In this document: one piece after another, positions 1 through 64,000 of the stretch
Layout of the letters: every line of letters begins with the position of its first letter
Numbering within the stretch: the first letter of the stretch is position 1
Notes under the pieces: model-generated
What the model was told of the DNA's origin: nothing
The model's database searches: none
Seen by the model: only the letters and a program-made list of their open reading frames with translations
Assembly (NCBI GenBank): GCA_951406725.2
Contig: OX597829.1
Coordinates: 19,902,001-19,966,000, forward strand
Length of the DNA: 64,000 nucleotides
Source: Octopus vulgaris
Lineage: Eukaryota
Direction of reading: 5' to 3'
Translations under genes and position numbers: made by a program

Positions 1-1167
1 AACAAGAACCCCTGGTTCCAGACGCCATTTTGGGATTTTCATCCACGCATGTGCAGGGATTAGTCTTCCGGAAGCCCCTTATGCACATGCACAGTTATCA
101 GCAGCAAGCTAGGCTTGACCGCTATTCTCTCTCTTCACCTTTGCTGCCGACCGAGACAGACGCAACCAGACCAGCTCCGTGTGATGGCGATCCACAACTT
201 CAGCGAATCTGTAATTAAACCGACTCTGCTGCTTCCACCACCACTACCCCCACCACCCCAGCGACCAGGTTACCAATGTCCAGAGATGAAATACTTATTT
301 CGGTGAAATAAATTATTATTGTTATTTGTTCAGAGATTCTTGTTCTCACTATTTTCCTTTCCACGACTATGTTAGGAATTGTGAGGCACCCATCCAGTGC
401 CAACATCATTTCCTACATACTCTTTTCAGGATGCTGTTTGCTGAAACTCACTTAATGAACATTTCTTTTATTATTCTTCACTCCCTAAACTTGGAATTAG
501 GCACTCTAAACCATTGTATCCTCTCAATATCTTTTGGAGTCACATTTTCTCTTTGACTCCACCTCGCTGTTTCTGATGTCACATAAAAAGAACCCAGTTC
601 ACTCTGTAAAGTGGTTGGCATTAGGAACAGTATACGGCCATAAAAACCATACCAGACAGACCTAAGTAGCACCCAGCATATTCCACTCTGTAAAGTAGGT
701 GGCATCAAGAAACTATGTCAAAGCAGACCTCACCAGTGTTGGTGCCATGTAAAAGATGCCCAGAACACTCTGTAAAGTGGTTGGCATTAGGAAGGACATC
801 CGACTGTGAATTAAAACCATTCCAAAGTAGACAGTGGAGCTTGATGCAGTCATTTGACTTGCTAGACCCTGCCCAAGCTATTAAATGATGATGATGATGA
901 TGATGAAGCTTCAAAAAATGAAATAAAAGACACTACAATTGACCAAACTTTGAAATTTTCATCAGAAGCTTACAGAAGTCTAGCTTTCAGCTGAAGGAAT
1001 TCACAGCATTTGTTGCATTTGCCATTGCAAAATTTCTATAGTTCTGATTTTTAAGTGTATTAGTAAATTTAGCTTAAGTCTTATGTGCAAGTAGGAATGT
1101 AGATTATGTTCAATTAAATAAATATGTAAAGTCTAATGTTTATACTTAAAAGTTAAATAAGAGTAAC

Positions 1168-1577
1168 GGATCTTTTCGGTTTGATTGGCAGTTTTTTCTA
1201 GCGGTGTCATATGAAATTGTCACCCATAATTATGACCCTAGTATCGATCTATTGCATTTCAATCTGTTTTAGGGTTAGGGTTAAGGGGGGGGTATCTTTT
1301 TTACTTCACAAATGTAAATAAACCCAATCTGTTTTTTAAACGAGGGTCATATTCATACGGCACAGAATATTTCCCCCTAAAATAGACGTCATTGATTGGT
1401 TGAAATTGCAGAAATTGAAGAAAAAAACAACAAATATCTTACAAACTATAGAATTTTCTCAATAAAGACAAGAGAAAAAGATGTTTTATAAACATATTCT
1501 ACCAGTATACGAAATTTAAAAGTGTTAAGTTACGTGGAAATTATTTTTAAAAACTGCCGTTCAAACCGAAAAGATCC
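1168..1577. mobile_element. Non-autonomous DNA transposon (MITE) with GG-initiated TIRs and 8-bp TSD (Merlin- or hAT-type)
   Basis: TIRs GGATCTTTTCGGTTTGA..GGCAGTTTT / AAAACTGCC..TCAAACCGAAAAGATCC; exact flanking duplication AGAGTAAC at 1160-1167 and 1578-1585; internal TTAGGGTTAGGG. Confidence 0.85.
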
Positions 1578-2378
1578 AGAGTAACTTATAAACTAGAAAC
1601 GTTCATCTATTATGAAAACAGAATATGATATAAAAAAATATATTAAAAGCTTATTTCAAGAGAGACTGAGCGAATTACAGAGTTCTGTGCATAGTCATCC
1701 AACCTGCTAGAAACAGCATCTAAATCTCACTCACATTACATCCTACCATAACACAAACAATAAGATTATCGGTCATAATAGAACTCCAGAATATAATATA
1801 CATTACGGAAATTTAGCTGGCAATTTTTTTCTTTCATATTTAATTTTTTATCTACATGTTTACCACCGAAAGTTAATTTTTTTAAAGTGAAATAAATAGG
1901 TTAGTGTGCCCTACATTTCTGACAGCTTGCAGCTTAAGTTTTTCCGACTTGCATATATTCTTCCTCACTTTAATATAATGAATATATCAGTTGTTTTTCT
2001 ATACAATCTCAATAAAATAAGCAGCAATCTCTCTCTTGTATATATAATTTTTTTTTGTGGTAATTTAGTATTATTTTTAACATAATTTAAATTATAACAT
2101 TATGGTTGTGTAAATTAAGCGTTCGATTCCTCGTTTCAGTGATTCTTGACTAGTATATAGGTAATATTTGCAACATTTTCTGTCAGCAATAATATCATTC
2201 TGTTTCTTTTTATGCATGCAACAATTTAGCCATGAAAGGAAATTGAAGACATCGTTTAATATACACATTTATAGTATTTGCAAGAAAAACGAAATCAAAG
2301 ACGAAGTCGATTAGAAGTAGATGTATAGTTTATTCCCATTATTCATAAGACAATTGCATGACAAATAAATAACTTCAA

Positions 2379-2493
<115 letters not shown>

Positions 2494-3529
2494 GACATAC
2501 AGACTGATAATAAGAAAGAATTGCTTCCTTCTCATGATCTATACTCCTCCAACAACTCGATCATCGTATTTAAAGATATAGATATATAATCAAAGTTGAT
2601 ACCAGTTGTTTTGCCTGTTTAACATATTCATCCCTTCATGTATCATCACCATCATCATCATTTAAGTCCATCTTCCATGCTGGCAAAGGATGGATGGTTT
2701 GACTGGAGCTAGTAAGCCAGAAGGTTGCACTAAGCTCCACAGTCAGTTTTGGCATAACTTATACAGCTGGGTGCCCTTCCTAACATCAACCACTTTACAG
2801 AGTGGACTGGGTGCTTTTTGCATGGCACCAGCCATTGCAAGGTCAGTTTTGTCTTGGTTTTTATGACCAGATAACATAGTGGACTGGATGCTCCAGCACC
2901 ATCTGCAGCAAGGTCACCAGGTAACTTGCAAGACAAAGGTCCTTGTTGTGGGGAGCACTGAAAGAGGTGGATTTTTATTACAGGTAATGAGATATTAGAG
3001 CAGAACAGAGGGACAGAAACAGGTGTCTTGCTGGAGAGGAGATACATGGTTACCCCAGACAGGAGGAGGAAGAGGCAACACACACACACACACAGTTAAC
3101 AAGGGAGATGTTCACTTTCTCTGGCAATGTGCCAAGACATATTCTCCAGGTACAAGGATGAGAATATAAACGGGATGGTAGAGGATCGCCCAGACTGCAT
3201 GAGTAGAGAGTTCACATGAATCCAGGCAGAGTAGGGAGGAGAGGATTGGGTTGCAGGAGTGGGGAGGGAGAGATAAACATAGTACATGACGAAGGGGAGA
3301 TGTAAGGAAGAGAAGATGAGATGTAGTTTGGTTTCTTGAGGTAGTTTGTGTGAAAAATTTAATGCTACATGTGCGATGGAGTACACAGCATTCCCAGAAC
3401 TCAGTTTTGCTAAGGTTGGTGGGTCTTCCCAAGAACCTCATATCACTAGATATTTCAGTCCATAATCATCTCCTCTGTGAAGCCCAACATCTTGAGATTG
3501 CCCCTCACTACTTCATTCAATGTCTTCCT

Positions 3530-3860
3530 GACTCTTCCCCTTCTAAAAGGTGCCATCTACTATAAGAGATCAGCACTTCTTTATACAACTGTTTTCATTT
3601 TTATATATCACATGTCCAAATGACACATATGCATGCTGCATCCGATTCCTCTTATGCCCAACTTTTCTCTCAGCATATTTTCACTTTGTCGTACATGCAC
3701 ACTGATGTTGCATATCCACTGGAGCATATCAGCTTCATTCTTTTCTATTCTATGCGTGTCTTCTGAATTCAGAACCCATGTCTCACTAGCACGGAATATA
3801 GCCATTCATCATTCATACACAAACATCACACAACCTGACTTATACTCTGAGGGAACAATG
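3530..3860 (-). mobile_element. Decayed RTE LINE ORF2 C-terminal fragment
   Basis: ORF 3608-3805 (SETWVLNSEDTHRIEKNEADMLQWICNISV..LREKLGIRGI) parallels the C-terminus of the RTE at 16080-16260. Confidence 0.8.
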
Positions 3861-3864
3861 TTAG

Positions 3865-4300
3865 CTGTGAGGTAAGAAGCTTGCTTCCCAACCCCATGGT
3901 TTCAGATTCAGTTCACTGCATGGCACCTTGGGAAAGTGTCTTCTACTATAGACTCAAGCCAACTAGAGCATTGTGAGTGGATTTGGTAGACAGAAATTGA
4001 ATGAAGCCCATTGTTTATATGTATGCATATGTGTGTATGTGTGATTGTGTGTGTGTGAAAGAGAGAGAGAGAGTCTTTGTGTCTGTATTTGTCCACCCAC
4101 CTATCCACTGCTTAACGACCAGTATTGGTGTGCTTATATCCCTATAACTTTGCAGTTCAACAAAAGAGACTGATAGAATAAGTACTAGGCTTAAAAAGAA
4201 ATTAAGTACTGGGGTTGATTCATTCAAATAAAATTTTTTAAATCCTTCAAAGCAGTGCTCCATCTTGGCTGCAGTTTAATGACTGAAACTAGTAAAAGAC
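3865..4300 (+). mobile_element. tRNA-derived SINE, family A (octopus-type)
   Basis: Head GCTGTG.GGTAAGAAGCTTGCTTCCCAAC..GGTTCAG, internal microsatellite, tail TGACTGAAAC.AGTAAAAGA. Further copies at about 13520-14050(-), 25460-25820(+), 33572-33890(+), 34650-35060(-), 44400-44652(-), 45765-46210(-), 57840-58160(-), 59510-60555(-). Confidence 0.85.
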
Positions 4301-5060
4301 TGGGTGCTTGCAAGTTGCACTTGTTGTTAACCATGGTCAAGTGATTCACAAACAGTGTGGAGTTGTACCTGAGTGAATGTTGCTGTGTACATAGAAATGT
4401 TGTTGACATTTAGACGGAGACAACAGAGATGGAGGTCCTGATGCTGCTGGTGTTGTCTGTCGCTGTGTGCTCTGCAGTCAGTGGTTAGATCTTAGAAGGT
4501 CTAGAACCAAAGACCTCAACTCAATGAATTGCTGAAGTTTTATAGCAAATTATCAGCTCAAAACGGAGATTTAGAAGAGAATCTCTTGTAACCTTATCAG
4601 AAGGCTGAGATTGGTTGGGTTGCACATTGGCACGTAATAGAGCAAGAGACAAATTGCACCAACACCAACCAGTCAGAGCAGTGGACACAACAGGGTCCAA
4701 GCAGCCGAAGGCTAGCTGTCATCCACTATGTCCATATTTATGCTATATATAACAGAGAGAGAGAATTTCACTAAGTGTCCACTACACTCTTTTCAGGGTC
4801 AATAAATTAAGTACCAGTTGATCTAATTGACTTGCCCCGCCCCTCCCCCAAAATTTTAAGCCTTGTGCCTAGAGTAGAAAAGGATATCTAATAGAACCAA
4901 AACTCTTTACTGCTTTTCGAATGCATGATGCAATTTGCATGTCCAAAGTTCCTTTTGAATTAATCACGCTGTTGAGCATGTTTTGTTTTGTTTTGTTTTT
5001 TAAACTGGATATTTTTATATTTCTAAAATGTTTTAAACAGTTTTCTTATATATTCTTTAC

Positions 5061-5089
5061 CATCATCATTATCATCATTATCACCATTG

Positions 5090-5147
<58 letters not shown>

Positions 5148-5175
5148 CATCCTCACTAGCATCCTCATCGTCATT
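5061..5175. repeat. (CAT)n microsatellite, expanded tail of an RTE-tail repeat on the - strand
   Basis: CATCAT run adjoining TTTAAT..TCCATG..GGGTT.GA.GGTTTGAC, the reverse complement of the RTE 3' end. Confidence 0.9.
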
Positions 5176-5539
5176 TAATAACCCTGCTCCATGTTGGTAC
5201 GGGTTAGATGGTTTGACAGGATCTGATGGATTTCTGGGGACTGTGCCAAAGCATACACTGGAGCATCATGTTCTAAGTGCTCTTTTAATACCACTGGCAA
5301 TAGTGAGGGTGACATGCAGTTTGCAAGCCTATGAAACTCAAGGGAAGGGGCTTTATGCGATAAGATAAGAGTTAAGGTATAAGAGAAGGATGCTGGGCAG
5401 AACAGGTTCTTGTTGTGAGAGAGGGAGAGTGAGAAATTAATCATATGCTTCATAGTGCTAAATAGTGATGGTGAGGTGTCCAAGTGGAACTTCAAGGTAC
5501 AAGGGGGATAGGCATGAGAGGGAACATACACACAGACAC

Positions 5540-5700
5540 GGAATTCCAGCAGCCTGGTTCCCGCCTCATTGCAGGAACCAAAACCATAGCCACCGTGTAT
5601 GCCATGGAAGCCCCCTGCATCTTGTCCAACATGTCCATTGAAGTCACCAACCACAAAGAGACGGTCCTTGTCATTCATCAACAAGGTAGTCTGCAAGAGG
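5540..5700 (-). mobile_element. RTE LINE AP-endonuclease fragment
   Basis: LFVVGDFNGHVG..GIHGGYGFGSCNEAGTRLLEF contains the GDFN catalytic motif and the following NxxGxxLLEF motif of RTE endonucleases. Confidence 0.85.
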
Positions 5701-5729
5701 GTGTCATAAATTTGGTATATTACATATAT

Positions 5730-5937
5730 ACCCAGTCACAAAATTGAAAAAAAAATAGTGTAAAAGGTGCAAAATGTGTAGTAAACGAATATGATTAAAA
5801 AATGGGCATTGAATTTTCCAAGTCCTCTTCCTCCCCTCCCCCACCCCCGTTCTTCAGCATGTGGGTTTTTTTTCATATTCGTTTACAACACATTATTTTA
5901 CACCTGTTACACTTTTTTTTTCATCTTTTGACCAGGT
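5730..5937. mobile_element. Degenerate fold-back MITE
   Basis: Inverted arms, e.g. TGTGTAGTAAACGAATATGA vs TCATATTCGTTTACAACACA, and GTGTAAAAGGTG vs CACCTGTTACAC. Confidence 0.65.
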
Positions 5938-8900
5938 TTTAAACTAGAGATTAACCAAATATCTAAATAAGTAAAAAATTTATAAATTGTTTATTTGACA
6001 GCAGCTAATATATTTTTTAAAAAGTACAATATAATTGTAACATAACAAAAGTAAAAATAGCAATTGGTATAAAATTGCATCAATGACTTGAACTTGAATA
6101 AGTGGTTTCACATGAATGGGAATAAATTAAAAATAAAATTAATGTGCAGAAATGGAATAGTCCAGATGGATAATAAAAAATTAAATTAAAAAAAAGACTA
6201 TTGTCTATAAAGTATACAATGTAGAGAAAAAAGAATATTTGAACACCTGGAGGAAAGCACCTTCGAAAAGTGTCTTAGTACAACTATGAAAGAAATGTAA
6301 TCAGAGGCGGTAAATTCGCCACAATAGAAGCAAGGTTTGAGTCAACGGAGCGTGCAAGGGAGTACTCGACTTGAACTTGCGAAGTGGAAATATTTTATTT
6401 TTACCTTTATATCTGGGACGTAGGACGTCCCGGATAAAAATTAAAAATGCCCCCCACCCCCAGAAGTAGAGGTAGGCTGGATTGTAGCCACACTTCTATA
6501 CAAGAGGGAGGACAAGATACAATTGATCGAAATTACAATTCCAGTCTGTTATATATTTTGAGTATTGTTATCACTAGCGATATCAAGATATAACTTTGTA
6601 TTTTGTATTTTATGTGTAGATGTATATATATATAGATGTACATGTAATATGAACACATATATATACACATATATACATGCACTAGCACTATGACCCGGCA
6701 ACGACGGGTCATAATGCTAGTATATATATATATGAACACGTATACATACATATATATACACACACACACATACATGCATATTTATATATATATGTATGTG
6801 TGTGTGTGTGTGTGTGCATATATATCATCATCATCATCATCATCATCGAAGCTGGCATGGGTGGGACAGTTTCTCAAGAGGCAGAAACCGTCACCAGACT
6901 TCTGTAACTGTTTTGACAGGATTTTTACAGCTGGATGCCCTTCCTAACACTAACCATTCTACAGAGTGAACTTAGTGCTTTTTACGTGACACAAGCACAG
7001 GCAAGGTCAGTTTTGGCAAGGTTTTTACAGCTAGATGCCCTTTCAAATGCTAAACACTTTGCCATGTGGACTGGGTACTTTTAAGTGGCACCTGCACTGA
7101 CAGGGTCACCACGTACGCACTGGCAAGACGAAAAAAAACCCTCTTTTGAGAGGGCAGGGTGCATTGGAGGAGGTGATTTGTGTTGGATGATGAAAGCTTA
7201 TAGTGAGGCAGAGAGACAGAAATAGGTGTCTTGCTGTAGAGGAGGTGCAAGGTTATCCAACCGAGAGGAGGCAGAGAGAGAGAGCAGGAATGGAGACAAA
7301 AACAGGTGCGCTGCTGCAAAGGAAATACATGGCTATCCAACCTGAGGGAGGTGCAGGAGAAGGAGAGAAAAAGGGAGAGAGACAGCAGGATAGAGATGGT
7401 GGCAAAGTGCTGGCTATATGCAATGATACAGTGAGACAGGGCATGGGTGGAATATGCAGGTTGGAAGCTAGCAGATAGCAATGATACAGTGGCACAGGGT
7501 CAAGTAAATAGGATTGGGGAATGGGATGTAAGCCTGGTGCATGAAGTGGATATGTGAGGAAGGGAAGAGTTTGGTAGTTTGGTTTGTTGTTGTAGAGTGT
7601 GTAAGAAATTTTCTTGTTAAGTGTGGGTGGGACACATACACATATATATATCTATATATACATATGAACTAGAACATCACTTTCTGGTTTTGCACTTGAA
7701 GGTGAAAAAAATAATTCTTTGTGGCTGCGTGACTGTTTAGAGTGTAGGTGGTATGATTTTGGGGTGCTTTTACAGTGTGGGCGAAGTATAAAGACTATTA
7801 TTGCCTGTGTGGTGAGTTAGTTCATGATGGACGCTGATGTGAATGGACAGAAATGGTGTCTGCTGGAAGACACTGTGCGACATCGAGATCTGATATGATG
7901 GAAGCTGACATGAGCGGTTTTATGTAGTAGTCGGTGCCATGCGGTTGATATGAGGAATGGATGTGAGATAATACCAGGAAATTTGTATGGAATTGTTGAC
8001 AAAATATTTGATGTCAAGTGTGAAGTTGGTTTCAGCAGTTAATGTGAATAGTAGATGGTTTTGAACTTGCTGCGAAACTAGGGTGAACTTGGCAATGTAA
8101 AGAATGCAGAATGGTACCATGAATTAAAAAAAATATATATATGGCTCCCCGTGCTGGTGACACGTAAAAAGCACCATCCAAACATGGTCGATGCCAGTCT
8201 TGCCACCCCGACAGGCTCCTCTGCCAGTAGCACATAAAAGCACCATCCAAACATGGCCGATGCCAGTGGCACATAAAAAAGCACCCACTACACTCTCAGA
8301 GTGGTTGGCATTAGGAAGGGCATCCAGCTGTAGAAACACTACCAGATCAGACTGGAGCCTGGTGCAGCCACCTGGCTTGCCACTCCCCAATTAAACTGTC
8401 CAACCGATGATGATAATGATGATGATGATGATGACGAAATCAAGCTCACCAAAAGAAGTCTATACATTTGAGATAAATGAAAGAACTCTCTTAAAACTCT
8501 CTAAATAACTGTCTATTTATTCCATAACTGTTTATTCGCCTCTTTATTAAAGTTCTTTTATTTTGGTTAAACTCAACAGTTTTGTTTGTTATTTTCAACT
8601 CTCCTAACTTCTTTGACTGCTGCTTCTTCTGCTCTAAGCAAGTTAGTTTGCTGAGTTCATCTACGGTCTTCTGAGCTATCAGATACAAGACTATTGGAAC
8701 CTGTTAGCACTATCAGAAGGTCACATGAGGCATAACAATTATATATGATTAGCTACATTCAGTTTCTGTCTATCAAATACACTCACAAAGCTTTGATTGA
8801 CCCAAGGTTATAGTAGAAGACACCTGTCCATGGTGCCATACAATGAAAGCCAACCCAAGACCATATGATTAGGAAGCAATTTTCTTATCATACAGCCATG

Positions 8901-9009
8901 CCCATGCCTAAACTGCCATTCCTACACAAGTCACTACTGGTAGTGAAGACATCTTATTCTTCAAGATTTTTAATTAAGGGGAAAAAAAAATAGTAAAAAA
9001 AACTTTAGC

Positions 9010-9650
9010 ATAAGAAATCCTTTCTACAAGGCCTGAACTTTTGGGGATGGGAGACAGTCGATTACATCAACCCCAGTACTTTACCAATACGTTATTTTAT
9101 CTACCCTGAAAGGATGAAAGACAAAGTTAGCCTCGGCAGAATTTGAACTCCAAACATAAAAGTGGAAGAAATGCCTCTAAGCATTTTGTCTAGAGCAGTA
9201 ACAATTCTTATTTCTTTATTGCCCACAAGGGGCTAAACACAGAAGGGACAAACAAGGACAGACAAAGGGATTAAGTCGATTACATCGACCCCAGTGTGTA
9301 ACTGGTACTTAATTTATCGACTCTGAAAGGATGAAAGGCAAAGTCGACCTCAGCAGAATTTGAACTCAGAATGTAACGGCAGATGAAATACCTAGTTTCT
9401 TTACTACCCACAAGGGGCTAAACACAGAGGGGACAAACAAGGGCAGACAAACGGATTAAGTCGATTACATTGACCCCGGTGCGTAACTGGTACTTAATTT
9501 ATCGACTCTGAAAGGATGAAAGGCAAAGTCGACCTCGGCGGAATTTGAACTCAGAACGTAACGGCAGACGAAATACCACAAAGCATTTTACCCGGCATGC
9601 TAATGTTTCTGCCAACTCACCGCTGGCTGTAACAATTCTGCCAGCTCAAT
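9010..9650 (-). mobile_element. Tandem array of tRNA-derived SINE family B (OR-like)
   Basis: Three repeats of CCCCAG..CTGGTACTT..GAAAGGATGAAAGGCAAAGTCGACCTCGGCGGAATTTGAACTCAGAAC; B-box GAGTTCAAATTC on -. Confidence 0.85.
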
Positions 9651-10539
9651 ACCCTCATGATTAATTCTCAAAATGTAATTCGTATAAGAAGAAACAAGCT
9701 GTTACTTAACAACAGCAAAAGATTTATATATTTTTCAACTGTTTTTGTCTTTGCTGATGCCAACACTAAATATAAAAGCAAGAAATATGAAATAATGTCA
9801 ATGTGTGAAATATATACATAAATAAATAAGTGTAATTTAATAATCTTTCTATGCAAAGCAATACTGTATGACAAAAAGCTTTACCTTGAAGCTGTTGCCA
9901 CCCAGCATGAGTATTTGCTGCCTCGCAGCATTTAACTAATAACCTTTCACATTTTATTTGTACATAATCACAGGGGTTATTGAAAATAAAAATAATATTC
10001 CTTTCTATTAAAGGCACAAGGCCTGAAATTTTGGGGGAGGGGCAGGTTGATTATATATCAACCCCAGTACATAACTGGTACTTATTTCATTGACACCGAA
10101 ACGATGAAGCTGACCTCAGTGGAATATGAACCCAGAACATAAAGACAGACAAAATTACTGTTAAGCATTTTGACCAGCATGCTAACGATTCTGCCAAAAA
10201 CCAAAGAATTCAAATGGTTTATGAATTCTCTAGTTTATTATTTATTTGGCCCTTTATATTTATTTATTTATTTTTTGCATCATTTGGTACATCATTATTC
10301 AAATTTATATTCTTCATCCATGCCATTAGCTCATTTCAGTTATTTCCCTTAGCTCAGTCATCACCACCACCACCACCTCTACCACCACAACCACCACTGC
10401 CATCATCGTTACTTAATGTCCAGTTTTCCATGCTTGCATGGATATGATGGAATTTGCTGAGGCAGATTTTCTACAGCCAGATGGATGTCCTTCCTGTCAT
10501 CAATTCTGTCCAAGTAAGGTTAATATTTCCCCACAGCTA

Positions 10540-11090
10540 AGGCGGCAAGCTGGCAGAAATGTTAGCACACCAGGCGAAATGCTTAGCGGTATTTTGTCTG
10601 CCACTACGTTCTGAGTTCAAATTCTGCTGAGGTCAACTTTGCCCTTCATCCTTTTGGGGTTGATTAAATAAGTACCTCTCCTCTCTGTGCTTAGCCCATT
10701 GTGGGTAGTAAAGAAATAGGTATTTCGTCTGCCATTACATTTTGAGTTCAAATTCTGCTGAGGTCGACTTTGCCTTTCATCCTTTTAGGGTTGATTAAAT
10801 AAGTACCAGTTACGTACTGGGGTCGATGTAATCGACTTAATCCGTTTGTCTGTCTTTGTTTGTCCTCTCTATGTTTAGCCTCTTGTGGGCAATAAAGAAA
10901 AAAGAAATGTTAGCATGTCGGGTGAAATGCTTAGCTGTATTTCTGAGTTCAAATTCCGCCGAGGTCAACTTTGCCTTTCATCCTTTCAGGGGTCGATAAA
11001 TTAAGTACCATTTGCACACTGTGGTTGATCTAATTGACTGGCCCCATCCTCCAAAAATTTTGGGCCTTGTGCCTTGAGTAGAAAAGAATA
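10540..11090 (+). mobile_element. Tandem array of SINE family B
   Basis: Head AAGGCGGCAAGCTGGCAGAAATGTTAGC..GAGTTCAAATTC repeated three times. Other copies at about 12480-12705(-), 35310-35870(+), 45275-45500(-), 55260-55450(-), 55710-55935(-), 59110-59315(-). Confidence 0.85.
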
Positions 11091-11590
11091 TTTCCCCACA
11101 GCAGGATGTGTTTTTCACAGAATACTGGAAACAAACAACCTCACATGCATGACAGTTTTTTCCCATATATGACCATTGAGTGATGTCTTGACAAGAGTAC
11201 ACATAAACACAATTACACACGTGCACACACACACACAGAGTTTCTCTCTCTCACTCGCACACATATAACACATACATAAATAGCATGCAACTTCTAGTGG
11301 ATACTTACTACAGATTGACAGAAATACACCTTTAGCAATGCCATTGCCACTGCTGAATGATTTTCCTCTGCTTCTAATATATTTTAGTGTGTTTTAACAC
11401 TATACATCTATAACAGATACTATCACTGACTAATAAATTTATCAGGCTTTCCAATGATGTTTTTGCTTTAAGTATGATACACAGATTTCTATTTTGAACT
11501 AACATTCATGACAAATACACGCACACACACAAACATTTACATTAGTTACGTTCTCCTCCAATTTGTGGAGCTTAGTTACTATATTCTTAA

Positions 11591-11800
11591 CCCTTTTGTT
11601 ACTGTATTTATTTTGAGATGCTCTGTGTTTCTTTCAATTACTTTAAATATAACAAAGAATTTAGTAAAATAACTTAGTTATCATTCAGCTGGTGTTAGGA
11701 ACATAAAGTGTGACTAAGATTTGGTGGAAAATTTTAATTCAAAACTTATAAAAACAAAGCATTTGTACTCAGAGCCAGAGCCAGTTTGGGAACGAAAGGG
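11591..11800. mobile_element. piggyBac-type MITE
   Basis: TTAA|CCCTTTTGTT ... AACGAAAGGG|TTAA: CCC/GGG termini with TTAA target duplication. Confidence 0.8.
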
Positions 11801-13803
11801 TTAATGCTTGATATAATGCGAAAATATCACAGTGATAAAATCAGTCAATAATTCTTTATAATTATTTATACTAGGAGTCATGCATACAGTTACAAGTAAT
11901 CCAGAATAATATTTTAAATTTTGAAATCATATTTATTTTTGGCATATGAATTTTTTGAAACTGTTTCTAAATCTTTGATTGTCTAAATCATTCCGCTTCA
12001 CCAGCTATTCTTTCCGTGAGGCATGCTGCACCATTTGGGGAACCACTATCTTACTGTTACCCACCTGTCTTTTTTTTTTCCTTCTCCTTGTAGTTTTAGA
12101 TCAATAAAATGACTTAAGGGTGGTTTTGGTGGTTATAATTTAGAGATGGTGGTATAATTTACTTTTAATTCTTTTCATTACAAATTTTTTGGCTTCATCT
12201 TATACTTCAGATCAGGCTGAATTCAGCAGCATAGTAAAGTTTGCTTTCCTCTGTAGCAGAATCATAGATAAAGAATAGTAAGACATTTGAAATGAGGAAA
12301 TGTAGTTTAATCTTAAAGAAATACTTTTTTTCACAGATGTCTCAAAGGCTTTGATATTTCCTCCAAATAGAAGTTGATTAATATCTCCTTGCCTTTATTG
12401 TTGATCCTGAAGAATCTGGGTAAGTAAAATCAGTTTGTCTTCTAATTATATCTATTCTAAAGAAACACATCTACTGGAATTGGTTTGGTCTTCTTAATAC
12501 TGGTTTCAAATTTTGGCATAAGGCTAGCCATTTCAGGGAAGGGTTAGGTCAATTACATTGACCCAATGCTCAACTGGTACGTATTTTATTGACCCCAAAA
12601 GGATGAAAGGCAGAGTCGGCCACAGTGGAATTTGAACTCAGAACATGCAGACAAAATGCCACTAAGCATTTTGCCTGACATGCTTACACTTCTGCTAGCT
12701 TACTGCTTTATATGGTATTCTTACAAGAGAAAGAAGGGCAACGCCTAGGTTGGTGGGAGAAAAGTAAGAAATTAATCACAGATCAAAAATCTATCCCAAA
12801 TGTTGCAACAGAATGTTATGTAGTACTATTACACAGCTCAATGAATTACATCAACCACCCTGATTGCTATCATGAGAGCTTTCCAAATATTCGTCACTTT
12901 ATCTAGGTTCCCATCAGTTAGATTCTTTCCTTGTATCTTCTTGTTTGTTTGTTTTTTTGCATTGAATAATCAAAGAAGCAACTGTTTCTATTAACATTGA
13001 AAGGCTTCCAAATGTACTAGCAATAACAGCAAAGAGACAAAATAACAAAAAAAAAACACCATATCTGTAAGAAGCATAGGGCTGGTTTCCTGGTTTCTCT
13101 GGCATATATATTCTTTCCAGTCTGTTGCAGAATTACTCATTTTTATCAGCTAAGTGGACTGGAGCAACATGAAATAAAGTGTCTTGCTCAAGAGCACAAC
13201 ACATCACCTGGTCCTGAAATCGAAACCACAATCTTATGATTATGAGTCCAACACCCTAGCCATTAAGCCATACATTTCCACCTTTATTTTTGACAATCAG
13301 ATGATTGTCTTTCCTGGCACTTTGAGAAAAACATTAATAAAGTTACTGTAAGATTTCCTAAAAGACAGAAGCTAAGCTGTAGCAGTCGCCAATGGTCATC
13401 TTTCTACAAATAGCATCTAAATCCCTACTCCGCTGACAGATTGACCGACCGACCAACTGGCTGGCCAACTAACTGACTGACCGGCCGACAGTGATAAAAA
13501 AAAGTGAGCCCAATTCAGTTGCCACATGTATATACATTTATATATACACACACACACATGCATGCACACACACACATATATTACTCTTTTATTTGTTTCA
13601 GTCATTTGACTGCAGCCATGCTGGGGCACCACCTTCAGTCGAATAAATCGACCCCAGGACTTATTCTTTGTAAGTCCAGTACTTATTCTATTGGTCTCTT
13701 TTTGCCAAACCGCTAAGTGATGGGGGACGTAAACACACCAACATCGATTGTCAAGCGTTGGTGGGGAGACAAACACAGACGCAAACAACAAACACATACA
13801 TAC

Positions 13804-13876
<73 letters not shown>

Positions 13877-14079
13877 CATACATATATATACAATGAGCTT
13901 CTTTCAGTTTCCGTCTACCAAATCCACTCACAAGGCTTTGGTCGGCCTGAGGCTATAGTAGAGGACACTTGCCCAAGGTGCCACAAAGTGGGACTGAACC
14001 CAGGACCATGTGGTCAGGAAGGAAGCTTCTTACCACAAAGCCACTCCTGCACCTATATTTATATATATACATGTATGTG

Positions 14080-14143
<64 letters not shown>

Positions 14144-16629
14144 ACCCCACAACATAGACTGGTAGTTAGTGACTTTAGGATCAGGCCTAGGAGAACAACC
14201 AGAAGATGACCAACATGGAGAAGAAGGATCTGGAAGCTTAAAGATCCTGCGAATGGACAGAGATTTAGGGACATATTACTTGTAGCCTTTGACGAAGTAG
14301 AAGGGGATAGAGCATCACAGGGGGTAGAAGACAACTGGACGTTTCTAAGGGACAACCTGCTGAGAGCCACTGACCAGATCTGTGCCTGGTGCAAAGTCCC
14401 CTCTCGACCTAGAATAACGTGGTGGTGGAACAATGTTGAGGACAGGGCTATTAGAGAAAAGAGACAGGCTTGGAAGGACTGGAAAAATGGGGGTAGCAGG
14501 GAATTGTATCATACTGCCAAAAGAGAAGCTAGGAGACAGGTTTATTTAGCCAGAGGGGAAGCAGATAAGAAAAAAATTTGCCAATGTTCTGCGCCGTGAG
14601 GACCAAAGACTGGAGGTGTTTCGCGTTGCAAGACAGTGTGTGAGAGAGAATTGTGATGTGGTAGGAGAGAAGTGTGTTCGCATGGAAGATGGTTCACTTG
14701 TGCTAAATGAGGATGCAAAGAGAGAGGTTTGGAGATGCCACTATAAAAGGTTGCTGAATAAAGAAAATGAATGGGATAAAGAGAGTCTGCTGAATGTTGA
14801 CCCAACAGAGGGACCAGCTATCCGAGTTGATAGTTCCTTGGTAGTTAAGGCAATTAGAAGCATGAAGACAGGGAAAGCCCCATGCCCATCAGGAATCACT
14901 GCAGAGATGCTCAAAATATCTGGTAGTGTCGGCTATAGCCTAGTCACCAGTATAGTTAATCAGGTGATACACGAAGGAGTCATACCCAATGACTGGTGTA
15001 GCAGCATAATAGTCAACTGCTACAAAGGTAAAGGTGACGCCCTAGATACAAATAATTACAGAGGTATCAAGCTGTTGGGTCAGGTGATGAAGGTTACGGA
15101 GATGGTCATAGCCCAACTAATTAGAGAGAGAGTTAGTTTAGATGAGATGCAGTTTGGGTTTGTGCCAGGGAAAAGTACCACTGATGCTATATTCCTGGTA
15201 AGACAGCTGCAGGAGATATACCTAGCCAAAGATAAGCCCCTGTACCTGGCTTTTGCTGACATGGAGAAAGCCTTCGACAGGGTCCCCCGATCCCTTATCT
15301 GGTGGTCAATGAGGAAACTAGGGATAGATGAATGGTTAGTGAGAGCTGTGCGAGGCATGTACAGGGACGCTGCTAGTAAGGTGAGGGTTGGCAACGAGTA
15401 CAGTGGAGAATTCTGGGTAGAGGTAGGGGTCCACCAAGGCTCAGTCCTCAGCCCCTTCCTATTTATCATAGTCCTCCAGGCAATAACGGAGGAATTCAAG
15501 ACAGGATGCCCTTGGGAGATCCTCTATGCTGATGACCTTGCTCTAATTGCTGAGTCACTATCAGAACTGGAGGAGAAGTTTCAGGTGTGGAAACAAGGAT
15601 TAGAATCGAAGGGCCTTAGAGTCAATCTAGCTAAAACCAAAGTCGTAATCAGTAAGAAGGTAGACAAATCACAAATGCCTTCACGTAGATGGCCCTGCTC
15701 GATCTGTAGAAAAGGTGTAGGTAGAAACTCTATAAGATGCACCAAGTGTAAGATATGGACACATAAGAGGTGCAGCAATGTCAAAGGAAGGCTAACTAGG
15801 AAGATGGTTTTTGTATGAGGCAGATGCTCAGGAACAATAAACACTGAAAATGCTCTGGGACCAACTGTCACTTTCCAGGTAGAAAAACTAGAAATAGTTG
15901 ATAGCTTCCGTTACCTAGGTGACCAAGTCAGCAGCGGGGGCGGGTGTGCTGAAAGTGTAAACTGCTAGAGTAAGAATAGCTTGGGCAAAGTTCAGAGAGC
16001 TCTTACCTCTGCTGGTGACAAAAGGCCTCTCGCTCAGAGTAAAAGGCAGACTGTATGACTCGTGTGTACGAACAGCCATGCTACATGGTAGTGAAATATG
16101 GGCCGTGACTGCTGAGTATATGCGTAAGCTCACAAGAAATGAAGCCAGTATGCTCCGATGGATGTGTAATGTCAGTACTCATACTTGACAGAGTGTAAGT
16201 ACCTTGAGAGAAAAGCTGGACCTAAGAAGCATCAGTTGTTGTGTGCAAGAGAGATGATTGCGCTGGTATGGGCATGTGGTGAGAATGGATAAAGATAGTT
16301 GTGTGAAAAAGTGCCACACCCTAGCGGTTGAGGGAACCTGTGGAAGAGGCAGACCCAGGAAAACCTGGGACGAGGTGGTGAAGCACGACCTTTGAACTTT
16401 AGGTCTCACTGAGGAAATGACAAGAGACCGAGACCTCTGGAAGTATGCTGTGCGTGAGAAGACCCGGCAGGACAAGTGAGACCATAACCCGTGGCCTTCT
16501 ACATGGGATGTAGCCAGCCCACGTATGCATACCTTCCCTTCTTGGGACACAAAACTCTACTTGTGAAGACCTGTTGAGGCAAGTGAGGATCAGAATCGAA
16601 ATCGATAAATGGAAATTGCAGCTGAGTTA

Positions 16630-16980
16630 CCAGTGCCGGTGGCATGTAAGAGAACCATCCGAATGTGGCCGTTGCCAGTGCCGCCCAGACTGGCCTCATG
16701 CCGGTGGCATGTAAAAAGCACCATCCGTTCGTGGCCGTTGCCAGCCTCGCCTGGCCCCCGTGCCGGTGGCACGTAAAAAAGCACCATCCGTTCGTGGCCA
16801 TTTGCCAGACTCGTCTGGCACCACCATCCGTTCGTGGCCATTTACCAGACTCGTCTGGCACCACCATCCGTTCGTGACCATTGCCAGCGGCGCCCCGACT
16901 GGCCTCATGCCGATGGCACGTAAAAAGCACCATTCGTCCATGGCCGTTTTCCAGCTCCGTCTGGCACGTAAAAGGCACCC
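16630..16980 (+). repeat. Tandemly reiterated units in the RTE 3' UTR (GGCAYGTAAAAAGCACCATCCGTTCGTGGCCRTTGCCAG)
   Basis: About six imperfect 40-65 nt units. The same unit seeds short dispersed tail-only copies (e.g. 590-905, 8150-8435, 30250-30470, 41340-41590, 50380-50770, 54520-54770). Confidence 0.85.
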
Positions 16981-17061
16981 ACTACACTCACGGAGTGGTT
17001 GGCGTTAGGAAGGGCATCCAGCCATAGAAACACTGCCAGATCAGACTGGGCCTGATGCAGC

Positions 17062-17633
17062 TGTAGTGATCCTATATAACGGTGCGCGAGCGCGCACCGT
17101 CCATTTCTGTTTCGCACGTGCGGGGTTGGTGCTTTCACCACCGGAAGAAGGACCATTTGCCTACGTGGCAGTTTAGCTGCGAGGCAAGGGGAGCGTAGGA
17201 CGTTGACCACCAGCGTCCAGTAGGCAGTGACTTGAGACACAGCTATCGAAGGTACAAGACGTGTAGTTCTCTCTCTCTGTCCGGATTTGATAGCAGCAGT
17301 CAGGCTTTTCATAGAAGAAGACGCGTATTATCTTCGTTTCCCCCTGACATTTGTTGCCGACCACATCATTTTCTCTCCCTATTCGGACGCCATCTTGACC
17401 AGTGTCGTTTGCATTTGAACACTGTAAATTCTACAGCGATAAAGTTCAGCTCTGACACATCCATACCAAAGGGATACCAGATACACCACTTATTTGTTAC
17501 TGTCATAAGAGAATAAAGTAGATATATATTTTTTACGTCTGCGTCTTGTTTCTGATCTGGATATTAAAGCAACGGAAAGTGATTGCACCAACTGCACCCA
17601 AAAAGTGCAGAGAAGATATTCACTGCCGTTACA
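17062..17633 (+). mobile_element. Solo LTR (572 bp) inserted in the RTE tail
   Basis: TGTAGTG...CGTTACA termini; 4-bp TSD CAGC (17058-17061, 17634-17637); AATAAA at ~17512; the interrupted RTE tail resumes exactly after it. Confidence 0.85.
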
Positions 17634-17761
17634 CAGCCTTCTGGCTTCACAGACCCCAGTTGAACCGTCCAACCCATGCTAGCATAGAAAGCGGACGCTA
17701 AATGATGATGATGATATACACACACATCTATATATATATTTATACACACACACACATATAA

Positions 17762-18178
17762 ACTACCAGAGATACCCAGCATTGCCCGTCTGACATGGAA
17801 TAGAAGAATTAGACTTTTCTTTTATATTTTCTCTAATGAACTGGAATACCTGTGATTCAAATTTTATCAAAATTGCGGAAGAAGAATTTTAATGAGGGTT
17901 CTTTCCCTCTTTACACATCCTAACAAAAATTCTAATCATGACACATTTATCCCATACTGCTCATCTTTATACCCAGATTCCAAAATCCAGATCTTATGGA
18001 ACCTATTCAAAGGATTTTGCTCCTGAAAAATGGAGCTCATGGAGCTCTAAAATATGGGAGTTAAGGCCCCTATTGGGTAGGGGGATGTCTTCATGTCAAC
18101 CAGAGAAGATGAATTGTTGGGAATCTTTTTTAACTTGGGTCTTATATCTATTGTTCAAATTTCTTTGAAATCGGATAT
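17762..18178 (+). mobile_element. Possible non-autonomous Helitron/Helentron-like remnant
   Basis: Starts ACTACCAGAGATACCCAGCATTGCCCG, resembling ACTAGC..ACCCGGC.TTGCCCGG ends; later CAAATTTC..GAAATCGG motif; microsatellite flanks. Confidence 0.4.
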
Positions 18179-19168
18179 ATATGTATGTTCACTGGGTTTG
18201 TAAAAGAGAGCGAAGCCAATAAATGAATGATCACAATAAGCAGTCAGCTACCCTACCCTAGTCGTTACCACTCCCCAATGTAGGATTCCTCACCATACAG
18301 GTGACGAGCACTGCCATAAGATGCATTAAGGATCTATAGCAATTGGAAGGGTGTAACCCAACTCAAATAAACATTAACAACTGTGTGACGTGAGGGCTAA
18401 GGGGAAATGAAAGTGTCACCTCTGGAGTTTGCCAATGATCACTATGCCAATAGTTAACTGGACAGAATAAATTTGCAATCTATAAATCTCTTTGAATAAC
18501 CAGTCACTTATCTGGGAAGGCCTTGAAATCAATGTTACCATCTGGGGACTATATCTGACCCAGTGATAATAAAAACACTCAAAGGAGGTCTGCAAACCAA
18601 ATAACTTTACTCAACACTTTGGAACTGAATAAGTGGAGGCAAAGATGCCTCTCCTTTATTTGACAACTTATGCAGCACATTGCAGAGATCACTATCTAAA
18701 TATATCTCAAAGCAAACTCTTACACTGTTGTACCATTGAATTTCAAATAATGCTCATCTTTTATGCTTGGATGACCCTAAAGCTTCCAAGAGTACAACTG
18801 TATTCATCTTGGTTTAAGAAAAATGACTAAATTGTGAGTGTTAAGCCCCCATTAAGGGGTCTTACTAACGATTTGACTGAGGTCTGGCGAACCAGATGGC
18901 TGCACCAGACTCCAATCTGATCTCGCAGAGTTTCTACAGCTGGATCCTCTTCCTAACGCCAACCACTCTGAGAGTGTAGGGGGTGCTTTTATGTGCCACT
19001 GGCACAAGGTCCAGTCAGGCAGTACTAGCAATGGCCATGCTCAAATGGTGTTTTTTACATGCCACCTGCACAGGAGCCAGTCCAGCAGCACTGGCAATGA
19101 CCTCACTCAAATGTTTTTTTCACATGCCAGTAAGGCGACGCAGGTGCATAAATATATATATATACATA

Positions 19169-19222
<54 letters not shown>

Positions 19223-19424
19223 TATATACACATGTATACACACACACACAACAGATGTCTTTTAGTTTCAATCTGCCAAATCCTCTCAGAAGACATTGGT
19301 TAACTTAGGGCTTTTGTAGACACTTGTCCAAGGTGCACTGCAGCGGGACTGAACCCAAGATCATACTGCTGGGAAGCAAAATCCTCACCACACGGATCAA
19401 CTGAGCCTATGTCGACCCTGTGCT

Positions 19425-19900
19425 CTAAGCTTTCGAATGCCGGAAGAAGAATGTTGAAAAAATGTTGTCTTTACTCTCAGCTAATTCACTAAATAGTATA
19501 ATTTGTTGCACAGTATCACAATGAACTGTTACAGCTGACATAGATAAGGAAAATTGATTCATTTTGCTAATGTCAACAGATGAGTCTACAATTACTGTAA
19601 ATTGTTCAGCCACATCCTTTGGATGTGCTATTGCTTTCAATCAACCAGTGCTGGATATCATTTGTGGTTGTCAAATGTGCTGGCAAATCATGATTTGTGC
19701 ATTACAGTGCTTGGGTTGATATACTTGTAGTGGATCTTGCATGCATGAAGTGGATTCGATCCACCATAGCCAAATTTAAATTAACACTGCACCAGAACTT
19801 TTCCCATGGTGGAACAATGGTTTTTCTCTGACAGCAGTTTTACATTTTCCAAATGCCTTTAGCTAAGCCAAAATAATGTCTTCACCACTTGACCCTTTCT
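19425..19900 (-). mobile_element. Decayed hAT (ZMYM1-like) transposase fragment
   Basis: AEQFTVIVDSSVDISKMNQFSL matches the FSIIxDExxDISxxEQLS motif around the first catalytic Asp of hAT transposases; reading frames are broken. Confidence 0.6.
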
Positions 19901-19989
19901 AACCTCTTCTACTTCACCAAAAGCTAGAATAGAGATAACAAGACCACCAACTAAATCTATTGTTCTCAATGATATATCTATCCTTCTGG

Positions 19990-20460
19990 ATAGTTATATA
20001 AGCCAGCACACCCCAAGCAAAAATCAGTTGGTCACAGTCGGTGACGACTCAACAAGTTCAGTCACAACATGACGACTCAATTAGTTAGGGAACGGACTGC
20101 GAGAATCATGATCACAAGGAATGCAGCTGCTAAAGACAATGGTCAGTGAGAGAAATGAAGTTTACTGTCAGCAACTGGGGGACAACATTCCACAAGTCTA
20201 CAACTCTTACTAGCTTTAATTCTGTTCTCTTACATCATTCTATCTCTCTCTGTATTTACTACTAAACAATGAAGAGGACACAAACACAAACTTAACTTCA
20301 CATGCTTTTGGATTTATCCTAACCTGCCCATCGAGGCAAAGTATTTGTAACGTGACGGTAAATAAATACTTTCTTAAAACTTCATGCATTGTTTATCCTT
20401 CTCATCCTACAACATGCAATTATAACAACAAATATTAATCATTACAACTGGTGACCCCGA
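19990..20460 (+). mobile_element. Orphan 5' LTR remnant with tRNA-Trp primer-binding site
   Basis: AATAAA at ~20361; LTR-like end ..ATTACA (20446) followed by TGGTGACCCCGA (20449-20460), complementary to the 3' end of eukaryotic tRNA-Trp. Left boundary approximate. Confidence 0.6.
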
Positions 20461-20519
20461 ACAAGAGAATTGCAGCCTTCTTAAGAACCAAAACATTATC
20501 GTTATAAATATTTACCCAT

Positions 20520-21346
20520 TAGATACTCAATGGAGAAGAATTTTAGCTTGAAGGTGTCTTCCTGCAAAAGGTGGAGCTGACAACCCAGTGTTTGTTCCAA
20601 ATCCAAAGGATGAAGTAGGCTTTGAACTGGAAAACATTGTGCATAAGCTACCATAGCCTAAGAATGTTGGTATGTTTGTCAGCTGTTCTGACCAGCTTGT
20701 GTTCAACTGTAAGTTGTCAGTGTGGTAGCTTAATTGATTTGATTTCTGACATCTGTTTCTATATCCAAATGATGAAGCCAGCAGAGTTAAGCAAGATATT
20801 GTGTCTCAGTTGTCATAATCTGACTGTTGGCATTTCTGGGTGCATTTGAGACACTTTTCATTTAATTGTGACTTGAAATTGTGGAAACTAAACTGGGATA
20901 ACTTTTTTTTATCACTGTTGATATTCATGACTTTTTTTATGCCTGAATTTGTTTTTAACAGACTACTATAACCATAAGCACAAAGTAATCATTTCATTCA
21001 ATGTTGTTGTTATAACATTATATTTTTCAGGCAGAACAATGGTTTTGCACCTCAGTTATCTTTATTTGAGACACTGAACAACTTACCCTTGTGTGGTACA
21101 ACTTACCCGAGAGGTTGGATCAATTTACCCCACATTCAGAGCAATTTGAGCCAATAGAACCAGTTGACATTCATTTTTTCAAAGGTCACAGTGACTTTCA
21201 GTGAGGGGATAGAAAGTTAGAAATAACTACAAATATTTCTTAAGGATTAAATTTGAAACTAAGATACTCATTTCTGCAAGATCATCAGTAATTTTTATCC
21301 TAACATGCCAAGTTTGAAAACTGGCTCAACTTGCACTGCCTTCCTA
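20520..21346 (+). mobile_element. pogo/Tigger-like DNA transposon 3' remnant
   Basis: Broken peptide FVPNPKDEVGFELENIVHKLP (a second copy reads YPNDEASRVKQDIVSQL); subterminal CAACTT.CCC motifs; end GGCTCAACTTGC.CTGCCTTCCTA. Confidence 0.4.
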
Positions 21347-21461
21347 TAATGGATGATGTTCTAGTAATGTACAATTTTCAACAAACATCTAACAAAGTCA
21401 CTAAAAAATTGTTTTTATTTGTACCTAAATGGAACCTTAATGATGATACTTGCAATCAGCA

Positions 21462-24400
21462 TGTGGTGTTATGAGCCAGGCTGTGTTGTAGGGAAGGATC
21501 AGAAGTGAGGGAGTAGGCATGTCCTGTCAGAAGTGGGGCCTGTGGATCCCACCAGAAGTGCTGCAGTGGACATGTGGCATTCAGTGAAGCACGAGGGTCA
21601 GTCAGCAGCCGAACAGCACATCAGAGTGGACGTGTGAGAAGGTAGAGCATCGGATAGTGCACGTAGATGTGGAGTGAACCTTGGAGATCGTGACAGCACG
21701 TGGATGTAGACCCTTTCTCCGGGAAAGACTACCATAATTCTCTCTTTGCTTCTGTCTTTTTTCTTCTTTTACATCACAAGCTATTTCAGCTCAAACAAGA
21801 AAAAAAATGATGAGTTTGGACCGTGTTTCGAATGAGACGGTTAGGCCATTTTGTGGCAAGGGAGATGTGACTGCTTTGCTGCTAAAAATTAAGTTCGTGG
21901 AAAGACTCCAAGGTATAGATGATCTAGTGGGTTTTATACTGCTGTACCTTGATGGATCGGTGTTGGCGCTATACCTGGAAATGGAAGAGAAGGACCAGTT
22001 GGGTGCAGAAAAAATAGAAGACTAGCTGATGGAGGCTTTCACAGAAGGGCCATTTATGGCATGTGGTTGACTGGGGAAAACAAAGTGGATGGGTGAACAG
22101 GTCAATGTGTTTGCCAATGAAATCAGGAGATTGGCTAGACTCATGGGATAAAGAGATGGCGCATTAGAACAAACCATAAAATTAGCCTTTGTAACAGGAT
22201 TTCCTGACCACATGTCGGTCGAGCTGCAAAAGCTGCCGAATATTCACTCTATGGCAATGGGAGAGATAATCTCATGGGCCAGAGCTATTGTCTTGTGTTA
22301 CAGGATGACACCTTTGGCAGCGACTGCAACACTGAGAAGGGGATGACCAAAGAACAGCAGAGAGGGGTCGAACACGGAACAAGCGTGACTCTTCAAAGGG
22401 CAGTGTTTTCGGTGTCAGGGTTTGCATATGGCAAGGGAAAGAAGGGAACCCAGGCCTGGAGCGATTTGCTATAGATACAGACAGATATGCCACATCGCTA
22501 GTGAATGTGTGCAGGGAAACGGTCCAAGGGAGACTATTGCACTGGTAATTGTCCCATTGAAGGAATAGAGGCGTGTTTACAGCCGTTGCCAGTAGAAGTC
22601 ATGGTGAACAGAAAGGTGTCACAAGCCCTCGTGGACACGGGCTGCTCAACAACCCTAATGACTCCAGAAGTGGTAGAAGAATGGAGTGGAGTGAGTAGTG
22701 TAAGGGCTGTTGATGGTACGGAAGTTGAATGCAGAGGAAGTACCGATGTGGAGATGGTGATACGAGGAACAAGATTGAGGTTGTGGGCTATTGTAATTGA
22801 TCATGTAGTGGATGGGATCGATGTTGTGATGGGGATAGATCCCATTGTCCACTTGCGAGGTGTTACAGTCAAAGAAGCCAGTGTAGTGTTCGATGATGCG
22901 GGGGTGCTATGCACTGTGAGTTCATGACAGGAGAGTGGTGAGAGCTGCAAAGAAAAATATGCTGCACACACCATCACAGACAAAGATTTTCGAGCTGTGT
23001 TCGATGGCTGGCAGTGGACAGTGGAATGGTACTGGAAGGGAGGTCCTCCAACACTGAAGAATGCAGTAGGCTGCTATCAGCATACACTGAAAGGGGATGC
23101 CAGAAGCGAGTTCGAGGGAGAAGTGGACTGGTGTATCAAGGAAGGTGTTCAGATTCCTTGGAAGGAGGAAGTGAAGACTGGAGTGCTACTGCTGATGGCA
23201 GTGGTGCAGCTGACGAAACATAAAATCAGGCCAGTACGGGATTTCCGGGAGCTGAATAACTACGTATTGTGCCATATGGGCGGTGAAGCTACGGACATTT
23301 GTAACGAAACCTTGAGAGAGTGGAGGCAGACAATGGGGGCCTCTACAATCGTCAACTTGAAGTTGGCATACCTGCAGCTGCATGTGGCTAAGAGACTGTG
23401 GAAATACCAGCTGGTAAGGTATAAAGGACAGACATACTGCCTGACCAGGTTGGGATCCGGGCTGAATTCAGCACTGAAGATTATGGCGACAATTCTCAAG
23501 ACCATCCTGGGAAAGGCCGACAAAGTGAAAAGAACCACCAATACCTATATCGATGACATCCTGGTGGATGAGAGCAAAGTGTTGGCAAATGAGGTCATAA
23601 GCCACCTGAGGAGTTTTGGGTTAACTGCCAAACCACCAGAGGCAATGGAAGGAGGAGCTGCCCTGGGACTCAAGCTATGGAGCGACAAGGCTTGCGTGTT
23701 CGTGTTTCAGAGAGGGAATGAGATCCCAGAACAGGGCTCAAAGACGAGATGGCAGGAACTATTTTCTGTGTGTGGGAAGCTGCTGGGATACTACCTGATT
23801 GCAGGATGGATCCGGATGGCATGGTGAGCTGAAGGAGTGAGGTGGAGTGATAACGTGGGCGAGAAGACAACCATCATGATGCAAGAAGTCTTGGAGAGGG
23901 TGACTGTGGAGGACCCAGTAAGAGGGAACTGGTATGTGCCCAAATTGAAGAAGGGGATCGTGTGCTGTGATGCCAGCAGCATAGCGACGGAAGTTGTCCT
24001 GGAAATTGGAGGTGTCATGGTGGAGGATGCGGCCTGGCCTAGAAAGAAGGACGACTGCAACCACATCAACGTAGCGGAGCTGGATGCCATGCTGAAAGGG
24101 CTGAACCTGGCCCTGAGGTGGGGGCTGCATACCATCGAGATCCAGACCAATTCGGCCACTGTACTTAGGTGGGTGGGATCAGTGATCACAGGCAAGCAGA
24201 GGGTGCAGAGATGCTGATAAAATGCCGGCTGGGAATTCTGGGCAAACTAGCTGCTGAATTTGACCTGAGACTGAGTGTGATTTTTGTGCCCTCAGAGAGG
24301 AATAGAGCGGACATCCTGACTAGAGTAAAGAAAGCCTGGTTGCAGGTGCCAGAGGATCTAGAGTAAGGAGTGGCTGTGGTGTGTCGACTGAGTGACTCAG

Positions 24401-25448
24401 AACTGAGGAGATTGCATACCATGCATCACATGGAGGTGGACAGGACCCTGTTCCTAGCCAGGAAAGTTAACTCTGACATGACCAGGGAGAGTATACAAAG
24501 AGCAGTTGGGAGCTGTGACAGGTGCCAGTCCATTGACCCCGCTCCAGGTGTGCATGAGACAGGAAGCATTCCAGTGGAACACAACTGGAATCGACTGGTA
24601 GTGGACGTGATGCCTTACCAGCAGGGGACATACCACTCAATGGTTGATTGCGGACCGGGGCGGTTGGCCATATGGAGGGAGATGAAGACAGGGACCTGGG
24701 AGGAAATCACAAGAATACTGAATGAAGTATTCCTAGAACGGGGCCCTGTGGATGAGCTGCTTTTTGACAATGGCACTGTGTTTTGCTCGGAGGTGCTGGG
24801 GGAAATGCTCAACAAGTGGCATGTCAGCTGTTTTTTCAGGGCAGCATACCAGCCAAGTGGCAATGGGGTTGTGGAGAGGCATCATCGTACCATCAAGACC
24901 ATAGCAGAGAGGGGCCACATCTCACTGGTCGAGGCCATTTTTTGGTATAATATGTCGCCCAGGATGGGACAGGCTGAGGAGTCAGTGCCACACGGGGCAA
25001 TATTCAAGTATGAGTGGAGGCATCCATGTACTGCATCGCTGCATCCTGCAGAAGAGAAGGAGCATGCCATTGTGCAGGTCAGAGAAGTCTGGGTTAAGCC
25101 CCCAAATGCACAGTGCACATCACAATGGGAAAAGGGGACAATAGCCTCTGTGAATTCGAGAAACAACGTATCCATAGATGGCATACTATGACATGTTTGG
25201 GATGTGTGCAGGATCATCACTGCGATGGAGGATGGGGCCAACAATAATGGACAAGAGGTCAAAGCCAGCAGGAACATGCTAGGAACTGAGGTCAGTCCTG
25301 AACTTCCACAGCGGGAGCGGTGCCTTCCTTGCTAGTTGGCTGATTACAAGACAAGTTAAGGCATGTGGTCGGAGTTGAGAAGAAGGCATGGGCAGGTTAG
25401 ATGAATGATGTTTAGATCGGGTGAGGGGGGGAGCGTGTGCTGTTATGG
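21462..25448 (+). mobile_element. Ty3/Gypsy LTR retrotransposon, decayed (5' LTR-gag-PR-RT-RNase H-IN-PPT; 3' LTR almost entirely lost)
   Basis: 5' LTR 21462-21778 (TGTGGTGT..ACATCACA); gag from 21807 with decayed CCHC knuckles ~22400-22510; protease LVDTGCS; RT IRPVRDFRELN, YCLTRLG.GLNSA, YIDDILV; RNase H CDAS..HINVAELDA; integrase HH..CDRC, DNG, SGNGVVERHHRTIK; polypurine tract then TGTGCTGTTATG at 25436. Multiple stops and frameshifts. Confidence 0.92.
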
Positions 25449-25899
25449 CATGTGGTGTATACGGAAACTGAAAGAAGCCCGTCGTGTATGTGTATTCGTC
25501 ACCGTAACTTAGCGGTTCGTCAAAAGACACCGAGGCATACTTTCGATATGAGTCCCATTTACGTCACATGTATTTGTTTACACTTGAAGATCGTCACTTT
25601 CCGTAAAATTTTTATTTTTTTATATATATGTGAGGTTAGGGTTAAGGGTGGGGGGAAGGGTATCTTTTTTCTTCAGAAATGTAAATAAACCCACGTGGGT
25701 CTATAAGTGACAGTTATGTTACACCGATATACTAGGCATACAAAGAATAAGTCCTTAGGTCGATTTGCTCGACTAAAGGCGTGCTCCCGCATGGCCGCGG
25801 TCAAATGACTGAAACAAAAGAATAAGGGCATGGAGATTGCTTCAATTCCCCTCTTAAGCAACTTTATAAAATAAAACGAAAAAAAAAGAAAAGGAAACG

Positions 25900-26560
25900 A
25901 AATGCTGATACGAATATTATGTACTAAAATCAGAGATCTCGTCTGGTTGCTTATCCACTTCAAACGAATGGAATAGATCCTTTACTTGTAGCCGACGATG
26001 TATAAATAAAAATATTGACGTACTTAACCAGACAGAACTCAGATGACTGTTTACCTCTTCGTAGCTAACTACAACTATATTGTGGGTAGTGAGGTCGCTT
26101 CTTAAACGATTAGCTGGGAGGGAGGGGAACCGTCAAGTTTAATTAAATGAGGTGTAATTACACTTGGAGCCCTTCCTTAATTACTTTCAAGAGAAAAGAC
26201 ATCTATAAAAAAAGAAAGCACTTATAAATAAATATATTACCAAATAAATAAATAAATCTTTTAGAGACCTGTATGCTCGGAATCTGAACATTTTGTTTCC
26301 CGTCATGCAAAGTCTCATCGTAATCGGAGATTACGTCTAATAGCTCTCTGCAAAATCTTTTTATTTTATTTTTATACATATATATATATATTTTGGTTTG
26401 GGTTCCATTTTAGAAGGGACTAGTTATTTAACGCCCTCTGAAGTCGAATTTTTCATCGGTCTATTTTCGTGTGACGGCATTTCACTACTAACGCAGTAAA
26501 TAGCTTTATGTAACAACATTGTCGCTGTTGTGTTTCGCGCGGTTTTGTCGTGTACAATGG
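25900..26560. promoter_or_regulatory. CpG-retaining promoter/5' UTR region of SIVA1, possibly bidirectional
   Basis: Repeat-free, visibly CpG-richer than its surroundings, directly upstream of the SIVA1 ATG; minus-strand donor-like site GAAGAG|GTAAAC at 26055/26054. Confidence 0.55.
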
Positions 26561-26665
26561 GTAAACGTAGCTGCCCGTTTTTTGAACCCCCCATCCAAAA
26601 GAAAATACATGTTGGTGTGAAAGAAGTCGATAATGGTGTTTCTGGGAACATGGAAGGAGTTTATG
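26557..26665 (+). CDS. SIVA1: Apoptosis regulatory protein Siva, coding exon 1
   Basis: ACAATGG start; MGKRSCPFFEPPIQKKIHVGVKEVDNGVSGNMEGVY aligns by eye with human SIVA1 [29 protein letters not shown]..EVF; phase-1 donor G|GTGAGT. Confidence 0.92.
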
Positions 26666-27408
26666 GTGAGTTCTTTAGACTATATATCGCTTAAAATGAC
26701 AACAAATTACAACCATTTTGTTTTTTTAGTGTTCAAAACACCAGACATCGAATATAAACACTAAAAAGAATAATGGTCTGTCAGTACTAATTTTGTTCAT
26801 CAGTTTTATCATATACTACTTGAAACATTGTTAAAAGTCAACTTGTTTACTTTTTTTATCGTGTACATTTATTGTAAATTATCTGTTGATATGCTGCCAT
26901 GTTGTGAGCAGATCTGATGAAAAACGTTCCATGTGACCATCTAATTTTGTTTATTTTTATTTTATTCATTCATACAATCTTTTAATATATATTTTGTTGT
27001 TCATACTCAGTCAACTGTGATCGAACAGACCTCTGATCAAAAGTAATCCACCTGTAATCACTTTTTCTATTACTTTTACTTTTTATGGGTATTTGAAACT
27101 ACGTTGTTTCCAAGTGTGTTCCTAAGGAAATTTGGTTGCTAAGTTCGGACGTCCACGTTCAGACTTTCTCGTTTGTTCGTGGGAAATATAAGTGTTATTT
27201 TTTAACCCAGATCAGGCCAATAATCAAAAGCATTTCAGTCGTGGCCATCTCCTCTTTTTAGAGAATCTTTGGTTACATTGCCTTTATTTAAGACGGACAG
27301 TAGCGATGGCTGTTATTTCTGACAGTTGAAGGACCACTTAAAGCTGTCTTTTAGTTGTTTTGATGTTTAGCCACAGGTAAACCATGACTGAACAGGCCTA
27401 TGATCATC

Positions 27409-27634
27409 CTCGTAGGGAAAACCCATGACAATACTTTAAATACTTTAAATAAAGATGTTTTCACTGAAAACCTACGCATGTGGTGCCCAAAAGGGTTAAA
27501 TTCGTTTGCGCACGCGTCAAACGAATTAAACAATCCTTTTGGGCACCACATGCGTAGATTTTCAGTGAAACCTCTTGAAGCCTATGACAATTTTAAAATT
27601 TATTTAAAGTATTGTCATGGGTTTTCCATACGAG
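27409..27634. mobile_element. Fold-back (hairpin) MITE in SIVA1 intron 1
   Basis: Arms CTCGTA.GGAAAACCCATGACAATACTTTAAATA..TTTCACTGAAAA.CTACGCATGTGGTGCCCAAAAGG..AATTCGTTTG and their reverse complement around a short GC-rich loop. Confidence 0.8.
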
Positions 27635-27720
27635 ATAGTTTTACCGTTTTTTCTTGCATAGATCTAACGGTAGTAGGAGCTAGGTTCAAATGCAACAAAA
27701 AGTGGAATGATCGCCTTTTT

Positions 27721-29230
27721 GGCGGAGGTAAAGATCATGGACCCGCACCCCCTGGGGTTTTTTTTTTTCTTCTACAGGAACACACTATGTCGAGGGCGGA
27801 GATTCCGAATCTGCATTTCAAAATTTAACCCCACCATCACCACCAACTTCTTGAATTTCCACTTTTTGAAAGAAAATTTGGCGGGCGAAATACGTAAAAA
27901 AATACGGAGATTATGATTCTGAAAGAAAAAAAAATTGTCTCCGCCCTATGACACGGAAGTGGCGATGTTTCGCTTGTCGTAGCACAAGTTTCCGTCGATT
28001 TCCGTAAAAAACTTTTTTTTTTTTACATAAGTAATGAGAGCGAAAGAGACTAAGAGGAAGCGATTTTATGACGAGGAAATTTCTCTTTGAAGTCCCCGTG
28101 TGTTTGTTTGATGGGGTGTGGGAGACAGACAGTATGTTGTGTAAGTGAAGTGCTTCTGTTAGTGTGTGCGAAGAGACAGAGAGAGTAATGTGTGAAAGAG
28201 AGAGATAACTGAAATTTTTTACTCGGTGTATGTGTATATGTATGTCTGCATGTATGTGTGTGTGTATGTATCTGTATGTGTGTGTGTATGTATCTATGTG
28301 TGTGTGTGTGTATGTATGTATGGCCGATTCAGTGTTTACAATTTTTACGGAAATCGACGGAAACGTGTGCTACGACAAGCGAAACATCGCCCACGAAGTG
28401 AAATTAAAAGTGTTTTCTCTACAATGTTTCATGAATGTGGAGGATTATAAAATAGCAGACGCAAAAAGTATCTAAACAGAAAACCTGACCTGCTAGAAAC
28501 ACATTTTCAAAATTTTTATACGAATTACCAAAGAAGAAAACATTTCAAAACTTAAACCCATCCCCAATTTCTTCATTTTTCACTTATTTTAGAGATATTT
28601 TTTGGCGAAATACGGAGATGATTCTAAAAAAAATTGTAAAATTCCAATTTTTCAACAACAACAAAAAATAATAAACACTCCCCCTCTCCACCCTATAACA
28701 GAAAGGGAAATTCCCCCATCCCCTTTTTTTCTTTGCCAGAGGGGCAAAGAATGAAAACATGTTTTGGGGTTTTCAAAATCTTCAATTTTCAGTACGCCCC
28801 AACCGGAAATCTGATAAGCTAGTAACAACAGCCAAACCGAGTATCAACTTTCTAAATACGAATTACCAAAAAAAAATTTTAATGTCATTTTGTTGTGTGT
28901 GTGTGAAAAAAATCTAATTTTTACATACCTCTTTTAATCCCAAAAGACCCTCAACCACAACATGGGTTATGTTTATTATTTTTTTTTTTTTTGAAAAATT
29001 GAAATTTTGCAAATTTTTTTTTTCAGAATCATAATCTCCATATTTTTCTATGGATTTCGCCCCCAATTTTTTTTTTAAGTGAAAATTTAAGAAATGGGGG
29101 GTGGGTCTAATTTTGAAATAAATTTAAAAAATTTTTTTTGGCAGGTTCAGAATCTCCGCCATCTATATAGTGTGTTCCCATGAAAAAAAAAATCCTAAAG
29201 GGGGTGCGGTCCATGATCTTTACCTCCGCC
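27721..29230. mobile_element. Long-TIR non-autonomous DNA transposon with GG termini
   Basis: GGCGGAGGTAAAGATCATGGACC.GCACCCC... / ...GGGGTGCGGTCCATGATCTTTACCTCCGCC; inverted similarity extends ~200 nt; no clean TSD seen. Confidence 0.8.
27961..28391. mobile_element. Nested MITE with GG-initiated ~50-bp TIRs
   Basis: GGCGATGTTTCGCTTGTCGTAGCAC..TTTCCGTCGATTTCCGTAAAAA and its reverse complement; near-identical flanks CACGGAAGT / CACGAAGT. Confidence 0.85.
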
Positions 29231-29534
29231 ATATTCCAGAAATATTGATAGGAAATGTTTTCTTTGTCATGGATGTAGAAAAGTTGACAACATCAGAAAG
29301 TAATAGTTCTTTGAAAAATCAAAACTTGAGCTTGGGTACAGAGACAAACAAATAATTTTTGACATTTTCGTTTTCAAGTTTCACGACCTGTTGGTAATTA
29401 CATGTTAATAGTGTGAAAATGTATGTTTGTTGCAATGGAAAAAGAGGGAAAGATTCCACCTGAAAATAAGATTAACAGAGACTGGAGGTTAAAACTTTAA
29501 CAGCTTTACTTCATACTTGAGGATAATGGCCCAG

Positions 29535-30470
29535 CTTGATATGTAGAAAAGGTGTCGCTAGAAACTCCATAAAGTGTACCTGGTGCAAGCTATGGACACA
29601 CAAGATGCAGCAGTATCACTGGAAGACTAACAGAGAAAGTAGTCTTTACATGTGGCAGATGTGCAGGTACATTAAACACCAAGAATGTACAAAAAAAATA
29701 GACTCCCTCAAATGTCAGCGGGGGATCCTTAGAAGTAGTAGACAGTTTCCATTACTTAGGTGACGTTAGTAGTGGAGGAGCTTGTTCCAAAAGCGTAGCT
29801 GTTAGTAACAAAGGGCCTCTCCCTTAGAGTGAAAGGCAGTTTGCATGGTGCCTGTATATGAATGGCTATGCAACATGGTAGCAAGACATGGGTTGTGACT
29901 ACTGAGGATATGCAAAGACTTGAAGGGCATGAAACCAGTACGCTCCGCTGGATTTGTAATATCATATTCACCTGAGTGTAAGTAATTTGAGAGAAAAACT
30001 GGGTATGCTGCCTAGCATTAGATGTAGCATGCAAGAGAGAAGACTGCTGGTATGGCCATGTAATGCATATGAATGAAAATAAGTTGCATCAATAGGTACT
30101 GATTTATAATTGCAGAGGGAACATGTGAAAGGGGTTGACTAAGGAAAACATGAGACGAAGTGGTGAGAAAGGATCTACAGACATTGGGACACAGAGGGGA
30201 TGACAAGATGCCAAGACTCCTGGCAGTTTGCTGTGCTTTAAAAGACGAGTGTGGCCGTTGCTGGTATCGCCTGACTGGCCCCGTGCCAGTGGCATGTAAA
30301 AGCACCCACTACACTCTCGGAGTGGTTGGCGTTAGAAAAGGTATCCAGCTGTAGAAATTCTGCCAGATCAGATTGGAGTCTTGTGCAGCCATCTGGTTCA
30401 CGCCAGACCAGTCAAATCGTCCAACCCATGCTAGCATGGAAAGCAGACGTTAAACGATGATGATGATGTC
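29535..30470 (+). mobile_element. Decayed RTE LINE 3' fragment
   Basis: ICRKGVARNSIKCTWCKLWTHK and downstream similarity to 15700-16430, ending in the RTE tail with (GAT)n. Confidence 0.85.
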
Positions 30471-31417
30471 AAGCTAATTAAAAATGTAGTTGTCCTTGCA
30501 TACAGGTTGTTCTCTGCATCACTCTCCAGCTGAGCATTCCTAACCTTGCGGGCTCGTGGGTGTTGGTGCTGTAAAAAGCACCCAGTAAAGTATTTGGCAT
30601 TAGGAAGGGCATCCAATCTTAGAAACCATGCCAAAACAGATATGGAATGTGCGCAGCTCTTCAGCAGGGCAGTTCCGGTCACACCATCAAACTCATGTCA
30701 GCATGGAAAACATGTTGAATGTTATAAAGACTTGTTACATCAGATTTACAGTATTCTCCAACTATACCCTTAAAAATAAGCAATATAACAGGAGAAATAT
30801 AATGAAAAAGTCCTTAGGGTCTAAGAAAATTTAAAGTCCTTGTCCAGCACTCTATAAAACCTGGGTGGGCCCCTTACCCTCCCCTGCTGCCATTAAGTAG
30901 ATTACTGGAACTTTGGCTACCATGACTAGACCAGGGATGAATACTGGTGTGGTTTCCCCTTCTCCAGGCAGGTGGGATTTGAACTCAGAATATAGAGAGC
31001 TGGACGACATACCATAAAGCATTTCTGCCAATGCATCAATGATTTTACCACTTGCCCACATGCAGAGCAACATAAAATTAAGTGTTTTGCCTCCAGAGCA
31101 CAACATACTGCCTGATCTGGAAATTGAACCTATGATTGCTAGATCATGAGCGTAACACCATAACTACTAGCTCATGCACCTTCACGCTATTGATTACTAA
31201 ATGTCCCCTATAAATGATTGCCAAGTCTTATGTCCATAAGATAAGTCATATCATCCACCAAGAACAAGATGTCATTAGATGAGGAGTGGCTAATTTTTAT
31301 TGTTGCATTCACTTTTTATTCTCTTTTGTTACGAGACCTTTTTTGTTTTTAATCAGCCATCTGCTTCCCCTGTAAATGATTGCCAAGTCTTATATTCTCT
31401 TTCTTTCTTTCTTCCAG

Positions 31418-31618
31418 AAAGAACAAAAATGCTTCTCTTTGCTGGAGCCTTATTGAGCAATCAAGACAAGAACAGCAACTTGGTAAAATCTGCTCCCAGT
31501 GCAAGTGAAAATGACACACCGGATTCTGAAGAAGATACATGTCAACCGAAAATTCTACGAGGGCAATGTCAAATCGATTTCTCAGGGAAACTGATTCCTT
31601 ACAGAAAAGCAAATTGGG
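31418..31618 (+). CDS. SIVA1: Apoptosis regulatory protein Siva, coding exon 2 (201 nt, phase 1-1)
   Basis: Strong acceptor TTCTTTCTTTCTTCCAG; splices in frame to exon 1 giving ..GVYERTKMLLFAGA (human EVFEKTKRLLFLGA) and ILRGQCQIDFSGKLI (human AARGQMLIGPDGRLI). Donor G|GTCAGA is weak, so the 3' boundary is less certain. Confidence 0.88.
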
Positions 31619-31926
31619 GTCAGAGTGTTTCTCAGTAGCATAAAACATGCATAATTTAACTGTGATCTGTGTAAAAAAAAAAATTTTTTTTTTAAAATTT
31701 TAAATACGAAAAAACTTTAATAGTTTTTACCATAGGATAATTGATATACGTGTTGCAAGTGATAATATGTGACATTACCATATCTAGTTCAGGAAACCTC
31801 ACCTCTTGTTTATCTTTTCTTCATCCAACGATAAAATCAATATTTATAATTTAATGATTTTTGTTTTCCATTCTATAATTTACCTTTTATTTATTTATTT
31901 TTCCTTTGCATAGAAAACGTGCCAAA

Positions 31927-32117
31927 TGCTCAGGCTCCAGCTAAGAGAAGCATTTTTGCTCTTTCTGGAGAAAGAGAATATAAGACTTGGCAATAATGTA
32001 GGTGTGTGGGGGGTGGGGTGGACTGATTAAAACAAAAACAAAAAGCGGAAAGATCTCAGTACAAAAGAGAAGAGGAAGTGGATGCAACAATAAAGTTAGC
32101 CATTCCTCATCTAATGA
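31927..32117 (-). repeat. Inverted duplicate of the SIVA1 intron-1/exon-2 junction (31272-31459)
   Basis: Reverse complement reads TCATTAGATGAGGAATGGCTAA..ATTGCCAAGTCTTATATTCTCTTTCTCCAG AAAGAGCAAAAATGCTTCTCTTAGCTGGAGCCTGAGCA; roughly 80% identical by eye. Confidence 0.95.
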
Positions 32118-33004
32118 TATATACTAAAGATCTTTTCAACTCATAATTTAGAAGGAAAAAAATATACTTTAGAATTTATAATTTAGATTGGTTAAATTTT
32201 TCATACATTGATGATTTTAAACTTTTCTTTTTTAGTTATTGTGCTTAAGTTAAAGTTGAAAGACTAATGGGATAAAGAGGTATGGTAATCAAAAATGAGT
32301 AGGTTAATTTCTGTTCTTAATTATGGGTGTGTCATTTAATTAACATGCTGTTGGGAAAAGACATCTCACTATAACAGTTTCATTTCTAAACCCTAAAAAA
32401 AAAAATGTCATTCTTCATTCATATGTAAATAAACTATCATTGTAGTGTGATGGTTCCCAACTCTTCAACAAGTTTCAATTTCAACTTGAAACAGTTTCAT
32501 TTACATTTTTAATCATTCATCCCTGGTAAAGACATATCATGTTGACTCTTTCAAGGCCTTATGCCTTTGTAATATATTGTATAAGAACTCGTCATTATTT
32601 TGTTTGTTTGTTTTGTTTTTTTTTAAATATCTACTACAAGCATTTTATTGCAAATATGAGAATAACAAGTTTTTAATGACAATATGTTTTGCTTCTTTTT
32701 TCAAAACCAATTGTTAAAATGTAATTATAAAAATCTTTTTAATTAATAAACTATTGTTTTTATCTCATGTTTTTACTTTGTAAAGTATTTTAAAACCATA
32801 AAAAAAAAAACACTGCTTGTTTAAATACTAGAACACAGAATCTCAAATTGCCACAACTATTAAACATTTAATAATCGTTGAATGGTTTGACTGGAACTGG
32901 TAAGCTGGAGAGCTGCACCAGGCTCCAGTCATCTGTTTTGGCTTGGTATCTATAACCGGATACTCTTCCTTAACACCAACCACTTTATAGTGGGTATTCT
33001 TTTT

Positions 33005-33280
33005 TTGTGTCACCAGCACAGGTGTCTTTTTCATGTCCCCAGCATAGGTGTCTTTGTCGTGTCTCCAGCACAGATGTTTTTTTTTTGTCCCCAGCACAAG
33101 TGTCTTTTTTGTGTCACCGGCACAAGCATCTTTTACGTGTCCCCGGCACAAGTGTCTTTTTCATGTCCCCCGCACAAGCGTCTTACATGTCCCTGGCATC
33201 AGCGTCATTTTTGTGTTACCAGCACAACATCTTTTATGTGTCACTGGCACAAGTGTCTTTTTTGTGTCACCTGCACAGAT
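33005..33280. repeat. Minisatellite, ~22-27 nt unit (GCACAAGTGTCTTTTTTGTGTCACC), about 11 copies
   Basis: Direct inspection; derived from the GTGCTTTTTACGTGCCACC unit of the adjacent minus-strand RTE tail. Confidence 0.85.
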
Positions 33281-34186
33281 ATCTGGAATATGAATGGCAT
33301 CAAGATCATCACTTGACTTGAAAAATAAAGACATGCACCTGTACACTATGCAGTTTAGCATGTTTTATGCCAGATGTCTTTTACCAGTGGGGAAGTTGTG
33401 CGAGAGATTGATGTTGCTTCAGTGTTCAATCTACCTGGCCATTTACACTTCAGCATGCAGTCTAACCTTAAGCCCTAATCCTAACCCAGATCAGGTCATT
33501 TCACACCATAAAGTACAGATACTGCAGTAGACTGCCTTTTAAAGTAGCACCATGAGATTTGAGTAAAAATTATGTGTGGCTGTGTGGTAAGAAGCTTGCT
33601 TCCCAACCACATGGTCCCAGGCTCAGTCCCACTGGACAAATGTCTTCTACTAAAGCCTTGTGAGTGGATTTGGTACATGGAAACTGAAAGAAGCCCATCA
33701 CATATATCTATGTATTTCTGTCTTTGTCCACCTCCATCGCTTGACAACCAATGTTGGTGTGTTTATGTCCCTGTAACTTAGCAGTTCAGCAAAAGCAACT
33801 GATTGAATAAGTACTAGGCTTACAAAGAATAAGTCCTGGGGTTGATTTGTTCAACTAAAGGTGGTGCTCCAGCGTGGCCACAGTCGAATGAAAGAATATC
33901 TCATTATGTGGCACCTAGGCTGACAAAAACCGTCTGAATGGATTTGTTAGATGGAAATTAAAAGAAATTAAATTAAACGTGTGTGTTTGTCCCTATCACC
34001 ACCACTTCTTGACAACCAGTGTTGGTTTGTTTATATCCCCATAAATTAGCAGTCTGACAAAAAAAGTGACTGATAGAATAAATACTAGATTTTGCAAAAC
34101 ATAAAAGTACTGGGGTCGATTTGACTGAAATTCTTCAAGGTGGCTGCAGTCCAATAACTGAAACAAGTGAAAGATATATTACATAG

Positions 34187-34606
34187 ACATTATTTACATT
34201 TGACGGATATTTGTCCTCATCTTGTTTGTTGTTAACACAACATTTTAGCTGATATACCCTCCAGCCTTCATCAGGTGTCTTGGGGAAATTTTGAATCTGG
34301 GTTCTCATTCCTAAGGTATTTTTCGATATTATTATTATTATTGTTGAGGTCACTACTTGGAATCTTGGGGTTAAGAGCGCAAGCTACTGACCCCAAGATT
34401 CCAAGCAGTGACCTGAACAATAATAATAATAACATTGAAAAATACCTTAGGAATGAGAACCCAGGTTTGAAATTTCCCCCAAGACACCTGAAGAAGGCTG
34501 GAGGGTATATCAGCCGAAATGTGTTAACAACAAACAAGATGAGGACAAATATCCATCAAATGTAAATAATGTACATAATTCCTCATCTCTTAAATATAGA
34601 ACTGTA
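34187..34606. mobile_element. Palindromic Penelope-like remnant with decayed hammerhead cores
   Basis: ~185-bp inverted arms (34187-34373 / 34388-34572); GACAC CTGAAGA A GGCTG..CAGCC GAAA..GTGTT at 34483-34525, mirrored on - in the left arm. Confidence 0.7.
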
Positions 34607-36265
34607 TGTTACATAGGTTTCAGTTATGCCACTTTACATCACCCATATCTTTTACTTGTTTCAGTCATTAGACTGGCCATGCTGGGGTTCTGTCTTGAAG
34701 AATTTTTTTTGTTGAATGTATCAACCCCCAGTACTTTTTTTTTGGTTTTAAGCTTGATATTAATTCCATAAGTCTCTTTTTGCTGAACTACTAAGTTATG
34801 GGGACATGAACACACCAGCATCAGTAAGTGGCAGTGGGGGACAAACACAGACTCAAAGACACATGTAATCACATAGATATATATATGTGTACATATAGAC
34901 AAAGGGCTTCTTTCAGTTTCCATTTACCAAATTCACTCACAAGGCTTTGGTTAGTCTGAGACTATAGTAGAAGACACTTGCCCTAGGTGCCACACAGTGA
35001 AATTGAACCCAGAACCATGTGGTTGAGAAGCATGTTTCTAACCACGCAGCCATGTCTGCTCCTATAATATATAACCCATTTATATATTGAAGTTAATTTA
35101 ATTAACTAAATCCCTACCCTACAATTTGTGGCCTGAACCAAAGAAAGAAATCAATATTACAGAAGTGCTCTACAAGATGGTCAGAATTAAAATATCCGAG
35201 GGTAGGTCTGGAACCTTGCTAATAAATCTTAATTTATCAATGTTGCAGCCTGCATCAGTTTCCAACCATTGTTCTATAAATATATTAGAATGTTCTCAAT
35301 ATAACCAGATAAGGTGGTGAGCTGGCAGAAATGTTAGCATGCCAGGTGAGATGCTTAGCAGTATTTCGTCTGCCATTATGTTCTGAGTTCAAATTCTGCT
35401 GAGGTTGACTTGCCTTTCATCCTTTCGGGGTCAATAAATTAAGTACCAGTTATGCACTGGGGTTGATGTAATCAACTTAATCCGTTTGTCTGTCCTTGTT
35501 TGTCCCCTCTATGTTTAGCCCCTTGTGGGCAATAAAAGAAATAAGAAATGTAAGCAAACCAGGTGAAATGCTTAGTGATATTTTATCTGTTTTTACAGTT
35601 TGTGTTCAAATTCTACCAAGGTTGACTATGCCGTTCATCCTTTCAGGATCGATAAATTAAGTATCAGTTGTGTAATGGGAGTTGATCTAATCGACTGGCT
35701 CCCTCCCCCAAAATTTCAGGCCTTGTGTAGGAAAGAATATAACACAATAAGGTGGAAAGCTGGCAGAATCACAGGATAAAGTGTTTAGCAGCATTTTGTC
35801 TGTCTCTACATTGACTTTAACTTTCAACCTTTTGGGAGTTGATAAAATAAGTACCAATTGAGCACAGGGGTCACCATAACCCAGTGCCCTGCAACTGGTA
35901 TTCCATGGCACACTGATGTGCCATGAGACGATGCTAGGTATGCCACTGTAACCTGAATATAATTTTTTTCCCTATACTTTTAGTTATATTTTTAGTTCAG
36001 ATGTGCCACTGAATTTTTAAAGGAATAAAAGTGTACCATTGTGAATAAAGGGTTGCGGAGTACTGATACGATTGACTTAGTTCCTCCAAATTTTGGCCCT
36101 TCTGCCAAAATTTGAAACCAGTATTATTAAAGATAAGGTGGCAAGCTAGCAGAATCATTAACACACTGGACAAAATGCTTAGCAGCATTTAGTCTATCTT
36201 TACATTCAGAGTTCAAATTCTGGCAAAGTTGCCTTTGTCTTTTATCTTGTAGTATGAGGAACAAA

Positions 36266-39200
36266 GTGCAATTCACCTACCTCCTCCAGTTCTCTTGCAG
36301 CATCAACTTTCCAGATAGGCTATATCTGTAAGTGCTCTACTCACCTAACCTCTGACCGGAACATAACAGCAAATTTCCTTCAGTCTACATATCCATTCAC
36401 CATGACCAATCCAAAGCAAAAGAGACTCATGCAGGTCCTGCTCCTGCTCATGTGACACCCTTCACTTCTTGCCTTCTGATAAGGCTCCTCAGCCATTGAT
36501 GCCACTGACCATTTACTTCTGGTTCACCTCATTCTCACACATCCTCCTGATCTCACTGAATATTGCTCTGTGTGACATATACTAGAATACTTCCTCAAGC
36601 AGTGAAGAAGCAGTTCCTGTTCCACTTATTGAGCATTTCCTTCAGCACCTCCAAGTGGAATACAGTGTCACTGTCCATAAGCAATTCATGCACAAGGATC
36701 TACTCCAGGAACATCTCGTTCAGGATTTGTGCAACTTCATCTGCAGCCCCCATATTAATTTTCCTCCACACCACCATCTACCTTGGTTCACAATTGACCA
36801 TCAAGAGATATGTCCCCTGCTCATAGTGCATCACATCAACCCTGTATCCCATGGCACTGCCAACTGGGTTTTCTTCACCCTGGTTAGGATATCTACCTTA
36901 TTTCTTTATTAGGGCACAAAGACCACACTCAGTTTCAAACCAAATTTGGCAGCTAGCTCTACCAGAATTCCTAGGTGGCACTTTATTAACATCTCTGCCA
37001 CCCTTTTTGTATGTACCCTCCTCTCATCAGTGATTACTGATCCCATCCATCCAAGTACAGTAGCCAAATCAGTTTTGATTTTGATAGTACACAGCCCCCA
37101 TTTCAGGACCAGATTCACTCCCTTCAGCTCTGCATCCAATTTGGTCACATTAATGTGATTGCAATCGTTAGTTTGCCTGAGCCAGGTAGCATCCTCCACC
37201 TTGACACCACCTTCCAGAATGACTTCTATCACTAGGCTGCTAGTATCACACCATATGGTCCCATTCTCTAATTTGGGTACACACCAGCTTCCTCTTACTA
37301 GGTTTTCTGCTCCTACCCTCTCTAGAAACTCCTGCATTGTAGCCACCATCCTCTCTCTCTCTCTTGCTTTGTCTTCCACCCCCAGCTTAACTTGTCTGCT
37401 CATGTCTTGACATAGCTAAACACTGCTCAAAGCCACCTGCAATTGGATAGTAACCTACCAGTCTCCCTAACATCTTGTTTCTTTGCAGTTTGATCCCCTC
37501 AAACCATCACCTCTGGTGGTTAGTCTAAACTGCTTTGGCTGACCTATGACCTCTGCCGCCAACACCATGATCTCTTCTACCAAGATATCAATATAGTAAC
37601 TGGTGGTCTTTTTTACTTTGCCCACCTTTGCCAGTATAGACTTGAAGACCATGATCTTCGGTGCTGAATTCAACCTGGAACCCAACATGGTCAGACAGTA
37701 TGCCTGGCCTTTATTTCTTACCAGTAGATTTTTTTTGTAACTTTTCACCTACATGCAGCTTCTTATATGCCAACTTCAAGTCATCAATCATGCCAGCCCT
37801 CATCATCCATCTTGCAATGTCTCTTTGCAGACATCGATAATCTCACCACTCATGTGACACAATACAGCTCTCAAAAAGTCCGATACTGGCCTGACCTTGC
37901 TCTTCATTGGCTGCACCACTGCCACTAGCACCAACACTCTACTCTTTACTTCCTCCTTCCAAGGGATTAAAATACTCTTTTCCATCCCTCCCTCATAACT
38001 CACTCCTGGCATCTTCTTTCTGATTATGCTGATAACTGCTTACCCTATTCTTCAAAACCAGGGGCTCCCCTTTTCAGCACCACTCAACTATCCACTGCTG
38101 ACCATCTAACACAGCCTGAAAATCCTTATCTACAATGGTGTATGCAATACAGTTCTCTCAGGGGCTTTACTCATTCTCTTGTTGCAAACGTATTAGCACA
38201 TGATGTCCAGCACCACCAAACATAAACTCATCTTCACTAAACTGTGACTCCATGCCCATCACAACTTCAACTCCATCCACCACATGATTGATCACAATTG
38301 CTCACAGCCTTCGTTTTGTTCCCCACACCATCGTCTCCACTTCACTGCTTCCTCTACAACTAATATCTCTGCCATCAATTGCTCTTACACTATTCGTCCC
38401 ACTTTTTAGCCACCTTTGGGGTCGCTAAAGTCGTTGTACAGCCCATCTCCATAAGGATTTTGAACACCTTCCCCCCAACAAAGACCTCAACTATAGGTAA
38501 TGACTATATGTATGCCTCTACTTGCCTGCAGGGGAAGTTAGAGATGCAGTAACTACTCTGTGATTATATCACTGGCTGCAGTTTCTAGTGATATGTCCTG
38601 TCTGCTTGCACCAGTAGCAAATGGGCTCAGGCTTCAACTCATCACAATCCCTTGCCATGTGCACCTAAAACACTGATCTCCAAATGGTCATGGCTGCTCC
38701 ACAGAGGCTCTGCTTTTGTTGTTGCTTATCAGTCACCACCTGACTCTCTAAGCTTCTGTAGCTGCCATCGCCACTGCATTCTGCCTGGTGTTTTGCGTTG
38801 ACATATGGGCTTGAACGATAAGTTTGCATATAGACATCTTGCTGCCTGACAGCTGCACCAATATCTTATCAGAGAAACCATTCACAAATGACAACTGTTC
38901 TGCTTTTCCCAAGCCTTCTCCCATAATTCCAGGGAGCATAGCCAACCTACGAATTACTGCTGCATATATATCACCTGTTCTCCCATCCACCCCATCTTTC
39001 CTAACTTGGCAGATGCAGTGTATGTCTCTTCTGTGAATGTTTCCTTTAAGTGCCATTCGATGTTTTTTTTTTTACATCCAGTTAGTCTACTTCATTCATT
39101 ATGAGGTACAGTGCCAATGCAGAGCCATGAGACCTGCTGGGTTTTCAATGGCTTGCAGCCTGGCCACCACCTTGATCTTCTCTCCCTACAGAAGGGTCTG

Positions 39201-39550
39201 ATGGCATCACTACTGATTCTTGTTTTTGGTGACATATAGAAAGAAAAAAATTAGTGTAGAGGGCACTTTTTCCATGCCACCGGCATAGGTGCCAGGGGAG
39301 GCTGGCAACGGCCATGATCGGTTGGTTCTTTTCATGTGCCACCAGCACGGAAGCCAGTGAAGGCAGCACTGGCATCGGCCACATTCGGATGGTGCTTTTA
39401 ATGTGCCACTGGCATGGGTATCACAAGGCCAAAACAGCTTGCAGTACAATTCACCTACCTCTCCAGTTTTCTTGCAACATCAACTTTCCAGCTGGGTTAT
39501 ATCTGTTGGTGCCCTACTTGCCTAATTTCTGGCCAGAATCTAGCAAATTC
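36266..39550 (-). mobile_element. Second, more decayed Ty3/Gypsy element related to 21462-25448
   Basis: Minus-strand gag (LSFVNGFSD), CCHC knuckle CYWCKQTGHITRNC ~38580-38622, RT (KVRPVSDF, YCLTMLGSRLNSAPKIM, YYIDILV), RNase H (WCDTSS, HINVTKLDA); direct repeats 36266-36375 and 39446-39550 as LTR remnants. Confidence 0.88.
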
Positions 39551-39843
39551 ACTGTAGAACATGTATCCACACACATCTGTAGACTACAACTACCTCAAAA
39601 CATAAGAGACCCACCCCTCAAAATAAGAAAAGAATATATGAAAGATAACGTGAGAAATGTGTGTGTTAGGTATTAACCATCCACTCAACACACCACCACT
39701 TTCTAATGCTATGCTATTCACTTCATGACTTAGATTTGATGAGCCAACAATGGATCCTGTACATGATTGCTCAAGATGCCAGAAATGACAACCAAACTTC
39801 TTTTCATTCACATTCTAACATCTTAAAAGGTGGCGAGCTGGTA

Positions 39844-40200
39844 GAACTTTCTAGGTACAATCCTATGGTCATTCGTGACCGAAGGGGGTCTTTACCCATT
39901 ACTCTGTGTGTATATAATGGCATTGAGAAGGGAGGCTGGTATGCATAGGCGACTGCTGGTCTTCCATAAACAACCTTGCCTGGACTTGTGCCTCAGAGGT
40001 GAACTTTCTAGGTGCAATCCTGTGGTCATTCATGACAAAAAGGGGTGTTTACCCATTACTCTGTGTATATAATGGTATGGAGAGGGGCAGCGGGTATGCA
40101 TAGGCAACTGCGGGTCTTCCATAAACAACCTTACCCAAACTTGTGCCTCGGAGGGTAACCTTCCAGGTGCAATCCCATGGTTATTCATGGCCAAAGGGTG
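39844..40200 (+). repeat. Tandem repeat, ~157-bp unit x ~2.3 (probably a reiterated LINE 3' end)
   Basis: GAACTTTCTAGGTGCAATCC..GGTCATTC.TGAC..AGGGG..TTTACCCATTACTCTGTG..GGTCTTCCATAAACAACCTT..CTTGTGCCTC recurs at 39844, 40001 and ~40157. Confidence 0.85.
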
Positions 40201-42385
40201 TTTTTATTTTATGTAACATAACATTTCTTAAACATAATGCCACGCTATCTTACGTAGCATAACATCTCTTAGACATATCTGCCTTTTGCATAGAGATATT
40301 TTTTGTTACCAGCAGAAGTATCAATTCTCTAAATTTTTTCTAGTTCTTCCTTATTCTAGAATCTGCTTTTGCTGCAACTGTAACCAACAAAATCAGGTCA
40401 AATTATTACATAAGCCATAATTCATTTGGCCAATATCAATGTGTGACATGTGACATTTACTATTTTGAATACTTAATTCATTGTTTGATTGAGTACCAAG
40501 AACAAAGGATCAAGGCTTAGTGGAATTGATCTACTAAAGAAAAAAAGTTGAAATTTCTGCAGTGAGATAAGAATTTATGTTCATGCATTTATTTATCAAC
40601 TTTATTATATCAAAATTTTAAGAATGAATACTGAAAGAAAATGCAATGATTTGGAAATAGTCATATTTCCAAAAGTTATACAAAGATGACTGGCTGATAT
40701 CATTGAGAAGTTACAGTTTTTGCTAGACAGGGGTGAAATGATTGACTGGATAAGGCACTGGAGTTCTAGAATTCAAGAAACAAAAAGGTGCACAGTACAT
40801 TTCAGATAAGTAGACTGATAATCCAAACTAGTTTTCTTCTTCGGGGGAATGTGCATAAGGGAACTCAGGAAAACGTGGGACAAAATGGTGTAAAAGGATC
40901 TTCAGATACTGGGCTTCACTGAGAAAATGACAAGGGACTAGGAGTTGTGGTGATTTGTTCTATTTAAGAAGAAACTAAGTAAAATTGCAATCATCCATAA
41001 ACACAGGTGTGTCCTTTACAGGTGCTGTGCCACATAAAATGCACTAGTACCAGTTCTGCATAAATGCACCTGTGCTGGTGGTATGCAAAAAAGCACCCAG
41101 CATACTCTGTAAAGTAGTTGGCGTTATGAAGGGCATTCGGCCATAGAAACCAGGCCACAACATACTACGGGAAACCGGACAGCTACCTGTCAAACTGTCC
41201 AACCTATGCCAGCATGGACCACAGATGTTTAACAATGATGAAGATGTCCAGTGAAAGTTGTAAAAATATAGTGTGTCTCCTTAGATTGAGTTAAAGAATA
41301 TTACCAGTGGCTGCAACTAATTTTAACATCATTATCATCGTTTAATGTCTGTTTTCCATGCTAGCATGGGTTGGACGGTTCAACCGGGGTCTGGGAGGCC
41401 AGGAGGCTGCACCAGGTTCCAGTCTGATTTGGCAGTGTTTCTACAGCTGGATGCTCTTCCTAACGCTAACCACTCCATGAGTGTAGAGGGTGCTTTTTAC
41501 ATGCCATCACTTTTTACAGGTGCCAGGGGAGGCTGGCGCTGGCATCGGCCACGTTCGGATGGTGCTTTTTATGTGCTACTGGCACGGGCATCACAACTAA
41601 CCTTCAGAAAAAAATAAGACAAGTTCAATAAAAATACATATTTTATTTGAGTTTCAGTTTATTTACATCATTTAAAAAGAAAGGCCTGCTTTTTAAACAA
41701 ATCTATACATAATGATTTTTTGATTTTTTTATATAATAGATGAAGTACAGTTCTTGAATTCAGTGGAAATTTTATTTTATTTTTTTTTAATATGTTAGTT
41801 ACCTTTTGCTGAACTGGCATATGCTTTTTGGGTGTTGTTATTTTTTTTTAATGTTTGACAGCTTATATATACTTTCATATCATATTTTCAATGTAATTTG
41901 GCTTGGTCTTAAGGGCTTAAATGAACTAATATTAACAACAGATCAATGATTCATAGAATTTTTTATGTCTTTTTTTTTTTGCAACATGTACAGTAGAAAG
42001 AAGTGATGTGTGTGTATAACATATGATAGTTTTGTATAATTGTTTAATATTCATGGTCTATGAGAAATGTAAAAAAAAAGAAAAAAGAAAAAAGAAAAAA
42101 TATATTTACACACAAAAAAAGTCTTTGAAAGTCAAGTCACAGAGTCAAATTACTTTACAGGTACATATGAAACTGAAGGTGGGATACTAATTTATAAGGG
42201 TGAAACCAAAAGTCTAAGTGTAAACTATCAAAGCTATTCCTTCAGGTTAAACTTGTAAAAAAAAAATACCTTCGTCTACTGTACCAATTAATATGTTGCA
42301 GAGAGCCTCTGACAAATAAGAATATACCTATACATATAAAAAACAGTTAAAGGATTAACTGTAATAGAACAAAATAATAATAATC

Positions 42386-42850
42386 ATGCCTCCTCATTGA
42401 TATGACTGTCCAAATTGATATAAACATATCAGTCAAGACCTACCAAAAACTGAGCAAATACAAAGGTCTTAAATAGAAATTAGCAAAATGTGGAACCTGA
42501 AGACTTAAACAATACCTGTTGTCATACGTGCCCTGGGAATGATAGCAAATGGGGCTGATTACTACCTAGCTCAGATACCAGGAAACACTAAAATGGCAGA
42601 AATTCAAAAGATAGTACTCATGGGAACTGCTCATATCCTACGCAAAATACTTTCTATGTAATCTCAAGTTTTAAAACAAACATAATTTTCTTATGGTTTC
42701 TTAAACATTCTCTAGAATAACACTATGTACAAAACCAAATATATGGCACCCTAGGCATAACACCAACATGAACTTCCAGCTTGTTGTCTCTTGAGGTCTC
42801 TAGGTGAGACTTGGAGCCAACTTGTACAAATGTAAAGCAAAAGTCAAACA
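42386..42850 (+). mobile_element. R4/Dong-clade non-LTR retrotransposon 3' fragment (restriction-like endonuclease) in a (TAA)n site
   Basis: Broken frame CLLIDMTV.IDIN.SVKTYQKLSKYK..ISKMWNLKT..IPVVI.ALGMI..IQKIVLMGTAHILRKILSM*; AATAATAAT on both flanks. Confidence 0.85.
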
Positions 42851-44449
42851 AAATAATAATAATAAATAATAAAGATGTCTTGAATGAAACAGATGGGAAA
42901 CAATTCCTTCAAAACTATGAAATTGTCAAAGTTTGGGATTAACAAGAAGATCTTGAATGAAGCCTGTTGACCTTAGTAACAGTAACTATACTAATAATAT
43001 AAAAAAGTTATTTTAATAACACAACATCAGAATTGTCTCATAACATAAAATTAAAATATGAGATGGAGTGGCTGTATAGTTAGGAGGTTCACTTTGCGAT
43101 CCTGTGGTTCCTGGTTCACTCCTACTGTACAGACAACTTGGCAAATGTTTTCCATCAGAGCTGGAGGTTGACTAATACCTTTGGTTGACAGAAACTTCAT
43201 GGAAGTTTGGCGAAAATAAGTGTGTATTTGTTTCTGTGTATTTTGGTGCAAATTCCCCGTGATGTTGTTTATTTCCTACTGGGAGGTACCTCCCTCACAA
43301 GGAACATAACCAAAGATAAACATAGCCATTTGATAAATAGAGAAGAATAAAATAAATATCAAAGTACTAGGGTTGATATAATATATTAATACTCGTGGAG
43401 ACAGTACTGCAAGCATGGATGAAGTTCAATTATTGATGCCAGCAAATGATAAAAGAATTAAGAACAGTATAAGTATTGCACTACAATAAAAGATCATATA
43501 TACAAATGTAAAACATTCTTAAAATATGAAGTATAAAGTATACTTAACATATAAACAGCCAAAGAAAAGTGAAATGGCAAACATATGAGTTGTTAATAAC
43601 AGAAATAATAAAATTATGAAACATAAAATGATTTTTCTTCTTCTTTTTTTTTAACTTAGTCAACTGGAAAGTATTGAAAATGGAATCCTAAAAGGAGATA
43701 ATACAAGAGTATTTTAAGAAAAGAGCAGAATACAAGACAACGGAGTAGAAAAGAGATAGCAAGGGAGCATCTACATGGCTGTTCAACCTACTAAAAATAG
43801 CAGCCAAATTTTTCTCACATCACAGCCTACATTCTTAAAAAAAAGGAAGTATATATCGGTTAATGCAGATCCAGATATACAAGGAGGGATGAGGATGATC
43901 ATGGTTCGATCATAAATTTGCTTGATGAAGGCCAAAATGGTTAAATTCATGAATTTGGATAAGTTTAGTATGTCAGAATAAGTCTAGTACATTCCAGAAC
44001 TGACACTTTATCAGAGATAAGATTTAAGAAGAAAACAAAATTATTAACTGTAAACTATCAGATTCTTCTCCTCCTGATAGTATACAAACTTATGAATTTT
44101 AATGTATAATTTTTGGCAGACACACACACACATGTATGTATGCACACACACACTCATGCACATATACACTCACCCACATTATTACTATTTTAATGCTTGC
44201 GTTTCAATGTTTACTTATATCAAGCAGAATTAACTGAGACAGATTTATGTCAGCAACTATCACCATTTCCCAACTAGTTAATATTTCCTGTGGATGGACA
44301 TATATTCACAGAAGATTGGAAACCAATGATGCTGCCTGCAAGAAGGTGATGCTTGTTTACCGTAAATCCTCGAGTATAATCCGCATTTTTTTCCCAATTG
44401 ATGTCAAGCGATGTTGGGGTGACAAACACAGACACACAAACATATACAC

Positions 44450-44488
<39 letters not shown>

Positions 44489-46014
44489 CGATGGACTTCT
44501 TTTCAGTTTCCGTCTACCAAATCCACTCACAAGGCTTTGGTCAGCCCATGGCTATAGTAGAAGACACTTGCCCAAGGTGCCACGCAGTGAGACTGAACCC
44601 GGAACCATGTGGTTCATAAGCAAGCTACTTACCACACAGCCACTCCTACGCCTATCACATGTTTATATCAATTTGCATTTCCATAACGTCACATGTTTGC
44701 ACCAATTTAATAGGTGAACCAGGAAATGTTGAATGAATTGTCCTACCTAGAAATAGTCAGTTATGCTTGATTGTTTAGTTTAACACACTATCTGTTAAGG
44801 TTATTTTTTTTTTTTATTTGACAGTTAAAGACAGGACAATATTTAAAATAACAAAATAAAATTGCTCATTTTACACACACACACTGGTTTTGTGCTAAAA
44901 AGTGGGTTCAGTGCTGCGCAACTCTTTATCTACACAAATTCACAGAGGAACTTCCTGGGCTTTTGAAATGTTTGCACGGACTTACAGAATTTAGGAAGTG
45001 GTCTTACATGTTCACAAGTTTACTTTCAACACACACACATGCTCACTCTAATACACGTGTGTGTGTGTGGTTCTCTATCAATTTCAACAAAGATTCAGTT
45101 GTTTGATTAATTGAATCATTTGCTTATCGACTTAACTCGTGTGTGGCCAGGCCATTCCACAGACAAGTGCAATATTAAAGTAATTCTCAGGTGGAATCAC
45201 CTACAAGATACTGCATTTGACAAGGCTTTACCTTTGAATTACAGGTACAATCTACATGATATACTTCTACATAGTTTCTTATTTCTTTATTGCCCACAAG
45301 GGGCTAAACATAGAGGGGATAACACAAGGACAGACAAAGGGATTTAGTCGATTACATCGACCTCAGTGCGCAACTGGTACTTAATTTATCGACCCCGAAA
45401 GGATAAAAGGCAAAGTCGACCTCAGCGGAATTTGAACTCAGAACGTTTAGACAGACGAAATACCTCTAAGTATTTCACCCGGCAAAGTAGCGTTTCTGCC
45501 AGTTTTCATCCACCCAATTTCATTCACAGGTATGAGTCAATTCAAGGCTATAGAAAATAACATTTACCCAAGATGGTATGCACTGTGATCAAACAGGATG
45601 CTTCTTGGTTACAAAGTAAACATGCTGACCACTTAGTTATACTGTACCTATATGTATATATATAATTTTATGGAAGCAGATATTCCATTAATGAAACTCC
45701 AAGGGTTGCTTTTTGGTTCATTAGGCAGTTCTCACTCAACATGGAATGTAGATTTATATATACTCTTTACTCTTTTACTTGTTTCAGTCATTTGACTGTG
45801 GCCATGCTGGAGCACTGCATTTAGTTGAGAAAATCGACCCCAGGACTTATTCTTTGTAAGCCTAGTACTTATTCTATCGGTCTCTTTTGCCAAACCGCTA
45901 AGTTATGGGGACATAAACACACCAGCATCGGTTTTCAAGCGATGTTGGGGGGACAAACATATACAAACACATACGTACGTACGTACATACATACATACAT
46001 ACATACATATACAT

Positions 46015-46049
<35 letters not shown>

Positions 46050-49000
46050 TATATACAACAGGCTTCTTTCAGTTTCCGTCTACCAAATCCACTCACAAGA
46101 CTTTGGTTGGCCTGAGGCTATAGTAGAAGACACTTGCCCAAGGTGCCATACAGTGGGACTGAACCTGGTACCATGTGGTTGGTAAGCAAGCTACTTACCA
46201 CACAGCCACATATAATTTAGGTTCTTTTAGTAAGTTACAAAATATTTCAAAGTATACACATAATTTGATTAGTTGTTGGGAAGTGATAAAAAGCATTGAA
46301 CAATACAAATGTAAGAAGTAGGTATAAAGAAAGAAAATTGGAAAATGAAAACAGAAAAAAAACAATGCAGCAAAGAACATGAATTGCAGTAAAACAGAAT
46401 GGATTTCTTAAAGGGAAATTGATTAAATATTAGAGATGAAAAATAGAGGTAATAATTTAAGAAAATTAAAGGTTAAAAAGAATCTATAAACTTAGAAAGT
46501 TTTTATATCAGTGAAGCCTGCGATAGAAAGATGAAGACACCGGGGATAAGAGTAAAAAGAAAAGCATGAGGTATATGTTTTATTGCGTAGTCAATTGTTT
46601 TTAAAAGGACTTGTACTGCAGATTTATTTATAAAGAAGACTTATACTGTTTATACTTATATAGTACATACTTTTACAGTCACTAAACAGAAGCTAAAAAT
46701 AAGAGAGAAAATGAAGTGTAGGAGAAATTTAAGGAATGCTATAAAATTATATATGATATGGCATACATATGAGTAAGGTAATTGTAAAGTATTATTTATG
46801 ATAGCACAACATAGTTATATAAAGTTATGAAAATGTATGCATATGAAATATATATACAGAGCAATGTATGTGCCAAAGTGGTAACCCTATTGTGTATATT
46901 TGTATAGCATATTTGAATAATGTAATTAAATAATTACCAATATGGTAATTTATAGTATAGCAATTTAGAGTTCTTCAATGAAAATTAATAGCTATGTCTG
47001 AATATTCCTATAACAGAATAAACTTTCTAGTCTTTCAGAGAGGCACAAAACACAAAAATGGTTGTAACATGATACAAAATTTCTTAATTTGATGTGGATG
47101 TTTAGTGTGTTTGTCTTTCTAAATCCAAATATATTTCGACAAAGTAGTTTCTGATCATTTGATTAGGTGTTTAAAAATGTAGTGTTAGTCATATCTTAAT
47201 TTAAACAAGTTAAACTTTAAACTGGTGTAGTCTAAAATAATAACTGGTACATTTTCTACTCACATTTTTTTTTTATTGAATTGAATAAATATGAATTTAA
47301 TTTAATTTTCTTAAATATTGCCAAACTACTACAAATTGTCGTTTGTTGGACATCAACCATTTAAAAGACATTACATAAGTTTTAAGCAATTGCATAGTTA
47401 AAAGGTATTAGGATTATAGGAAGCACAAGTTTTATTATTTTTAAGATTAAAGTTCAACAAGGATTCAGTAAAATTACCCATGATGGCTGCCCTTAATATT
47501 TTACAAAAATATTTTTCAAAACTCTACAGTATGATATTTTGTTTTCTATTTGTTATCCATGTAGCATTATTGTTATTGCTCTGATGATAATAATAGGTTA
47601 TAGTAATTGGATGCTAGTAAGTTAGAAGTTAATGCTTTGGTATATTTTCTTAAATCTAAGCTGGTGGGTGGTTTGAATACATATAAATATATTGTAAAAT
47701 TTGAATTGGTTTTCCATAGGAATGGAAGCTATGAGATATTGCATGATTAATTCAAAACAATGTGAATAAATAAGCATTACATTTGACAGAGTCATCTGAA
47801 TGCTAATGGATTAAGATATGTGTTGTCAATGATTTTCAAGTTTAAATATTTAAATTTATTGCAAATTTTTCAGAAATATATCTGTTTGTGAGTTAATAAT
47901 TTTTAAAAGCCATTATCACAGTATAAACTATTTGCTAAAAATATTATGTTTAGGTGCAATATACAAAGACAGATTAATTTGCAAATTTCTGCCAAGTCCA
48001 TTAAAAGTTAAAGTTAATATCAAAGGAAGTAATACCCTTTTTCTTTATCTCCAAGTTTTTGTCAAAAAAATAACAGTGATTTCCTTCCACGTAACATGAT
48101 TTTAATAATGGAATACGAGAACATGACTGGTAGTGGACATTGATGCTTTGTGAAGAGTTTATTACTTGAAAGGTAATAATCTATGCTATCAAACTGGATA
48201 AATTCATATTGTTGATTATTATTGATGTTATTGGACTATTTTGTAACTAAAATACTTTTGTTCCATAACAATAAATTACAAACTTCTTTTATTTTTATGC
48301 CTATTTTGCATGAAAAATCTTTTGCAATTTAATTGACTTTCAGTTGGATTCATACATTTTGTAAATGGGTTTCTCAGGAAATTAGTTTAAGATTCTTAAA
48401 TGTGATATACAGTTTGCATAGTGCTAAAGCTTCAATAATTTCATTTCTGTTTAAGTGAATTACAATCTTTTCATATCCAAAGTTAATAGAATCAAGAGTG
48501 GTGTTATTCATATTTCTGTTCTTTTTTTTTTGTTCTTTTTTTTTATAAATCCATGGTGCTTTTTGATAGAAAGAGTGATTTGCTTCATAAAAATATTTTG
48601 CTTTGTCTAATTGTACAAAAAATTCATATTCTTCATCTTTTCCTCATTTTTTTTTTCCTCTCTTAACTTTTACCTCTTACACTATACTGTATTTGATAAA
48701 ACATTAAGTTTTTTACACACTCTATTCATATCAATTACCAACAACCAATCAAATTATATATCTTTTCAAATCTTTTTGTGACTTACCAAGGGAACACAAA
48801 CTCTGTGTGTGTGTAGATGTTCTAAATTAAATCACTAAAGTCTGATAAGTCACACAAGTGAAGTTCCAGCTACTTTTAAATTTTATAGTACTCTATATTG
48901 GTTATTGAGCACTTTTAAACCTCTGTTTTAATTATTCATTTGCATGTGCGTGTGTGTGTGTGTTTTGGATATGACCTTATTACACTTAAATGTAGTTTTT

Positions 49001-51549
49001 AGCAGCATGAGAAACTGGTATTAACTAAATGACAAGATACCCAAAAAGTATCAAAACAATATAAAAGACAATATGAGTTTTTGTCAATGGCGTTGGTTTT
49101 AACGTTTAACCATACTGACTTACAAAGAGAGACAGATAGCTAAGCATGTAAATATTTAGAAAGACTGAGGAAGAAGCATAAATACAAATAGTTAGATTGA
49201 TAGATAGATAGGTGGATAAATGAAGAAATGGCTGTGTAGATATATTGATAGACATACAGATATGGAATAAATTCAAATTAATTACAAACGGAGTGTTCTT
49301 GTGAGATAAGTTGTTTATATATCTGATGATGGCTCAATTATCTCTCTGTAGATTAAAAAAAAAATGACGATGATCGTGATATGTGTGTGTGTGTGTGATA
49401 TCACCATCATTTGATGATGTCCACCCCATGCCAGCATGGAACATGGATGCTAAATGAATGATTATCATGATGATGATGATGACTCTCCTGTCTTGGAATA
49501 TTGCATTAATGTAGTGTGACTGTAGAAATACTCCAAGATGCTACTATAACTTGTCATTTGGAGTATGTCATGAATATCTTACTTGGCATATAAAACTTTC
49601 ATCTGATATATTTGGTGTCCAAATATATTAGGTGAATCATTAGGCAATATCCAAGGGAGTATGTTTCCTGTGTATTGTTGCTGTATGATAGATATTGTCT
49701 AAGGGTGAACTGGTTATGTGATCTTAACAAAAAACTGTGACCCCTTACAATTTTTTTAAAGTTTCCAGTCATTTCTTCATAGCATCAAAGATTGACATAG
49801 TCTCAGTTTCTCTTGTTTTTCTTTTTATCTTTATGTCACTTCCTCTCCCTTTTCTCTTTCCTCCCACAATCTTATTCTTTCCTTCTTTCTCTTTTGCATT
49901 TTCATTTCTGCAATCATGAATGTCCTGGCCGCTATCAGCTTTTTAGCTAGTCACTTGGTTGGCATCAGAGCCAAGTGGTCTGTGATTTTTTTTTTTTTTC
50001 ATATCTTTGTTGTTATCTCTATCATTCTGGTTGACATCATAAGTAGATACATGAAGTCACTAGAATATAAAAATCCAACACCGAGCACCTTGCAATGGAT
50101 GGCTCCCTAAGCTTGCACAATCTCACCTTTGAGTATCTATCTATTTGCCAACATACCTATCCATCTACCCAACTTTCTACCTACCAACTTACCTATCCAC
50201 CTATTCAGCTATGCATCTATCTAGCCATCTATTTATATGTCTGTCTCTCTATCTCTCTAAATGTCTGCCTGTCTTTGTCACCTCATCTATCAATATGGTT
50301 GAACATTAAAACCTAAACCAGCAATAAAAAAAAACCCATTGTCTGTTATACTATTCTGATATTTTTTGATATCTTGTGCTTGAGAAGACTTGTCCAGCCA
50401 AGTGAAATCATAGTCATGGCTGATACCAGTGCCACCTGACTGATACCCATGCTGGTGGCACATAAAAAGCACCATTCGAGTACCGGTCGTCACGGAGGCA
50501 GTGACAAGTGATCAATGGATTTGGCAATATACTGTGCTTGTGAAGACCTATCAAGCCAAGTGAGATTGTAGTCATGGTTGATGCCGGTGGCATATAAAAA
50601 GCATTCACTACACTCTTGGAGTGGTTGGCATTAGGAACAGCATCCAGCCATAGAAACCATACCAAATCAGATTGGGAATTGGTGCAGCTCCCCGGCTTAC
50701 CAGCTTCTGGTCAAACCATCCAATCCATGTCAGCATGGAAAATGGACACTAAATGATGATGATGATGATCTTGTCATTTAGTTACCTCGGTGTCTCACAC
50801 TGCTATAAAGTACATTTACTGCTAAGAAGTCATTAGCTAGTCTAACTACATTGTATTATAAACACCAGTACACACACATTTTTTGCTTCATAAGCATGTG
50901 AAAGAGTACACGGTATTTGTTGTAAAATATATCTATTTCTTCAAAACTAGAATATTTACTAGGTGCATGTGTGTGTGTTCATGATATAAAGATGTAATAA
51001 ATTATATAGATATTCTAAAGTATATAAAATAAAAATCTTATGGGAAGTAAAAATGTTTCTAAAAGTAAATCCATAAGTATAACATTAAAATTGGGAGAAA
51101 AAAAATTTTTGTCTTTTTTACTTTATATACTGAAGTCAATTCTTATATAATAAGAATTTTAAATTAAATAACTTTATATAAATCATATATAAACGGGAAA
51201 AGCCTAATAAAAGAAAATAAGGAACAACATTTTTTTTAAATAATGATATAGTACGTTTCTAAATATCACTGCAAATATATATATGAAAGTGGAAACTGGT
51301 CAGATAAGAACAAAAAAACAAAAAAAAAAAAAAAGAAAATGTGAAGACCCTCACCTCAATCAATGTAGAACTCAAGAAGCACCGAAAAGAAGTAAGAAAT
51401 GAAGACAAAAAAAAAAACTCTCATTAAGCAAGAGTGAATGGAGAAGTGAATCAACATGAAAGCCAAGGAAAAAAAAATCCTCAGGACGGAAAACAGAAAT
51501 GGAGGATTTGGTTATAGCTGACTAGATTACTACTAAGACATCAAATATA

Positions 51550-51568
51550 AATATATACATATATATAT

Positions 51569-51599
<31 letters not shown>

Positions 51600-51661
51600 A
51601 AATAATATGTTACAATTATATACATACATATAAATATACATATATATATATATATACACAG

Positions 51662-51708
<47 letters not shown>

Positions 51709-51781
51709 TATATACATATAAATACATGTATATATATATATATACATACATATATATATATACATACATATATATATATAC

Positions 51782-51814
<33 letters not shown>

Positions 51815-52025
51815 CATACATACATATATATATACATACATATATATATACATATACATACATATATATATACATACATACATATATATACATACATACA
51901 CATACACACATGCATACATACACACATGCATCTGATAGTTGATGTTTTATTGATTTAAGTATGTTTCTCCATTTTCTAATTTTGTAGTATATATATATAT
52001 ATAAACACACACACACACACACACC
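51550..52025. repeat. Compound (TA)/(TACA)/(CA) microsatellite
   Basis: Direct inspection; similar tracts at 6620-6825, 13795-13890, 14060-14140, 19150-19250. Confidence 0.97.
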
Positions 52026-52149
52026 AAAATAAAGCAATAAATCAAGAGATGAAGATAAAATGCAATTTTGATAATTCTAACAATTAAAATTATCATTTCT
52101 GGCTATCCAATCCTTGCAAAGACAGAATATACACAATCATATATACATA

Positions 52150-52281
52150 TACGAGGGGGGTGCTGATAAGTTCCTGGCTTTAAGGGTCTCGTAAAAGGCC
52201 TGGTTAGAAGCCCATCCTTCCAAGTTCTTTTACAGGGCTTAGAAAAGCCAAAGCCAGGAACTTTTCAGCACCCCATCAGAT
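52150..52281. mobile_element. Tc1/mariner-type MITE
   Basis: TA-CGAGGGGGGTGCTGATAAGTTCCTGGCTTT ... AAAGCCAGGAACTTTTCAGCACCCC; ~130 nt. Confidence 0.75.
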
Positions 52282-52351
52282 ATAATTGACAACTAATGTC
52301 AGTATGCCAAAACTTTGGCATAAAAACTGAAAAATAGTAGCATGAATGATT

Positions 52352-52430
52352 TTAAATCCAGTGAATACCCCGGATACCCTGGATAAGATAATCTGGGACA
52401 CGACTGTCCAGATCAACAAGATCTAACCAC
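52352..52430 (-). CDS. Unidentified protein, terminal coding exon ((W)WLDLVDLDSRVPDYLIQGIRGIHWI*)
   Basis: Acceptor TCTCTGTCTTTCATTATATCTAG; phase 2 matches the upstream exon; open to TAA at 52354-52352; candidate AATAAA on - at 51951-51946. Confidence 0.8.
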
Positions 52431-54844
52431 CTAGATATAATGAAAGACAGAGATGAAATTTCCACGTAAAACATTCCTTGAAAAGTAAAAATAAAATTGT
52501 CAAAGGTAAGATGACCTGGAATTGGAAACAGTCAAAATGGTACCAATAATAGTAGATTCACTGTACAAAGGGACTGAACAGAAGAAATACATAAATGTAA
52601 TCAAGGGTTCAAAAATTTACACACAATCCTCCAAAAGTATTCCTTTGCAATACAGCACACATTCTATATAAAATACAACTAGAACACACATCCATCTCTC
52701 AGAATATACATCAACAGACTCACAGTTCAATTGTATGAAAGTTTTCATAAGAGCAACATCAAAAACCAACATTCTCTTGAACCTTGAATGACAAAACCAC
52801 ATGCACTTTAGAAATATAGGTGTATGCCTAATGGTGCAGGAAAAAAACACTTACATGTAGCATTGAAAATATAATAGTATATTGGTACAAACATGCAAAT
52901 TTACATCTCTATATATCTATATCTACATATGTATGTGTGAGTAAACATGAATTTTGTGTAATTGTGAATATGAGCATGATTGACTGTGTTTTGTTGTGAA
53001 CGAATGTGAGTTTGTATAAATGTGCATGACTGTAATTTATGTATCACTCTGTTAAGATATCTTCTCTGTCTGCACAAAATATAATGGCTTTACAGCTGAA
53101 TGTCTTTCCATATTTCATCTATTTTATGATAAAGTGAAAATAGCATTTATTTCCCAGACAGGCAAACACTAGTAGGTTATTTAAACACACAATGCCAGCA
53201 GTAAGGTTTATGCTTAAAAATATAAACAAGTCACACAGATAAAAATATATGTGTTTACATTAGAAGAATATTATTTTTCCTTTCATATTTTTTTCTTTAA
53301 ATAAATTATTTACAGTTAAATGAAATGGTTTGATAGCCTATCAAATGAAAAAAAAACTTCACAGAGTTGTATTAACAACCTCTTTTCTAAAAGTCTTCGC
53401 TAAAATGTTTTATATTACTTCAATCATCATTCCCTCAGATTATTCTAATTCTATCCCTAAATTTAACTTTGCATATAAATACATATATAGCAGATAATTA
53501 TATATTCCAATTTATGAAACTGGTTTTAATTAGATCAGAAAATTTCACTGCATAATTCTCTTACATACCATTACAATAAAATTACTATCAAATGAAACAA
53601 ATTTGTAACTTCAGATTTAAAAAATTAGCATTTTGTTTCTCTTTAACCATTTTTAATATTCCATGCATTAACATCAACAGTAACACATGTATTGCAGTGA
53701 ATTACTTCATTTATAAATAATTCTAGTTTCCATTTATACTCTTGCATATTATTTAAGAATTGATTCATTATTGTTTCGGGAGATACGGTGAAGGCTAGAC
53801 TTTGCAGAAGAGGCCAGAAAAGTTATTATATGAAAAGTTATTACCTGTACTCATTAGGAAAATATAAAACAATAATATTAGCCTTTAACGAATACTATTG
53901 ATTTCTTCTTTTTTTTTCCTCACCGCATTTCTTGTTAATGTTTTAATGCCCTTCGCCTTAAAAAATGTTAACACAAACTGGCTTATTTGTCTGATCAGAA
54001 CTGAAATATTCCTATCCATTAATGCAATAAGAGATCACAACGAAATCACAGAAGGAGAAACTGAATGGTATTGATACAGATAAATAGATATATTGAGTTT
54101 CTGTAATATTTAAACTAACTAAATGATTAAATTTAACCCATTTCAATATGGTTAGACAAAAAAAAAAGTTTGAAAATATCTTTTTTGCTTTGTATTTTTT
54201 CTGACTAGTGTCAAATTAGAAAAAAAAATGAAAGAAGAAAAGGACAAACAGACAGATTGAGGCATCACTGTTGCTTGGTAAACATCATTTTTTTTTCTTG
54301 TTATCACAAAGTTGCTGAATTTCATAAAATTTTGTACGTGTCACTCTGCTTACTGTATAATATTATGCAATCACCACTGAAAGAAAGTAAAGACAAAATA
54401 GAAGAACATGTTTTAAAATAATCGTTCCTGATACAGGTAAAAAAAATTGACATTTATTTTATGTGTCATCAGAAAAATTTTTTTTGATAATTAATATAGT
54501 TACAAATTCACCAGTGCTACCTGACTGGTACTCAAAAAGCACTATTTGAGTGTGGTTGATGCCAATACTGTCTGACTCGCTCCCGTGCTGGTGGTATGTA
54601 AAAAGCACCCATTACACTCTTGAAGTGGTTAGTGTTAGGAAGGGCATCCAGCTGTAGAAACCTTATTAGATCAGACTGGAGCCTGGTGTAGCCTCCCAGC
54701 TTGCCAGTCCTCAATCAGACTGTCCAACCCATGCCAGCATGGAAAGTGGCCAATAAACAATGATGATGATACAGCAAACAACATATTTTATGTTGTTGAT
54801 ATCAAACATTCAAAGGAATGTGAATTAACTCTTTTTTTCTGAAA

Positions 54845-55209
54845 TGTGCATCTCTGATCATGTGCAGAAGTAGTGGGGGAGCATCATAGCCATGCGTTGA
54901 GAGGAAATCTTTGGGGTTTGGATGATTCGCCCTTGGAAACATAGGTATTTCATTCATCATCCTTAAACAAACCTTATTCAGGGACCTTTGGAGTGGGATG
55001 GGTTTCTCGACCTGAAGAAAATTCTAACTGGGCCCCACCTGCAAGGTCATGCGCTGTTTATCTTGATATGAGATCACCATGTCGCGCACATTTGGTTGTG
55101 ATGCATGTGCCTGGTGTACCCTTATCAGACGGGTAGTCATGATGGGTATACTGGGCTTCGTATATTTTACCCCAGTGTAACTTTGATGGCATGCACTGCT
55201 CTCTCACTC

Positions 55210-55260
<51 letters not shown>
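54845..55260 (+). mobile_element. Non-LTR retrotransposon 3' end with (TAA)n tail
   Basis: GC-richer block ending CTCTCTCACTC followed by (AAT)17; no intact ORF; clade not assignable. Confidence 0.55.
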
Positions 55261-56368
55261 TTCTACTGTAGGCACAATGCCTGTAATTTTGGGGAGGTGT
55301 AAGTTAATTATATCGACCCCAGTACTCAACTGGTACTTAATTTATCAACCTTGAAAGGATGAAAGGCAAAATCAAAGTCAGTGGAATTTGAACTCAGAAT
55401 GTAGCAGCAATTGAAATACTGCTAAGCATTTTGCCAGCCATGCTAATGATCCTGTCATTAGCATGGCTGGCAAAACAACAATAATAATAATGTCAGAGGA
55501 CTGCCTCATGCTCAAATATATGCTTTGACAGAGTTTCTATGGCTAGATAAAAGTTATAAACAATAGCATGTAAATATTGGATTGAAAATCCCTTTTAGTC
55601 AGAACAAGCAAAAGGCTGTCCATGGGACGTAAACCCACATCTCCTATAGATATGACAGGTGTTCTACTAAAGTAGTCCTTCATGAATTTCTCCACCCATT
55701 TTGGAAACTTTCTTATTTCTTTATTGCCCACAAGGTGCTAAACATAGAGGGGACAAACAAGGACTGACAAAGGGATTAAGTCGATTACATTGACCCCCAG
55801 TTCATAATTGGTACTTAATTTATCGACCCCAACAGGATGAAAGGCAAAGTCGACCTTGGCGGAATCTGAACTCAGAATGTAGAGACAGACGAAATGCCAC
55901 TAAGCATTTCATCCGGCATGCTAACATTTCTGCCACCTAAACTTTCTTACTACCAAGAATTACACATTAATGTCAGAAGAATTTTAAAAATCACAGTTGT
56001 GGTCATTGCTGGTATCATGTAAATGGCACCTGTGCTGGTGACACATAAAAAGTACCCACTACACTCTTGGAGTGATTGGCATTAGGAATGGCATTCAGCT
56101 GTGGAAACTATGCCAAATCAGATTGGAACCTGGTGCAGTCAAACCATCTAACCCATGCCAGCAAGGAAAGTGGACATTAAATGATGATGATGATATATGC
56201 TGCAACCAGTACATATTTAGGATGAAAGACCTATGCCTAGTTATCATATGAAAGATTAACTCTGCACAGCCTTTCCATACAATAAAAAGATTGAAAACAA
56301 TGCTTTTATGCTAAAAATATTGCATTAGTATGCATTGCTATGCTTAAATTTTGTTCATGCCCTTTGGT

Positions 56369-56678
56369 GGAGGCATATGGCCTAGTGGTTAGAGCAGTGG
56401 ACTCGCAGTCGAGGGATCATGGGTTCGAATCTCAGACTAGGTGATGTGTGTGTTTATGAGCGAAACACCTAAGCTCCATGCGGCTCCGGCAGAAGGTAAT
56501 TGTGATCTTCTGCTGACTCTTTCGCCACAACTTTCTCTCACTCTTTCCTCCTGCATCTTGCAGCTCACCTGCGATGGACCGGCGTCCCATCCAGGTGGGG
56601 AACCTATATGCCAAGGAAACTGGGAAACTGGCCCTTATGAGCCAGGCATGGCTCAAGAAGGAACAAACAACAACAACA
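56369..56678 (+). mobile_element. tRNA-derived SINE, family C (Meta/V-like central domain)
   Basis: A-box TGGCCTAGTGG, B-box GGTTCGAATC, central CTGCGATGGACCGGCGTCCCATCCAGG, (AAC)n tail. Confidence 0.8.
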
Positions 56679-57279
56679 TGCCCTTTGGACAAGTTTTTTT
56701 CTTCCTTAATTTATAAAAGGGCAGTCCTACTGGTTAGGATGTTGCAGTCACAGTTGCTATATCGTTCAGTTCCTAGACTAGCTGATGTATTGTATTCTGT
56801 ATGTCACGTCACCCCAGTCTGCTCATCTGTAAATGGGTAACCTTGTGACAGATTGATGTACAAGGGTAAGATGGTTACTCAGGGAAATCACCTGAACCAA
56901 GGCCACATGAGCCATGTTCTGTACTCAGTAATCAAAGGGATGAATAGTACAATCCCTACTTGTTGGGATTGGTTGTTCAACCAAGTTGACCAGTTTCCAT
57001 GTGAAATAACATTATTTGGTATTTATTTAGTGAAGGTTTATTATTATTGCTATTGTGTTGTTTTATACATTACCTCTCAGCTGAAAGCTTATGGTTTAAC
57101 AATTTATAGCTGAGCGTAAGCATCCCGGGCAAAAATAGCACCCACTGGCTCACTGTGTTCGCTATAAACAAGCACCCCAAAGAACTACAGTTACATATAT
57201 TGCTGGTACCTCAGGCTAGCAGCCATGATTGTCTCATACCAAGTACTACTAATGTGTTCTTACATTCACTTTTTAAGAC

Positions 57280-57595
57280 TGTGGGGTATAAATCAAAAGA
57301 GAATTAGGTGCTATTTCTAGATCTGACAGCAAATAAGAGTTAATGACATCATAAGAACCATCAAAGAGAACAAATATAGATGGGATGGTCACATCGTGTG
57401 ACTGAAAGACAACAGTTGGACAGTTAGGGAGAGTGACAGACTGGAAACTAAGACAATGGACAAGCTCAAGAGGCCAACCAAATACAAAATAGCAAGATGA
57501 CCTCACTCACTCCCTGGGGCTTACATGGCTAATACTGACCAGAGACAGCTAGTGGTGAAAGGAGTTCAGGGAGGGGTTCCTCTTTCAGGAGTGAT
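57280..57595 (+). mobile_element. Decayed LINE ORF2 C-terminal fragment
   Basis: Remnants of KxRWxGHIxRLKDNxW and RGxP motifs (AGATGGGATGGTCACATCGTG..GACAACAGTTGG). Confidence 0.6.
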
Positions 57596-58341
57596 GGAAC
57601 CCTAGAAATCTCAAAATTACTAGCAGGTTATAAAAACACATAATGATTCTCACATTTGGCAGTATTATGGTCAGTGAAAAGAATCTGATCTGTGAGTAGA
57701 AAATTGATATCTATTGGTCTTATTGCTTAGCTACAAGTTAGCCACTCCTAGAAAACAGAAATCCCCCTAATTTCTAGGTGTAGGTTGCAAGAATCAAAGA
57801 ACTCTCTCTCTCTCTCTTTGTCAACTCAAAATGTTACTCTTTTACTTGTTTCAGGGTTTTGTTAAACAGATCAACCCCAGTACTTATTTTTAAAGTCTAG
57901 TACTATATTTCTGTTGGTTTCTTTTTGCCAAACTGCTAAGTGGCAGGAGACATAAATAAAGCAATACCAGTGGTCAAGGGAATGATGGGGGACAAACAAA
58001 GTACAAAGACACACACATAAATTACAGGCTTCTTTCAGTTTCTGTCGACCAAATCCACTAACAAGGCTTTTGTCAGCCCAAGGCCATAGAAGAAGACACT
58101 TGTCCAAGGTGCTATGCAGTGGGACTGAACCCAGAACCACGTGGTTGGGAAGCAAACCTCTTATGCAGTCACACCTTCACCTATATCAAAACAGCCACAC
58201 CTGTACTTATATCCACACAACAATGTCTGTTCCTGAATTCTTGTATTTTTGACTTACCATTATATTAATAAGAAATGTATTTGGATTACTTTAACTAAGT
58301 AGAAAAAATATTTAAACAAAAACAAGAAAATGTAATATTAC

Positions 58342-58410
58342 CAATTATCATTTTTCAGTTTTTTAATACTTTCATTTACTTCTCTTGTTAGCTGCTTGTC
58401 TTTTGACTTG
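58342..58410 (-). CDS. Unidentified protein, internal exon ((C)KSKDKQLTREVNESIKKLKNDN)
   Basis: Acceptor TTTTGCATTTTGCAG; 69 nt, phase 2-2; only this frame is open; donor TG|GTAATA. Confidence 0.75.
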
Positions 58411-58456
58411 CTGCAAAATGCAAAATTAAATTATTTTTAATAAAATGAAATAATTT

Positions 58457-58692
58457 TATTCTGTTGTGTCTGGGGAGAATCATTTTCTTTTTGTGCCTTA
58501 TAATGTAACACACTCACCAGTAAAATTTCCACTTACTTCTTATTTTTATTTTCCTAAAATTTTCGTTGCGTCTTGCAACCTTTTCAATAGTCTTGACTCT
58601 TTATACATTTTATATATAATGTATATAAAGTATACATTATATACATTATAAAGCACAAAAAGAAAATGACTCTCCCCAGACACAACAGAATA
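58457..58692. mobile_element. Short inverted-arm element (probably Penelope-like)
   Basis: ~50-bp arms TATTCTGTTGTGTCTGGGGAGA.TCATTTTCTTTTTGTGC.TTATAATGTA; spacer holds a non-canonical hammerhead-shaped motif on -. Confidence 0.6.
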
Positions 58693-59871
58693 TGCTTCAA
58701 CACACAAACTCATATAAAGAATCTTGCAAACCAAATCCAAAAACGAGAAATAATTTTAATTATCATTATATCAATAACAGAATTGGTTAGTCCACATTAC
58801 GCTTTTAGGAGCATAAGACCGGTTTCCTGGTTTCTCTGGTGCATATGGTCCCCACTGGAGAGGACACTGGTCCATTCTAGGAGTACTCTTTTATACCAGC
58901 TGAGTGAACTGAAGCAACATGAAATGAAGTGTTTTACTCAAGAACATAACAAATCACTTGGTCCAGGAATTGAAACCACAATCTTATGATCATGAGTCCA
59001 ACACCCTAACCGCTAAGCCATATGCTTCTACAAATAATAGAATTAATAAAGTAAAAATAATTCAAATTAAGTAAATAATTTCTTAACCAGTAAATATATA
59101 AATAAATAATACTTTCTAACATAGGCGCAGGTCTGAAATTCTGGGACAGGGTGACAGTTGATTAGATTGTCACCAGTACTTGACTGGCACCTTATTTAAT
59201 CAACCCCCGAAGAATGAAAAACAAAGTTGATTTTGGCAGGATTTGAACTCAGAATCTAAACAGACAGAAAAAAATATCACAAGGCATTTTCCCCAAAGCT
59301 CTAACAATTCTGCCAATACACCATGCATGAATAAATGAATGAATAAATAAAATAACAACCCTTCTAAGTGGCAGAAGGCTTTACCATAGGTAGGTGTTGG
59401 TTATTATGTAGCACCAATACTAAAATAACTGCACTACCTGTCTGCTGTTGCTGCCATTAAAATACAGCAATGTCCTACATAGACTTCTCAGATGAATTTA
59501 TATTTTACCTTGCACTTGTTTCAGCTGTTAGGCTGTAACCACTCTGGGGCATCACCTCGAAGAATTTTTAGTCAAATTAATCAACCCCAGTACTTATTCT
59601 ATCAGTCTCTTTTGCCAAACCACTAACTTATGGGGATGTAAATACACCAACACCAGTTGTCAAGCAGTAGTGGAGGGCAAACACAGACACGAAGACACAC
59701 ACTCATATATATATATATATTCAGCAAAAACAATTAAGATTCAAGTGAATTCCAATGAATTCAAATGAATATGGTACTTAACTTAGATGCACCAGAATTC
59801 TTTATGGTATTAACCATAAAAAATGTGGGGTGATTATAACCAAGAAAAAGCAACAAGAATGGATTAGTAGT

Positions 59872-59959
59872 TTAGTACAATTGTTTCATACCAAGAACAA
59901 TTTTATTTAAAGCTGCAAGTATTGCAGCAAATACAAATGTCCAGTATTCATCAGCTAAA
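59872..59959 (-). ncRNA. Type I hammerhead ribozyme (mirror copy, sense with the host gene)
   Basis: Exact reverse complement of 60258-60346. Confidence 0.75.
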
Positions 59960-60257
59960 TCACATATATGTTTTCCAGACATCCTAGAGAGTGTGTCTAT
60001 CCTCATGAAGTATTAGGAGTGAGTTCTATGAAATTTAAAGTCAAATTATAAGCAGACTCAAATTGCTTTCTGATGATGCCCAGTTTTATAAAAAGATTGT
60101 TACCTCTGGGAAGTTAACAATCTTTTTATAAAACTGGGCATCATCAGAAAGCAATTTGAGTCTGCTTATAATTTGACTTTAAATTTCATAGAACTCACTC
60201 CTAATACTTCATGAGGATAGACACACTCTCTAGGATGTCTGGAAAACATATATGTGA

Positions 60258-60346
60258 TTTAGCTGATGAATACTGGACATTTGTATTTGCTGCAATACTT
60301 GCAGCTTTAAATAAAATTGTTCTTGGTATGAAACAATTGTACTAAA
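60258..60346 (+). ncRNA. Type I hammerhead ribozyme with canonical core and extended stem II
   Basis: Stem I TTTAG(60258-62)/CTAAA(60342-46); CTGATGA 60263-69; stem II ATACTGG../..TTGGTAT capped by GCTGCAA-TAC-TTGCAGC; GAAA 60330-33; palindromic stem III ACAATTGT; GUA cleavage triplet 60339-41. Confidence 0.78.
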
Positions 60347-62299
60347 CTACTAATCCATTCTTGTTGCTTTTTTCTTGGTTATATATATATTTACAACAGT
60401 CTTCTTTCAATTTCTGTCTACCAAATCCACTCACAAGCTTTGGTCAGTTTGAGGCCTCAGTAGACGACACATACCCAAAGTGCCACACAGTAGGACTGAA
60501 CCCAGAACCATGTGATTGAGAAGCAAGCTTCTTACCACACAGCCATGCCTGTACCTATGAACTATTTGAAGTTCATAGGGCAATTATATTAAATAGGTTA
60601 AGTCGTTGTTCATATAATTAATGCATTATTATCATTGTTGACATCATCATTTAATGTCTGTTTTCCTGTTGGTATGGGTGAGGTAGTTTGACAGCAACTA
60701 GCAATGCAGAAAAAAACTGCACCAACTTCTATTGTCTGTTTTGGCATGGTTTCTACTGTTGGATGCCCTTCCTAACACCAGCTACTTTACAGAGTGCACT
60801 AGGTGCTTTTTATGTGTCAGCAGCAGCAGTGAAATCACTAAATGACTTGCAGGACAAGACCTCTCAACTGAATGGGAAATAGTATTGAGGGAGAGAGAAA
60901 GTGTCTTGAATTAGAAGAAAAATACATGACTACCTTAGAGAGAGTGGAGGAGGAAGATATGATAGGGAGAGAGAAGAGAGCCTGTACACCCATGTTAGAG
61001 GGCAAATGTATATAGTGAAGTAGGCTGAGGATTGTAGAGGGTGAGTGCGTGGGTGAGTTTGCAAGATACTGAAAGGAGAGGGGGGCTAGAGGAAGGAGGG
61101 GATGTAATGAGTGGGCACTGATAGAGAGAGGGGGTATTAGGTAGATATATTGTGGAGAAGGGTTCAAGGGAACATATGCACAGGTAGGTACATGAGGGAG
61201 AACAGAGGGGAGAAGGAAGGGAGAAACAGCAGGGGTGAGAAGGGACAAGGACATGGATTTTACTTAGCTGGGTGGGTCTTCTTAAGCACAGTAAATCTCT
61301 AATTTGTCCTTTGTTAGGGAGGGATGATGAAAAAAAAATTTATCAATGACTTATATTATTTTCATTCTTTTGACAAGTAAGGGAAGCATCCCCAGGTCTG
61401 TCTTGGTCTTATTTATAATTTAATACATGCAGGAAGCATAGTTAAAAGTATTGTGGTGAAAGTTTCAAATGGTAAGGACAGGCCAAGAACAAGGTAGGCA
61501 GTAAGTGAAGGTCAAAAGGAATGATAAAGAAAGAAATTGTACAAAAACATGCAGTGTATAGGACACGTGTTTAACCCATGTCAACTGAAAAGATTTAAGC
61601 CAGAATGTAAAGTGGTTGGTGTTCAGAACGGCATCCATCAGTAAAAATCTTGCTAAAATTGACCTCGCCTGTGCTTGTGCTGCGTAAAAAGCACTAAGTC
61701 CACTTTGCTGAGTGGTTGGTGTTAGGAAGGGCATCCAGCTGTAAAACTCTTGTCAAAACAGTCACAGATGTCTGGTGCAGGCTTCTGCCTGGCTGGCTCT
61801 TGTGAAATCGTCCCACCCATGCTATGGAATGTAAACATTGAACGACGACAACAACGATGATGATGATGATGACAACAACAATGATGGCAATCATCATCAT
61901 CATTATTATTTAATGTCCGTTCTCCATGCGGGCATGGGTTGGACAGTGGTGATAACAAAGACTGAAAAATATTCAATATTTCTTCCAGTTTTTATATTTC
62001 TTTTCTGAGACCATACTAGACTGAATAGATCTGGATTTGCAATATATTCATGTAGAAAAGCTAAATACTTTCTCTAAAATCAGCCCTATATATATTAGAG
62101 ATAGCAACTAGGCTTAAGCTTAGCAAATTTCTTACCAAACAACAGAAAGGGGATTAAACTTTATTCTTTTAATAGTATCAGCTCAGGGCTGTGGCCATGC
62201 TGGGACATGCAACACTGTAATCTTTTAGCACTGTTTTCCCATTTAAAAAACCAATGCAGAAAAGAAAGTAGGAAAAAACAGCTCAATTAAAATACTTAC

Positions 62300-62349
62300 C
62301 AGTTTTTGGCTGAAGAGTTTTTTCTATCACATGACAGGTTGTTTGTAAA
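62300..62349 (-). CDS. Unidentified protein, internal exon (FTNNLSCDRKNSSAKN)
   Basis: Acceptor GGTTTCTTTTCATAG; donor CTG|GTAAGT; 50 nt, phase 0-2, joins both neighbours in frame. Confidence 0.8.
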
Positions 62350-62592
62350 CTATGAAAAGAAACCAGCGATAGGAGAAATAAGAAAGAATTTTAAAACAGC
62401 ACAAAGAAAATATCAGTGTTAATGTTTGATAACAGAGGACTCCAGTGTAATCCATGGGCAGGAGAGATGCAGCTGAAGTGTACGAGAGTAGAAAGTTCAG
62501 GTAGAATAGTCCAGTGTAGAAGGTGTAAAAGTTCGTTGGGTAACGAGAGGAGACAGGATCAACTGGTGCAACCACGTAAGCATGTAATATAT

Positions 62593-62933
62593 GGGGAGAA
62601 TTCACAAAAAAACAAAGGACGAAGACTGGTGGTGTAAACAACAGGTGTATTAGTTTAACACTCGGGAAGTGAAAAAGTCTTTAACGTTTTGAGTCTATGC
62701 TCTTCTACAGAAAGGAACACAGAAAGAAACAAGGAGAGAAAATAAAGAATGTGTAATGGCTAGTGTTCTCTCTTTATTTTCTCTCTTCGTTTCTTTCTGT
62801 GTTCCTTTCTGTGAAAGAGCATAGGCTTGAAATGTAAAAGACTTTTTCACTTCCTGAGCATTAAACTAATACATCTGTTTGTTGTCTACACTACCTGTCT
62901 TTGTCTTTTGTTTTTTTTTTGTGAATTCTCCCC
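62593..62933. mobile_element. Palindromic Penelope-like remnant with variant hammerhead-like core
   Basis: ~155-bp inverted arms GGGGAGAATTCACAAAAA../..TTTTTGTGAATTCTCCCC; arm consensus CTTT CTGTAGA A GAGC atag GCTC GAAA CGT(T/A) AAAG. Confidence 0.65.
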
Positions 62934-63099
62934 TTAATGTTTAATAAAGCAGAAGCTTCTATGTGGTCACCTAACTTTCTGGAAATAGTAGTCAAATCTC
63001 CCTTGAATCCAACCTTAATATCTTAAATAAAGTAGGATATATTGAACAATGTAGTTTCTGCTATAAAAAAAAATAGGATGTTTGCAGCATTCGACATCT

Positions 63100-63490
63100 T
63101 TAACCCTTTAGCATTCAGATTACTCTGTCAGATGTAATGCTTATTTATTCACATTGCTTTGAATTAATCAAGCATTATCTCATAGCTCTGAGATTTTCAA
63201 TGATGTGGTTGTTTCTTTTTTTAGGGTAAATGTAAGAGGCCAGATGTGGTCAGTTTGAACATTAAATGTGCAGAATATTTGGGCTGGATATTGCTGGTTT
63301 AATCCTTTAGCATTCAGATTACTCTGTCAAATGTAATGCTTGTTTATTCACATTGCTTTGAATTAATCAAGCATTATCTCATAGCTTGGAGATCTCAATG
63401 ATGTTTATTTTTACAACATTGTAGGGAAGGCGTGAAAGGCTGGATCTGGCCAATTTGAACATAAAACAAGCAGAATATTTTGGCTGTATA
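63100..63490 (+). repeat. Two tandem copies (~200 bp) of a TTAACCCTTT-initiated piggyBac-like MITE
   Basis: CCTTTAGCATTCAGATTACTCTGTCA..GAATTAATCAAGCATTATCTCATAGCT at ~63105 and ~63304; a further copy on - at ~47720-47813. Confidence 0.75.
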
Positions 63491-63883
63491 TCATCATCAT
63501 CGTTTAATATCCATCTTCCATGCATGCATAGGTAGTACGGTTGACAGAATCTGGCCAGGTAGAAAACTACCCTAGGCTACTGTGTCTGTTTTGGCAGGGT
63601 TTTTATAGTGGGATGCCCTTCCTAACACCAACCACTCTGTAGAGTGGACTCGTGCATTTTATGTGGCATTAGCATAGGCAAGGTTAGTTTTGGTATGATT
63701 TTTACAGCTGGATATCCTTCCAAATGCCAACCACTTTACAGTGTGGACTGGATGCTTTTACATGGCCTGTTTAATTGCCAAAGGAGTTAAATCATAGATT
63801 TGGTCAACCATGACAGCTCTAGGGACTAAACAATGACAACAGTGTTAAAAACAGTTTCATTGATATAAAATACATCAACTTAC

Positions 63884-63988
63884 AACAATTTCATCAAGAA
63901 CTTCTTTAGAAAGATCAGCAGCAATCACTTGTATTGTAGAACCATTCAAAGGAGCCCATTTCAAACTTCCTTCAAGTTTTGAACAAAT
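63884..63988 (-). CDS. Unidentified protein, internal exon (ICSKLEGSLKWAPLNGSTIQVIAADLSKEVLDEIV); gene continues beyond the window
   Basis: Acceptor TTTTAATTTTAG; donor GTT|GTAAGT; 105 nt, phase 0-0, open frame with globular-protein composition. Confidence 0.85.
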
Positions 63989-64000
63989 CTAAAATTAAAA

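Follow-up and report, generated by a model that had tools for sequence, protein, structure and literature searches.

The junction between intron 1 and exon 2 of the Siva gene of Octopus vulgaris is copied in inverted orientation behind the stop codon of the same gene. The locus was analysed in a stretch of 64,000 nucleotides (the window; contig OX597829.1 of assembly GCA_951406725.2, positions 19,902,001 to 19,966,000), to which all coordinates refer. In the reading we favour, with a probability of roughly 0.55, this inverted duplication arose from the gene itself, is decaying, and sits in the 3'UTR of a Siva gene that is truncated, has two exons and encodes no zinc fingers. A local template switch likely created the inverted copy behind the stop codon, and the copy is likely decaying without selection. 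In unspliced RNA, an imperfect stem of approximately 170 bp is predicted to span the acceptor and the AATAAA at 32089; after splicing, a remnant of approximately 26–33 bp would pair codons 37–47 with the 3'UTR. Some A-to-I editing in the stem and a somewhat slower removal of the single intron would be likely side effects. The gene appears to tolerate the stem, since spliced products are known and the pyrimidine tract has 9 nt left unpaired. An exon-skipping switch was given less weight, since exon 2 is probably the terminal one.

The gene was recognised as Siva, in agreement with the first-pass annotation, by the match of its protein (P0003) to the Pfam family PF05458 (53.9 bits, cut-off 26.2; profile positions 1–96 of 173). 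Searched against the genome, the Siva protein matched at one locus only. Exons 1 and 2 joined in silico gave 109 amino acids identical to P0003 (NCBI: Octopus vulgaris), the exon structure being taken from annotated and predicted proteins. In the databases, the spliced proteins from O. vulgaris, O. bimaculoides (XP_014767881.1), a close relative (P0006) and Argonauta (GAB1604571.1) are 108–109 amino acids long. The reading frame of exon 2 runs to the stop codon, and the donor-like site at 31619 (Table 1) is incompatible with the codons of two relatives, P0002 (W-D) and P0004 from Argonauta (W-N). P0008, which starts in intron sequence, and P0016, which is spliced, share one ending, as expected with exon 2 as the last coding exon. 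Spliced P0006 and the genomic read-through of the window also end alike. Exon 2 is thus likely the last exon, judging from these protein ends. The earlier description of exon 2 as 201 nt long and symmetric requires the donor at 31619, which has five of nine consensus matches and is read through by the database proteins.

A Pfam scan of five proteins, P0006 being outside it, showed in all five that the Siva match ceases at position 96–98 of 173. All nine Siva-like proteins compared end 5–8 residues past a conserved tryptophan, and the Cys-rich half of Siva is absent; P0013–P0015 were outside this comparison, and P0013 ends in CEKCTWG. The differing tails of 5–8 residues may represent read-through into a former intron. 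A profile search among proteins of 45–245 amino acids returned five, none of which was longer at the C-terminus. Exon 2 searched against proteins of 119–2000 amino acids returned P0002 alone, and a blank there is weak evidence. A Cys-rich downstream exon, sought as frames with two CxxC motifs, was not found in 182 kb (the remaining window and 150 kb beyond it); the scan gave two candidates, neither of which matched Pfam and one of which was a repeat (28 hits). A genome search with the family was insensitive for Siva, as it missed exon 2 itself. By these comparisons, the C-terminal Cys-rich (B-box-like/zinc-finger) domains of Siva are absent in the octopod protein.

Short Siva proteins (approximately 110 amino acids or less, without Pfam positions 99–173) were found in the octopods O. 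vulgaris, O. bimaculoides and Argonauta and in more distant relatives (P0002–P0006, P0008, P0012–P0017), and the loss of the zinc fingers is possibly a lineage-wide domain loss. Proteins of 52–74% identity are equally short and the arms of the inverted repeat are only approximately 10% substituted, so the truncation is likely much older than the duplication, which we rejected as the cause of the zinc-finger loss. P0007, P0009, P0010 and P0011 were dropped as repetitive or unrelated proteins. A metagenome scan with P0003 gave 123 pattern matches, none of them close; with P0017, no close locus was found and two of 95 matches were weak (L005, L006). Positions 916–1053 of the metagenome contig L005 matched residues 8–53 of P0017 weakly (37%, E = 9e-6 among candidates) and, from this alignment, possibly encode a distant Siva. 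The ESM Atlas held no entry at or above 0.9, and the model was of low confidence and uninformative. Among the top results of literature searches, no paper on cephalopod Siva was found.

The inverted duplication extends across the acceptor, as had been noted, and resolved into four ungapped blocks (I6, I10, I14, I16) in an inverted-repeat scan of the window. The share of exon 2 in arm 1 is 33 nt, or 42 nt if a 4-nt gap is crossed, and the spacer between the arms measured 481 nt, close to the 470 nt estimated before. Within the window, BLAST aligned the arms with 74% identity over 199 columns including gaps (E = 3e-32). A gapped alignment of 174 columns contained 157 Watson-Crick pairs, nine G-U pairs, two A-C and six other mismatches, besides 10 gaps. 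The predicted minimum free energy of 31250–32150, a check suggested by the first-pass annotation, was −299.3 kcal/mol compared with −190.4 ± 8.1 kcal/mol for 20 shuffled sequences (z = −13.5). The duplex was more stable for the plus strand (−228 kcal/mol) than for the opposite strand (−206 kcal/mol).

The arms had been described as not resembling transposable elements. This was borne out in the 2.8-Gb genome, where queries with the whole stretch and with its intron part found nothing beyond the two arms (very common words were skipped), and no additional copy occurred in a 264-kb sample. An origin as a transposon-derived inverted repeat (a SINE pair or MITE ends) was rejected, since the arms are single-copy and arm 1 contains conserved Siva codons. 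Arm 2 was also rejected as a functional duplicate exon on the minus strand, where it reads RAKMLLLAGA followed by a stop. No Rfam family was found at the gathering threshold in 26000–33000. Two large runs from other studies, neither of them the possible source run, contained 79 and 76 of 86 sampled words, which counts against an assembly artefact.

Inverted pairs are frequent locally: 26 alignments of at least 100 nt, with the arms within 1.5 kb, were found in the 264 kb, and five of them, the Siva pair included, had no other copy in that sample. The sole oddity of the Siva pair among these is that it copies a splice junction. Intron 1 contains a further inverted pair (27720–27931 and 29014–29231; 75% identity, 1.1 kb apart), likewise without another copy in the sample and with G-U to A-C mismatches of 8:8; the pair may represent the termini of an inserted element. 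The other three local pairs without an extra copy in the sample were 49032–50377, L008 2173–3334 and L023 404–822. A 28-nt direct repeat in intron 1 (31204–31231 and 31366–31393, 27 of 28 positions identical) has its second copy within arm 1 and may mark a local spot of template switching. In 33000–33280, a 26-nt unit is repeated in tandem approximately 10 times. A near-perfect palindrome of 386 nt with a 4-nt centre lies 3' of the gene (34187–34572) and is likely a foldback or MITE-like element.

Table 1. Features of the Siva locus and its inverted repeat (window coordinates).
Feature	Position	Strand	Remarks
Siva exon 1, coding part	26557..26665	+	36 codons and 1 nt; donor GT at 26666; spliced translation equals P0003 exactly
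Intron 1, sole intron within the CDS	26666..31417	+	4752 nt, GT..AG; spliced proteins P0003, P0005, P0006
Arm 1	31269..31450	+	Final 149 nt of intron 1, acceptor AG included, and initial 33 nt of exon 2
Pyrimidine bulge, 9 nt	31404..31412	+	No partner in arm 2; ends 3 nt before AG; mean P paired 0.06 (predicted)
Acceptor AG	31416..31417	+	Partner 31966–31965 in predicted pre-mRNA fold
Exon 2, coding part	31418..31638	+	Stop TAG at 31636–31638; 109-aa protein
Candidate editing site A31423	31423	+	Faces C31959 (A-C mismatch); A>G would give Thr39Ala
Weak donor-like site, GGG/GTCAGA	31619..31624	+	5/9 consensus matches; database proteins read through
Likely 3'UTR of terminal exon	31639..32130	+	Inferred; further AATAAA at 32428 and 32745
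Acceptor-like AG in loop	31912..31913	+	16/20 upstream pyrimidines; 18 nt before arm 2; junction with exon 1 would encode 62 aa
Arm 2, antisense copy of arm 1	31932..32120	+	Reaches 31927 across a gap
AATAAA in arm 2	32089..32094	+	Predicted paired with intron 1 (31295–31301) before splicing, unpaired after

Arm 2 starts approximately 290 nt past the stop codon and lies 514–703 nt past the acceptor AG, which is at odds with its former description as intronic. Its place behind the stop follows from the frame of exon 2, the ends of all nine proteins and the donor that is impossible in two relatives. Neither AATAAA nor ATTAAA occurs between the stop codon and 32026; ATTAAA at 32026 and AATAAA at 32089 both lie within arm 2, and further AATAAA motifs follow at 32428 and 32745. 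Twenty of the 24 sequencing runs listed contained the stretch. Seventeen of these were small (7–135 million letters, six studies) and contained 66–71 of 86 sampled words each; they were ranked by share and typed by guess (13 'RNA?', four 'DNA?'; none recorded as RNA). Of the 86 words, the 201-nt cassette should contribute 17.5, or 36.6 together with a downstream exon. A transcript that stops short of arm 2 should contain 48.5, and one whose terminal exon reaches to approximately 32110–32130 should contain 68–70. The ceiling at 71 words fits a loss of the intron-1 part, and these shares could be mimicked by polymorphism, or by a retained intron end combined with a shorter 3' end. Given its position behind the stop codon and the word counts of the 17 small runs, arm 2 likely lies within the 3'UTR.

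In the predicted pre-mRNA fold, the block 31413–31450 was the best paired (36 of 38 nt; P = 0.92), and A31416 paired with U31966 with P = 1.0. The stem segments had a mean pairing probability of 0.84–0.96, in contrast to the pyrimidine bulge at 31404–31412. Pairing had been described as best across the pyrimidine tract, the AG and the exon start; this holds for the AG and the exon start, but not for the bulged pyrimidines. A hairpin that hides the acceptor is predicted, whereas its use as a Siva isoform switch by skipping of exon 2 is not supported, as the stop codon lies within exon 2. The AATAAA at 32089–32094 was paired with intron 1 with P = 0.97–1.0 in the pre-mRNA and P = 0.0 in the spliced model. 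In the spliced model, a helix from 31424 to approximately 31450 persisted between the CDS and the 3'UTR (approximately 26–33 bp), with positions 31418–31422 at P of approximately 0.25 and A31425–31429 at approximately 1.0. Editing there would have coding consequences: A>G at A31426 would give Lys40Glu, at A31427 Lys40Arg and at A31429 Met41Val.

The stem is plausibly an ADAR substrate, going by the modelled fold. Masking or editing of the AG could lead to intron retention or to the use of another acceptor, but not to a skip that keeps the frame, since there is no known downstream exon. The stem does not block splicing, as spliced proteins are on record. After exon 1, an open frame of 26 codons continues from 31914, next to the acceptor-like AG in the loop, and a similar acceptor-like site occurs at 32235, which indicates that such sites arise by chance in T-rich DNA.

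The arms differ by 17 substitutions and 10 gaps (approximately 10% plus gaps). The transition mismatches between them comprised nine G-U against two A-C (two-sided p = 0.065; 4:1 in the gap-free blocks), and one of 19 control inverted pairs was skewed in the opposite direction (p = 0.031). The earlier claim that several differences are G-U compatible thus amounts to an excess that is not significant. We rejected the skew as proof of selection, given its p-value and because a sense-strand mutation bias of A>G and C>T gives the same sign. The frame of P0002 reads through the intron arm of a relative, and this protein could therefore be used to polarise the differences, for arm 1 only and as a peptide. 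At the 17 substituted sites, the relative agreed with arm 1 at 10 and with arm 2 at two, and five were ambiguous, so both arms changed independently. Including the exon start, the relative kept 105 of 112 non-degenerate positions of arm 1 and differed at seven. Divergence between the arms exceeds that between arm 1 and the relative (approximately 6%), so the duplication is likely older than the split from the species of P0002; arm 2 should then occur in congeners, as far as this protein comparison goes. The comparison used one pair of arms, which by design cannot reveal compensatory double changes. The 9:2 skew, the more stable plus-strand duplex and the tightly paired block at the exon start are weak hints of selection on the RNA, none of them decisive.

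Several regulatory readings were weighed against decay, and jointly (control of processing, a recoding partner, an alternative last exon) they are possible, at clearly less than even odds. In one of them, which we consider unlikely, the stem would be a selected, splice-gated processing switch that masks the sole acceptor and the proximal AATAAA together. Splicing would then remove the intronic partner and free the AATAAA, and how far the intron is retained, how much mRNA is made and how long its 3'UTR is would depend on opening of the stem by a helicase, editing or temperature. The predicted release of the hexamer upon splicing, the fully paired AG and the G-U skew of 9:2 are consistent with such a switch, but alternative AATAAA motifs are present at 32428 and 32745, the signal at 32089 is itself putative, copying a T-rich intron in antisense would be expected to yield an A-rich hexamer, and the arms carry 10 gaps. 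It has a precedent in the acceptor-masking stems near poly(A) signals of Drosophila Atrophin and Nmnat (excerpt of PMC2724269). Somewhat more doubtful is that arm 2 was kept as an editing-complementary sequence, which would recode the start of exon 2 (Thr39Ala at 31423, Lys40Glu/Arg, Met41Val) before and after splicing. The block 31413–31450, the best paired of the stem, mostly survives splicing in the model, and A31423 lies opposite a C. A-C mismatches are favoured ADAR targets. However, Thr39 was invariant in six of six aligned proteins, and the exonic block is possibly better kept merely because arm 1 codes there. In squid, editing is enriched in 3'UTRs and in the CDS, according to an excerpt of PMC9068888, which adds to the case for recoding. 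The word 'SIVA' was absent from one supplementary file each of PMC8382921, PMC4384741 and PMC9068888, and editing-site tables are possibly placed elsewhere in these papers. The two ideas could be combined: a self-duplicated stem would lock the sole acceptor and the AATAAA that came with the copy, ADAR editing or temperature would open it, and the residual helix would recode codons 39–41, resulting in an editing-sensitive gate of mRNA output. The chances of this combination seem low to us.

The nearest workable form of the earlier skipping idea is an alternative last exon. Masking of the acceptor at 31417, or its AG-to-IG editing, would divert splicing to the AG at 31913 in the loop and yield a Siva of 62 amino acids with exon 1 only. 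An acceptor-like site with 16 of 20 pyrimidines and the open frame of 26 codons are in place, but a similar site occurs at 32235, the tail of 26 amino acids had no Pfam match, and homology searches returned no such protein (exon 1 alone being too short a query); we regard this outcome as very unlikely. Skipping proper, with arm 2 intronic and controlling the 201-nt exon 2 to give a Siva-2-like isoform, is barely credible. It would draw on the phase-1 GT at 31619, on the W-C-E ending of P0008 and P0012, whose codons would permit GTGAG at this site, and on the mammalian Siva-2, which was correctly cited before as lacking exon 2 of four (excerpt of PMC6171514). Against it, all proteins found end within exon 2, and neither P0002 nor P0004 can have the weak donor. 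The remaining window and a further 150 kb yielded no Cys-rich exon 3, and the word shares fit no cassette. There is also a small chance that the repeat is inert, with no hairpin in vivo, if the transcript ends before or within arm 2 or if intron 1 has been spliced out by the time arm 2 is transcribed. Arm 2 lies 514–703 nt past the AG, splicing may proceed co-transcriptionally, and the ATTAAA at 32026 could shorten arm 2; yet last introns are usually removed in concert with 3'-end formation, the first AATAAA or ATTAAA behind the stop codon is the one at 32026, and an end before arm 2 predicts 48.5 words instead of the 66–71 seen.

As it appears now, the locus illustrates neatly how local inverted duplication can bring an antisense copy of a splice junction into what is likely the 3'UTR of the same gene. 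With its named sites (A31416, A31423, A31425–31429, AATAAA 32089), the locus could serve to test whether editing of a chance duplex in cephalopods alters splicing or the choice of 3' end. Were the stem both conserved and regulatory, it would represent a new coleoid route to editing- or temperature-sensitive control of mRNA processing. Every relative found has a Siva that lacks the C-terminal Cys-rich domains, which is relevant to the question of which Siva functions persist when the zinc fingers are lost. Word searches of the literature returned no report of this locus, nor of any gene with its own acceptor copied into the 3'UTR, and such searches leave absence unproven.

The octopod protein belongs to the same family as mammalian SIVA1, exons 1 and 2 matching Pfam Siva positions 1–96, so that the N-terminal and central homology is present and the C-terminal Cys-rich domains are absent. 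Mammalian SIVA1 has four exons, and its isoform Siva-2 lacks exon 2 (excerpt of PMC6171514), whereas the octopod protein of 108–109 amino acids stops within exon 2. This leaves no room for cassette skipping of exon 2: neither a donor in use nor a coding exon further downstream was found, and in nine of nine proteins compared the stop was in exon 2. In Drosophila Atrophin and Nmnat, long-range stems in the pre-mRNA mask or loop out acceptors (excerpt of Raker et al. 2009, PMC2724269). The octopus locus resembles these in that a complementary segment hundreds of nucleotides away covers a strong acceptor (predicted; 31413–31450, P = 0.92), with a terminal exon and a poly(A) signal nearby. In the same excerpt, the Drosophila boxes are conserved across Drosophila genomes and were tested by mutation and rescue; the octopus stem, a predicted one, differs as a gapped duplicate of approximately 180 nt of the junction itself behind the stop codon of a two-exon gene. 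At a paired pyrimidine tract, ADAR2 blocks U2AF65, as described in an excerpt of a review (PMC10790352).

Edits in squid are ubiquitous in 3'UTRs and in introns overlapping repeats (excerpt of PMC9068888). Compared with substrates of the GRIA2 type, the octopus stem is alike in that a non-coding arm pairs with the CDS and an A-C mismatch falls at a codon. In the GRIA2 type, the partner is an editing-complementary sequence of a recoding site. The octopus partner differs in that it likely lies in the 3'UTR and part of the helix would survive splicing, the site being a candidate from the sequence. Inverted Alu pairs are inverted-repeat ADAR substrates, and the octopus stem, a predicted duplex, is unlike these in consisting of the gene's own single-copy sequence rather than a repeat family and in including CDS and an acceptor. 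It is like them as a predicted long, imperfect intramolecular duplex (157 Watson-Crick and nine G-U pairs in 174 columns; z = −13.5) in what is probably one transcription unit, with one arm likely in the 3'UTR.

Follow-up and report, generated by a model that had tools for sequence, protein, structure and literature searches.

A hammerhead-bearing palindrome in a GCN2 intron of Octopus vulgaris as a probable head-to-head insertion of Penelope-like element ends

Penelope-like elements (PLEs) of the EN+ type are documented to leave head-to-head insertions with a tail on one side only (PMC3846280, PMC8557442). For the PLEs of Adineta vaga, PMC3846280 describes inverted pseudo-LTRs (pLTRs) with a one-sided tail, the head-to-head arrangement being the most frequent, and proposes self-priming; the tail is explained in PMC11167929 by two internal start sites of the RT. 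The hammerheads of PLEs are reported in PMC4209133 mostly as single motifs in truncated copies, with dual motifs lying 100-700 bp apart on opposite strands, an arrangement on record from 2014. A minimal PLE hammerhead, taken singly, gave no detectable cleavage in vitro in that study, which also describes small palindromic helices III as impeding the cleavage of monomers. In PMC11167929 the cleavage is protein-assisted, and dispensable for insertion in vitro. The literature consulted treats the cutting of host pre-mRNA by these hammerheads in vivo as an unsettled matter. The Hydra clade of PLEs is defined in PMC8557442 by the motifs RWK, DKT, CxCX5C, CxxC and CxH together with TA targeting.

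We analysed a window of 64,000 nucleotides of the Octopus vulgaris genome, in which a first-pass annotation had pointed to a hammerhead ribozyme locked in a long hairpin. Our analysis suggests, with high confidence, that the hairpin is a single insertion of two 5'-truncated pLTR ends of a Hydra-clade PLE, placed head to head within a TA run of a GCN2 intron, and that the predicted block of the ribozyme is a likely by-product of the integration.

A palindrome in the penultimate GCN2 intron

The palindrome consists of the arms 59835-60105 and 60112-60383, and contains the longest inverted repeat of the window (59845-60105 / 60112-60372). Over 258 bp (59845-60102 / 60115-60372) the pairing is without fault. 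The arms differ by one mismatch near the apex and by a single additional base within a poly-T/A tract; beyond this base 10 more bp take the palindrome out to 59835/60383, i.e. to 268 with one bulge. The hairpin previously described as 268 bp and perfect is therefore real, its perfection being slightly overstated. Its folding energy has a z score of -56 against 20 shuffles.

Each arm carries one hammerhead motif. A strict type I descriptor, i.e. the CUGANGA/GAAA/NUH core with helices I-III, has only two matches in the window, 60263-60341 (+) and 59954-59876 (-), in line with the earlier observation that all the core nucleotides are present once per strand. The motif reads UUUAG-CUGAUGA-(60-nt stem II region)-GAAA-CAAUUG-UA/CUAAA, with a helix I of 5 bp, a base of helix II of 7 bp inside the 60-nt region, and ACAAUUGU at helix III. 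The latter, described before as an 8-nt stem III, is indeed palindromic, but the monomer forms only 2 bp closed by a 4-nt palindromic loop, which is a helix III of the dimer type and not the stable one that would permit monomer cleavage. A relaxed descriptor gave 5 matches in 184 kb (the window plus flanks), compared with 0-1 per shuffle in 5 shuffles. A scan of the window against Rfam at gathering thresholds found nothing.

The host gene is GCN2. An exon candidate beyond the window matched octopod proteins named eIF-2-alpha kinase GCN2, and a tblastn search with an octopod GCN2 (P0002) returned consecutive minus-strand exons with AG/GT ends, the last four being 63988-63878, 62349-62302, 58412-58344 and 54375-54325. 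The second and third of these bracket the palindrome, which hence lies in the penultimate GCN2 intron, and its assignment to a host intron is confirmed. Since GCN2 is transcribed from the minus strand, the sense arm is the left one, and the predicted cut relevant to the host falls after 59876, not after 60341 in the other arm as proposed before. It is true that on either strand the antisense arm is transcribed first; every head-to-head pair behaves in this way, and the order does not point to design.

The insertion is longer than the span 59835..60383 first assigned to it, as it continues to 59721 in a one-sided tail (Table 1). It measures ~680 nt and splits an older host repeat at the TA run of that repeat, the two halves of which form 14 other colinear left and right pairs in the 184 kb, separated by 15-463 nt as compared with 688 nt at the insertion. 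No target duplication is readable because both ends of the insert sit in TA runs. The two arms have 2 private substitutions and an 11-nt deletion in common and differ by no substitution over 253 sites, and the window copy is 0.9% away from the nearest other copy of the family. The private changes common to both arms imply one template, or arms copied from each other; by these sequence comparisons the insertion appears to be young and from one template, or else recently converted.

Table 1. Features of the GCN2 intron insertion and of two further fold-backs (window coordinates)
Feature	Position	Strand	Basis or remarks
GCN2 (eIF2-alpha kinase) exon upstream of host intron	62302..62349	-	P0002 residues 1145-1160, 100%; GTAAGT donor; tblastn bounds
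GCN2 exon downstream of host intron	58344..58412	-	P0002 residues 1161-1183, 96%; CAG acceptor; tblastn bounds
Left half of abundant older host repeat, split by insertion	59510..59704	+	colinear pairs elsewhere
TA run, left end (target microsatellite)	59705..59720	.	
One-sided tail, ~114 nt	59721..59834	-	same sequence after 5' pLTR, leading into ORF start, in near-full-length copies
Left arm: 5'-truncated 3' end (pLTR) of Hydra-clade PLE, GCN2-sense	59835..60105	-	same sequence ends RT + GIY-YIG copies L082/L174, L081, L083
Hammerhead type I motif, GCN2-sense	59871..59959	-	core start 59954, predicted cut after 59876
Right arm: second 5'-truncated pLTR, tail-less, GCN2-antisense	60106..60383	+	5' end ~12 nt longer, extra bases form hairpin loop
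Hammerhead type I motif, identical	60258..60346	+	core start 60263, predicted cut after 60341
TA run, right end (target microsatellite)	60384..60390	.	
Right half of split host repeat	60393..60560	+	colinear pairs elsewhere
Older fold-back, unrelated repeat family, minimal hammerhead-like motif	34187..34572	.	arm identity 90%; 988 first-look candidates
Decayed fold-back, third family, non-canonical CUGUGGA-type core, preceding GCN2 intron	62590..62936	.	arm identity 81%; 3,616 first-look candidates

The anatomy of the insert resembles the head-to-head insertions of EN+ PLEs (PMC3846280; legend of Fig. 2 in PMC8557442) in its inverted 5'-truncated pLTR and its tail at one end. It differs from those described there in that both octopus copies are ~270 nt long, and in a tail of ~114 nt versus 30-40 nt. 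Because both copies are cut to ~270 nt, the insert has no ORF.

Two further sites in the window had been credited with the same geometry in unrelated sequence, at 34187-34572 and 62593-62933. The claim of geometry holds, as both are fold-backs of other abundant families. At neither site do both arms carry an intact canonical ribozyme, and neither passed the strict or the relaxed descriptor. At the first site, 20 kb beyond the GCN2 stop codon, one arm lacks the helix III bases and the other has AAAA instead of GAAA. At the second, which is intronic, CUGUG(G/A)A replaces CUGANGA in 9/9 copies listed and the GCN2-sense arm also lacks GAAA. Their anatomy makes it likely that both families are Penelope-like.

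The element family and its loci

The arm belongs to a repeat family with 1,317 first-look candidates, whose copies either stop at GGTTATA, with a TA run after it, or continue into the fixed tail. Long copies encode an RT and then a GIY-YIG endonuclease, according to motifs recognized by eye, with frameshifts or stops in every copy seen and no unbroken ORF among the family copies examined. The pLTR stands at the 3' ends of four of them (L081-L084), and in three near-full-length sister copies (L248, L251 and L252) the pLTR and the tail lie directly upstream of the ORF. Pfam gave no significant match for the endonuclease and RT pieces, and the assignment of both hence rests on the motifs and on a comparison by eye with the Hydra alignments in the supplement of PMC8557442. 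A search of the genome with PF12745 gave no match, and neither did its controls, so that it is uninformative.

The family can be placed among the Hydra-clade PLEs by its motifs and its TA targeting. In 5/20 loci (L244, L248, L251, L252 and L255), all sister copies with 87-90% identity in the RT region, both RWK and DKT lie upstream of the RT core. One further copy, L064, has the CxCX5C linker (CNCRIKSKC), CxxC (CQLC) and CxH (CIH) around a conserved E and N. TA runs follow nearly all of the tail-less arm ends among the 30 loci listed, as well as both ends of the insertion in the window. An assignment to the Neptune clade was dropped in favour of Hydra on account of RWK/DKT and the clade definition of PMC8557442. 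The Penelope-like origin and the inverted truncated copy that had been surmised at the outset are thus both borne out, the former by the RT + GIY-YIG copies, the pLTR and the Hydra motifs, the latter by two 5'-truncated pLTRs lying head to head.

As in the Hydra-clade PLEs of PMC8557442, including Hydra-1_Obim, the octopus family combines RWK, DKT, CxCX5C, CxxC and CxH with a C-terminal GIY-YIG, (TA)n targets and a hammerhead near the 3' end. A comparison by eye sets it apart from Hydra-1_Obim as another family, with a different N-terminus, a different hammerhead with a 60-nt stem II region, and an asparagine-rich insert; the octopus element is also longer than the <3 kb given there as typical of the clade. 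An asparagine-rich stretch between the RT and the endonuclease of the long copies is shared with EN+ PLEs. The hammerhead is like those described for metazoan PLEs in PMC4209133, i.e. of type I, with a helix I of 4-5 bp, a long helix II, a small palindromic helix III, pairs on opposite strands 100-700 bp apart and mostly single motifs in truncated copies, but its stem II has no unpaired 5' base and is extended at length, with a further hairpin inside the extension. A type I hammerhead of PLE pLTR origin is also found in the non-LTR retrozymes of animals (bioRxiv 10.64898/2026.07.22.740005); they are non-coding families of same-sense tandem repeats, whereas the octopus insert is an inverted pair from a family in which RT and endonuclease are encoded by the long copies themselves.

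Head-to-head pairs are frequent in the family, and many copies stand without one. We searched for exact matches to a 20-mer lying over the ribozyme's 5' half and aligned 10 kb around every locus. The 20-mer matched 88 times in 74 loci (its reversed control: 0), and all 14 pairs of exact matches are head to head (14/14). By alignment, the inverted copy covers the ribozyme with both arms in 19 of the 74 loci and partially in 5, misses the ribozyme in 16, and is missing in 34. In some of the 16, the inverted piece is merely a stray tail fragment. The tail is found on exactly one arm in 19/19 of the fully head-to-head loci. The ribozyme is uncovered in 50/74 loci, and 36/50 of these are intact by a pairing rule that overlooks motifs with a shortened stem II, the 20-mer having preselected intact 5' halves. 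The window copy is the only palindrome with 0 substitutions between its arms; the other 18/19 have 1-19, which rules out a general homogenisation from arm to arm. In a sister subfamily with 1,640 exact matches, 27/28 pairs within 6 kb are head to head among the first 100 matches listed (72 loci).

The fold of the hammerhead appears to be maintained in the element. Across 29 sister and 84 young motifs, with 5' halves preselected by the search pattern, the helices are paired while several pair types occur at positions 2-3 of stem I and positions 1, 5 and 7 of stem II (U-A, U-G, G-U, G-C and C-G across the subfamilies); the first pair of stem II is broken, by A-C at position 1, in 11/84 young motifs. 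The retained pairing suggests selection on the fold within the element lineage.

Predicted masking of the ribozyme

We propose the following course of events. The RT of the element, together with its GIY-YIG endonuclease, would have nicked the TA microsatellite, and a single template would have given rise to a pair of short cDNAs, or to one cDNA together with a mirror copy of it. One copy would begin at the pLTR end and the other ~114 nt further on, which would give the tail; both would stop early and then join by their 5' ends. Transcription of GCN2 should produce the antisense arm first, and the sense arm of the pre-mRNA should zip onto it; for this reason the ribozyme is predicted not to fold. 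Cleavage by an arm on its own would likely be poor as well, since helix III depends on another copy in the same sense or on the protein of the element. The function of the hammerhead thus likely belongs to the tandem transcripts of the element itself, and not to the host.

The predicted energies agree with such a block. In constrained folding of the host-sense RNA, the hammerhead shape lies above the free ensemble by 4.5 kcal/mol for the core, 6.2 for the arm, 7.8 for the arm with its tail and 120.5 for the whole insert, by nearest-neighbour energies that leave tertiary contacts, proteins and co-transcriptional kinetics outside the model. As a physical prediction, the earlier idea that the inversion masks the ribozyme is therefore supported, the whole insert costing the fold ~120 kcal/mol, and so is that of a substrate for ADAR or Dicer, in the sense of a predicted long dsRNA. 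The lone arm is predicted to adopt the active shape only rarely and to be mostly inactive.

An alternative hypothesis could be that selection has acted as a filter, i.e. that lone sense hammerheads cut the host pre-mRNA and are purged, so that the survivors in sense orientation within introns are enriched for an upstream inverted arm. We consider this improbable. It could draw on the predicted penalty of ~120 kcal/mol that the whole insert imposes on the fold, on the family holding its fold under selection through varying yet paired stems, and on the protein-assisted cleavage reported in PMC11167929. Non-LTR retrozymes are moreover depleted in Xenopus introns according to bioRxiv 10.64898/2026.07.22.740005, which points by analogy to some selection that may exist against intronic ribozymes, yet 42-44% of their copies are intronic. 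The octopus loci argue the other way, as 50/74 are uncovered. At one of them, L192, two consecutive dynein heavy-chain exons (P0010 residues 163-208 and 208-253) flank a single uncovered sense arm, with no antisense match to it in 60 kb; the hammerhead of this arm has the full core and one U-G pair in stem I, at a fold cost of 7.6 kcal/mol. A second uncovered hammerhead, of another family, lies in GCN2 sense in another GCN2 intron, partly damaged and with a shortened stem II. The lone arm is also 6-8 kcal/mol away from the active fold, and the minimal single PLE hammerhead of PMC4209133 gave no detectable cleavage in vitro.

The suggestion that the inversion makes an intronic insertion tolerable finds no support, in view of the uncovered loci, the bare intact copy in the dynein intron and the predicted poor folding of the lone arm. 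An uncovered sense copy in an intron refutes the necessity of masking; a weak statistical bias towards masked copies among sense-intronic insertions would be compatible with it. The host strand was fixed by exon mapping for 2/74 loci, GCN2 and dynein. In a survey of host strands, which yielded 2,111 exon candidates, of which 315 were kept and 145 scanned by Pfam, two loci pointed to host genes: the dynein locus, which was confirmed, and L197, a weak hint from one sub-threshold match to a glutamate-receptor-like protein with the motif antisense. Follow-up of the host-gene candidates at two more loci (L158 and L198) found nothing. A literature search over titles and abstract openings, covering few subscription journals, found no test of masking of an intronic PLE ribozyme. 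Selection for masking has no support in the present data, and we find it improbable that selection has enriched the locked copies among sense-intronic insertions, with head-to-head integration as a built-in lock of the ribozyme.

It is far less probable that the hairpin serves as a switch, in which ADAR would open it, activate the ribozyme and thereby regulate the GCN2 pre-mRNA. Such a switch would suit a long perfect dsRNA, hyper-editing being very high in this animal, and Penelope is reported in PMC5625713 as the only LINE besides chicken CR1 to be massively edited, in a lizard, which makes editing of the octopus hairpin plausible by analogy. However, when A was read as G with six core adenosines spared, the simulated gap was still 78-123 kcal/mol with 25-75% of sites edited, an upper bound because the G-U stand-in understates the weakening by I-U, while the chance that all six are spared fell from 0.18 to 0.0002 over the same range. 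The gap persists and the six are rarely all spared, and destruction of the ribozyme by editing hence looks likelier than its unmasking, two outcomes that had been put forward side by side, insofar as such a crude simulation can tell. In contigs from four runs presumed to be RNA, the palindrome had no usable signal of editing, splicing or cleavage.

A fold-back artefact of sequencing or assembly is scarcely credible: the locus is the only one of 19 palindromes without a substitution between its arms and no contig from four DNA runs spans it (the contigs being swamped by other repeat copies), but the arms differ by a homopolymer base, in their 5' end points and in the tail, the unique flanks resume as the two halves of one host repeat within a colinear gene, and 18 other loci have a like anatomy with 1-19 substitutions between their arms. 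A joint of 59664 with 60417 in the DNA-run contigs has sides of 20-21 nt and may stem from other copies of the host repeat.

Implications for octopus introns

The insert is an ordinary footprint of a known type of insertion, a young or recently homogenised stub. A single such locus matters little, and its value is that of test material: with covered loci (19/74) set against uncovered ones (50/74), the question of in vivo cutting of host pre-mRNA by PLE hammerheads could be answered from an annotated genome. It is plausible that head-to-head stubs are a source of the long dsRNA that has been linked to the hyper-editing of octopus. Should the lock and the selection both prove true, the introns of octopus, with thousands of stubs, would hold a record of PLE hammerheads cleaving in vivo with the help of a dimer partner or of protein.

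Variation in helix III and the catalytic core

Helix III reads ACGAUUGU in 11 of 29 hammerhead motifs from the sister subfamily (loci L258-L287). The perfect palindrome is lost in this form, and judging by the sequence helix III can still pair within a dimer through G-U. In the third repeat family, represented in the window by the fold-back at 62590-62936, CUGUG(G/A)A replaces CUGANGA in all nine copies displayed (L215-L226). This family is abundant, with 3,616 candidates at first look. Other repeats in the window are listed in the table.

Other repeats in the window
Feature	Positions	Basis
Decayed reverse-transcriptase-like / LTR-retrotransposon-like reading frames	14210-15818, 22505-25191, 36909-37415	By eye, from the ORF list
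Additional short, decayed fold-back	27409-27634	Arm identity 78%

The GCN2 gene outside the palindrome

A second hammerhead, uncovered and sense to GCN2, lies on the minus strand in another GCN2 intron, at 82087-82050 of the region reaching past the window end (L088; window-based coordinates). It is similar to the published Hydra-1_Obim motif (PMC8557442) and has a shortened stem II. The same GCN2 residues are matched twice in this region, at 77646-77494 (residues 890-940, 100%) and 76134-76018 (residues 893-931, 92%), possibly representing a duplicated exon, which may be mutually exclusive, or a remnant.

On the other side of the gene, 4-10 kb downstream of the GCN2 stop, positions 44001-50334 are tiled without splicing by contigs from three sequencing runs. 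These runs are only guessed to be RNA, and the stretch could be either a long GCN2 3' UTR or a separate transcript.

Coding and 5' regions of the long Penelope-like copies

A long asparagine-rich stretch separates the reverse transcriptase from the endonuclease in L062, L064 and L082, and PMC3846280 describes such a stretch, likewise between these domains, in Adineta Penelope families.

In two near-full-length copies (L248 and L252), the tail, i.e. the one-sided extension of the palindrome's left arm, continues as a pyrimidine-rich stretch ending in CAG ~40 nt upstream of the first ATG. The usual tail end (59721 in the window) falls ~20 nt upstream of this CAG, as though reverse transcription had started within a retained 5'-UTR intron.
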